Positions 1-64,000 of a stretch of 64,000 bases of DNA are shown one piece after another. The stretch covers positions 95,294,001 to 95,358,000 of the forward strand of contig OX597817.1 of the NCBI GenBank assembly GCA_951406725.2, given 5' to 3'. Below the pieces are notes generated by a model. The model searched no databases. It worked only from the letters and a program-made list of their open reading frames with translations, and was not told where the DNA came from. The position numbers and the translations under genes are program-made. The stretch is from Octopus vulgaris (lineage: Eukaryota). Position 1 is the first letter of the stretch, and every line of letters begins with the position of its first letter.

Positions 1-487
1 TGTCAAAATTTATTGAATTTAGATGAGATTTGAGTACTGAAACATAAAAAGTACATGTTCGTTCAAGTGACAACAAATTGGTTATTTATAGAAAGTTTTA
101 AGGTACATCTATTTTGACAGTGTGCTTTGGATGTTTTCCCAATAGAAGTTCAATACTACACAAATAGGCAAGTTTGGTAAATCAGTTTGCATTCTATTTG
201 GAAGATGGTTTCATGCTAAAAACACTATTTTTGAAATCTTGAAGTGAGCTATCAATATCTACTGAAGCAGAATCACTAGATAGGAGTTATTGAATCCAGT
301 AGCAGTGCCTAATGTTTCCTGGTTTAATAGAAAAGAAAAAAAAAAGATATAAATATGGTTAACTTTTCAAAGATGTGTTTAATAAGAGAAAAGAAATTAA
401 AATCTTATTAACAGTAAGTTACCTCATTTTCTTAATTAGATTTCTAATCTGCATTAGATAACTAATGCTCAGTTAATGGTACAATTC

Positions 488-715
488 TTTCTTTTATTTG
501 TTTCAGTCATTTGACTGTGGCTATGCTGAAGCACTGCCTCAAAGGGTTTTAGTCAAAGAAATTGACCCCAGGACTTATTATTTGTAAGCCTAGTACTTAT
601 TCTATCAGTTTCTTTTGCTAAACCACTAAGTTACAGGGACATAAACACACCAACATTGGTTGTCAAGCGATGGTGGGGGGACAAACACAGACACACAAAT
701 ACATGCATATATATA
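488..715 (-). mobile_element. 3' half of the abundant tRNA-derived octopus-type SINE
   Basis: Matches the 3' half of the full copies at 4072-4458 and 20630-21035 (gtttcagtcatttgactgtggc...tagtacttattctatc...gggggacaaacacagacac). Confidence 0.8.
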
Positions 716-717
716 TA

Positions 718-955
718 TAGTAGCATTAAAGACCCGTCGTTACCGGGTCATAGTGCTAGTGCATGTATATATATATATGTGTACATATTACATGTACATC
801 TATATATATACATCTACACATAAAATACAAAGTTATATCTTGATCTCGCTAGTGATAACAATACTCAAAATATATAACAGACTGGAATTGTTAGCCCGTC
901 TCTTGTAATTTCGATCAATTGTATCTTGTCCTCCCTCTTGTATAGAAGTGTGGCT
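718..955. mobile_element. Helitron-derived fragment with terminal hairpin
   Basis: Hairpin GACCCG-tcgttac-CGGGTC followed by CTAGT. 761-955 closely matches 41303-41497 inside the Helitron at 39903-42232. Confidence 0.55.
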
Positions 956-1249
956 ACAATCCAGCCTACCTCTACTTCGTTTAGTTTTGTATTGAATAAG
1001 AATTGTGTGTGTGTAACCAGTTGTATTTTGGGTGACATTTCTTGATTTAACCCTTTAGCATCAGATTACTCCAGCAAATGTAATGCTTATTTATTCACTT
1101 TGTTTTAAATTACTCATGCATTATCTCATAGTTTCAAGATTTCAATGATATGATTGTTTATTTTTAGTAAGACATTTTAGTGAGGTAGCTGTGAGATGAA
1201 CCCTAGTGGCTGAGACTTATAAATGGGTACATATCCTGCAGGCTGGAGA

Positions 1250-1960
1250 ATGCCAGCAACATTGACAAGAATAGTAGCCTCTCCTGGACCTGCGATAAGT
1301 ACATCACATCTCATCATGAAGTCTATCCAAGAACAGGAGATAGCCACTAAATACCTCATCAACAAAAGTGATAGAAAAGTCTCTAAACCCTAATGCTGTG
1401 ATTATGCCATACCAATGTGGAAGGAATCACTCATATCATCAGTAGCTACCCAAAATGACTACAAGATACTTCTTCCCCATGAGACATGATATCATTATCA
1501 AAATGGTTTACAATGCTATACACAAGAAGGATTGTCCTGATGGCCATGCCGAAGGCACACAAGGACCAGAGAGTATCTACAACTTCAAAAATAAAGAATG
1601 ATGGTGGAAGATTCCAATAAAAGCAGCAACATAGTGTAAACACAACAGGTCAGATGTGGTTGCGTTGGACAGAGAGCAAAAGTCATACATTGTTTTAGAG
1701 ATCAGCTTCTAAGCAAATGTGAATGTTGCTTAAAAAATCATGGGAAAAGAGAACATCAATAGTGAACTGATGAGAAATCTAAAGCTCTTATAGCCAGGCT
1801 ACAGATTTTCATGTTTCTGTTGTACATGAACTGAGCTATGTTCAATAAAATCTAGAAAGGCTTAGTTTCTCAAAAGTAAAAAAATGGGAAAAAGTGAGAA
1901 CTGATTCACATTCTCCAAATACAATTGATCAGAGGAACAGTAAATATTTATAAAACATTT
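1250..1960 (+). mobile_element. Degenerate C-terminal fragment of an RLE-type (R4/Dong-like) non-LTR retrotransposon
   Basis: Hand translation across stops: SIQEQEIATKYL; decayed CCHC finger C*LCHTNVEGITHIISSYPK..RHD; restriction-like endonuclease HNRSDVVALDREQKSYIVLEIS (PD..D/ExK type). Confidence 0.7.
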
Positions 1961-3219
1961 CAGGGGATCTCCATTTGAGTATTCATGGGAGAACACATGC
2001 ACACAACCATATATACATGTGATATACACATACAACAGTAACGAAACATGCACATTGTTCTACTGTGACCCCCCACAACATATTTATCCACACATGGGTA
2101 ACATGCACACATATATGCATAAATCAACCGATTCAAGTAACCACAAAGCCCAAGAATTGCATGACTTAAACAAGAGGGCCTTGCCACTTTGGCTTGAATT
2201 TTGCAGCGGTAAAAATTTCAAATAAACGTTAAAGAAACATGCATACATACATATGCATGAGTGTATATGCATGAATATGTGTGTGTATATATTTATATGT
2301 AGTGTATACATTTATATGTAGATAAAATCACTATATTGTTGATTAGTTCCTTGAAAAGATGCTGAGAATCAGCAATTTATCTGAGAGGATTGTTTCACTA
2401 GAACTTGTTGCATTTTAGAAGATGGTTGAAGTTGAGCTTCACAAAAATACAAATTGCTTATACTATAGAAAAGAATATTTTACTCTTAATTTCAAAAAAA
2501 GATTTCATTGAAAGCAATTTCCCCAATAAATATTGTATTGTTTTAAATAATGCCTACAAATGAATTATTTTTCTAATCAGTAAGTTTTACAAGTGACTAT
2601 TGCAGTTCTTGGGTGTATATATTCTTTGTCTTTCTTAGAATATAGAAAATATCATGAAAATCTGGTTCACCAGAATATAGCACAACTTTTGTAGCTAATA
2701 TGGCCAACAATTGTGATGGAGGATCTTGTTTGATTACTATGTAGCTTAACGTAATTCTCAGCTAGAAAAATAAGATTGTAACAAAGCTCACATTGAACTT
2801 CAGTTGATTTGTTTCATTGAGATGGTTACAATGAGGCAAGCCATATTTACATTGTTAGTCACCACCCATTGCTAAAAACTCTGTGCTCAATGAGAGTTAT
2901 GTTGAAGACTGCATCACTGAAGTTATCAAGATTATGTTGGTCTAATTGTTGTTTATAATGTTCAGATACATCGTCTGTAAATTTTAGTCATAGGGAGATG
3001 ATTGTTCACATATTGACATTAGAACTGCAAGAAAGCTTTACTGTTTTAAATGTTATTGGGAAACAACTGCTTGCCTGAAACAGGCTTCTCTGTATGACAT
3101 AAGCACCATATCTGGGCAACAACAAGCATTAGTACTGACATGAAGCTTCAGTTATATAGTGCAATAGTTCAGTCAATGGTTCTGTATGACAGAACTTTTG
3201 CACTATATTGCTATGAAAA

Positions 3220-3970
3220 TTAACTTAGCAGCATAAGGTAAAAATTTAGAAAGGAATTTCAAACTTGGAGGTAAAACCTAGACTTGAAAGGCTTCAAAAT
3301 AAATTTAGTAAAGACTGAAGTTTTAGCTAGCAGGAAAAAACACAGGAAATTGGCCATCTCATATGCTGAAAAGAAGTAGGAATTAAATATGGTGTATGCT
3401 TAAGAAGTGGAGCGGGATGACAGATAAACAAGAAAGGTAGACTTCATATGAGGCAGACAATGAGGAGTTAACAAAAAGAGTAATGTGAAGTAAAATTCTT
3501 TAACTGTTCTGAAGGCTACCTAGAAGTTGTTGATAGCTTTTGTTATCTAAGTAATCTAATTAGCAATGGAAGTGGGTTTTCTGAGAGCTATTACTTCTAC
3601 TGACATAAAAGAGTTTCTCTCTCAGAACTAAGGGCAAACTGTATGATGATTGCATACAAAATACAATGCTGTATGGTACTGTGACGTGGCCTTGAATGCA
3701 GAGGATTTGTGAAGAATGAGAAGAAATGTGATTATACTGTCTTGGATATGTAATGTTTGTGGACATGAACAACAGAGCACAAATGAGCTGTGAGAACTGA
3801 ATATAAGGAGTTGGATATAGAGTGTAAGAGCAAAGAGTATACTGGTACAAGCATGAGATGCATATAGAGGATGTCACTTGTAGAAAGAAGTATCAAGTGT
3901 ACCAAGGAAATGGAACCTGTGAAAGAAGGAAGATATGAGAAGGGATGAAGAATGCTCTTGTGACTGAACC
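3220..3970 (+). mobile_element. Old RTE LINE fragment (RT C-terminal region)
   Basis: Decayed motifs LEVVDSFCYL, KGKLYDDCI..MLYG and LYWYKH..H, homologous to the better copy at 58866-59730. Confidence 0.65.
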
Positions 3971-4071
3971 TCACGTGTTATGCTAGAGAGAACCATCTCA
4001 ACCTATACAAGCATAAAAACATGTAAAAATGGTGATAGTGACGGAGATTAGGATGTATATATACATTTAGA

Positions 4072-4458
4072 TACTCTTTTACTTGTTTCAGTCATTTGAC
4101 TGCGGCCATGCTGGAGCACCGCCTTTAATCGAGCAACTCGACCCCGGGACTTATTCTTTTCTAAGCCCAGTACTTATTCTATCGGTCTCTTTTGCCGAAC
4201 CGCTAAGTAACGGGGACATAAACACACCAGCATAGGTTGTCAAGCAATGCAAGGGGGACAAACACAGACACACATATATATATATACATATATACGACAG
4301 GCTTCTTTCAGTTTCCGTCTACCAAATCCACTCACAAGGCTTTGGTCGGCCCAGGACTATAGTAGAAGACACTTGCCCAAGGTGCCACACAGTGGGACTG
4401 AACCCAGAACCATGTGGTTGGTAAGCAAGCTACTTACCACACAGCCACTCCTGCGCCT
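4072..4458 (-). mobile_element. Full-length tRNA-derived SINE
   Basis: Minus strand begins GGCGCAGGAGTGGCTGTGTGGTAAG (A box) ... GGGTTCAGTCCC (B-box-like), has an internal (TA)n tract and an AAAGAGT tail; about 10 related copies in the window. Confidence 0.85.
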
Positions 4459-5730
4459 ATACTCTATATCTGCTGTTATACTCTATCAGGTTTCCACATA
4501 CTGCTACTCTCCTTTCTTTCATATCACTTTCCCTCATTCCTTTTACATCACACTATTTGACTATCAACCATCTTCCTTACTATCCATCAATCTCATATTT
4601 AGCCTCCCCTCTATCACTTTTGATATCTGTCAGTCTGGTCCCCTTTCATCACAATATTGATCAAGTTTAATTTACTCAATTTTCTTACCAACAATCATCA
4701 CACTGATTCTTTTCTTTTACTCTTCCATCACCTGGTTGTTCTGGCTCTCCTCCCTAGTTGTGTGAGAAAGAAAGTAAGAAACAGACAACACAGAGTAGAG
4801 AGCATTGGGGACAAGATAGCTTTTCTCATATCTATGCCATGATAAAATGCACCCAGTACACTGTGAAATGGTTGGTGATAGGAAAAGCATCCAGTCATAG
4901 AAACATGCCAAAGATGGGATGTATGAGTAGGATATAGTTCCCAACCCATCTAGAAGAGCAGTTACTCCAAAGAACTGAATTAAACAATGAGGACTTGCCC
5001 AATACATATACCAGCATAAGAATGCAAATGTAAAATGTATTTAAACTGGTAACCATAAATATTAGCAACAATACATTTTCTAAATAATACTTCAAGGAAT
5101 CTTTTCATTCTGTACATATCTTTTACTAGCATTACATATTCAAACCAATGCAGCTGTTTTTCTTGCATATATACCAGCTAGTTCAGATTTTCAGTGTGTA
5201 AATTATCTCCTCTCTTCTATGAGAACTGCAAATTACGGCTTAATTCTTTTCCTTTTCCCAAGAAAAGTTCCAATTAAGAACTTTATGCATATATCATCCC
5301 TTAACTTGTTTAAATCTTAATTTCTGTTCAGTCTTTCCCATATGTTTCACAATACTTAGCTTAATCTTCTCTAATTTTAGCAAATCTGCTTTCAGTCATG
5401 CTGCTCCTTACATTAATGATCAAGTCATAAAATATGCCTTTTTTTTTCAGTGAAAACTCTTTGCTACCAGAGATTCTACTGTATTGTCTGCAAAACAGTG
5501 TCTCAAAGTCACCTTATACTGGTGAGTCACATAAGAACACAAGGAGGAAGTATTCTCTGGTGATATAAAGCAACAATGATTAGGTGTTCATGGTTGAATA
5601 TGCAAGAGCATATTAAGAATGAATTTGATTACATTGAAAGTTAAGTTCAACCACTGGAAAGAAACATGTAGCTGTTTTGAAATAAAAATGATTTTGAACT
5701 TGATTCTTCTCTAGTGCTAAAGGTGATCTA

Positions 5731-8096
5731 CACCCAGAACTATGCTAATAGCTTAGGAGTGAAATTTAGGATTTCTCAGTTTTCTGTAAATTGATTTTGA
5801 TAAAACTTTTCCCAGCTGGTATGCACACTATGGCAACACCATTGTTATGTTTTCATTATTCTGTGTAACATCCTTTCTTTTATATTTCAGATTTTGGATA
5901 AACCACACTAATAGCGTCTCTCTTTACTAAGAACAATGTGACGTGGAAAAGGCCTTAACCCTTTCGTTACTATATTTCTGACCAAAATACACCCCTTATG
6001 TGTTTCAATTAATTTCTTACGTAATCATAAATTTAGTCTGGTTTCATTAAACAACTATAACTTCTTTATTTATCAATATATTAATCTGATTTTTGGAAGA
6101 TAATTTAATGAAATATTCTCAACCAATTCTATACTATAATTTTTGTCACAAAGTGAAACCACAAAGTATCCTTTCTTTCATTTTGTTTACGTTTAGCGCA
6201 ACGGTTCGTTTCCGCCGTAATGATTTCAAATAGGCTCATTCGAAAAAGTAAAAAGAAATAGTCTAAGGCTTTACTCTTCTGGGAAAGTCTGTGGCTTGGT
6301 CCAGTTTCTTCAGAAAAATCACCGAAAGAAACAGTCTTTAAATTTTCACTCCATTCAGGTGCCAATTCATTTTCTTTATCGCTGTCGGAGCTCTCGGATT
6401 CACTGTTTTCACTTTCGGAAAATGAAACCTCAGATTCATTATCAAATATCACATGCTTTTTTTTTTCAGTCATAGAGTTAGATTTATGAAGGTCTTCAGT
6501 AGAAAATCTTTCGAATTCTGACTCGCTGCTTGATATAATGAAATTCGTATCCATTTTTTGTCAGAATTACAAATTTTGAAAACACAATAGGAACAAATTT
6601 CGGAAAAAAATCTCCCAAAATTCACGGAATTAAAATTACACTTCGATTATTGTACAAAACTGTAGTTGAACTGTTTACGAAGTATAATACATGTTTTCAT
6701 GAATGTACTAAAGAGATTTGCTCTGATATTCTCATTTAAATATGAATAGATAAATTTGGGCGGCTTTGGTCACATTAACCAAAATTTTTTTCGGGCAGCT
6801 TTGGTAACGAAAGGGTTAATGATGAAATAAAGCCTGTCATCATCAAGGAAAGTGCTAAAGGCACCTCTCTTCATGTCACTGCAAAGAAGTTAGGTTGTCA
6901 TGCGGACATGGTTAGATGATTTCTGAAGGACCTTTCGCCAAGGAAGAAACAATCCAATTGTGGGACATCCAAGACTGTGACAGCTAGGAATTTAAGGAAT
7001 ATTGGCTACAAGTTACATGGGAAACCTGGACAAACAAGCAAAAATATTTTCACCGCCTCTGGACTTCCCCATGTACTGAAAACCATCAGAAATCATACCT
7101 CTGGGAACATGGCTTCTGTGTGAGAACCCCTGAAACTGCCCCACTTAATGCACTGTCACAGGAGTTTGAGGCTTCAATTGGCCCAAAAGTACATGACATT
7201 AGACATGAGTTGTGTTCTGTTTACTGTTGAAACCAGAGTGACCCTTGACGGTTGGGTCTGTTTTGGAGATGAGCATCACCAACGTTTATAGCATCAGCAA
7301 CAAGGTGGAGGGTTCATGTTGTGGGCTGATATCAATGGGGCTAGACTTGTTGGCCTAGTCAGAGTGCCTGAAGGGGTTAAAATGACCACAGCCGCCTACT
7401 AGAATCTCTTGAAGGAGGTCTTGGATCCCTGGCTAGATGACACTGCTTATATTCATGCATAACAACACTCCCTCCACTCTGCTAGAACCACCCAAACATG
7501 ATTAGGGTCTTACAGCATACAAGCTGAAAGGCTGATGGTGTGGCTGCCAGCATCTCCAGATCTCAACCTTATCAAAAATCTTTGGTCCCTCATTCAACAA
7601 GACGTTTATGCCGATGGACGCCAATTTACGTCAAAAGATGTCTTATGGGCGACCATCAAAACTGGAGCAGAGGCAGTCCAGCCTGCTACTATTAAGAAAT
7701 TGACAGATTCCATGACTAATAGGTTTTTTGAAGTTATCCGTCAAAATGATGCTCATGTGGCAAAATAATTCATTATGTCAATAAATGTTATAATATTATT
7801 ATAGTTTTCTGTTAAATAAATACTCAATGTATGCTTAATATGTATCATTACCCTTCTTTTTCTGAAAAAAAAAAAAAATGTCTAGTTGGGCTATTTTCAT
7901 TCAGAAGCTATTAGTGAGATTCACCCAAAAACTGAAGACTCTGAAATAAAAAAGGATGTTACACAGAATAATGAAAACATAACAATGGTGTTGCCATATT
8001 GTGCAAACCAGCTGGGAAAATGTTTGTCAAAATTGATTTACAGAAAGCTGAGAAATCCTAAATTTCACTCCTAAGCTATTAGTGTGGTTCTGGGTG
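5731..8096 (+). mobile_element. Tc1-family DNA transposon (degenerate), interrupted by a piggyBac derivative
   Basis: ~160-bp TIRs starting CACCCAGAAC and ending GTTCTGGGTG; TA TSDs at 5729-30 and 8097-98; transposase relic from M*RGKGLNDEIK..AKKLG to WLPASPDLNLIKNLW (ORF 7535-7768). Confidence 0.9.
5959..6815 (-). mobile_element. Internally deleted, non-autonomous piggyBac element
   Basis: TTAA TSDs (5955-58, 6816-19); 12-bp TIRs CCCTTTCGTTAC/GTAACGAAAGGG; ORF 6129-6554 has an acidic N-terminus and the piggyBac motif F..ETGP....ALDYFFLLF...IITAETNR. Confidence 0.9.
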
Positions 8097-8241
8097 TATA
8101 CTTATGTCCTATTTTCATAATTTTAAGATGAGCTAAATCTGTCTCTGGATTCAATAAAATCAATTAACAAATAGACAAATACATATTTATCAGCTAGGAA
8201 AATCTGAAGCTAGTAGGAGTTAAGAAAATGAATTACAATTC

Positions 8242-8247
8242 TTTATT
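8242..8247 (-). terminator. Candidate polyadenylation signal (AATAAA) of the NDUFA3-like gene
   Basis: AATAAA on the minus strand ~180 nt after the TGA stop; an ATTAAA lies nearer, at about 8317-8322. Confidence 0.4.
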
Positions 8248-8425
8248 GATTTGTTTTTGTTCAGCAACAAGTTTGGAAGAAAACTAACAAAACAAAAATA
8301 CAAGGGTCTAAATTTTTTTAATATAAATATTTAAAGTTTATACATGGCTGACACTACATGGTATCCCTAAAGCTCCACTGTTGGTATCTTCATCATTGAG
8401 TCTTCATTCAAGAATTCAATAGCTA

Positions 8426-8475
8426 TCAAGAATACATCTCAGAATCAGGATTTTCTACATCTGTGACACGTTTTA
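8426..8475 (-). CDS. NDUFA3: NDUFA3-like complex I subunit, coding exon 4 of 4 ((V)KRVTDVENPDSEMYS*)
   Basis: Acceptor ttttctgtttttcag|TA, phase 1, 50 nt ending TGA; completes a 255-nt spliced ORF. Confidence 0.8.
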
Positions 8476-8588
8476 CTGAAAAACAGAAAATAAAATAATT
8501 CAACAAGAATTCATATAAAAGAAAACCCTTTAAGATTTATTAAATTGTAATATATTTCACAGCATGTATTTGAAACATAATGGTAATA

Positions 8589-10146
8589 CACTGGCCAAAA
8601 TAAGTTTAAGACTGATGATGACAGTTCTATTCCTTCATTAATTTATTCTTAACAAAACTGTATAAAATTATTTTACTTTTTATAGTTTATGTAGAATTTT
8701 TTTCTCTTTCGAATGATATAGGCATTATTGATCTTTCTACAATTTGAAAGATTTTAATGCTCAATTAAATCAAATGATTAAAAATTGTTGGCAAAATAAG
8801 TTTAAGACCATTACCAACATTATTTCGTTTAAATTGAAAATTAACAGCACAAATGATCAAAGAACAAAAATTTATCATTAGTATCTAGTTCCATAGCCAT
8901 TATTTTCAATTACAGCCTTACAACAGCAGGACAAAGCACAAAAATCACTTAGAATGTTCTGCCATATTTCTTCAATAAAATCATATAATTTGATGGTTGC
9001 TTAGCATGAACTTTTTTAGAAACATAATTTTATAAATTTTCTATCGGATTCAAATCTGGGCTCTGTGGAGGCCACTCAATAACCACCATATTATTGTGCT
9101 CAAAATATTGCAAAAACATTCCTAGTCTTATGAATGGGGCAATTGTCCTGCTGGAAAATAGATCCTGGTGGCATCTGATTATTTAAATATGGCAGCACAT
9201 TTTCATTTACTAATTGCAGATAGCCTACACTGTTCAGTCTGCCGTCAACCTTAACAATTGGATCATTACCCCACCTACATCCTTGCGTCGTTTTCTTGAC
9301 ACACTTAGGATGGAATTCTTTGGTTGGACAGCGTCTAACATAAGTCTTTCCATCTGATCCAAAGATGCAGAAATGGGATTCATTGCTCCAAAGAACTTTT
9401 GATCTGTCTTCGGCTATCCATTCAATATGGCTTTTAGCAAACTTGATCAGCTTCTGCTGATTCACCTCAGAAATTATTGGCTTCTTCCAAGCGATCTGGC
9501 AGTACAGTCCAATTCTTTTAGGCAGTTTTTGACAGTTTGTGGTGTAAAGCTGATGTCAGTTTCATCAGATAATTGCTTGCAAATGTCCATTGCTGTTAGC
9601 ATTCGGTTACCTTCAGAGAGCCTATGAATTCGCTGATCCATCTGTACTGCTGTTTTTCTCAGAGCACCCATTCTTTGCTGATCTTAATATTGGCCAGTGG
9701 CTTGGTAAAGCTTCCATGCTTGAAGACAAGCTGTTTTACTGCATCCTAATTGAAGGACACATTTTGCTGATGAAGCAACATAACCTTTGAACTAGTAACT
9801 GGGCTGACACTATGATGCTTTCCCATAGTGAAGTAATGTGTAACAATGCTCGATTATTAAACAAAACAGTGCAGTACAAGCAGCCATATGACCACCTATC
9901 TGGTTTATTAATTTGCATAATAGTACGGCCTAAAACTTATTTTGCCAACAATTTCTAATCATTTGAATTAATTGCGTATTAATATTATTCCAACTATAGA
10001 AAAACATATAACATCTCTGTCATTCAAAAGAGAAAAGATTCTACATAAACTGTAAAAAGTAAAATGATTTTATACAGTTTTGTTAAGAATAAATTAATGA
10101 AGGAATAGAACTGTCATCAATCAGTCTTAAACTTATTTGGCAAGTG
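8589..10146 (-). mobile_element. Tc1-family transposon with IR/DR-type long TIRs (degenerate)
   Basis: ~220-bp TIRs (CACTGGCCAAAATAAG...) with an inner direct repeat GGCAAAATAAGTTTAAGAC; TA TSDs at 8587-88 and 10147-48; transposase relic VLWSNESHF, FQQDNCPIH, WPPQSPDLNPIENL. Confidence 0.9.
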
Positions 10147-10469
10147 TATATGCAAGAAATTAGGTTTATAATAGATATTCTTTAAATAGAGAAATTAAAA
10201 GATCTATTTATATAAAACCTTTGTAGTAAATATTATTTTTCCTTAAAAGGCAATAAAGATTAAGCATTTTATGAGTGGTAAAATCTAATTTAGTATCTTT
10301 ACATATCAATTTATACATTAGATATGTCACACCTTTGTAAAATATGCATACAAAATAAAAAAAAACCAGAATTTCATCTAGTATAAATTTCTATGTTCAA
10401 TATATCAAGGGAAAATATTTGTAGTCTAAAAAAGATTAATATCTTGTACTTAGTAAAGAGAGACACTCT

Positions 10470-11916
10470 CTCATTATCACCATCGTTTAATGTCTGTCTT
10501 CCATGCTGGCATGGGTAGGACAGTTGACAGGAGCCAGCCAAGTAGAAGACTACCCTAGGCTTCTGTATCTGTTTTGGCATGATTTTTATGGCTGGATGCC
10601 CTTCCTAACACCAACCACTCTGCAGAGTGAACTCAGTGCTTTTTACGTGGCACTAGCACCGGCAAGGTTAGTTTTGGCATGATTTTTACAGCTGGATGCC
10701 CTTCCAAATGCCAACCACTTTACAGTGTGGACTGGAAGCTTTCTACATGGCACTAACACCAACAGGGCCACCAAGTAACTTGCATTTTGAGAGGAGCAGG
10801 AGCATTTGAGAACGGAACTTGTGTCAGATGATGAAAGGTTAGAGTGTAACCAAGAGACAGTGATAGGCAGAAACAGGTGTTTTGCTATAACAGAGGGGGC
10901 ATTGGAGGAGGTGATGCAGTGTCAGATGATGATGGTTAGAGCGTGACAGAGAATAGAGGTAGAAACATGGTTACCTAGTGAGAGTGAGAGAGAAACAGAG
11001 AAGAGAAGGAGAGGAAGAGAGAGGTACAAGAAACAGGTGTGCTGATGTCAAGGAGATACTTGGTTACCTAGTCAGAGGGAAAAAACAAGAAAAGGAGAGA
11101 GTGATGTGCCGCTGTAGAGGAGATACATGGCTACCTAGCTAGAGGGAAGAGAGCAAGAGAAAGAGAGAGGGAGTGGGAAACAACAAAAGTGCAAGAGAAA
11201 ATAGGAGAGAGATGGTGAAGTGTCAGGGTATACTAAGAAGTAACAAGGATCAGAGCATAGATGTGATGGTAGAGTAAGGAAGATAAGTACAGAGGTCATA
11301 ATATACACAGTCAAGTATTGCCAAGAAGGCACAAGTAGGGAGTGGGGATTGCAGTGACTGGCAAAATCCTGGGTATAAAAATAGGGTGGGGAAAGCAGCA
11401 GTACAGCGAGCAGGGCAGTTGGGGGATTGGAAGACATAATTTATGAAGAGGAAATGTGAGGAAGAGAAAGATGCAGTTTGGTTTCTTGCGGTAGGGTACA
11501 TGAAAAGTTTGTTGTAACATGTGCGTGGGACACAATGCTTCTCGCACTCAGTTTTGCTGATGTGGGCAAATATCTCAGTCCATTGTCATTTCCTCTATGA
11601 ACCTTAACATCCAAAGATTGGTCTTCACCACTTCATCCCATGTTTCCTGGGTCTCCCTCTTCAACAGGTACCATCTACTTTCAATGATAGGCACTTTTAT
11701 ATACAGCTGCTGTCTTTACTCATATGCATCACATCCAAACCAATGCATTCTCTTCTCCTACATACCACATTTAATCCCTCTTATACATAACTTTTCTCTC
11801 AATACAGTTGCGCTTTGTTGGTCATGCACACTGATGTTGCAAATCCAATGGATCATACTACTTTCATTCCTCCCCAGTTTGCGCATGTCCTTAGCATTCA
11901 GAGCCCATGTCTCACT
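10470..11916 (-). mobile_element. RTE LINE 3' end (RT tail, long 3' UTR, (GAT)n-like tail)
   Basis: RT C-terminal relic at 11590-11916 (HWFGCD, PRKTWDEVV-like); low-complexity UTR; terminal CCATGCCAGCATGGAA..GATGAT motif shared with 24787 and 61080. Confidence 0.7.
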
Positions 11917-14900
11917 CATCATCATCATCCGTCATTTTGAATCCAGGTTTTGTACTGGTTAACTGGGGTGGCTGGAACTACCTCAAAGCCATAGCAACCA
12001 CCCTCACACCATCTCAACTGGTTTTGTGTGTCCTCCCTTCTGAAGCTAACCCTCCCAATCTCCTCTATCTGTCCCCTCCACATTTTCCTCAGTCTACCTT
12101 GCTTTCACTGTTCATTTACCTCAAACACTAGCACCCACTTCAGAACATGCTCCCTATCCTTCCTCAACATATTCCCATACCACCACACTCCATTCATCCT
12201 TGTCAGCTGTTCCACTAATTCCCCCAGCCTCAACATCTCCATCAAGTCCTCAGTTCTTCTCTTATCAAACAGCCTCATGCTACACATTTCTCTCTGTCCT
12301 TCTCAAAATTGCCATCTCTCTCTCTCTCAAATGTCTTATACCCATAGAGCATTGCAGCTCTAACACAACTCCTACAGACCTTTCCTTTTGTCTTCAATGA
12401 GAACCTTTTCCCATATAATAACACTCCACATTCCCTGAACTTCACCCAGCCAAGTCTCGCTCTTGCTGTCACAGCTGCTTCACATCCACCCTGTCTCCCA
12501 AATAACAAAACCCTCTCACTGTCTCCACTGACTTTGCCAGCCCTCCAGCTCCTTTCTTACATCTTGCACAAACAAATTCTCTTGCCAGTCTTGGGGTCAC
12601 TTTCTTCATTTTCGTACATCTAACATGAATCCATTTCTCACATCTCATACACAACACTGCTTTGCCATTACTCTCCTCTCACATACATCACATGGATCCA
12701 CCTTACTCACGAACACTTCTCTTTCCACCCCACTCACCATTACCTTTGTCTTCCCAAGGTTTATCTTCACACACTTGCTTTCAAATGCCTCCTTCCATTT
12801 CCAAAACTTTTCTCTCAATCCCTCCATTGTCTCACTCATCAGAACAAGGTCATCTGCATACAGTATCTCCATTAGCAGCTCCTCTCTTGCACTCTCTGTC
12901 ACCACATCAATCACTACTGCAAACAACAATGGTGACAACACAGATCCCTGATGCACACCAACTTCCACCACAAACTCCTCTGACAGCTCTGATCCAATTC
13001 TCACTCATCTTTACCCCCTCATACAAACTCATCGCTGCTCTCACTATTACCTCTAGTACACCTCTCTTCTTCAATGCCCACTCAATCACTTTCCTTGGAA
13101 CCCTATCAAATGCCTTCTCCAGATCAACAAAGCACATGTACAACTCCTTCCCTTTATCTCGGTATCTCTCCTGTAATCTCCTTACAATGAACACTGCATC
13201 TATTGTCCCCCTTCCTGGCATAAAACTAAATTGCATCTCATCCACATCCACCCCTTTCCGCTATCTTCTTGCATGCTCCAATAACTTCACTCTAATAGCC
13301 CCACAACACATCACACCCCCTTCCCCTTGAAGATTGGTACCACCACACTTAGAGCCCAATCATCTGGTATTTCTCTTCCATCCAGCTTGCCCTGGCAGAG
13401 CTCCATCATCACAACAATCCCTATCTTTCCACTTGCAGTTATCATTTCCACACTTCTGATGGACCAGCTGCCTTTCCTATTTTCATTTCCTTCATTGCCT
13501 CAACTACTTCTTCCCAACTAACCCTCTTCACCACAGCAACTTCCACCCTCTGATCCCATTCATTCTCCTCATTCATAATTCCCTCCATATGCTCCTTCCA
13601 AACTCTTCCCTTGTCCTTCTCACTAAAATTCAATCTTCCATCACTCCTCCCCATGCACCTTCCTCCTTCAACATCTCTTGTCATTTTACATTGATTTAAT
13701 AAACCTAAACATTCTATCTGGGTTCTGATCCAGCCCGCTCAACTTCTCCTCAGCCTCTTTCCTCATAGATCTCACATGATTCTTCATGTTATTATACCTG
13801 CCTTCGTTTGCTCAGTCCAATTATTACATAAAGCTTTGTGCACCTCCTTCCTTGCTATTGCATCCCTCAGGTCCTCGTTCCACCACCACATATTTACTCT
13901 TGGTCTTTCCACCCACTTCGTTACATGCCTTTAGTACCCCTTCTTTAAAAGACTTCCACAAATCTGGAGCATCAATGCTTACCAACTCCCCAACTCTTTC
14001 CTCAAACATTGCTCTTATTTCTTCTTCCTTCAGTTTCCATACCTTTCTCCTCTCAACTGTTCCTTTTCTCATCAAAAAACTCCAACAGCATCCTTCCTTC
14101 CAAATTTCTCTCCCCAATTCCATTTCCCCCATGCACACCCTCAAAGCCCTGGACCCATTTCTTAACATGTCCATTAAAATCACCCATGCCCAAAACCAAT
14201 TCATCTACCTTTTGTAAGTCCTACTCATTCACTATTTCATCAAAGAACTGCTCTTTCTCGGCAATCCCTCTTCCACTTTGCGGACCATACCCACAAATCA
14301 CCCTCACCACTTCTTCCTCAAATGCTAACACTACTGTCATCACTCTGTCACTCTTTCTCCTGACCTCCACCATCTTCTCACAGATTCCTTCCTTCACCAA
14401 AATTTCCACATCTCCAGCCCCCCTATTTCCCGACCACAACTTGTACCTTCTTCCCACAAATCTTGCACCCTGGCCCCTCCACCTAACCTCCTGCACACAG
14501 TACACATCTACCCTCCTCTTCCTCAATTCTTCACACACCTCAGTTCCCCTTCCACACAGACTGCCCACATTGCAACTTTCCAACCTCACCCCAAGCTTCT
14601 CTTCAGGCTGTTGGCCATCATAAGGCAAGTCATGCTTGTGCAATCCAGGATGAGGGTTTGCACTTTCCTTTTTCAGGTAGGCAAGTGCAGCCCACTCCAA
14701 CCTTTGGGCTGGCTGGTGCCCATTCTCCTTTGTTATTATCATGATGCTTTTCTGTAGCTGGATTTTCTATGGGGGAGCATGCCCTTGCTTACCCCCAACC
14801 TCAATTTCTAGACATGAGTGGTCCTGAGATGAAGGCCTCTTCCATGATTTTTAAGAAATGTGGTGGAAAACTAGCTCAGGAAGGCATGGTCACTACTCTC

Positions 14901-14924
14901 TAAGACCCCTTATCAGAGACTCCC
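11917..14924 (-). mobile_element. Near-full-length degenerate RTE LINE (APE endonuclease + RT)
   Basis: APE N-terminus SCNVGSL..RRVDVYCVQEVRWRG; RT motifs FVDLEKAFDRV, GVHQGSVLSPLLF, LYADDLVL; (ATG)n 3' tail at 11917; possible 6-bp TSD CTCACT (11911-16 and 14925-30). Confidence 0.9.
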
Positions 14925-15569
14925 CTCACTGTGTTGTAATATTTATTTAATATGGAACCCAGTGCATACTTTAAATAGAAAGACTAACTTGAGCAACCTA
15001 GACTTGCTTTCCACCAGTGCTGTCAAATGGTTTGAATTTAACATAACATGTCAATAATGTATTTCCAATCTTCAGGGCAATGAAATACTCTATAAGCAAT
15101 AAATTTCTACTAAATGTCTGTTTTGTTAATTACAGAGTAATTATACACGAAATTACTGTTTAAGCCTGTTCCAAATAGTACTTAAGGCAATTGCTTCTCA
15201 CTATTTAACCACGTGGTTTCAGGTTCAATCTCACTGTGTGGAACCTTCAACAAGTGTCTTCTACTAAAGTTGTGAGCTAAACAAAGCCTCCTGAGTGGTA
15301 TACTGGAACTGGAAACATACATATGTGCATGTGAGTGATCATTTCTATTGGAGTGAAGTGTTGTCAGTTTTTCATGTCAGCAAATTGTTTCACTTCTTTC
15401 TTTGGAAGCCAAATAGAAATCCCTTACTAAAAAATCAGGTAAGGGTCAGCATCAGGAAGGGCATCTGGTCATGAAAAAATGCCTCAACAACCCATGCAAA
15501 ATGAATACATTTGAGCATTTTAAATATGAGAAAATAATTTAAACTGAACATAATAATTTAAATTAAACA

Positions 15570-15730
15570 GGCACAGGAGTGACTGTGTGGTAAGGAGCTT
15601 GCTTACCAACCACATAGTTCTGGGTTCAGTTCCACTGCGTGGCACCTTATGCAAGTCTCTTCTATTATAGCCTTGGGCCAACCAAAGCCTTCTGAGTGAA
15701 TTTGGTAGACGGAAACTGAAAGAAGCCCAT

Positions 15731-15797
<67 letters not shown>

Positions 15798-15990
15798 ATG
15801 TGTTTGTCCCCCCCCATCATTGCTTGATAATCGATGTTGGTGTGTTTATGTCTCTGTAACTTAGTGGTTCAGCAAAAAAGACCAATAGAATAAGTACTAG
15901 GCTTACAAAGAATAAGTCCTGGTGTTGATTTGTTTGACTAAAGGCAGTACTCCAGCATAGCCAGTCAAATGACAAACAAACAAAAGAAAG
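15570..15990 (+). mobile_element. Full-length tRNA-derived SINE
   Basis: GGCACAGGAGTGACTGTGTGGTAAG head, internal (TG)n(TA)n, conserved 3' half; a more decayed 5' half lies at ~15185-15330. Confidence 0.85.
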
Positions 15991-16042
15991 TAACTGGGAA
16001 ATATATAATGAATCAATAAATTAGGATAAAATAATTACTTAC

Positions 16043-16123
16043 CAATATAGCGTGTCTTGTACATGTACTTCTTTTCTCCGAGATGACTAGAATACTGCAG
16101 CAGTCCAAGCCAACCAATAATTC
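16043..16123 (-). CDS. NDUFA3: NDUFA3-like, coding exon 3 of 4 ((G)IIGWLGLLQYSSHLGEKKYMYKTRYI)
   Basis: Acceptor ccttaatcag|GA and donor TTG|gtaagt; 81 nt, phase 1-1, open frame. Confidence 0.85.
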
Positions 16124-16184
16124 CTGATTAAGGTATAAATAGTGACATTGTATGTAAACAATATAAAACATATAACAATTTCAT

Positions 16185-18030
16185 AATCATCATCATCTAA
16201 CGTCTGCTTTCCAGGCTGGCATGGGTTGGACGGTTTGATTGAGGACTGGTGAGCCAGAAGGCTGCACCAGGCTCAATCTGATCTGGCGCAGTTTCTACAG
16301 CTGGATGCCCTTCCTAATGCCAACCACTCCGAGAGTATAGTGGGTGTGTTTCATGCCATTGGCACAAAGGCCAATCAGGCAGTTCTGGTAACGATCACAC
16401 TCAAAAGGTGTTTTTTATGTGCTACCTGCACAGGAGTCAGTCTGGTGGCACTGGCAATGACCACACTTGAATGCTGCTTTTCATGTGCCGGTAAGGTGAT
16501 GCTAGCAATGATCACACTCGAATGGTGCTTTTTACGTGCCACTGGCACAGGAGCCAATCCATGACCGTGGCAATGATCACACTCGGATGTGCTTTTAACG
16601 TTTCCCTGGCATGAGTGTCAATCAGGTAGTACTGTCATCGGCTATGTCAGTGATTTTGATTTGATTTCATTTGCCTCAATAGGTCTTCGCAAGCAAAGTT
16701 TATTGTCCAATGAATGAGGGGTACTCATAAGTGGGCTGGTTATACCCCATATTTGGATGTGCATTTAATGTTCCACTGGCATGAGTGCCAATCAGGCGGT
16801 ACTGTCATCGGACACATCAGCGATTTTGATTTTGATTTCACTTGCCTCAATAGGTCTTTGCAAGCAAAGTTTATAGTCCAATGAATGAAGGGTATTCATA
16901 AGTGGGCTGGTTACACCTAGTGCACTGCCTCAGTAGTGTTCACCACCTCATCCCAGGTTTTCCTGGGTCTACCTCTTCCACAGGTTCCCTCCATTGCTAG
17001 GGTGTGACACTTTTTCACACAGCAGTCCTCATTCATTCGCAACACATGACCATACCAGCTCAGTTGTCTCTCTTGCACACCACATCTGATGCTTCTTAAA
17101 TGCAACTTCTCTCTCAGGGCGCTTACACTCTGTCGAGTATGCACACTGACATTACACATCCAGTGGAGCATACTTGCAAGCTTACGCATGTCCTCAGCAG
17201 TCACAGCCCATGTTGCATGGCTGTTCGTACACATGCATCATACAGTCTACCTTTTACTCTGAGTGAGAGGACCTTTGTCACCAGCAGAGGTAGGAGCTCT
17301 CTGAACTTTACCCAGGCTATTCTTATTCTAGCAGCTACACTTTCAGAGCATCCCCTAAGTAACAGAAGCTATCAACTACTTGTAGTTTTTCTCCCTGGAA
17401 TGTGACAGAAGCTGTTCTATGTACATTTTCAGTGTTTATAGAACCTGAGCATATGCCACATACAAAAACTATCTTCCTAGTTAGCCTTTCTTTGATATTG
17501 CTGCACCTCTTATGTGTCCATAGCTTACACTGGGTACATCTTATGGAGTTTCAATCTACGCGTTTTCTACAGATCAAGCAGGGCCATCTACCTGAAGGGA
17601 TTTGTGATTTGTCTGTCTTCCTACTTATTAAGACTTTGGTTTTAGCTAGGTTGACTCTAAGGCCCTTCAATTTTAATCCTTGCTTCCACACCTGAAACTT
17701 TTTTCTTTAGTTCTGATAGTGACACAGCAATTAGAGCAAGGTCATCAGCATAGAAAAGCTCCCAGGAGCATCCGGTCTTGAATTCCTCTGTTATTGTCTG
17801 GAGGACTATGATGAATAAGAGGGGAATGAGGATTGATCCTTGGTGGACCCCTACCCGGAATTTTTCACTGTACCCATTGTCAACCCTCACCTTACTGACA
17901 GCATCGCTGTACATGGCTTGCACAGCTCTCACTAACCATTCATCTATCCCTAGTTTCCTCCCTGACCACCAGATAAGGGATCGGAAGACCCTGTCAAAGG
18001 CTTTCTCCATGTCAATGAAAGCCATGCTAA
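16185..18030 (-). mobile_element. 5'-truncated RTE LINE with repeat-containing 3' UTR
   Basis: RT motifs AFIDMEKAFDRV, GVHQGS, FYADDLAL and LSWYGHVLRM..GRPRKTWDEVV; tandem ~55-bp units plus a ~165-bp direct duplication (16585-16746 and 16756-16917) in the UTR; (GAT)n tail. Confidence 0.85.
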
Positions 18031-18379
18031 ACACAAGGAAAGATAAAACTAATTGATTTGGAATGAGAGAGTACTTTGTTCAAAGTACATGCCGGTAAAA
18101 TTTGGATAATTCTACAAAGATATTTGCTTGAAATTTTTGGACCTGTATACCCTTAGTTTTCAAAATGAAAGAATATACTTGGTAATATTATTTTCTCCAC
18201 TATATTATTTATCACAATTTTTAAAGTTCTTTTATGTCCCAAGACAAGCTTTAACACAATAAAAAGTAACTATAACATAGTGCAAATGGAGGAATAGTAT
18301 TTAATGTTTAAACAAGGATTTTCTTTCTGACTACACAACAACATTTCACACATTTTGCTAGTGACCTTGCATTAGTAAA

Positions 18380-19460
18380 GACCATCATCATCATTTAATA
18401 CCCATTTTCCATGCTGGCATGGGTTGAACAGTTCTCATGAGAACATGCAAGATAGACATTAAATGATGATGAAGATGACTTTCATTAATGAAAAGTCAGT
18501 TTTCATGAGAGGGCATTCAGTAGGCTTTTCTCTATCAAATTCGATTCATTATCATCATTATTGAATGTCCATTTTCCATGCTGGCATGGGCTGGATGGTT
18601 TGACAGGATTCATGGTTTTTACGACTGGATGCCCTTCCTAATATCAACCACTTTACAGAGTGCACTGGGTGCTTTTATGTAGCACTGCCACGAGTGCTTT
18701 ACATCACTGGGACTGGTCTTAATGCTTCTGTTGTGAAGTATAAGTATGGGTCTTCTTGAGTACAGTAAGGTGCCAGGCATCTCAATCCTTTGTTAACTTG
18801 CCTGAAAGGATCAGCGTCTTCAGTATTTCATCCCATATCTTCCTGGATCTCCCACTTTCAGATGTTCCATCCACTCTGAGAGGTTGGTACTTCTTTATGG
18901 AGCTGTTGCCATCCATCTGCATCACATGACCAAACCAGTGCAGTCTTCTTTCTTCCACACTGCAACCAATTCTGCTTATGCCTAACTTCCCTCTCAGAAC
19001 ACTGACACTCTGTCGAACATGTACACTTACATTACACATCCAGCGGAACATACTAGCCTCATTCATTTCTAAACTTTATATGTCCTTGGCATTCAGGGTC
19101 CACGTCTCACTACCAAGTAGAATTACTGTCTGTATACATGCATCATACAATCTTTTTTTTCACTCAGAGAGAAATTTTTCGTGGACAACAGAGGTAACAA
19201 CTCTGAATTTCCTCCATACTATTCTTATTCTAGCTATCACACTCTATGTACATCCTCCCCCACTACTAATTTGGTCCCCTAGGTAGCAGAAATTATCTAC
19301 TACTCCTAATGAGCTACCAAGGCATTTGAAAGTATCAATTTCTCAGGTCTCTAAAGTTTTTACGGATCCAGTGCATTATCTACATATGAAAACTATCTTT
19401 TCTGATAACCTTCCTGTTAATCCAATGCACCTCTTGTGTGTCCATAGCTTACACTGGGTA
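18380..19460 (-). mobile_element. 5'-truncated RTE LINE fragment
   Basis: ORF 18782-19066 contains RRLHWFGHVMQM..GRSRKIWDE; the terminal motif is duplicated at 18380 and 18550. Confidence 0.75.
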
Positions 19461-19558
19461 TATATATGCCTACACACACACAGAATTGGTTGAGGCAGAT
19501 TATCCTCTTTTGTACACACTCTTAAAATAACGAAAATATATATATAGTCAAATATTAC

Positions 19559-19633
19559 CTATAGTGCAATAAACCAAGGATCCTACAATTTCAGGATTTT
19601 CATGCCAGCCTTCTTTAACAACTTGGACAAGAC
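19559..19633 (-). CDS. NDUFA3: NDUFA3-like, coding exon 2 of 4 ((S)LVQVVKEGWHENPEIVGSLVYCTI)
   Basis: Acceptor ttgttattttag|GT and donor ATAG|gtaata; 75 nt, phase 1-1; KEGWHENPEIVG matches the K-x-A-W-x-x-x-P-x-(I/L)-V pattern of NDUFA3 proteins. Confidence 0.85.
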
Positions 19634-19699
19634 CTAAAATAACAAATACAATATAGATCAACATGTAAATTAATGTAATTTGAGTTTCAGCTTAACAGC

Positions 19700-20250
19700 A
19701 ACAACAGACCAGTTGAAAGCATTCTAAATCACTTTGAATAGGCCTCTATAATCCTTAAGAGGAAGAGGTTCTGTCTAAACAACCAGTTCAACTTTTATAC
19801 CAAGGTTCTCATCTATATTTTCACTTACTGTATTGGTGTGAGATATGAACAGTCAGCACATTGAAACATAGGCAGCATTTAATATCCACTGTTTCCAAAT
19901 GATCTTTTCAGTTACCTAATGAAATAGGATTAAAGAGAAAGAAATCCTCTGTTGAGTGAAGAACTAGCATCACTGAATCCATACTATACAGTATCCATTA
20001 AAATGGTCAAAGACATGTAGTATGCATATCTGAATTGTGCTTCCTGTTGGATCTTCTGTGACCAGCTACATTATGATGAAAGCCCAGTTGGTGGACCAAA
20101 GAAGAGGTTCAAAGACCAGCTGAAGACAAGCAACATCAAACATTCAAAAGTAGACGATATCACAAACTGTTGTTTACTTTGGGGGTTTCACAATTGAGGA
20201 GAGATTGAAGATATTGAAGGGAAATTCAGCATTACTGGGAGAGAGGAAAA
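19700..20250 (+). mobile_element. Old RTE/BovB-like 3' fragment
   Basis: GGPKKRFKDQLKTS at ~20090-20130; otherwise heavily decayed. Confidence 0.45.
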
Positions 20251-20629
20251 AGGGTATTCATATAGAGTAGTACTTAGCCTCTTCAACCAAAATTTGCCCG
20301 TCTACACCTCTATTTGGTTGCTAAATCTGCTGGAAAATTCTTTCACAAATCATACCCAAGTCTTAAAAATAGGACATGCTGGCCAATGAAGTATGGGTAC
20401 ACAATATCAGACAAAGACAGGAAAGTCATAGTTAAAAATACCCTTGATCAAACGTCTGCTCAATGAGAGCTGATATGGGTTAAACAATGTCTTTCAAACA
20501 TACCTCTGAGTGATGAAATGGCAGAAGTAAAGCAAAATATATCAACAAGATACATCTAGGTATAACTTCTTACAAATATTATTTTCAACAAAATCTGTAT
20601 AAATGAAAAGAAATACACATTATATTAGA

Positions 20630-21035
20630 CAGGAGTGGCTGTGTGGTAAGTAGCTTGCTAACCAACCACATGGTTCCGGGTTCAGTCCCACTGCGTGGCA
20701 TCTTGGGCAAGTGTCTTCTGCTATAGCCCCGGGCCGACCAATGCCTTGTGAGTGGATTTAGTAGACGGAAACTGAAAGAAGCCTGTCGTATATATGTATA
20801 TATATATATGTGTGTGTGTGTGTTTGTGTGTCTGTGTTTGTCCCCCTAGCATTGCTTGACAACTGATGCTGGTGTGTTTACGCCCCCGTCACTTAGCGGT
20901 TCGGCAAAGAGACCGTTAGAATAAGTACTGGGCTTACAAAGAATAAGTCCCGGTGTCGATTTGGTCGACTAAAGGCGGTGCTCCAGCATGGCCGCAGTCA
21001 AATGACTGAAACAAGTAAAAGAGTAAAGAGTAAAG
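20630..21035 (+). mobile_element. Full-length tRNA-derived SINE (little diverged)
   Basis: Head CAGGAGTGGCTGTGTGGTAAG..CCGGGTTCAGTCCC with CpGs retained; AAAGAGT tandem tail. Confidence 0.85.
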
Positions 21036-21261
21036 AGATAATGTGTCAAAAGTTTTTTTTATTACTACAAAGGCTCCAAAGGAAAGTTCACTTTGTCTAT
21101 CCTTTTGATTCTGATGTTTTCCATAATGCATTGAAGACATATCACAACCAATAAATTTCACATATGTAACAAATAATGAATAACAATCAAGTTAGGAAAA
21201 CCATAACATAGTACAACTACAGTATCTAAACTTCCTCAAAATGTTTATTCTTTTTATATTA

Positions 21262-22270
21262 GAGAAGAAAGATGCATGGAAGTGCCACCATGAAAGGTGA
21301 CTAAATGTGGAAAATGGGAGTCTTTCAAATACCGAGACAATTGAGGGACCAGCCATCAGAGTTGATAGCAGTATAATTGATAAGGCAATTAAGGATATGA
21401 AGACAGAGAAAGTCCTTGGACCATCAAGAATCACTGCCAAGATGATTAAAATATCCAGTGGTGTGGGATACAGCCTAATCACTTGTATAGTTAATCAGGT
21501 TATTCAGAAAGGTGTCATCCCCAATGACTGATGTAGTAGTATTATAGTTAGCTGCTAGAAACAACTACAGAGGTATCAAACTGCTGGACCAAGTCATGAA
21601 AATTACAGAGAGAGTTATAGCTAAATTGATTAGGAATAGAATTAAACTAGATGAGATGCGGTTTGGTTTTCTACATGGGAAGAGTACCACAGATGCCAGC
21701 TTCCTAGTGAGACAGCTGCAGGAAAAGTACTCGGCCAACAGTAAGCCACTGTCCTTAGCTTTCATTGACTGGGAGAAAACTTTTGACAGAATACCACATT
21801 TTGTCATCTGGTGGTCTCTAACGAAGTTAAGAGTAGAGGAGTGACTGGTTAGAACCATACAAGCCATGTACAGCAGTGCTGTCAATAAGGTGAGAGTCAG
21901 CCATGAATACAGTGATGAATTTAGCTTATAAGTAAGGAGTTCACCAGCATTCAGTTCTAAGTCCACTCTTATATTCATCATAGTTCTCCAGGCCATAACA
22001 GAGGAATTCAGAATTGGATGCCCGTAGGAGATACTATATGCAGATGACCGCTCTTATTGCAGAATCTGTAGCAAAATTGGAGAAGAAATTCCAGGTATGG
22101 AAGCAAAACCTGGAATCAAAGAGTTAACCTAGCAAAACCCAAAGTTGTTATTAAAAAGAAAGCAGATAAGACACTCTTTCAGTTAGGTTGCTGAATATGT
22201 AAGAAAGGAGTTGGGAGTAATTCCATTTGCTGCATCCAATGTAAGCTATGGACACATAAGAGGTACAGAA
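21262..22270 (+). mobile_element. RTE LINE RT fragment
   Basis: KAIKDMKTEKVLGPS, NYRGIKLLDQ, LAFIDWEKTFDRIP and LYADD motifs, with stops and frameshifts. Confidence 0.8.
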
Positions 22271-23689
22271 ACAAGCACTAAGGGCACATGGGACATTCCT
22301 CTGTCTATATTTTTCGTCATTTTATACCATTCCAATTTGAAATTACTATAGGGAGTGTGACAGGTAATTTTCTTTCAAGAAAGTTTTCTTCAACTTCGAC
22401 TTGATTGAAATTGAAGTTGAAAATCAAATATCTAGATAATTTTTGGTGTTTAACAATTACTATCCTTTTCTCTGTTGGATCCCATGTTAATTTTTTCCCC
22501 ACACTCATGTCTAATTTGATCATTTAAAAAAAATTATGTCTAAATTGAGGCAAAATGAGTAATGAACTAATTTCAGTATTGGCAGAGTTTGGGATCAGAA
22601 ATCTCTGTTTTGATGGTGATTTTTTTGAATTTCTTTTTCACCATGGTCTAACTTTTTCTCACCTCCCTCTCTTCTCTTTATCCCCATCTGGACCGATTTC
22701 AGCCAATTTTTTTTCTGTAGTATGCACTTAAAAACAATGGGAGAAGCCTTTACAGTTAAGGAAAAAAATCATATTTTCCCAAGAAAAGGTGTGCGATTTA
22801 AAGGAGTACCGAAAAGGTGGAAAGACAAGAAGTCTTGCCAAAAAGGCTTCTCTCATTGGTTTTACGTGCATGGGGCTGAGATGAAAAAAATATCATAAAT
22901 TTCAAAAAAGATTTTTCATAAAAAGTTCCCAGTGATCACCACATCACCCCGAAGGCCTGAGTGAAAAAGAAAATTAGAAAAATCCCTGTCAAAATGGAGA
23001 GAAAAAAAAATAATGCTCAAAGGGATGGTATGCTTATTCTCAGTGTCCTCACACACACACACAAATATGTAATTAAAAAAGTTCAAATGGGGAATTATTC
23101 CATTCAATGCCTTTCTGTAAGAAACGTTTAGACCTTCAGCTGGTATTTTTAGCATAACGAGTTTTCTGGTGACAGCTTCATTGCCTGCTGCTTCGGTAGA
23201 AATCTATGGATGCACAAACGCACAAAACGGAGAAAATGAAACAAATATGGATGACTTGTTCCAAAACACCCTTGAGTGGAGAACAGTTCTCAGAAATAGC
23301 CCCCAATTGTTTTCCCCCAAATTCCCATGTCCTCGGAATCTACATAGTCCAAGGTATATTTGTAGAAAATTTCTTTAAAAAAAAATCTATTTTCTTGAAA
23401 GTTATGACAAATTGAAGACTCCGGTGAATTTTCTGAAATTCCTCACCCTCCTAAAACACTTTCCCCCCCACCAAAATTTTGTATAATTGGAATACATGAT
23501 ATAATACATATTCATAGAAAATTTTATTAAAAAACATCCATTTTTCTGGAAGTTATGATCGTCCAAAGTTAGTGGGGCAGAAATCTGTAGTTATGCCTCT
23601 CCTCTACAGCAAGATACCTGTTTCTATCTCTCTGTCATACTATAACCTTTCATCATCTGGCACAAGATCACTTCCACCAATGCCCCACC

Positions 23690-24020
23690 CTTCAAAATTG
23701 CTTGGTTTTGCAAGTTACTTGCTGACCCTATCAGTGCTGGTGCCATGTGAAAAGCATATAGTTCACACTGTAAAGAGGTTGGCATTTGGATGGGTATCCA
23801 GTTGTTAAAACCATGCCAAAACTGACCTCACCTGTGCTGGTGCCATGTAAAAAGCACTGAGTCCACTCTGTGGGTTGGTTGGTGTTAGGAAGGGCATCCA
23901 ACCATAAAAACTACCAAAACAGACACAGAAGTCTAGTGCAGTCTTCTGCCTGGCCAGCTCCTGTTAAACCATCCAACCTATACCAGTATGGAGGCTGACG
24001 TTAAACAATGATGATGATAT
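23690..24020 (+). mobile_element. RTE-derived 3' UTR / SINE-like element
   Basis: Tandem GTGCTGGTGCCATGT-AAAAGCA..GGTTGG..GGCATCCA units ending in ATGATGAT; homologous to 60820-61113. Confidence 0.6.
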
Positions 24021-24786
24021 CTTGCAAGTCTAGCATTTTGTTTAAGTCACAGACTTGATGCAACTGATTCAATATTCAGTTTGTACAACCCTTTCTGTTG
24101 AGCCATTAGATGCAGTACTATTAGTGGGTATTGCTATCTTTTTGAAGTTCATTGATAATATTCTTTTTAGTGTAATGATCTGATATTAAGGTGAAAAATA
24201 CTCCAAAATTAAAGAAGACCTCAATCAACTTGTTTTTTTACTACATTGGTTGCACAATCTGGGCATACAAAATATTTCAATCCATGTGAACATATATCCC
24301 CAGGGACCACAAACAGACCATGAGTCATTAGCTTATATCAAATGTAGTCTGAATGTTTGACAAAAATTGCAGGATTTGACAAGTTTTTCAATGGAATAAA
24401 CCACACCAGGCCAGCATATAGAATTAGGCATTCTTAATCGTTTGCAGAATGGACATATTAGTATCATATATTCAAATTAACAAAGATACTCTAAAGAAAG
24501 AGATGGAATAAATGGACAGTGTTTATGATAAAGCAAACTATCCTTACACATTAAAAACTCATCTTAAGAAAATGATTGCTTTAAATTTGAAACTGTTTCC
24601 CAATTTTGTTGGTATATTCGTTCCTTTATTTTTTTTTGTATAGGCTGTTGGTATCTAATTGTTTGTGAATGCTTTCAATTATTACGGGATCAATTTCCGG
24701 CAGAGAATTAGTATATTTCTCCCAAGATGAAGTGAAGAAAATTATCTCACCATTATTTTTTCTGCAATATGTCCAATGTGAAAGAA

Positions 24787-26570
24787 CATCATTATCGTTT
24801 AATGGCTTTGTTCCATGCTGGCATGGGTTGGACAGTTTGACAAGATCTGATGGGTTGAAGGAATGCATCATCTACCAGTGTCTACCTCAGTATAATTTCT
24901 ATGGTTGGATGTTCCTTTTTAAACTGTATGTACTAAGTGCTTTTTTGTGCCACCAGCTCTAGTGAGGTTGCCATGCAGTTTGCAAGTCTACAAAACCTGG
25001 GTGGGATGGGGTTGAACAGCTGTTATGCAAAGAGATGAGGGGGTTAAAACATGAAAGAAGGGATAAAGATGAAGGTGGAGGGGCAAGCAAGTCCTTGTAG
25101 AGGAGCTATATGTTTACTCACATTTAGGAGACAAGGTGAGAATGATCAGCTGAAAAGTTCAGGTGGCTCTTCTAGACACAAAGTGAATATGTTGGGACTA
25201 AAAAACTAGGAGTGTGGGTGGGGATTTTCAAGAGTGTATGGGGAAGAAAAATAGGCAACAACTTTAAAGACTGGGCAGGATTGACAGTTGAATGCAAGGA
25301 GGAATGGGTGATGAGTGATGCCCGAGTTGCAGAAGGTAGCAGGATATAGAAGAGAGTAGTAGAATAGTGAGAGTAATAATACAGTTTAAAGGAGGAGGAA
25401 AAGATGACATGTGGTTGGGCAGGCTATACAAGAGAGGGAAAGAGGCAAGTGCAGTACATGAAGGGAGATAATTTGGTGGTTCAGTTTAAGAGGAGAACAA
25501 TATTAATGGATGAAAAATGGCTAAAAAGTGAAATAAGATGGTGTCTTGGGAGGGAAGTTGCATTGAGAGAAGAGCCACCTGAACTTTTCAGCTCCTGATG
25601 GATGGAAGTGGGTGGGGAGATGTTCAAAGGAGATTAGCTGAGGTGCCTATTTGTGCATATACATGTATACAGTGCTTCCAAAAGTTAGTTTCCCAGAGGC
25701 AGGCAGGTCTTCTTAAGAACCTCATATTACCAAACATCCTGGTCCTTTGTCATCTCCTCTGTGGGGTTCAGGGTCCAGTAATTAGCCTTCACCACTTTGA
25801 GTCATGTCTTCCTGAGTCTTTCCCTTTCACATGCACCATACACACTTAGTGATCAGCACTTCATGTCCTCATCCATATGCATAACCGGTGCAACCTTCTC
25901 TTTTGGCACTCAACATGATTCCTCTTATGCCCAGTTTTTTTTTCTCAGCACATTTTATACTATGATGTTCATTCACACTTCCAATGTAATATGATCACTT
26001 CATTTCTTTCCAATCTTTTCAAATCCTCTGTATTCAAGATTTATGTCCCATTACCATGTAGCATTGCAATTCAAACACAAGCATCATATTATTTGTATCT
26101 TCCCTTCACTCTAAAGTTGTATCTTCCCTTCATTTGTTGCTAGCAGTAGTAGTATCTCCCTGAACTTTACCTAACCTGTGCTTAGTCTAGCTACTATACT
26201 TTCAGAGCAACAATCTCCCTTGCTAATTACATCTTCTAGGTAACAAAAACTATCAACAACTTCTGGGCATTTAAGATAAACTATTTCCAGTACACTCATA
26301 TAATATACTGTTCAAGTGCATCTATTACATTTTTGTGATTCCACTACACCTGTATGTCCATAGCTGACTTCACTTACTGCATGCAGAGTTTATACCTACT
26401 TCTTTCCTTTGTTCAAGGCTCATGTCTCATTATCATGCAGCATTGCAGTTTTAACATGTGTCATACAATCTGTCCTTCATTCAATGGTAGTAACTTTCTG
26501 AATTATCTCAGACCTGTTCTTACTCTAGCTACTATACTTTCTGTGTGGCCATCTCCTTTGCTAATTACAT
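24787..26570 (-). mobile_element. Decayed RTE 3' end with long UTR
   Basis: Terminal CCATGCTGGCATGGG motif at ~24812, purine-rich UTR and RT relic at 25780-26570. Confidence 0.6.
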
Positions 26571-27138
26571 CATAACAAAATCTATTAATGTGTCAAATAT
26601 TCTTGCCAGCAATATGTTTATTATACAGGCCTCCTTTCAAAGGTTGGCCAATTCTGTAGTGACTTATAAAACTGACTGGATGTCCTTCTCAGTTACTGTA
26701 ATTTTTTGTGTCTATTAAATATGGTTGTAAATTGGAGAATCTTTGGATTTAGCTGATAAAAGTGGTTCAATTTCCTCAGCATGTGTCAGACTAAACCTAC
26801 AATTTGTTAAGCCTAATATCTTTTTAATGTTCTCCTTTGATCATAGTTTCATTATTAGCTCATGAGATGAAGGAATTCTCTTTTCAAATATATTCATTCT
26901 CAGATAATTCAGATTTGTTTTGGAGAATTTTACCTTAGTTAATCAGGAGTGCATTCTTTATTCACTAACTTTGATTCAGTGATAGCAGAGTGAAGATGTC
27001 TTGATATATTTTTTTAGTACCTCATTCGTTTTTTTCTCTCTTTTTTTTACAGTTCCCATGCAGTTCTGAAACACACCTATTAAATTTTTAAGACCCATCT
27101 AATGTTGGCCTACTAAGTACAGATCATTGATTGTATTA

Positions 27139-27337
27139 ACCTTCGTTAATTTACGCCGTTTATTTACGTACCACCACGCTGTTAGGTTTATAAAACAATT
27201 GAAGTTCAGTTTAAAGTTTATAAATAAATACATTTCATTCCATGTTCTGTTTAAACTTTATAAATAAATATATTCTTGCATTATTCATTAATGAAACCTG
27301 TTTTAAGGCGGTCAATAGTTTAATTAAAGATGTGTCT

Positions 27338-27386
<49 letters not shown>

Positions 27387-28382
27387 ATAGGATTAGCTCG
27401 TATACGAGTAGGTATATATTTGTAAAAATGAAGTTCGAAAATGCTGCTGTATTATACAATTTTTAATTTTTATATATACATTATAACATGTTTCAGTTCC
27501 TGAAATGAACCTTATCAAAAAAAGTTATATATAAAAAGAGACAGCTCATGCCGTCAAACACAAGAAATTCATTTATAATACACAACGGAGTCAGACATAT
27601 CTTAGAGTTCATGTATAGTTGATATATAGTTTGAAGTATATGTTCAAACTATATATCAACTATACATGAACTATATATCAACTATACATGAACTCTAAGA
27701 TGTCTGACTCCGTTGTGTATTATAAATGAATTTCTTGTGTTTGACGGCATGAGCTGTCTCTTTTTATATATAACTTTTTTTGATAAGGTTCATTTCAGGA
27801 ACTGAAACATGTTATAATGTATATATAAAAATTAAAAATTGTATAATACAGCAGCATTTTCGAACTTCATTTTTTACAAATATATATATATATATATATA
27901 CATGTGTATACATATATAAATATATACATGTGTAATGTATACACATGTATATATATATGTATACACATGTATCTATATATACATGTATGACACATCTTTA
28001 ATTAAACTATTGACCGCCTTAAAACGGATTCAACAGACAAATATTACTATAATAGATAATATAAGCATATAACTACTTATACACACATATAATAAATACA
28101 GACACACACACATTAGTCAGACATATAGCCACATATACACACACACACGTGTGTATGATTGGTGTATGTGATCGCGGTGGTGGTGGTCATTTGTGCAGAT
28201 TTGGTGTGATTTCTTTTTTAAAAACAATAATGAATAATGCAAGAATATATTATTTATTTATAAAGTTTAAACAGAACATGGAATGAAATGTATTTATTTA
28301 TAAACTTTAAACTGAACTTCAATTGTTTTATAAACCTAACAGCGTGGTGGTACGTAAATAAACGGCGTAAATTAACGAAGGT
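27139..28382. repeat. ~1.25-kb imperfect foldback (long inverted repeat) in intron 1 of the NDUFA3-like gene
   Basis: Arm pairs 27139-27290/28228-28382, 27300-27350/27975-28025 and 27413-27635/27643-27886; centre TTTGAA-gtatatg-TTCAAA at 27630-27648. Confidence 0.95.
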
Positions 28383-29237
28383 ATAAACCTGACGTAAATA
28401 CACGAAGTTGACTTTCACTTCTGACAGTTAAAAGCATGACAGTGCCCTATTATGCATCCCCAACAATTTCCTCATTTCACTAGTTTATTAGTAGTGCTCT
28501 TGTTGTTTGCAGCTTTCTTTAATGCTGAAATTTGTTGATTTTGATGAAATGTTTCGGATTGTATAGTTGATGCAAGTGTAGACATTTTGGCGGAATTCTG
28601 GTCTAAGCACTCCATATAACCTTCATAACTTTGAATTCATGTGTGACGAACACAAATTCGTAAAACGTTTCTGAAAATTCCCCAAATTAAAGAAATTACG
28701 AGCGGTTAAACTAGAATTCCAACGATATTTCAGTGTATTTCATCTCAGGATGACACCTTTAATTAAAATCCGTAACTTTACATCTGATGATAAGCTAGCA
28801 ATAAAAACGAGTTTGTTGATTCTGTCTGGATTTTCTTTCATTCTATTCAACAAATACGACATAAAAGAAATTGTCAAAAACCGAACATTTACACAAGAAT
28901 CATAGCGGTAGGAAAAAACTAAAATTCACAAGGAAGATGTTCCTGTAATAACAAACCTATTCTACATTTATTCAAGGTCGTTTATCAAATCGAGATATTG
29001 CGATAAAATTTACTTATTTTGTGTCCTTGTTTATTTTACGTTCATCTTCAAATTCGTTAAATAGATTTTTAAGAATGCTAGTACTTATGTAAAGATACTT
29101 TTTAATTTTACAAAAAAGAAATATTTGAATGATATTAAGATTTAAGTAACGACAAGACCATAACAGAATGAGGAAAAATATACTAATATTTCAAAGAAGA
29201 CCACTGGTTTCATTTGTATGCAACGATCTTAACTTAC

Positions 29238-29286
29238 TTTTGCCCTTGAAGATACGGGTCCAACCTCCAATGACGGGACGCGACAT
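29238..29286 (-). CDS. NDUFA3: NDUFA3-like, coding exon 1 of 4 (MSRPVIGGWTRIFKGK)
   Basis: caaaATGT start context; donor AAA|gtaagt, 49 nt, phase 1; lies in a locally CpG-rich, promoter-like segment. Spliced product (84 aa): MSRPVIGGWTRIFKGKSLVQVVKEGWHENPEIVGSLVYCTIGIIGWLGLLQYSSHLGEKKYMYKTRYIVKRVTDVENPDSEMYS. Confidence 0.8.
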
Positions 29287-29299
29287 TTTGAATTTGCAA

Positions 29300-29340
29300 A
29301 ACGTAAACAGGAACCGGAATTAAACATCACGTGATCAACA
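29300..29340 (-). promoter_or_regulatory. Candidate core promoter of the NDUFA3-like gene (ETS-type CCGGAA, E-box CACGTG)
   Basis: ACCGGAAT at 29313-29320 and palindrome ATCACGTGAT at 29326-29335, 27-50 nt upstream of the ATG. Confidence 0.5.
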
Positions 29341-29809
29341 ACACATTTCACTGTTTTGGTGTCTTTTTCTTAATGTTTAGTAAATGCCAACAGAATGTGA
29401 CAGTCCTGAAGATGTTGTTGTTGTTTTAGCCCCAGGAAAACATCTTTTCCAGCTAGCTATCGACTTTTGACATAATTTAGTTTGGTGAGCTAAATGCACG
29501 AGAATTAACAAACGAAATGCAGAAAAATATAAATTACTCGATTGAATTTTATAAAAAAATGGGCTATCTTTCATTATAAAACATCACTTTCACATTATTT
29601 GGAGGCTGTGTTGCTGCTAGATTTTTTTTTGCGTCTTCGGTGTATATTATGGAAGCATTTTTGTGTTGTTATTTAAGATGGGATGATTATAGGGATTTAG
29701 CTGCAATTTATTGCAGGTTGAGTGACAAGCATCATTCATGAGTTATTTTCTTTATTTTCGCTGTTATAAAAGGAGTCAGAACTAAGTTATTCTCTTATTT
29801 GAACACTTT

Positions 29810-30160
29810 ATATTGTTTCAGTCATTGAACTGCGGTCATGCTGGAGTACCGCCTTGAAAGGTTTTAGCCAATCAAATCAACCTCAGTACTTATAAAGTCT
29901 GGTACTTATTCTATCGGTTACTTTTGCCGATTCGCTAAGTTACAGGGACATGAACAAACAAACACCCGTTGCAAAGTGGGTTGGGGCAGACACAAAGACA
30001 TACATGCATGCATACATACACATGCGCGCACAAACACTGAATTTCTTTCAATTTCCGCCTACCAAATCCACTCACAACTTGTGAGTCACAAGGCTTTGGG
30101 TGGCCCAGGACAATTGTTGAAGACATTTGCCCAAGGTGTCACGCAATGGGACCTACGAAA
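29810..30160 (-). mobile_element. tRNA-derived SINE (diverged, 5' end truncated)
   Basis: Homology to the other copies of this SINE family. Confidence 0.7.
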
Positions 30161-31279
30161 CCGTATGGTAGGTGGATTGAAACACGAGGTTGAACGCGTA
30201 AAGCCAAACATGAGACCGAAACTTCGAAAGATTTAGAATATCGTTGTGTCGAAAGATCAAAACTACAAATTTAAAAATGCTTCAGAGGAAAATGAGAAAA
30301 GCTATTTTCAATGACATTTGTTTACATTTTTAGGCATAACTACAGATGTATATAATTCACCGAATTTGTTGCCACATAACTTACAGAAAATGGGTACTTT
30401 TTAACGAAAAGTTCAACAATTAATCTTGGAGATTAAGTGTATGTAAAGATTTGTTGCAAAAAAAAAAATGTATTTTGAGAGGCTGGTGAGGGGAGTTTCG
30501 CAAAATTCACACGACCCGATATATTCCCCCTCATAATTTTCAGGGGGATGGGTATTTTCTATTGAAATATTTTACTAATACCTTTCAAACGGTGTAGATT
30601 ATGATTACAAAGAAATCTGTAAGCAAAGTTTTTTGGGCGGGGGTGAGGAGTTTCTGGAAAACGGAGTTTCGAATCAGACAGCCCACAAAGTCGAAATTTT
30701 TGACGGGAATTTTTCCAGTTTTTTTTCCAGCACAGTCTTCGGAATGATGGGAGGCATCTTTTCACGAAAACAAGAAAAAAAATTTTTTTATTTAATTTTT
30801 TTTTTCACTTCCGCCACACTCTTACCACCCCAGTCCGGACCACTGTTATATACAAGAAAGGTGGCTCAACAGCGCCTAGGTAAAAAAAGTGTGTCACGAG
30901 AACTTAACCAAAGGCCGTGATTGGTTGGCTTTGGACAGTGGCGCGAAATAAGTAGAGACAAATCGCGCCACATGTCAACCAATCAGATCAGTGGACACAG
31001 GAACAGTCCAGCCAAAGGTGGCTGTAATCTCAAACGAGATCATTCCTGCTGTGTCTCTCAAACAGTGAGGATATCAGAGACCGCTACAAGTTCCTTCTCT
31101 AGTATGAGTAACTGATTTTTTTCTCCCCCACCCCTTTTTTTGGTTTCCGTTAATGTACATATTGGATACGTGATGGGATTATCATCTTGTAACATCGATG
31201 CTTTTAGACAATCTTTTGAGCTACTTACAGAGCTGTCTTTAGAACTAAAGCACTTATTATCAGTTCTTTCAGTTTGTCA

Positions 31280-31735
31280 AAACTTTTTCAATGCGTATAA
31301 CCCCATGTAAATTCGATGTCAACTTTGGTAACCCTTCGCAATGGTTACATAAATTAGGATAAATTTTGCATCATACATGACCATTCTTAAAAATCTAAAT
31401 AAATGTTACTTATTTGTGAGTTGTGGCACCTCTATAACTATATGCACATGATCTGGATTTGGTTTGACACTATGGTAAGTGAGTTTGTGATCATCATAAC
31501 TAACTTCGTCGTTGCCATTTTATTTTGCCAGGGTTAGTTTAAGTCCTGCTTTCGTAATACAATCAAAGACTTATTTATATTTTCTGTCATGTTCTTTGTT
31601 GGAACTACCCCTCTTCATTCAGCTCTATATGCCAAAAACTGCTTTGTGCATCTACTTTGGTGAACTTATCAGCATTGCAGCAACTTCCTTGACTGTGACG
31701 GTAGATACACAATAGCTTTGGTTAATGTTAACCAT
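31280..31735 (-). mobile_element. Old Gypsy-type pol relic (RT/RNase H), interrupted by a younger Gypsy element
   Basis: Minus-strand FTKVDAQSSFWHIELNEEGS (RT), KEHD..VF..ITKAGLKL and DDHKL (RNase H TDHKPL-like); gag-like remains may continue at 33960-34760. Confidence 0.6.
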
Positions 31736-31737
31736 AG

Positions 31738-33956
31738 TTGAAGTCAGTTGGATCAATAGGTAAGGACGCTCTCCAGTTGGTAGAAGCAGTAGACACTGCA
31801 AGAGCATTTGAAGCCACTACCAAACAAATGGCCTCACTAAGCTTACAAACAAGCCCACTAGGTAGCAGTGTAGATACTGTATCTAGGCACAGGACACAAA
31901 CCCACAAACAAAGAACTTGCCGGTACTGTGGTACAGAGCATGAATTTAATGACCGAAAAAAATGTCCTGCATTCGGTACACACTGCAAAGGATGTGGAAA
32001 ACTTAACCACTGGAAAAAAATGTGTAGGGTAACAAAATCCCAGAGATACAAGCCCCAATTTTCAAAGAGGAGCAGAAATAGAAGGGATATACATGAACAA
32101 CAACAGGAACAAAGCACCTCAGAGGAGGAATTCTTAGCAATCGGCATAATAAATGTGCATGAGATGGGAAAGGACGACCGGAAGAAAGAAGATGAGACAT
32201 ACACGACGATAAGAATCCAAAAGAAGGCCGGAAGGAAAAGAACAAACATAGACTTAAGACTAAAGATTGACACTGGAGCGCAGAGTAATATCTTACCTGT
32301 CAACCTCTACAAAAAGATGTTCCCAGAACACATAACAAAAGAGGATAAAGTCAAACAAGGAATCCTCACACCAAGTGATGTAATCCTCACTGCGTATGGA
32401 GGAACCAGGATTCCACAACTGGGTAAAACAACTATCGCAGGGACACACAAAGGAAAATTAATTAAGTGTTCTTTTTATGTCACAAGAACAGAAGGCCCAG
32501 CAATTCTTGGACTCGATACCTGCAGGTGGTTAAATATTGTGTCGGTCAATACTGAAGTGAAAGCAGCTCCAAGCAGGATTGACAGTGATATGCCTATCAA
32601 AGACCGACTACCAATCAAAAACAAAAGGGAGATGGAAGGACTAAGAAGAAAGGTCCACCACATTGTAAATGTGACAACCAATAAGCACATGTACAAAGAC
32701 ATAGAAAAGACAGTTTCTACATGCCGCATCTGCCAAAAGTACAAAACCTCACAACAAAAGGAGGAAATGATAGCTAGTGACATCCCAAGAAGGCCATGGC
32801 AAACTATTGGAGTAGATCTATTCACAGAAGGCCAAGAATGGTATTTAATAATGGCCTGCTACTACTCCAAATTTCCATTTGTGAGAAAAGTGAAAGACCT
32901 GACAGCCAAAACAATCACTACAGTGGCCCGAGGACTCCTAGCAGAGCAAGGAATACCAGAGCAGATCATATGTGACAATGGAACCCAGTTCACGTCACAA
33001 GAATTCAAAAAGCTAGCCGAAGAGTATGGGTTCAATATTACAACTTCATCTCCACACTACCCCAAAGGTCATGGGTTTACAGAAAGACAGGTGCAGACAG
33101 GGAAGAGAACACTAGTCAAATGCCGAGACTAAGGAAGACCCACACCTGGCACTTCTGTCCCTACGAGCGACACCACTGAGAGCTGATATGAAATCCCCAG
33201 CAGAATTGCTGAATGGCAGGAAGTACAAAACTACCCTGCCAACTAAGATCCAACCTCCTATTGACCAGGAAGAAACAAGGGCAAAGCTAGCAGCCACTCA
33301 AGAACAAGCACAGAGGCATTACAACAAACATGCACAATATTTACCTGAGATGCTTGGAGGACAACATGTGCATACTCAAGATCCCATAACTAAAACATGG
33401 ATCCCAGCAAAGGCTGTCAGTAGAGCTGAAACACCAAGATCATATATAATAGAAACAGAATCTAGTAGGCAGCTGAGACGCAACAGGGCCCACATCCGCC
33501 CAACACCAGAGCTGCCGAGGAAAACGTGTACAACACCTGCTGCATTGGTGACAACACCCACAGAGTCATCACCCCAACGTGTACCGACCACATATCAGCA
33601 GCCCAAGAACACACCTCAGACACCGGTGCGAAGCACAAGATGGAGAAAGAACATTCTGCCACCGGTTCGATACCGTTAAAGAAAAGAAAAGTATCTAATT
33701 CAGCTAGACTACAATCCATGGAGCAAGGGAGACTACTCATAATTGTCTTCACTGCCAAAAGACCCCTTTAATTTTTTTCAAGAAGAAGGGATGTTACACA
33801 TTCATATCTGTGTGTTTGCTAATGCCAAACTACTCCCTACTCTTGGCACTATTTGTTAGTGAACAGTACAAACTGTGTGTGAAGTATATAATGTGTTACT
33901 ACGCGAATGTCGTCGTCCGTCTATCAAGTAATGAAAATAAAGACGTAAACATAACA
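31738..33956 (+). mobile_element. Gypsy (Mag-like) LTR retrotransposon derivative: 5'-truncated, RT/RNase H deleted, 3' LTR present
   Basis: ORF 31738-33132 has gag knuckles CRYCGTEH..CPAFGTHCKGCGKLNHWKKMC, protease DTGA and integrase CRICQ..VDLF..CDNGTQF..ERQV; frameshifted integrase C-terminus at 33188-33679 (SPAELLNGR, PRSYII, RRNR); PPT AGAAGAAGGGA. Confidence 0.92.
33792..33956 (+). repeat. 3' LTR (165 bp)
   Basis: TGTTA...TAACA inverted termini directly after a polypurine tract; AATAAA near its end. Confidence 0.8.
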
Positions 33957-35059
33957 ATGGTTTTCATTTGGTTGTCTTTCCCATTAGAACCCAAACTACA
34001 CATAACAGTTACCAATGTTCTACGATTAATGAGTTGACCCATGTTGTAGGATCACGATGCTTGACAATAACACCAAGCTTCTCCTGGCGATTACGTTCAA
34101 ATTTGCCCTTAATCTCAAATTCTTCGTAGATGGTGTATGACTAATATAACGACCTGTTTTAACTTGAGTATTGATCAAGTAATTTTCTAAAACCTTTACA
34201 CAGATCAGGTTAACCAAGTAATAAGTTTACAGAGTTCACCTCAAGTCTTTTTTAACAAGTCTAATTTAAGATATGCATCTTTTCCTTGTATAGGTGATCG
34301 CATAAACCTATCCTGACAACTTGCAACATAAGTTTCATGACTGAACTTCTCGCTGGATGCTATACTAACTGTAGTTCTTCAGTCAGACATTAGTTGACTA
34401 AATAAATAGTGGACATAAGTGCTGTTTTTTTTAGAGCGACAGTACTCCTGTAACTAGTGATGATTTTGTCATCTGGGTTTTCAAATTCAAACAGTTAAAT
34501 ATTTATTGTGCTTGCAGTCTGGAGATAAGATGAAGCCTGCACTTTTCCGTCTTTCTCCGTGATTCCTGCAGCAAGCAACTACATGTCATATTGTGGTTCC
34601 CAGATCTTTTAGTTTTCGTCTAATCTTCCTTCAAAGCTCAAGATTTTTTGTTGTAGCTTCAAACACTTCTTGCTAAGACCAGAAGTAGCCTTTAAAATGT
34701 GTCCAGAATATTTCACTTTCAAACAGCTTGCACGGGCACTTTCTGCGTGCGTAAACGAAGTTCAGCAAAACAAATAAAATTAATGAAGAGAATAAATACT
34801 TATCTTTGTGTTTGTGTACTATAACAACAAAGACAGTTAGATAAAATAGGAGGCAACTTTACATGTAGCTTGTTAATCCATCCATCCAGCTTTCCGTCTA
34901 CCTTTGTACCTACCCACCTACTTATATCTACTTTTCTGTCTGTCTGAAGAGACACACGGCATTTCGTAAGTGAAGGTTATCTCATTGCTTGGAAAATAAA
35001 TTAAAACAACTTGGGTGTTGTCGCCTCTCCTTTTCACAATTTTATTGTAGAAGCGGCAT

Positions 35060-35690
35060 TATAATCAGTAGTTGTAGAAACAACTGTCTAATATTTGCAG
35101 ATGACATGGGGCTACTTGACTCATCCGAAGATAATCGCCAGCATGCACTGAATGGATTAACTACTGAGTGCTGAAAGGTAGGGATGAGTGTTAGTGTTGT
35201 GAAGACTGAGTCATTGGTCCCCTCAAGAAAGTCTTCCATGTTAGTGGAACACCACTGAGGCAAGTAGAGAAGTTTAAGTATGTCAAGGCCATAATCAAGA
35301 GCGATGGGAAGCAGGAGGCTGAATTGGGTGCAAGAAATGCAGGTGCTGGCACAGCAATGCACCGACTCCAGCATTTGATCCTCAGATGGGGAGGGGTTGG
35401 TAAAGATAGCAAAAGTTGCTATCTTCAGTTCAGTTTATTCTCATCAATTGTCACGAATGTTGGGTAATAGTTGAAAGAGTACAATCGTGACTACAAGCAG
35501 CTGAAATAGGGTTCCTCTGAAAGATCTCTTACCTGTCAGGGTACGTAACTCTTTCCAGTTCGAGCCACTACTAACATTAAGAGGTCACAGCTCTGCTACT
35601 ACGGACATATAATTAGAATGTTGCAGGAAAGAATAGCAAGATGCATTCTGCAAACCAAGCCAACCGACAGGCTGGATAACATCCTGATAT
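35060..35690 (+). mobile_element. Old RTE RT fragment
   Basis: LIFADDMGLL, LRQVEKFKY and QLC.YGHIIRM relics. Confidence 0.55.
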
Positions 35691-35900
35691 GACGTACGAC
35701 TTTTTGTCGTCACTGTTATATCTGAGCTGCTATAATATCAAACGTTTCTGATGTTCTCTTATTACTCTCCAGCTGTGTATCTTCAACAAACACTCCACGA
35801 TATCTCTATTCAATAATTCCTACGACCTGCACACTATGACTGTGCATATGACACTCTTTGCAGACTGTTCTGTGCATGCTCATTTATACCAACTAGTATA

Positions 35901-37038
35901 TAACCTACGAGACCTCTTGGTCCACAGCTTCTTCCCTGACCCTACCTCCCAACCTGGCTCGTTCCCCTGCTCCCGCCCACGCTGCCGCACTTGCCCTTAC
36001 CTCTCCAACACCACCCTCCTCACCGGCACCCATCACCAACCCTATCGCATCCTCGACTCCTTCACCTGCACCTCCAGCTATATAATCTATTGCATCTCCC
36101 GCTCTCTCTGCCATTCCCTGTACATCGGACAAACGGGACGCCGCTTGGCTGACCGGTTCGCGGAACACCTCCGAGACATCCGCCTCGCCAATGACACACC
36201 AGTCTCACGCCATTTCTGCTCCACCGGTCACTCCTTGCAACACCTGTCTGTGTTCGGATTGTCCTTGCACAGAGGCCATCAGGATTCCCGCTTGCGCCGT
36301 GAACAGGGATTAATCTTCTCTCTTCGCTCTTTTACGCCATTTGGGCTCAACTCTTCCCCCTTTTCATCTAACCTCCCCCCGACTCCTATTTCTCTTCAGT
36401 CCTTCGTCTTTTCACCCCTACTCTCTTTCCTTCCTCTTCCCTTCTTCCCCTTCTCCCTGCTCCCTCCCCATCTCCCCCTCCCCAAACCCCCAGCCGAACC
36501 CACACCCCACATGGGCTTTCCCCACCTCCCCACAACATCACACCACACTACACTACACCATGACATTACACATCACATCACAACACAACACCCACAGCAC
36601 ACCGCCCACACACCCATTCCCACATCTTTACACCTACACATATCATATCACAACACACCCATCCCCATATCTCCACACCCACACATACATACACATGTCC
36701 AGACCACCAGCCCTCTTTCACACGCACATACATACTCTCTTATACACACACGTACCTTCGTGTTGGGGCAAAGTCACTTGACCCTGCTATCTCCCCTACT
36801 GTCCCTCTAGCGTCTAACGTCTGACTTCTGCCTGAAGTCAGAACGCCATAATGGACCGTTAGCTCCTACACGCATTTTTTCTCTCCTTTTTTTTTTTCTG
36901 TGTATCTTTCTGTCGAAGAGCGTAGGCTTGAAACGTAAAAGACTTGTTCTATTTCTATTCCTGAGCGCCATACTAATACATTTGTTTGTTTGTACTCCAC
37001 CTGCCTTCGTCTTTTGTTTATTTTCGTAAACCTTCCCG
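35901..37038 (+). mobile_element. 5'-truncated Penelope-like element (GIY-YIG endonuclease + pLTR)
   Basis: CSRPRCRTCPY..FTCTSSYIIYCI..LYIGQTGRRLADRFAEH..VSRHF..REQ..PFGLN; 17-bp TSD TTATAC(C/T)AACTAGTATA at 35884-35900 and 37039-37055. Confidence 0.9.
36905..36942 (+). ncRNA. Minimal type I hammerhead-ribozyme motif (variant core) in the Penelope pLTR
   Basis: UCUUU-CUGUCGA-A-GAGC-guag-GCUU-GAAAC-GUA-AAAGA, with helix I UCUUU/AAAGA and helix II GAGC/GCUU. Confidence 0.65.
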
Positions 37039-38001
37039 TTATACTAACTAGTATAGTTCACTTAGCCAATCACGGGGGTGTACAGATTCCCCATACAACA
37101 CATGACGGTTGTTTCTAATAGGATGCCATGGAGGAGGTATTTCAGGACTCTAACACCACGACCCTTCCAGGAAAGGTGAACGGAGAAAATGGATAGTTGA
37201 AAGACTTGGAAATTAACAATATGAAAGTAATTGATACTGTGAAAGAAATGTGTGTATGAGTTAACTCCTATTTTTAATGGAGCAGTTAGCTGAACCCTAG
37301 TTATAATTATGTGGATAATTTTATCTATAAAGGTTATTTTAACATACCGATCTACTTGGTAAAATTGTTAATTAATTGATTAATTAAATAATTTAATTAA
37401 TAAAATTTACCCTTCAATTATTAATTTAAAATTATAATTTACTCCATGATAGAATACTGCAGTTTTCTGTGGTATTGCTTGTAGCATACACATGGGTATA
37501 GAGTTTGAATAGTGTATTCACATTTGGCTCTGTAAATTTTGGAAGTGTTGGTTGGATATCTGTTACATGATGACACTCGATTGTGTGCATATTCAGCCAT
37601 AGCAATTTCAAATTTTATAAAAATTGGAAATATTATACAGAAGAGAGAAGTAACTTTTAAATTACTTTAATCTTGAAACGCGTATATAATTAATCCTGGT
37701 CATGTTGATTCATTGTTTTTCTCTTTGCCTTCATAGAAAAGTATGTTTACCGTCATGGAGATTCTTATAGTAGCAGGAAAGGAATTTTAAACTCCTATTT
37801 CTAATTTCGATATGTGGTGAAGCAGTTAGCTGAACCCTAATTATATATATATATGTATTTTTTTCAAAGTGTACAAATAACACGGAAAAAAGAAATAGAT
37901 AGTTACCAGGGTAGCAAAAATTCACATAAGTGCCAAGGATATTACAGCTTACTTATAAAGGTAGAAATTCCAAGGTTAAGTGAAATGTTTTTGTATTACA
38001 T

Positions 38002-38086
38002 AGATAAATTAAGAAATGGAGTCAAATGCAGATATTATTCAAATCCATTTGAATAACATCTGTGTTTGACTCCATTTCTTAATTTA

Positions 38087-38089
<3 letters not shown>
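38002..38089. repeat. 88-bp near-perfect palindrome
   Basis: AGATAAATTAAGAAATGGAGTCAAA..TTATTCAAAT-cc-ATTTGAATAA..TTTGACTCCATTTCTTAATTTATCT. Confidence 0.9.
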
Positions 38090-38122
<33 letters not shown>

Positions 38123-38224
38123 GTAAATCCAAAAAGAACGAAGAACAAACACAAAAAAAACAACAACGTGTCAATGTGGTGCATGTAAAGTATTAGCAGA
38201 CACTCAGGGAAGGAAAGAAAGGTG

Positions 38225-38259
38225 GTTTTACATTTCGAGCAAAGCTCTTCTTCAGAAAC
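38225..38259 (-). ncRNA. Minimal type I hammerhead-ribozyme motif in a short Penelope pLTR-like fragment (~38120-38310)
   Basis: GUUU-CUGAAGA-A-GAGC-uuu-GCUC-GAAAU-GUA-AAAC. Confidence 0.65.
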
Positions 38260-38477
38260 AGAGGAAAGTTCAATAGAAAAGGAAGACGAAGAAAAAAAAA
38301 ATATCGCCAATGAATCACATTTTCCCCGGCTTTCCGACTGACTTTGGAGAACCAAATTCACGAAATTCTTTCTACCATTGGGTTACATTACCTTGTTCAT
38401 TCAGAATATGCAATTCCTGCACCTTGATTGTGAATATATACATATATACGTACATATATATATATATATATATAAAA

Positions 38478-38814
38478 GTAAAAGACCCCCTTCGGTCATG
38501 AATGACCATGGAATTGCACCTAGAAAGTTATCCTCCTAGACACAAGTCCGGGCAAGGTTGTTTATGGAAGACCAGCAGTCGCCCATGCATACCAGCCTCT
38601 CCTCTCCACGCCACCAGTGTTATCCAAGGGAAAGACAAAGGTCGATACAGCTTGGCACCAGTGACGTCGCAACTCGTTTCTACAGCTGAGTGAACTGGAG
38701 CAACGTGAAATAAAGTGCCTTGCTCAAGAACACAACACGCAGCCCGGTCCGGGATTCGAGCTCACAACCTCACGATCGTAAGCTCGACGCTCTAACCACT
38801 GAGCTATGCGCCTT

Positions 38815-38816
<2 letters not shown>
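38478..38816 (-). mobile_element. Second tRNA-derived SINE family
   Basis: Head GGCGCATAGCTCAGTGGTTAGAGCG (A box) ... GCTCGAATCCCGG (B box), followed by a non-tRNA body; not a complete tRNA. Confidence 0.8.
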
Positions 38817-38847
<31 letters not shown>

Positions 38848-38852
38848 GTATA

Positions 38853-39015
38853 TGGCACAGGAGTGGCTGTGTGGTAAGTAACTTGCTTACCAACAATAAG
38901 GTTCTGGGTTCAGTCTCACTGTGTGGTGCCTTGGGCAAGTATCTTCTACTATAGCCTCGGGCCGACCAAAGCCTTGTGAGTGGACTTGGTAGATGGAAAC
39001 TGAAAGAAGCTGATC

Positions 39016-39058
<43 letters not shown>

Positions 39059-39270
39059 TATATGTCTGTGTTTGTCCCCACCATGATTGCTTTGACAACT
39101 GATGGTGTGTTTACATCCCCGTAACTTAGTGGTTTGGCAAAACAGACCAATAGAATAAGTACTAAGCTTACAAAGAATAAGCCCTGGGGTCGATTTGTTC
39201 GACTAAAGGTGGTGCTCCAGCATGGCTGCAATCAACTGATTGAAGCAAACAAAAGAAAAGAATAAGAGAA
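38853..39270 (+). mobile_element. Full-length tRNA-derived SINE
   Basis: Same family as 15570 and 20630; head-to-head with the SINE at 38478-38816. Confidence 0.85.
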
Positions 39271-39321
39271 TGTATATATATATTTATATAATCAAAATAC
39301 ACAACAGGATATCAAGAAGTG

Positions 39322-39409
39322 ATGCAGTATGACCGTTTCAAGCGGCTCCATTTAATTGAACAATGCGATCATTACATCAATTTAAATGCAGTGCTATCAT
39401 CAGCTGCAT
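39322..39409 (-). ncRNA. Type I hammerhead-ribozyme motif with extended helix II
   Basis: AUGCAG-CUGAUGA-[~57-nt hairpin]-GAAAC-GGUC-AUA-CUGCAU; canonical core and perfect 6-bp helix I. Confidence 0.7.
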
Positions 39410-39606
39410 AAATAAATAGAATTTGAACCAGTTGGACTCATTAATATAATTTTCTCAAATACTTTAACAGAGAAAGAAGATGGAAGAAATTTGTGTTGTT
39501 GCTCTTGTAGCTAAGAATAGACTACATTTCCAAGAATGGCATGAAGCCCACTGCATTCATAACTTGTAAAGGATTGTGGTTCATTTCTAATTTATTTGTC
39601 ATTTTA

Positions 39607-42539
39607 TCAACTACTAAATCTAAGACTAGAGGACTGTCTGTCTAGAATGAAGGGCAAGAGTGAGTTGACAGCTTATGGCTGGGTAGGTAGCATGTTTATC
39701 TTTCCAGTATTCCATAAGTAAATGTCCTGAGCAGTCTTTATAGAAACCACCTGATAAGTAATTAATTAAGTACATGAATGAATATTAAACTGATTCTATG
39801 TAATCTTTCCTTTTTAATATTGATTATTGATATATACACACATTTTTCCTCATTTGGTTATGATATCTTTTTTGATAATCTTAAATTTTATTTTATACAA
39901 CACTAGCAGAATTGCCCGGCGATGCTCGGGGCTGAATTGCTTGAAAGTACTGTTAATGATTGCACTGAATTATGATGATTATTCATGCAAATATTGATAT
40001 AAGTTTATGGTGGGAGATAAGGACTTAACGATAAAACGTGTGCCATTGCATTGTTTTGGGGGAACCAAATTTCTAATGAGCATTATAGGGGCACCAACTT
40101 TAAGTTTGAGAATGTGTGGTGGTAGTCCGGGGGGCTCAAAGGAATTGAGTACTTCTATTCGATAGTTAATGACGTCCTCTGGGTCAGTAGTTGTATCGAT
40201 AGACTTATATACATAGACATCCCCAGGAATGAGTTTTAGCATTTCACCATTAATATGGTGAACCGTTTTATTCCTCGGGGTCAGAATAGCCCTTTGGCCA
40301 ATCCAATCCATATTCTGATAATTAGCTTGTAGATCTGGGAACACTGCATCTCTGAGATCAGAAGGCGTTTTAACAATGGTACAAATGGAATCGATGGCAA
40401 TATTACCATTTTCATCCCCTGGTATTTTGCCTTCACCAAGTACAAGGAAGGTGTGAGAAAATGCTGCTGATGTGATATTACGTCGCATATGAGCACGCAT
40501 ATTGGTGTGAAGTTTGAGAGTCTTCACCAGTGGCCACAATGTGGATGACTTAAGACACGCACTTACTGCATCAGCTCTAGTCCCTTTGGGAATAACGGGA
40601 AGTGTTTGTCAGAATTCCCCTGAAAGAAGAAGTGTTATGCCTCCCATGGGAGCTGAAGTGTTTGATGTCTCTGAGAGATCTATCTAGTGCCTCAAGAGCA
40701 CCTCTGTGGGCCATCGTGCATTCATCCCAAACGATAAGCTTGCATCGTCTGAAGACTTTTGCCTGATCGGAGCTGTTACTGATGTTGCAAGTTGGTGTCT
40801 CAGTCTTCGCTAAGTCAAGCGGAAGCTTGAAAATGGAGTGAGCTGTCCTGCCGCCTGGCAACAAAGTAGCCGCAATTCCAGATGATGCCACAGCTAGGGC
40901 AATGCCTTGTGTTCGCCTAATCTCAGCCAATATTAATTTGTTGAGAAAAGTTTTCCCAGTGCCCCCAGGAACGTCCAGGAAAAATATCCCTACAGCTTTG
41001 GCCCAGACTGAATTAACAACGGAGTTGTAAGCGAACTTCTGTTCTGGAAGGAGCTTTGGCTCATTGTCGGCTATGTACTCGGCAAGCTCGTCAACATTAA
41101 AACATGTCTCACGCAGCAAATGTGAAGACAGAGTGTTTGTGCCTTCCCAGTTTGTTGAAGGTAGGCCATAGACCGGCAAGACACTACCGCCCATATCAAG
41201 TACAGTATCTTCGAACGTAGTTTGTTACCACACAGCCACACCTGCCCCTATGTATGTGTGTGTGTGTGTGTGTACGTGTGTGTGTATGGGTAGATATATT
41301 ATGCATGTATATATGTGTATATATATATGTGTACATATTACATGTACATCTATATATATATATACATCTACACATAAAATACAAAATAGAAAGTTATATT
41401 TTGATATCGCTAGTGATAACAATACTCAAAATATATAACAGACTGGAATTTCGATCAATTGGATCTTGTCCTCCCTCTTGTATAGAAGTGTACGGCTGCA
41501 TCGAAATTCATTTTTAGACTTTCTTCTATTGAAGGCATTTTAACAAAAATGCTTCCGTAAAGACGGTGAAAATATTGTCAATTTCCCCAAACAGGGACAC
41601 AATTCAATTTTAAAACAATAACCAAAGGGGGGGGTACGGTTTACAATTATTTAACAAATGCAACACAACAACGTTTCCCTGACGAGGAACCAACAAATGT
41701 GATTACAATAGTCAAACAGTAATAATAATAACAACAAACCTTTTTAATGTATCCCCATTTATGTGAAACCACTTATTCAAGTTCAAGTCATTGATGCAAT
41801 TTTATACGAATTGCTAATACACACACACATAATAAGGGTGAAAAATTGAATATGAATTGAAAACCAGTGGTGTAGCATATAAGACCATAGCGGATCTTTC
41901 TCTAGCAAAAAGGATGACCAGTATTAATTGCTCATCGCTTTTATATAAATACTTTCACTTTAATTGTTGCACACTTGCAAAGAGAAAGGAGGAGAAAGTG
42001 TAGTGGTAATGGTAGGAATGAAGCACTTGAAATGAAAGAGGGAAATCGTAAAATATTGAGTTTTCTCGAATTTTTGCTTAATTGAAAAAACTTTACATGC
42101 CATGACCCAATGGAATCTACTTGAAAAAATGATAGGTAAATTCCAATTGAAGAAATTCTATATTGTAGAATTGTATAAAAAACGAACGGTTTAGGAGGCA
42201 GAGAAAATCTGCCTTTTATCATAAGAGATAGATAATATTACTGTTTATAAACAATCACCCATAGTAACCCAAGATAAAATTTTCTCTGTATTAACATCCT
42301 AGGTTTAATTAGGATCTTGCCTCTTTAACTGGTAATTAACACCATGATTTAGAGTCGTCCCGTACCCAGCCTCCTTTTATAGACAGTTACTTTATATCCA
42401 ATTTACTACTCCTAATGTCTTCTTCCTTCCCTGTGGAAAGGGGATACACATGACAATATTTATGGCCATGAGCTGTCAACTCACTCTTGCCCTTCATTCT
42501 GAACAGACACAGTCCTCTAGTCTTAGATTTAGTAGTTGA
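39607..42539. mobile_element. TA-flanked MITE-like element (~600 bp) split by a Helitron
   Basis: ~75-bp inverted repeats (TCAACTACTAAATCTAAGACTAGAGG...) at 39607-39679 and 42465-42539; TA on both sides. Confidence 0.7.
39903..42232 (-). mobile_element. Internally deleted Helitron carrying a PIF1-like helicase fragment
   Basis: 5' TC and 3' hairpin CCCGAGCATCGCCGGG + CTAG, inserted in A|T; ORFs 40577-41194 and 39979-40539 contain PGGTGKTF, SSGIAATLLPGGRTAHS, WDECTM and GLPPHILKLKVGAPIMLIRNL..CNGTR. Confidence 0.92.
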
Positions 42540-42603
42540 TAATACCAGATAATACCAGACTGACTTGGTACTTCAACTTAAGTATCTACTTCAACTGAAT
42601 CTC

Positions 42604-42647
<44 letters not shown>

Positions 42648-42649
<2 letters not shown>

Positions 42650-43092
42650 TCATCATCATTTAGCGTCCGCTTTCCATGCTAGCATGAGTTGGACGGTTCA
42701 ACTGGGGTCTGGGAAGCCAGAAGGCTGCACCAGGCCCAGTCTGATCTGGTAATGTTTCTACGGCTGGATGCCCTTCCTAACGCCAACCACTCCGTGAGTG
42801 TAGTGGGTGCTTTTTACGTGCCACTGGCACAGGTGCCAGACGGGGCTGGCAAACGGCCATGGTCGGATGGTGCTTTTTACGTGCCACCGGCACGGGGGCC
42901 AGGCGAGGCTGGCAACGGCCATGATCAGATGGTGCTTTTTACATGCCACCGGCACGGAGGCCCGTCGGGGCAGCGCTGGCAACGGCCACGTTCGGATGGC
43001 TCACTTATGTGCCACCAGCACTAGTATCACAGCTACAATTTCCATTGATGTTGATCGATTTCGATTCTGATTCTCACTTGCCTCAACAGGTC

Positions 43093-43095
<3 letters not shown>
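42648..43095 (-). mobile_element. RTE-3'-related SINE-like element with ~55-bp tandem units
   Basis: Homologous to 16185-16690; (GAT)n tail; repeated GGTGCTTTTTACGTGCCACCGGCAC units. Confidence 0.75.
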
Positions 43096-43133
<38 letters not shown>

Positions 43134-43324
43134 TGAAGTGTCCTGTATTATATATCCATTATGGCTGATCTTACCAATCAGTTTTGCACTTGAGGTTCAA
43201 GGGAGTGTTAGGTAACAGTCCAGTTATGTAAACCTGCACTCATCAGAGGTAGCCGTTATGGAATGAATTGACCTCAGTACATATATCTATCTTCGTCTTT
43301 TGTTTTCCTATAAATTTCATCTAT

Positions 43325-43985
43325 TCTCTTTTACTTGTTTCAGTCATTTTGACTGCGGCCATGCTGGAGCACTGCCTTTAATCGAGCAAATCGACCCCGG
43401 GACTTATTCTTTGTAAGCCCAGTACTTATTCTATCGGTCTGTTTTGCCGAACCGCTATGGGAAACGGGGAGGTATACACACCAGCATCGGTTGTCAATGC
43501 TAGGGGGACAAACACAGACACACACACGCATATATATATATATATATATACATATATACGACAGGCTTCTTTCAGTTTCCGTCTACCAAATCCACTCACA
43601 AGGCATTGGTCGGCCCGGGGCTATAGCAGAAGACACTTGCCCAAGATGCCACGCAGTGGGACTGAACCCGGAACCATGTGGTTGGTTAGCAAGCTACTTA
43701 CCACACAGCCACTGTGTGTGTGTGAGTCTATATATCCACAGACACAAATCTATTTATCTATAAATTTATGTGTATGAGTCTTTGTGTCTGTGTCCTCCAC
43801 CACCTTTCGACAACCAATGTTGGTGTGTTTACGTCCTTGTAACTAGTGCTTCAGCAAAGGAGACTGATAGAATAAGTAGCAGGCTTGAAAAAAATATGTG
43901 CCGAGGTCGATTCATTCGACTAAAAAGTCTGCAAGGCAGTGCCCCAGCATGGCCGCAGTCTAATGACTAAAACAAGTAAAAGATA
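43325..43985. mobile_element. Inverted SINE pair: full copy on minus (43325-43712) and 3' half on plus (43770-43985)
   Basis: Homology to the main SINE family in opposite orientations. Confidence 0.8.
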
Positions 43986-45304
43986 ATCTCATAAATAATT
44001 TAATAGCTTATATGATGTTCCCTTCAGAAATTACTTGCATAAAAAAATTACACATACAAAAGCAGGGTTAAAGAAGACCTACATACAATACAAATTCAAA
44101 TAAAAATCCCTTATTTATTTTGATGGTGAAAAAATATTTGCTTGTTTTAACTTAGATATTCCATAAAAGTAATTGCAATCATTATCTAAATTTTCATGGG
44201 TTCTAATTGGTGACTATGAATAATTTATTCCTTCTTATACCTGTTTTCACATTTTTCTACTTTTTGTTAACATATAAAAATCGAAAGTTTATTGTTCTAA
44301 ATAACCTTATTTATGAACTATGAAAAAGTAAAAAAAAGTACAAAACTATATTAATAATTTTAAACGGTATATTTCTACAGCATGAATTGTTTTCGATGGC
44401 CACCGTTTAAGTAATTTTCTGTACACTTTCCCGAAGCAGCTGGGTTGAATACTATTATGATCGAATCCCCTTGCAAATCACTTGGGTTGGATATTTCCTT
44501 TTCATGAACAATGAGGTAACAAACTATTTTTACTTCTGACTCCACTATATTTATATTATTTACCTTACAAACAAACAACTATGAGAAAGTTACAAAAATG
44601 ATTTGTTTTTATTTCAGTTTATACTTTATTCAACATCTATTCTGCTGCAAATATTTATGAAAAGGATCTACCCTCACATATTGATCCGAAATAAAATTTG
44701 CTGTATTTCTCTTTCACTATATTGAAACTAAAAAAAATTCCCATAAAAACCCGGTTCGATGTTTCGGTAGCTTCAATATAAGCATGTTCTATATGAGCTA
44801 ATAAATTGTTAATTACCCTTTGTCACTGACATACATGACCAGGGAGATAACCTGTGTCTCACTCATGTTTTTATTTATCAGAAACATTCACAAATGATTG
44901 CTTTTTGTCATGAATTTCCCCTCTGATTGGTTAATTGCACATGGAAAACTCCCTGACGTTTAAAGACTCTTCATTACTTTTTATAGATATATTTTTTATC
45001 GGGTTGTTTCTTATTTTAGTAACATGTCGAAATGGCTCATCAGTGAAATGAAAAATGGAAACGGCGAAATGTACTTAGTTTCAAGTTTATGCTGTTATGT
45101 TCTTTATGTACATTCACTGTTGTAATGTCATATACTTCTTTTTCAGTAACCCACTGTAAATGAAAATAATACAGGTGTTCCAGCAGTGGCCATCCAGTCA
45201 ATATGTCGTTAAATATAGAGTTTATATAAAGATATGAAGCGTATGTATCTTATATAAATAACACCAAGATTACCTTCGTGTTATTTCCAATTATAGTGTT
45301 ATTG

Positions 45305-45339
45305 AAACGGAAGTATACGATCTTGCAATTAGTGTAAGT
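45305..45339 (+). promoter_or_regulatory. Possible promoter or short non-coding first exon (ETS motif CGGAAGT then gtaagt donor)
   Basis: AACGGAAGT at ~45306-45314 in unique, CpG-bearing sequence; donor-like gtaagt at 45334-39. A link to the exon at 63851 is speculative. Confidence 0.25.
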
Positions 45340-46869
45340 CAAGAATGTAGCAGCGTATGAAGTGAAACTAAGTAATTTTATAATTTCCCTTTCAGATTTT
45401 CATTTTACTTGTGAATCTTTACGATGGATTAGTTAAATATGAAATAACTTCCTTACCACGCATGTCGTATACGCTTACCAACACATAGACACGCACAAAC
45501 ACACGTGTGTCTATGTGTAAAGTATTAAATCATTTTACCGGCTACTAAATTGTAAGTGGCTTCTTGATGCATCATATTGGATATGAAAATTTTTTGTTTG
45601 TTTAAAATTGTTATTTTTGGATTATTGAAAACCACCACAATTGCTGGTGACATTTCTGTTGTCAGTGATGTAGTTCATGCGAAAATATTCTCTGGAAGAT
45701 CATTTTTATCAGAGCAAGCAAGTTATGTGACTAACATCAAAATATTTTTTGCGTCTAAATACGAGATATTGCGTTTAAGTATTTAGAATATATGATAATA
45801 TTAATGGAGTAAACAATTACCAGCCTTACAATACCCTATTCGTTTTATCACGATCTGAATACAACTATAACTATGATTGTATCGTTATTCGGGAGACTAT
45901 ATTCCCCCACCCCACCCTAAATAAAAGGAAATAACACCGAAAACCGTTTATTATTGTTAATATTTTTAGTATATGAATAAATAAAGAGATCACTTTGTAG
46001 TAACATAACTAATTTTTTCTTATACATGTTGTAATTAAAGTATTTCCGAATTGCTCAGCGTGTTGCTAGAGAGGGTGTAACGACATGTACATTTGGGATC
46101 AGATATAATCGACCTTACTCCCTCCTCTAAATTTAACGCTCTGGTTGAAAGCCTTACTTTTCAGTTTTCGGCTATGAAAAGCTTGCCGCTTACCCTAAGT
46201 ATACGCTGTCGGACCAAATCCGAAACCATGTGGTTGCCAAACAAAATTCTTAATCACACAGTGATGACTGCACATTCACACACACATGTATGTATTCTTA
46301 TAGATGAATATACCTATGGAAAAAGGCATCATCCTTATGCGTTCATTTGGTTGTATAGGTAATCTCATGCAGTTACATGTATACAATTGTTCATGGTAGA
46401 AACAGACTAGAAAATTCGAACAAATATCTATAGTAGCATAGTCTCCTCAGTCGTACACTTCCCAACATATTCGGTTTAAAATTTCTTAATAGACATCTAA
46501 TAACACCAATTCAACTACAAAAACTGTTTCCCTACATCCAGCCAAATTAAATCTCCTTACCATAGCTTTGTATCAACCCACATTCTATAAACATACTTTC
46601 TTCCTATCCCTCTCTAACCTTCCTTCCTACACAATTAGTAGTCACCTGCATCACACTATCATTCACGTAGTACCCGACCTTACTAAAACTTGCCAAAGAC
46701 TATATAAAGCTACTGCCTCCTGCCCCAATAAATCACAGCTTGATGAAATTGAGCAAGTCAAAATTTCGAAGTCACTTTGTAAAAATTAATATGTACTCTA
46801 GCAAAAAAAAAAAAAAAATATCGAGTAATGTTAAATTGTCTATGACTTGACATAAAAACAGCATTAATA

Positions 46870-48648
46870 TTCTTTTACTTGTTTCAGTCATTTTACTGTG
46901 GCCATGCTGGAGCACCGCCTTGAAGGGTTTTAGTCAAACAAATCTACTCCAAGACTTTTGTTTTAAAGCTTAGTACTTATTCTATTTGTATCTTTTGTTG
47001 AACTCCTAAGTTATGGGGAAGTAAACATACCAACACCGGTTGTCAAACGGTACTGGGGAGACGGGACAAACACACACACAAACACATGACAGGCTTCTTT
47101 CAGTTTTTGTCTAGTAGAAGACACTTTCCAAGGTACCATGCAGTGGGACTGAGTTTGGAACCATGTGACTGGGAAGCAAGCTTCTTTATTTCTTTTAAAT
47201 TGTCATAAAGGCATTACATAGAGGGGGACATATAACAATAAAAATAAAAATATGATGCTATGAATGACACATGAAAATGAACATGAAAAACATTAAAATC
47301 AAAATATTAAAATACATGAACAATAAATGAGAAATGAGAATATGAAAATGTGTTTGTTACTCACCGGACACTGAATAACACCACTCGCCACCTCTGAGTC
47401 CTGAGTCCTCTTTAGTCTTTGATCTAGTCTTTCATTTACTGTTTTCCCCATCGCTGAGTGACAACAGTCTCTCCTCCATGTACCCCGTAACCTTTTTCAC
47501 TGGGAGAGGGGTCTTGTAAATTTTGTGGTGTCAGTCCTTTTTTTTTTCCTGTGGGGAGAGAGAGTAGGTGGGTTTGTTGTTTGCATGGGGAGGGTGGGTC
47601 TGAGTGGTCTTGGGTAGGATGGAGTTGGTCTGGGGTTCCACATCGCACTGTTCTTCCTCTTCTTTCTCTTTTTCTTTTATTCTCTGTCACTGTCCATTCA
47701 TCCTCCTTGTTCCTTCCATCTATTTGTACTTCTTCCTTTTTATCTCCACCACTGCTTCTACTGTTGTTTTTCTCTGCAGAGGGCAGTGCGCTCTAATGAG
47801 GCCCTTTTGGCCACGTTTAAAACATCGTGGGATTCTGCCCTCCACCCACACTCTTAACACAATCTCTCCCAACATCATCGTCTCTGCCAAACTTTCCAAA
47901 TGCCTCTCCTCTGCCTGTATAATGAGGTCCAGTGTTTTTCCTCTCCACCCTCTTTCCTCTGTTTCTGTTGCTTGGAGGACAGCTACCTCCTCCTCACTTC
48001 CAATGAGGACAGTTGCCGCAACCCAAGCCACTTCTATATCGGGTGGAATTCCTTCTACCCTCACCTTAGAAGTCTTTCTTCCAAGGTATGTGGGTAGAAG
48101 TACCATTTCCTCCATTTTTATAGTTGCACTCGCCAGCCTCCTTGCCTCCTCCGCTGTCCTAAACTGGACAACCACCATCCCATATCCATTTCCTTTTGCT
48201 ATGTATGACACTTCCTTCGAAAGGCCCTTCAATGCTTTTTCTACTTTTTCCATCTCCATCCACTCCACCTTCCTACTCTCCACTGAGTACACCTTTCCAT
48301 ATTTTCCATAACCCTTTTTGGGGGTAATAACTTTATGTCCTGTGTCATCTTACACAGTTCCTTCAGTCCGGCTAGGTCCACCTCTCTTTTCTTCACCTCT
48401 GCAACCTCAGTAAAACTCTTTACTCTTTACTCATTCTATTTACTACCTTAACAAGCTCCTCCTCCACTGAGGACAGCTCATATTCACTAAGGTCCAAATA
48501 CATTCCTTTCCACTGGAATAACACTCACCAACAAACTGCTGCCAAGCAGCACAAAAAATTCTGTCCGACTCGTCAAAAATCAACACAGCGAATAGACCGA
48601 TACATGCGTGGGAAACAAGCTTCTTATCATACAGCCACGCTTGCACCT
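46870..48648 (-). mobile_element. tRNA-derived SINE split in its tRNA head by a retroposon insertion
   Basis: SINE body at 46870-47186; the remaining 5' head (GGTGCAAGCGTGGCTGTATGATAAGAAG) resumes at 48609-48648. Confidence 0.8.
47187..48608 (-). mobile_element. ORF1-only non-LTR retroposon (L1/Tx1-type gag-like ORF1, no ORF2)
   Basis: 17-bp TSD TGGGAA(G/A)CAAGCTTCTT (47170-86 and 48609-25); decayed ORF1 from ATG ~48434 (KSFTEVA..VVQFRT..KVRVEGIPP..PRCFKRGQKGLIRAHCP); T-rich 3' UTR and A-rich tail; no APE or RT sequence seen. Confidence 0.8.
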
Positions 48649-49479
48649 ATAAATTTACAAAATCTACCAAAAAATGTATACACACTTCAGGAATGGAAAA
48701 ATCTTTATGAATATTTAACCTGTATAAGTATCTCTGTAAATATAAATACCTCTTCCGATGTTTTATTTAATTGCAATAACACTGAATAAAAATATTTATG
48801 CAGATTTTTCCACAGCAACCCTCAAGCAGCATGGCGGTCAGTTTAAAGGAGGGTATGGGTGTCCATTAAGACAGGAAAGGAGGGAGAATAACAAATGGTT
48901 AGAGATGAGGGTAGAGGTGAATGTAGTGAGTGCTGAACTGAAGTGGAAGTGCAGCTTGGTGGGAAATATCAGTATGGGTGGGGTGGAATAAGATGTGGGA
49001 GATAGGAGTAGCTCAAGAATGATGGATCAAGAAATAGGGGGAAATTGGTGGGGCGAGGGGAGTACAGGAGTACATAAGAATGGTTAGAGTGAGTGGGGTA
49101 TAGTGGCAGATACTAGAGGGCATTGAGAATGATAGCAGGTATTAGAAGTGTTATGGTGAAGTATGGTAGAGGAGAGAGAGTGTAAACTGGATGCACAGAA
49201 AGGAGGTGATCAGTGAAAATAGTGTGGGAAAAGGTGATAATGAGAATGAGGCATAGAAGTGGTATTAATATGTGCTGAAACTGGATAGATGTTAGGGGAA
49301 GGTGGGGGGGTAATGGAGATGGGATGTGGGATATGTTTGATGAGACAAAATGGGTGTAGGGGCAAAGCCCAGCATGCACAAGCATAAACAAAGGGTTTTT
49401 AGAATCTCCTTTTTGCTGTGATGGACAGATCTTCTTGAAAAGCAATTTGCCTCTTGTATTTCCATAGGTACAGCATATG

Positions 49480-52400
49480 GGATTTATACCTATCCTTTTC
49501 TGCATATTGAGCAAGGTTATTTCCCTGAAGATACTAGAGTTCTATTTTCTTTTCTGCTAAAACTTTAGTCCTTACTACGTTCACCTTGAGGCTCTTTGAT
49601 ACTGGGTTTAACTTCCAGTTTGAATTTCGTTTCTTATTCCTCTGTAGACTCAGCTATTAGAACTAGATTATTAGCACACAAGATTTCCCATGGGCATCCA
49701 GTTTTAAACTTCTCTGTGTTAGCCTGTAGAACTATGATTTATTTGAGGAGACTGATGTTTGAACCTTGATGGATTCCTACACTCATGCCAAATTCCTCAT
49801 TGAAATTGATGCTTACTCTCACTTTACCTACTGTATCTTTGTACATAGCTTGTCCACACTCACAAGCCATATGACTACACCTAGTTTCCTTGATGACTAC
49901 CAAATTACTGAGCATGACACACTGTCAACTGTCTCCTCCAAGATAATGAATGCTAGGAATAGTGGTTTACAGTTAGCCAAGTAGTTCTGCAGTTGACTTA
50001 CTAGGAATATTGCATCTGTAGTACACTTTCTGGGCACAAAGCCAAACTGCTTCTCATTTTGCACTAACTTTCTGCATGGTCTTCATAACCTGGTCCAGTA
50101 ATTTGGTTCTTTCATAATTAACAAAAGGGTGGAGAGCAGCAGTGTAATGAGCCTGTAGATAAATGAAAGTGGTGCAATGATGTGTGGGATGAAAGAGAGA
50201 GAGAGAGAGATGTAGTGACAGATGGTGGTCATACACAGGGATGGATATAGTGAGTAGCAAAGTTAGGGGCGTTTATGGTAAATATTAAAGCAGATAAAAG
50301 AAAGTATTATGGATGAAGTATGGTGGTCATATGATGTAGTTCAAGGTGAAGGGAAAGATAACTGGTGGCACAAAAAGAAATGATCAGGCAAAAATAAAGT
50401 GAGAAGGGGTGATGTTGAAATGAAGGATGGATATCAAAAAGAAGTGGTTCCTAAGACAGGGATAACTGGTGGCACAAAAGATGGCACATGTGCTGTTTGT
50501 TTCTGATATATCTACAGCAGCTGAATAATACTGTAATTAGAAGAGTAATGGAAGGATGAGCATTAGGAAGAAGTTAGAAGAGGTGGGGAAGGCCTGACAA
50601 GAACAGATTGAGTGTGGGAGCAAGGCCCAGTGTGTATTTAGACAAACATGGTGCTTTTAGGACCTTAATTTTGTTGTGGAGGATGGGTCTTCTTGAGCAC
50701 AGCAAAGCACCAACTCTTTCTTCTTTCATTTCCTCTGTGAGTCCTAACATCCTGAGTTTGATCTTCACTATTCTGTCTCATGTCTTTCTGGATCTATATC
50801 TTTCATAGTACCATCCATATTCCTATCATTTCTTTATGTAGCATAGCTATTCATATACAAGCATCACACAATCTGCCTTTCACTCTGAGGTAGAAACCTC
50901 TACTTATCTACAGAGATTATAGTGTTCTGAACTTTTTCCAGCTTATTCCTATCCTAGCAATTATACTTTCAGAGCATCTTCCTCCACTGTTAATTAAGTA
51001 ATCTTAGTAACAAAACCTATCTACTATCTCCAGGTCTCCTCCTGATCATTTGATAAAATCTACTTTTTGTATGTTCTTACTGTTTATTGCACCTGTGCAT
51101 CTGCCACTTTGTGATCCCATGTACCTCAGGTGTGTCCATAATTTGCATTGGGTACACAGTATAGCATTTCTATGTACAGTAATCCCTTGACTATTGCAGG
51201 TGTTATGTTCCGAAACCTCCCACAGAAATAATTAAAATCTAAAAAAATTATAAATACCTATCGGTCGCAGAAACCCAAATATACCAAGTGCTTGATAGGT
51301 GAACCATGGTATGGTGAAGGATTACTGTACCTCTTTTCTACATAATGAACAGGACCATTTTCCTGAAGGGAGCAGAGTCCTGTCTATTTGCTTTCACACA
51401 TAGAATTTTATAATTATGCTACAGATTCAGCTATAACAATGACATCATCATTGTAAATAAGCTTCCATGGGTAACTAGTCTTAAACTCTTTAGTTATGAC
51501 CAGTTACTGAATGTCTATGACAAATAGGAGGGGACTAAGAACTGACCCCTAGTGAACTCCTATCTGCACACTAAATTCATTGCTAACTCTTGTAATATGA
51601 CTTGTATGGCTCTCACAATCCATTTGTTAACTCATAGCTTCTGCAGCAATCACCAGATCAGAGATCAAAGAATTCTTTTGAAGGCTTTCTTCAGGTCGAA
51701 GAATGCTAAGTGCAGCAGTTTCGGCTAAATACGTCTACATTACTAGAAAGAATACATCGTTTAGTACTTCTCTGATATAAACTCGTAATCATCCAAGCTA
51801 ATTCACCACTTAATCAATTGAGCTCTAACTGTTTCCATAACTTTTGTGACCTGGTCCAGCAAATTGGTACCCCCCTTTAAGGCATCTCCATTACCTTTGT
51901 GACAGTCGAATATAATGTTATGCTAATTGTTGGGTATGATTCTTTCCTGCACAACCTGATTAGCTATACAGGGGACTAGGCCATATCCTACTCTGCCAGA
52001 TATTTTAAGCATCATATAAGTAATTTCCAATGGACCAAAGGCTTTCCTTGCTGTCATATCCTTAATTGCTTTATCCTACTGCTGTCAGACCAGTTATTCT
52101 GGCTGGTCTCTCTGACAGGTTCACATTAGGAAAAGTATCTTTCTCTCATGCATTCTCCACATTTAATAGCCTTTCATAGTAGTACTTCCGATCCGTTGCG
52201 GATCCGTGGAACAAGCTGCCAGACGAGATGGTGAAGATGCCGACGACCGCTTTGTTCAAAGCCTCCCTGGACCTCAAGTGGCCTGAACTCTTTACATGAA
52301 CACCACCCTGTACTTAACTCCATGTCCCCCTACATGGCCTTGCTATTTGCTTTTGAGCCAAATTAACTAACTAACTAACTTCCCTGTCTCTTTCTTTTCA

Positions 52401-53110
52401 GAATCACTAATTACAAGTGCCCCATTATCCCTCTCTACACACTTCTATTTACAAAATCTTGATTTTCTGATACTCACACTGTAGAACATTAGCAAACTTC
52501 TTTCTGCAGCTCCTTTTGCTAAGTAAACCTATTGCCTAGCTTCTTTTCTCTGCTGCCCCCATTTTTCTTGTCTTTTCAGTCCTGTCACTTCTCTTATATA
52601 GCATTGTCTACCTTATTGTTCTACTTTGACATTATCCCTGGTCTGTCTGGAACTTTGCACCAAACTAGAGATGTTGTCTAATCTTCAATAGTTTGTCTCA
52701 TAGGAAGTTCCAGTTGCTTTTTGTGCTCTTCACCTCTATATCTCTTTCCTTCTTGTCAAATACTTTGACTAGTATTTCTCTAAATGTCTAACTGTCCAAT
52801 GGATCTTTAAGCTTCTATATCCTTTTCCAAACTTGTTTGCATATCTGAGTACTTGTATTTCTAAGCTACTAGCCATTAATGTTGGGTTGTACATTCTTTA
52901 CAAGAGAAGGACTTCATATTTACTAGTATCTGTCTATTCCATTCTCTGGTGAGAATGTAGTTAAACTGACTTGTATACATACCAAATCAGTGGGTGATCA
53001 GATGGTTGGAGTCCTTTCGTGTGCTGCTCAACATGTCCATTGAAGTCATCCGCCACAATGAAGTCATTGTCATTTATCATTGAGGTAAGCTGCAAAAGGG
53101 CCTCATAAAA
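49480..53110 (-). mobile_element. Series of decayed RTE LINE fragments (APE to RT)
   Basis: Minus-strand relics: IVADDFNGHV (APE, ~53050), LAFFDLKKAF, GVH.GSVLSPLLF and RKTWDRIVK-like motifs. Confidence 0.7.
52190..52377 (+). mobile_element. Short 3' fragment of a CR1-type LINE
   Basis: VADPWNKLPDEMVKMPTTALFKASLDLKW* C-terminus, (TAAC)n tail, 6-bp TSD ACTTCC (52184-89 and 52378-83). Confidence 0.75.
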
Positions 53111-53379
53111 GTGTCCCCTCTGTTCACATGCGAGTCCAGTATTTCCAAGAAAAGGGATTATTGGTAGCACAAGGGAAAGGATTATGTGTAGCTCTGCTTC
53201 CATATAATTACAAAAGTTGAGAAATAATGTGATTAGTGGGTGAGGGAAGTGTTATGCAAATGAGTTGCTGGAAAGGCTTGACAGGTAGAGATTGGGTGCA
53301 GGGGCATAGACATTAGCAATATGCTTTTAGGGCTTCCTTTCTGCTGAGCTCTTTTCAAGCATGGCAAATAGTCATTCAC

Positions 53380-56300
53380 CCCAGTTATTTGTCATCTTGC
53401 TTTGTGAGGCTCAACAACCTGAGGTCAGACTTCACAACTTCTTTGGTCTATCTCTTCCATGAGTCTCATCCTTATTTAGTGATTGGTACTTCTCTATGTA
53501 GCTGTCCTCATCCATATGTATCTTTTGCACATTACATCTGATGCCTCATGTGCTCAATTTTTTTCTCAATACATTTGTACTTTGTTGTACAAGTGCACTA
53601 ATATTGGCACATCCAGCAGAGCATGTTTCTAGTTTTTGCATGTTCTCTGCATTCATAGCTCATGTTTCACCACCATGTAATATTACTGTTCATACACAAG
53701 CATCCTATAATCTGCCTTTCACTTTGATAGATGCCTTTTGTTACTAACTGACATAAGGATTCATAGAAGAAGTTTCGTGGGAATATTGAATTCACAAGCG
53801 GTCCCTGACATCCCGCATGCATATCCCAAGTGATGGGACGCCCTGTTTGCTGCGGAGTCTCCACAGACGCAGGGACAGAATGACCTCGAAGCCGCCGGTT
53901 GCTGATCAGACGCCTCTTGGAATTTTCACCAGAGCCCTGTTGGCCAGGCTGCTGTCCTAATACCGCTCGGTGCCAGACCAATCTGCTTTGGGTGGCCCTA
54001 CCAAGAACCGAAGTTCCCGACGGCATAGCTCTGACACTGCCTGTTTACACCACCCTACTGCTTTTGACTCGGTGGATTGGGAAGCCCTCTGGTGTATTAT
54101 GCAGGCGGACGGTATCCCTGTGAAGCTGCTAAACCTCATACAGGGCTACTATCGTTCAGTGAGGGCTCATGTAAGGGTCTATGGCGGGGAGACGGAGTTG
54201 CTTGATGTCACTACCGATGTTCGACAGGGTTGTGTGCTTTCGCCAACCCTATTCATTTATGCCATCGATTACAGTCTCAACACTGTGCTTCGGGACTACT
54301 CGGGCGTAGAGGCTAGGAGAGAAGTCGCAGTGACGGACCTGGCCATCGCAGATGACATCGCGCTCTTGGGCTCTAACCGAGCAGATGTCCAAGATGCTCT
54401 CGAAAGGGTGCATGCGGCAGCGGCAACTGTTGGTCTTCGGGTCAATGCTTGCAAAACCAAAGTGATGACATCTCTGGTCACAGCAGATGAATGGCGGCCA
54501 ATCGTTCTTGAGGGCATGGAGTTTGAGTATGTGGAGTCCTTCATCTACCTGGGTTCAACGGTGGTTCTAACGGGCCAGGGCGCAGCCGAGGTCGAGCATT
54601 GCATAGGTGTTGCCAGATTCGCATTCGTGTGCCTCAAGTGGTGCCTGTGGGACAGAAGAGAGATCTCAGTGACCAAAGGGTGAATCTAGCAGGCCGTCGT
54701 TCATACTGTCCTCCTCTATGGTTGTGAAACATGGCCTATGAGGGTAGCCAATCAGCGAAGGCTGGAGGTGTTCGACAATGACTGTCTCCGCTGCATTCTT
54801 CGCTGCCAACGCATTGATTGGGTTCCTACAGCCGGTCTTCGTCATCGCCTGAATCTCCAGCCCATCCCTTCAGTGCTTCTACAACAGCAATTAAGGTGGT
54901 TCGGTCATGCGGCCTGGCATCCAGAGGGTGAACTGATTCATGATGTCCTCCACTCACCTCCACTTCCCAGCTGGCATAAACACATGGGCGGGTAGCTGAA
55001 GACCTGGGCAACGACGATAAAGGAGGACCTCTCCGAACTCTCAGTTCCGCAGGTGGTCAGTCTGCGCAGATGGAACTGCGAATGGTTCGCTATCTCCAGT
55101 GACCTCGCACAGGACTGTCAAGCATGGGCCGCCATGGTTCGTGATGCTTTTAGGACCAGAGAAGAAGCTGGCTCAACCCGCTCTGGGTGAGCTCCATCAC
55201 AAGTACAAGTAAATTGACATAAGAATTCTCTGAACTTTCTCCTACTGGTTCATATTCTAGTAACTGTACTTTTAGACCACCCTCCTCCACTACTAATTTG
55301 GTTACCTTGATAACAGAAATTGTCTATTACCTCTAGGGATCTTCCTGGGAATTTGAGAAAATCTGTTTCCTCTGTGTTCTTAGTGTTAATTGTTCCTGCA
55401 CATCTGCCACAGAGTCTACTTTCTCTATTAATCTTTCAGTGATTCCATTGCATTTCCACTGGATGGAATTACTATATACACCATTTCTGCATACAAAACA
55501 GAGCCATTTTCCTAAAGGGATGAGCATAGTGTCTATTTTACTTCTTACTAGAACTTTGGTCTTTTTAAGTTAACTTTAAAGTACCTTGATTCCAGGTATT
55601 GCCACTATACATGGAATTTCTTTTGTAATTTTGCTATAGATTTAGCTATAAGACACAGTAATCATCATAAAGGAGTTCCGTGAGCAAATGTTCTTAGACC
55701 CCTCTGTTATGGCCTGGAGAAGAATGATAAATAGGAGGGGACTGAGAACCAAGCCTAGGTGAACTATCTGCTCACTAAATTTGTCACTGTACTTATTAAC
55801 TCTCACTTTACTAACAGCTCTCACTAGCCATTCATGTACTTCTATGGCAAACTTCAGATCAGAGAGCGAGGGATCCTGTTAAAAGCGTTCTCTGGGTTGA
55901 TGAAAGCCAAGTGGTTTACTTTTGGCTAAATACTTCTGCTGTTGCCTTTGTAGGCTTTCTGTTTAAAAGAGAGAATTAATGGTACTTCTTCCTGGCACAA
56001 AATCGAACTGTATCTCATCTAGTCTAACCCTCTTCCTAAGTAGCTATTCTATCACTATAAATTTCATGATCTTGTCCAGCAATTTGAAAGTGTTGTAATT
56101 ACTTCTCTCTAAGGCATCACCTTTACCTATTTAACAAATAAATGATGCTGTTACACCAGTCATTGGGTATGATACCTACCTGTACAACTTAAGTAGCTAC
56201 ATAAGTGACTAGGCCATATCCCTCCACCAGATATTTTAAGCATTTTAGTGATGGGCCAGGGGCTTTCCCTGTCTTCATATCTTTAATTTGTTTTTATCTT

Positions 56301-56410
56301 TCATACTACTCTCAATGAAAATGGTCTGTCCCTCTGTCAGGTTCACATTTGGAAAGATTGCTTTCTCTCTTGCATCTCTACATTTAGCAACCTTTCATAA
56401 TAGTACTTCT
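53380..56410 (-). mobile_element. Decayed RTE LINE hosting the GC-rich RTE insertion
   Basis: Minus-strand RT relics on both sides of 53763-55211, collinear across the TSD (e.g. VHLGLVLSPLLFIILLQ). Confidence 0.7.
53763..55211 (+). mobile_element. GC-rich RTE-clade LINE, 5'-truncated with an inverted 5' segment
   Basis: AFDSVD, VRQGCVLSPTLF, ADDIAL, LLYGCETW, LRWFGH, GG*LKTWATTIKEDL..AGSTRSG*; (CAAGTA)n tail; 17-bp TSD AA(C/T)TGACATAAG(G/A)ATTC at 53746-62 and 55212-28. Confidence 0.9.
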
Positions 56411-57189
56411 ATGATTTTTTTCAGAACCATTAAGTGCAAGTGTACCATTATCTATCCACACACACTTCTGTCTGTCTAACTGACCGTCTGTCCGTCCGTC
56501 CGTGTGTGTGTGTTTGCTGGGACTGGATTTTTATCTTTAGATTTGAAAGCTTTGTAGGCTTTCTTTTTAAAACAATGTTCTCTAGATATGGTGTATGTTT
56601 ATATGAAACCTACTTGGTTTGATAGAATATATAAAAATAGTATCTCAAATCTAAGATATGTTTGTGACCATCATTAAAATTCAAAGCCTTTTGTATTATG
56701 TCTGAAAAAGCCTTTTTGATTACTGAGTTAAAGAGGTGTTTTCTAACTGATTAGTGTTTCACCAGTGCTGTGTCCATGGTTTACATATTTAACATTCACT
56801 AACCTAGATACAGAATGGCTATTAAGAGAAAGTACTTATCACCACTACTTCAAATTGTATAACTAATGCATACTTTGGTCAAATGCATTACTTGAATTAA
56901 GTTTCATTGAACTAAATCTTTGATAGACTAGACTCCTGTACTTGTGTAATGTAGAAGGGTCTGGTCTTGATGGAGAGAGAGAGAGAAATGACTCGAACAC
57001 ACACTTCCTTGAAATCTTACATAATTTTTTCTATCGCACAACATCTTCCAATATTAGCAGTAAAGACAAATAAGAAGGAAACTTACGATTGAAATAGCCT
57101 CCTAAAATCCAGATGACTTTGCCTCAGAATAGTTTCCAGATAAATCAAATTCCTATATTATATCTAAATATATTGAAAAATAGTAAACA

Positions 57190-57200
57190 AAGAAGCCTGT

Positions 57201-57237
<37 letters not shown>

Positions 57238-57609
57238 GTGTGTCTGTGTTTGTCCCCCTAGCATTGCTTGACAACCAATGCTGGTGTGCTTACGTCCCCG
57301 TCACTTAGCGGTTCGGCAAAAAAGACCAATAGAATAAGTACTGGGCTTACAAAGAATAAGTCCCGGGGTCGATTTGCTCGACTAAAGGCGGTGCTCCAGC
57401 ATGGCCGCAGTCAAATGACTGAAACAAGTAAAAGAGTAAAGATGCAGGAGTGGCTGTGTGGTAAGTAGCTTGCTTACCAAACCACATGGTTCTGAGTTCA
57501 GTCCCACTGTGTGGCATCTTAGGCAAGTGTCTTCTACTATAGCCTCAGGTTGACCAAAGCCTTGTAAGTGGATTTGGTTGAGGGAAACTGAAAGAAGCCT
57601 GTCGAACAT

Positions 57610-57654
<45 letters not shown>

Positions 57655-57830
57655 TGTGTGCCTGTATTTGTTCCCTCCCACCATCGCTTGACAACCGATG
57701 GTGTGTTTACATCCTCGTAGCTTAGCAGTTTGGTAAAAGAGACCTATAGAATTAGTACCAGACTTACAACGAATAAGTCCTGGGGTTGATTTGTTCGACT
57801 AAAGGTGGTGCTGAAACGAGTAAAAGAGTA
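57190..57830 (+). mobile_element. Tandem SINEs (3' half followed by a full copy)
   Basis: Main SINE family; the second copy starts at ~57443 directly after the first tail. Confidence 0.8.
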
Positions 57831-58074
57831 AAGCATATGTCATAATGAAACCCTTCTAATCATGCTGGTATAGAAGAATAATTGTTAAAAGGATGATAAT
57901 CTCTCTCTTTATAAAAATTTTTGTCTGTCTATTCCCTATGCATTCTCAAATGGCTCCCCGAAACCAAATCAAATTTTACAAGGTAATAGTATTACACCCC
58001 GTGAGTGTGAACTTGTAATTTTTATTTTCATTTGTATTAAAACAATATAAAATTTTATCTCAAATAATCTTTCT

Positions 58075-58440
58075 ATAGTAAAGGATATTTTATACAACAG
58101 CAACATCACATTTTGTATATAAGTGTGTCTGTGAAAGCGTGTGTGTTTGCGCATTCATTACATATGACATAGTGAAGGATATTTTATACCACCACCACCA
58201 CCACGGCACATTTTGTATATCAGTGTGTATGTGTCTGAGTGAGTGTGTGTGTGTCTGAGTGTGTGTGTGTGTGTTTGTGTGTTCAATATGTACGAGATAG
58301 TAAAGGACATTTTATACCACCATGACCGCCATGACACATTTTGTATATGAGTATGTGTGTTTGTGTGTTCATTACGTATGACATAGTAAAGGACATTTTA
58401 CATGATGATGACACATTTCCTATATGAGTGTGTATGTATC
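58075..58440. repeat. Diverged ~95-125-bp minisatellite, 4 units
   Basis: ATAGTAAAGGA(T/C)ATTTTA..CACATTTTGTATAT..(GT)n..TTCATTAC recurs at ~58075, 58169, 58297 and 58383; probably internal to the Helitron. Confidence 0.7.
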
Positions 58441-58859
58441 TCTAAGTGTGTGTTTGCCTGTTCATTACATAAATGTATGTTTGTGTGTGTCTGTCTTGGT
58501 ATATATGTGAGTGTGCCAGTGTATATGTGAGTGTGTCAGTGTATATGTCAGTTACACTGATGTAAACTGGCCATGTGAAAGAGCTATACTGGCTCCAACT
58601 AATGAAATGGTTGATAAACTCAATCATGAACTTCTTCAGAGGTTAACAGATACATCAGAAATGACTTTTCCATCAATTCACACAACAGTTGATCAAGATC
58701 AGGCTGTTCAATACTCTGCTGAATTTCTTAACACATTTAAACCCACTGGAATGCCACCGCATAACTTGACACTAAAGCTGGATGTTCCCATTATGTTGCA
58801 TAGAATCTTGACCCACCTTACCTGTGTAATGGAACTCACTTAATTGTTACTTCTATGAA

Positions 58860-61113
58860 GTAGAATTGGAAAAGTTTCAGGTTTGGAAGCAAAACTTGGA
58901 ATCAAAAGGCCTTGAAGTTAACTTAGATAAGACTAAAGTTGTTGTTAATGAGAAAGGAGATAAGACTCTCATTCCAGCTGGCAAATTGCCCTGTTTAATA
59001 TGTAGGAAAGGAGTGGGATGTAATTCCATTTGTTGCACTAAGTGTAACCTATGGATGCATAAGAGATGCAATGGAACCGTGGGAAGATTGTCAGATAAGT
59101 TTGCTTTTGTGTGTGGCAGATGTGCAGGAACATTAAGTACTAAGAGCACGAGGGACTTAAACTCTCTCAAATGCCCAGGAGGTTCTCTTGAGGTAGTAGA
59201 TAGTTTCTGCTATTTAGGTAACCAAATTAGTAATGGTGATGGATGCTCTGAAAGTAATGTTTCTAGAATAAGAATAAGGTGGAGGAAGTACAGAAAACTA
59301 CTATCTCTGTTGACAGCAAAAGGACTCACTCTTAGAGTGAAAAATAGATTGTATGATGCTTGTGTGAGAACAGCTGTATTACATGGTAGTGAAATATGGG
59401 TTCTGACTGTGGAGGAAATGCTTAAGCTGGAGAGGAATGAAAGTAGCATGCTCCATAGGATTTGCAACATCAGTGTGCATGACTGACAAAGCACAACTGT
59501 GTTGAGAGAAAAATTAGGCATAAGAGGGATTAAATGTGGTATGCAGGAGAGGAGACTGCGTTGGTTTAGACATGTGATGCGTATGTGTGAAGACAGCTGT
59601 ATAAAAAAGTGCCTGTCTCTGAAAGTAGATGGTACGTGTGAAAGAGGACAACCCAGGAAGACATGGGATGAAGTGGTGAGGACTGATCTTCGGATGTTGG
59701 GGCTCATGGAGGAAATGATAGTGGACTGAGATGTTTGGAGATATGTGATCCTAGAGAAGACCTGTCCATGAAACTGAGTGCTAGAAGGGTTGTATCCCAC
59801 CCACATGTAACAACACTCTTCACCCACTCTACCCTAAGAAATTAAACTACAACTCTTCTAACTGCATTTTTCTTTTCTTCACATTTCTGCCTCATACATT
59901 ATGATAGTTTTCCAATCCCCTTTCTTGCCCTCACTGCAGTGCTCACTGTATCACTGCTCCCATCACACCCCACCACCCACAGCCACTTCCAATTTTTCTA
60001 ACCAGGTTCTACGCTCATATTCTTGTTACTTGTGAGTATACCCTAGCACTACACTATCTCTCTTCTGCTCTCTCTTACACTTTTGCTGTTTCCTACTATT
60101 TCTCTTTCTCTTTGGTCACTCTCTCTCTCCTTCTCTTGTTTTCCCTCTGACTAGGTAACCAAGTATCATCTTTACACCAGCATACTTGTTTCTGGCCTCT
60201 TTCTGTACCTCTCTCTCACTGTGTAACCATGTACCTCCTGTATAGCAAGACTAGCAGTATCGCCCGGCGTTGCTCAGGTTTGTAAGGGAAATAACTATAA
60301 AGCATCTTTAGAGAGTTATAGCCAAAAAATAGCAAAAAAATGGAAAAAAAAATGATGGTAAATTTTTTTTTGAGAGTAAAAAAAGGTTGAGTTGCGTCCC
60401 CTAGACAGTCTGTGGTTTGTTTTTTTTATTCTCGACCCCATGTCGAATTTATCGATTTTTTTCAGAACTGGGGGAACTTTTCAAAGTTTTCGCTGCGTTA
60501 GTTTTGAATTATGACATTGGGCTATGTGTGTGTCAAGTTTCATCAGAATCGGTTGAAAGCTGTGGTCAGAGTGAGGGTACGAGAAAACAGACACACAGAA
60601 ACACGCACAGACAAACTGCCGTTTATATATAGAGAGATACTTATTTCTACCTCTCTATTTCTCTGTTACACTGTAATCTTTCAGCATTTGATATTGGATC
60701 ACCTCCTCTAATTATCTGTCTGTTGTGGCAAGACACCTGCTTCTGTCTCTTTGTCACACTCTAATTTTCATCCTCTGACACAAATGCCCTGCCCCTCTCA
60801 TAATCCCTTGTCTTGTAAGTTACTTTGTTACCCTGCCAGTGCTGGTGCCATGTTGAAAGCATCTAGTTCACACTGTAATGTGGTTGGCATCTGGAAGAGC
60901 ATCCATCTGTAAAAATCTTGCCAAAACTATCTTCGCCTGTGCTAGTGCCATGTAAAAAGCACTGAGTCCACTCTACAGAGTGGTTGGTGTTAGAAAGGGT
61001 ATCCAGCCATCAAATTCCTGCCAAAACAGACACAGTAGCCTTGGGTAGATTTTCTACCTGACTGGCTCCTGTCCATGCATGCATGGAAGATGGACACTAA
61101 ATGATGATGATGA
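58860..61113 (+). mobile_element. 5'-truncated RTE LINE with full 3' UTR and (GAT)n tail
   Basis: ORFs 58866-59486 and 59499-59729 (NLDKTKV, Cys-rich insert, VDSFCYLG, RRLRWFRHVMRM, PRKTWDEVV). Confidence 0.88.
60251..60637 (-). mobile_element. Non-autonomous Helitron
   Basis: 5' TC; 3' hairpin GAGCAACGCCGGG + GCTAG|T; last ~60 bp shared with 62630-63142. Confidence 0.8.
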
Positions 61114-62629
61114 TATCCCATGTCCAAGAGGCAACTATCATAACAGGTAGTTACAAAGAAAATGTCTTTATTCCAAAATTTCCTTTCATACCTACAGACG
61201 TTCCATTTGAATTTAAGAGGCTTTAGCTTCCAGTCAAATTAAGTTTTGGTATTTCAATTAACAAATCTCAGGGTCAATTCCTCAAGGCAGTAGGACTTCA
61301 TCTCTCTACTACATGCTTCTCTCACGGCCAACTCTATGTTGGTTGATCTGGAGTTGGAAGCAGCAACAATTTATTCATTTGGACACCAATAAAAATGTGC
61401 ACAATGAATATTGATTACACTGAGGTGCTTCAAGATTGGCAGATTTTCAGTTCTAAATTCTACTATCATTACAATTTGGATATTTTAAAATAAAATATAG
61501 ATATTTTGAAATAATTATGTGAAAAAAATATATCTTCATATCTATTGTTTACTAATCTGAATAAGAACATCAGTAACCTGGGCAAGACTGGGTGATTCAG
61601 CTAGTATATAATCTGTGAAAATGACATGATCATTTGATTGCCTAAAATGGAACATTTCTGCACTTGATATGTCAGAATGGGAAAAATCAGTTATTACTAA
61701 TCTCCATTATATAAACCCATCAAAATGGGTTTATATAATAGTATTTTCCTAATAACTCTGTATCTTATTATTAATCTAAGTGTGTATCTCTAAAATTAAA
61801 TAAATAAAGCCATTTGTCTCATTTGGCTACACTTTCTAAATTTATTATTAGATACTTTCTGCTTCAGTTTACGTAAGTTTTTATAGTTGTAAACTTATAA
61901 ACTTATAAAAATTTAAAGTAACTTTTTATACCGTCTTACAATTTGAATTGGCTACAGTAAAAGAATGATAACCAAACAATAACCAAACAAAGTAACCAAA
62001 CAATATAACTCCAGATTTAATTATATGTATGTGTGTTTGTGTGAATTTGTAAATAAAGGATGCATTTGATATAGGTTTATTGTTCTAATAATAACTAAGA
62101 AATAACAGCTATACCTGTTTAGTTTAATAGCTGTTGTTAGCTCTGAACAGACTATAGCATATGAGCAGAGAATCAAACACTTGAATACCTTGTCTGTTTT
62201 ATCGAGTTGAGTTTTCAGGTCAGGGCCATCTGGTGTGAAGTTATTTGATCGTCCTCAGGTATTAGAACATTAGAACTTTGAGACAGCAGAGAAAAATTAA
62301 AAGCACAAGTTAGCTTTAAAACAGGCAACTCAGGTGATAGGGTGTTGTCATTTTATTTTACAATTTATTCCTTCCTAATTACATTATTACTTATTCCTCA
62401 GACTTCTATAATTGTTCTATCTGACCTTGTTATAAATTTGCACAAATCTGAGGATAAATGCAATGATAAAAATATTAAAACTTAGGAAGGAACCCAGTGA
62501 AAATGTATAGGAAGATATTTGGGTTAACTGTTATAAAAATATAACTATTTGTCATAAATGTACTGACATGTAAGGCAGATGTAATAGAAAATAACCAAGA
62601 AAAATATTTATGAGGTTAGTCTTAAATAA

Positions 62630-63142
62630 TCTATATATATAAAACTGTAGTTGTGTGAGTGTCTGTCCCCTTCGATTTAGATTCCTAACTACTCCCACAT
62701 TTTGCGGTGCAGTTTAACCAAATTCGAGTATCTTATAGTCGTGATTCATATCGAGCCCGTCTGAGTATTAGTGCGCGTCTACGATGAGTCTACGATTTAA
62801 AAAATAATTTAACATCATTTTTTATTCCATTTTAATGCATAATTTTTCGTGTGTCGATGGCGGCGGAGTTGGCGTCCATGGTCACACCTGCACCTGTTTG
62901 CTTCTCCCCCTTCTTCCCTCCCTCGTGAAGCTGTGGGGAAGGGAGTGTAAGGAAATCAACGTCGTAAAGCGTTGTCAAGGAGACCAGCGTTCTTTTAGAA
63001 CAACGACTTCATGGCTTGAAGACACCAAAACAGAAATGGCTAAGAAAGCCTGAATTGGCATCTATAAGGGAAGTAACTCTCTAAAAATGCTTATATAGTT
63101 ATTTCCCTTACAAACCCGAGCAACGCCGGGCGATACTGCTAG
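62630..63142 (+). mobile_element. Non-autonomous Helitron
   Basis: A|TCTATATATATAAAA start; CCCGAGCAACGCCGGG hairpin and CTAG|T end. Confidence 0.85.
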
Positions 63143-63944
63143 TTATATCTATAATCAAAAATTTGTTATTGTTAGACGTTTTCACATTTGAATTTCTTTT
63201 CATTACAAGTGATGATTATTTCATTGAAACAACTTGATAAATAAAACAATAACAAAAAATGGCTTACATTTAATGCCATCAAAACTGTCTCTCTGTCTCT
63301 TTATCTCACTCCATATTTCCCTTTGCATAAACATTTAGTTCATATAATATAGTTTCATTATGGATTGTTGTTCACTTTGATCTTGTGTCTAGTTGAGTTT
63401 CAAATTGCTTGAGGTCATCTAAACTCCTTTAAAAGAGTTCCTACTTTAGACAACTCAACTGATAAATATTAAAATGTAGATGTTTACTATTCAAAACTGT
63501 TAACACCAAAGGTTATTTCTAATTGGTAATATCATCTAAGTCACCTTAACAGTCTCTCTATTGGTAAAAGGTGGTAAACCTGGTAACATGTTGGTGTACC
63601 TGATTATGTTGGTACCACTGGAGATGTTTTGTGGTAATGCTGGATAAATACAATAATTTATATAGAATTGTGTTAGTTTTATTTTGTTGCATGTTACTTC
63701 TGTAATTTTCTTGTGAAGGAGTATAATTCATTGATTTTTAATATTTTACTATTAGTATTTCTGAAAATCTTGATGCTAAAGGAATATATCTGCAGATATG
63801 AAATATCATTTTCTTAATTTCTTTTTTTTTTTTTTTTTTGTTTCTTTTAGGTAAAATTGATGTTGTTTGGAATTTTCAACACTTCTGCTGAAATTTGACA
63901 ATTTGTTCTTCTGCTGTCATTAGAGACTTGGTAGCAATATTATA

Positions 63945-64000
63945 ATGGCATCTGATTATCCAGAATGTTCCAAAGCTACAGAATTAGAGGAAATTCAAGA
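63945..64000 (+). CDS. First coding exon (partial) of a host gene, possibly SNAP-25 family t-SNARE (MASDYPECSKATELEEIQ...)
   Basis: Strong acceptor (long poly-T, cttttag) before 63851; ataATGG start context with an upstream in-frame TAG (63921-23); TELEEIQ recalls the invertebrate SNAP-25 N-terminus; only 18 codons are visible. Confidence 0.45.
   Translation, partial: MASDYPECSKATELEEIQ

Follow-up and report, generated by a model that had tools for sequence, protein, structure and literature searches.

The window analysed here, a stretch of 64,000 nucleotides from Octopus vulgaris, contains a SINE that is interrupted by a 1.42-kb element on the minus strand (start at 48609 or 48608, end at 47187), and the element has the ORF1 of a LINE and no ORF2. 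This raises the questions of what kind of element it is and of what placed it within the head of a SINE. We find that it belongs, as a dead copy, to an ORF1-only retroposon family with multiple copies in the genome, which we name S1. Our preferred account, in which we place considerable confidence, is that this family occupies one fixed base of the SINE and that a LINE which we call LINE-A likely supplied, in trans, the ORF2 protein that inserted the copy.

A multicopy family without ORF2

A DNA search of the genome with the element returned 823 candidates, of which the best 40 were scored and the top 30 loci fetched. Both ends were present in 19 of these 30, most of them 1.36-1.49 kb long and two with insertions, and 28 contained the junction between ORF1 and the 3' UTR, the remaining 2 ending before it. 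Identity to the column majority is 87-94% among S1 copies, the window copy being ~7% diverged from it, and a young subfamily consists of copies that are 96-98% identical and have an open 420-aa frame. An earlier note on this DNA, made from the letters alone, had proposed that the copy may belong to a non-autonomous family and had advised checking whether its members share the ORF1-to-3' UTR junction, and these loci agree with it: S1 is a multicopy family with common 5' and 3' ends, one criterion of ORF1-present non-autonomous LINEs. ORF2 similarity was absent from the window copy (best E 0.24) and from the 30 cut-out S1 copies, in keeping with the proposed lack of an endonuclease or reverse transcriptase. 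A protein search, in which the best 150 of 13,101 candidates were scored and 40 of those fetched, gave no ORF2 within 900 bases behind ORF1 (0 of 40 fetched focal matches). Two competing origins that had been named beforehand were rejected: a one-off deletion of a full LINE, by the 823 candidates and the junction in 28 of 30 loci, and the random insertion of copies carrying ORF2, by the absence of ORF2 from the 30 copies and by the single fixed site. Locus L239 holds an internally deleted S1 with ~120 nt of the 5' end and the last 27 nt, with a target copy on each side and then another element, and L035:2032-3848 contains two ORF1-like units in opposite orientation, facing one another.

Features of the window element and its host SINE, in window coordinates
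Feature	Coordinates	Strand	Basis
S1 copy, ORF1-only retroposon, decayed full-length	47187..48609	-	sequence and family alignment
5' UTR, ~105 nt, start common to the family	48504..48609	-	family copies and intact-copy comparison
ORF1 pseudogene, ATG at 48503 to stop at 47357; two frameshifts and four stops	47357..48503	-	intact copies L051 and L052
Predicted RRM 1, approximate bounds	48075..48295	-	AlphaFold2 model of L051 ORF1
Predicted second RRM-like (ferredoxin-fold) domain, approximate bounds	47838..48073	-	AlphaFold2 model; tandem-RRM matches
Decayed CCHC zinc knuckle	47783..47824	-	PF00098 in intact relatives
T-rich 3' UTR, 170 nt; ~20 nt deletion relative to other copies	47187..47356	-	
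Terminal 4-bp hairpin, LINE-A-like form; one change breaks pairing here	47201..47213	-	
AATAAA across the element-target junction, candidate polyadenylation signal	47185..47190	-	sequence; function inferred
Target-site duplication, 5' copy, 16 bp	48610..48625	-	
Target-site duplication, 3' copy	47171..47186	-	
Host SINE head, 5' part; A-box-like motif at 48637-48627	48626..48647	-	same head before other copies
Host SINE remainder: decayed B-box-like motif at 47155-47145, body and 3' end	46869..47170	-	

The layout read earlier from the letters, a 1.42-kb element with a 5' UTR, a decayed ORF1 and a T-rich 3' UTR, was recovered. The lesions in ORF1 were counted against the intact natural copy L051, and the longest open stretch left in the window is 209 aa; an intact relative encodes an ORF1 of ~408 aa counted from the ATG, and intact copies have open frames of 412-420 aa. 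Both ends of the element needed revision. What had been taken for an A-rich tail is a fixed A-rich sequence joined straight to the target, without poly(A), in which AATAAA is completed by the first target bases. The identical junction is present in S1, in LINE-A and in S2/S3, a second ORF1-only lineage at the SINE site, and a short A run at the 3' end was seen in one copy (L251). The supposedly clean 17-bp target-site duplication proved to be 16 bp with one mismatch between its two units, because base 17 belongs to the element in most other copies, where it is a G and the element's first base; the A at this position in the window copy most likely reflects CpG decay. Duplications in the S1 family are 15-16 bp. 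The 17-mer flank, allowing up to two mismatches, has 5 matches in the window against 0.05 expected by chance. Further along, window positions 48820-49900 on the minus strand hold a purine-rich stretch and then coding-like sequence that is repeated in public contigs, probably a fragment of another LINE.

The ORF1 protein and its lineage

ORF1 had been described as gag-like, with RRM-like segments and a decayed CCHC knuckle, and modelling points the same way. A 29-sequence alignment served to build an AlphaFold2 model of the L051 ORF1, in which the pLDDT is near 90 at residues 60-260 and the tail is disordered. The first predicted domain aligned in VIA with the La RRM (Z 9.4, rmsd 2.6, 80 residues aligned), the second gave middling ferredoxin-fold matches (Z 7.7, rmsd 2.7, 77 aligned), and Foldseek matched the model to tandem-RRM proteins such as Sxl (E 6e-5). 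PF00098 (CCHC) was matched in 28 of 29 intact relatives at E<=0.5 (best E 1.8e-5). The window knuckle, RCFKRGQKGLIRAHC, departs from that of intact copies by C>R and H>L, and a Pfam search on the window's decayed ORF found no knuckle, giving a chance match only. We predict that the S1 ORF1 comprises two RRMs and a CCHC knuckle. The L1 ORF1 Pfam family is not among the 22 families matched by the 29 members at E<=0.5, and the Foldseek and VIA matches listed are generic RRM proteins with no L1 ORF1p among them; kinship with L1 ORF1p may nonetheless exist. The ORF1 protein search returned a single UniRef homologue, from Octopus bimaculoides, and in a protein-cluster atlas CCHC clusters ranked top (0.92), a ZCCHC3-like cluster at 0.89 being a lead only.

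The S1 ORF1 is homologous to the ORF1 ahead of ORF2 in LINE-A (~36% identity, E 2e-38). In a 46-row ORF1 tree, which was midpoint-rooted only, S1 groups not with the LINE-A ORF1 but with ORF1-only families at another target repeat (support 98/89). These sister families, the C families, end in the hairpin of another LINE, LINE-C, such that one ORF1 lineage includes both S1, at the SINE site with a LINE-A-like hairpin, and families at the other repeat with a LINE-C-like hairpin. Either passengers switched helper by a change of tail, or pairs of passenger and helper diverged together. LINE-C itself, with an open 1132-aa ORF2, represents a second helper-passenger system (L036, L032, L034, L048, L074, L077, L081 and L082), with arrays of up to ~ten ORF1-only units, a GC-rich terminal hairpin and one site of another repeat.

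Between S1 subfamilies, ORF1 dN/dS is 0.17-0.35 with dS up to 1.3, and in the C families dN/dS is 0.09-0.14; copies were chosen for open frames in both cases, which biases dN/dS down. Because dN/dS in S1 stays in this range over such distances, ORF1 must have persisted over a long period in the absence of ORF2, and the ratios, near 0.2, indicate purifying selection on ORF1 in the S1 lineage. The idea that S1 is a recent deletion of LINE-A was rejected on two grounds, the grouping of its ORF1 with ORF1-only families of the other target and the dN/dS near 0.2.

A fixed base in a SINE and a likely helper

S1 copies sit at one fixed base of an abundant tRNA-derived SINE head. The window element splits its SINE 16 bp into the stretch between an A-box-like and a B-box-like motif, both named for their likeness to the box consensus; the placement between the boxes and the targeting of the SINE head by the whole family had both been put forward earlier, and both hold. 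Among the top 30 S1 loci, 22 of 24 5' ends and 20 of 22 3' ends lie at the SINE motif, an end being scored at the site if the motif adjoins it with at most 2 mismatches in 11. When the 27-nt S1 tail was searched alone, leaving the target unused, it had 29 exact genome matches, 26 of them followed by the target in register and the other 3 by a version of that site carrying an indel or 3 mismatches. The 2.8-Gb genome contains 68,385 empty sites that match exactly, and assuming ten times as many decayed sites, random insertion at that base and strand has a chance of ~1 in 8,000. S1 uses both alleles of the site, the window copy the older one, and nearly every S1 copy is flanked by both SINE head and SINE body.

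About ten further copies of the host SINE lie within the window. Intact SINE heads scored 52-60 against genome tRNAs, compared with a shuffled maximum of 48-51, and four intact heads beat all 300 shuffles, with a best isotype that varies (Lys or Ala). ARAGORN found no tRNA in the window, and Rfam gave no tRNA match on 400 bases with an intact SINE head. Ohshima and Okada reportedly described three octopus SINEs in 1994. Among SINE copies in fetched loci, three target alleles order by age (median divergence 13%, 7% and 2%), and elements, whether young or old, occupy the allele that matches their age, although the groups were defined by target, which makes both observations circular. An escape of the SINE at its target was set aside for the same reason: the oldest two alleles differ only inside the target, but grouping by target makes the case circular.

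The tRNA-like head raises the prospect that the true target is a tRNA gene and that the SINE is struck as a look-alike. The site does lie at the anticodon-arm position of the head, and an excerpt of PMC8869645 describes Dada DNA transposons that target tRNA anticodon regions. The 3' flanks that were read, however, lead into the body of the SINE or a different element and never into a tRNA gene, and aligned tRNAs (8 isotype-anticodon types, 30 loci) differ from the SINE over the 16-bp target; we regard a tRNA target as very improbable.

A candidate for the missing enzyme lies next to an S1 copy. At locus L052/L071, an S1 copy is followed by one target repeat, a 5,449-bp LINE and the SINE body. 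This LINE, LINE-A (5.45 kb), encodes an ORF1 and an APE-RT ORF2. Its 5' ends are at the SINE site in 27 of 30 cases and its 3' ends in 19 of 19 (full sequences were fetched for 20 of the 30, one of them without a 3' end), which exceeds the criterion for target specificity given in an excerpt of PMC4494074, >20% of flanks in one repeat. L129 retains an intact open 1140-aa LINE-A ORF2. PF03372 (APE) and PF00078 (RT) were found in the L052 ORF2, and PF13966, a C-terminal zinc domain, in the related ORF2s of L036 and L057 and in the nearest atlas clusters. Human L1 ORF2p is closest to the LINE-A ORF2 among solved structures (E 1e-67, versus E 2e-20 for R2), one of the two closest ORF2 matches is from Argonauta, and the ORF2 searches returned no match labelled Tx1. 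LINE-A is probably an L1/Tx1-type LINE, with a reverse transcriptase nearer the L1 group than R2 and a fitting domain layout. Elsewhere, a LINE-A copy without its first 77 bases (L091) adjoins sequence judged by eye to be tRNA-like, on the opposite strand and not the SINE, and L057:605-3970 carries the open 1122-aa APE-RT-zf ORF2 of a related LINE-D, whose own ORF1 is in L072.

The earlier note had advised looking for an autonomous Tx1/L1 element with the same 5' and 3' ends. LINE-A answers to this at its site and its similar 3' end; the 5' end differs, S1 and LINE-A having none in common. The window element and LINE-A have only the last 40 nt in common (78% identical, E 0.006). The hairpin of the S1 tail has 4 bp, with pairs kept in 32-35 of 35 tails and no compensatory change within S1. 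A long closing stem was rejected, as single folds gave z -0.3 to -2.0 and RNAalifold on the 35 tails kept only the 4-bp hairpin. Of 20 loci chosen because their tail resembles that of LINE-A, 4 hold older relatives (77-85% identical to LINE-A) whose ends lie at the older target allele. Because it shares its target base and similar last ~40 nt with S1, LINE-A is the likely helper, acting in trans. In the first 30 of 102 matches to the tail plus old target, 17 belonged to ORF1-only families, 13 had no protein match and none had ORF2, so passengers appear to outnumber helpers.

From these comparisons we infer trans-mobilisation of S1 by LINE-A along the following lines. S1 would be transcribed from its own 5' UTR into an RNA that runs slightly into the duplicated target, as suggested by the AATAAA that spans the element-target junction, and its own RRM-RRM-CCHC protein would coat that RNA. 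The LINE-A ORF2 protein would bind the common terminal hairpin, its APE endonuclease would nick the SINE at GGT|AAG[A/T]AGC, and reverse transcription would be primed at that nick, where base pairing by the read-through sequence probably assists. A second nick, at a distance of 15-16 bp, would duplicate the target and thereby regenerate the site, so that later elements could stack there. Each insertion puts the A and B boxes >1.4 kb apart and would thus silence the SINE copy struck.

Flanks that nearly always include both SINE head and SINE body would also be expected if SINE and element moved as one composite retroposon and the common flanks came from a few master copies. In addition, 5 of 19 LINE-A copies have the young allele in the 5' target copy and another allele in the 3' copy, as if part of the 5' flank were inherited from a donor; for an independently inserting element, this suggests that a few bases of the target likely arrive with the 5' end of the RNA. 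The SINE bodies, however, are of different subfamilies and are older than the elements, with non-CpG median divergences of 10.9% versus 6.3% for S1 (n=16) and 2.9% versus 0.7% for LINE-A (n=17). Distances between elements and between flanks are uncorrelated (Mantel p 0.37 and 0.83), rows without a SINE body being dropped (5 of 21 S1, the window copy included, and 3 of 19 LINE-A with a 3' end). Various mixed arrays bear target copies on both sides, including one on C7 that reads head, S1, S2-type, S1, LINE-A and one on C10 to which three families contribute at least seven ORF1-only units, as do short 5'-truncated inserts of ~40 nt to 0.7 kb (L139, L141, L170 and L180), the clear examples of which are S2/S3 and LINE-A and not S1. 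The sequence comparisons thus indicate that the elements inserted independently into standing SINEs, and leave the composite with hardly any probability. Among contigs of six public runs compared with the locus, none from the more distant organism E bridges the junction with unique flank, and a joint that skips 47152-48609, whose short side is just 25 letters long, is also compatible with intact SINE copies at other places; run X1, which may be the source sample, has a contig that crosses the 5' junction without differences.

Two further structures were observed at the SINE site or among S2-type insertions. At L265:5006-7570 (G000:C10:46771505-46774069; locus L258/L265), an old LINE-A-type ORF1 and part of the endonuclease are followed by the last ~110 nt of the S1 tail; the joint, at the SINE site, may reflect a template switch during insertion, which would link both RNAs, or else an array may have undergone an internal deletion; we count this locus among the observations against our preferred account. 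The insertions L171-L175 (C14, ~73.4-74.3 Mb), five near-identical S2-type copies that share their flanks, are probably a segmental duplication.

S1 might instead be a recent internal deletion of an autonomous parent of its own, lost or unsampled, that shares its site with LINE-A by chance. The S1 ORF1 does group apart from that of LINE-A, and sampling covered the best 40 of 823 DNA and the best 150 of 13,101 protein candidates, so an S1-type autonomous element could be missed. The same ORF1 nevertheless groups with other ORF1-only families at 98/89 support, ORF2-less S1 subfamilies differ by dS of up to 1.3, none of the 40 fetched focal protein matches has ORF2 within 900 bases, and LINE-A-type elements of matching ages occupy both target alleles, all of which make a private parent improbable. 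Somewhat less improbable, but still unlikely in our estimation, is a choice of site by RNA, in which a stretch of the tail complementary to the target would pair with target DNA. In 15 of 15 LINE-A and 30 of 42 S2/S3 tails, a stretch of 7 nt or more is complementary to the opening 12 bases of the target, and the central base of this motif tracks the target allele in 14 of 14 LINE-A and 31 of 34 S2/S3 motif-bearing tails. These copies are not independent, with only two or three lineage changes underlying the covariation, and the LINE-A motif can pair, within its own RNA, with the target copy acquired by read-through (z -2.0), such that RNA structure explains the covariation equally well. Only 2 of 55 S1 tails have the complementary motif, and those 2 may be misassigned, yet S1 uses both alleles of the site. 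The motif therefore seems not to be needed for site choice, since S1 strikes the same base without it. By analogy with characterized site-specific LINEs, we favour a model in which the endonuclease of LINE-A would set site specificity and the read-through bases would help priming.

Relation to known ORF1-only and site-specific LINEs

S1 had been likened to HAL1, the ORF1-only element of mammals, which ends in a poly(A) tail. The likeness holds for an element with ORF1 only and no ORF2; a strict HAL1 identity does not, as S1 has no match to the L1 ORF1 family and no poly(A). Excerpts of PMC5753468 and PMC5786205 describe HAL1 as non-autonomous, encoding only ORF1p, as S1 does, and moved in trans. 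Unlike HAL1, S1 has an RRM-RRM-CCHC ORF1 without an L1 ORF1 Pfam match, is site-specific, has a fixed end and is no close derivative of its helper. The Anopheles element Ag-Sponge, as excerpted in PMC5786205, is likewise an ORF1-present non-autonomous LINE but is derived from CR1.

On the helper side, the closest parallels are Tx1-clade LINEs, which combine an APE-RT ORF2 with a fixed site in another repeat and can have a non-autonomous passenger at the same target, as we propose for LINE-A. Examples in the excerpts of PMC4494074 and PMC1950540 are Tx1L in Tx1D, Keno in U2, Kibi/Koshi and the crocodilian Tx1-Mar with SINEU-3, and for Tx1L-EN the latter source reports target specificity set by the endonuclease. 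The targets named in those excerpts are DNA transposons, LTR elements, snRNA and 5S genes, satellites and microsatellites, whereas LINE-A targets a SINE; and the passenger of Tx1-Mar is a non-coding SINEU, whereas several LINE-A passengers encode ORF1. For priming, PMC7265360 describes R1Bm and SART1Bm, site-specific APE LINEs in which target-like bases at the RNA 3' end help, and SART1 moving a 3'UTR donor in trans. Those elements target rDNA or telomere repeats and LINE-A a SINE, and the parallel in priming would rest on the AATAAA at the junction.

ORF1-only LINE derivatives and Tx1 LINEs in other repeats are thus known, and what appears to be new, within the literature searched, is a SINE target with ORF1-coding passengers. 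A SINE as LINE target with a guild of such passengers was not found in that literature, as far as its excerpts go. A paper on Octopus vulgaris repeats lists 13 active L1-Tx1 families, and neither 'target' nor 'ORF1' occurs in the main text as available (PMC13282606). The natural variants described here make two questions testable, for what reason passengers retain their ORF1 and whether site choice lies with protein or with RNA, the latter through the comparison of S1, which lacks the complementary motif, with LINE-A and S2/S3, which have it. A LINE that cuts between the promoter boxes of a SINE may also hold that SINE in check, and the intact 1140-aa ORF2, being site-specific and served by cargo tails of 40 nt, is a candidate for use as an insertion tool.

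The nearest working analogue of S1 and LINE-A is the HeT-A/TART system. Excerpts of 10.1101/2025.06.09.658640 and PMC5786205 describe HeT-A as an ORF1-only element of Drosophila telomeres that depends on the ORF2 of another family (TART/TAHRE). Both systems combine an ORF1-only element, a borrowed ORF2 (as we propose for S1), a common target and head-to-tail arrays, and ORF1-only lineages give rise to new ORF1-only families in HeT-A, to which we liken S1. More tentatively, and as a possibility that we would not yet favour, a long-lived ORF1-only clade may form a passenger guild on site-specific LINEs, changing helper and target via its last ~40 bases; the SINE head would then resemble a dispersed telomere, with stacks of helpers and passengers like those of HeT-A and TART, and such a guild would track SINE target alleles over time, silencing the copies struck. 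S1 differs from HeT-A in its interspersed SINE target, its L1/Tx1-like rather than Jockey affinity, its 15-16-bp duplication, its lack of poly(A) and the absence of a shown host benefit. The Drosophila preprint considers repeated loss of ORF2 peculiar to telomeric elements (10.1101/2025.06.09.658640). S1 and LINE-A would be a non-telomeric parallel to HeT-A/TART, which suggests that array-forming LINEs with a common target may breed ORF1-only passengers generally.
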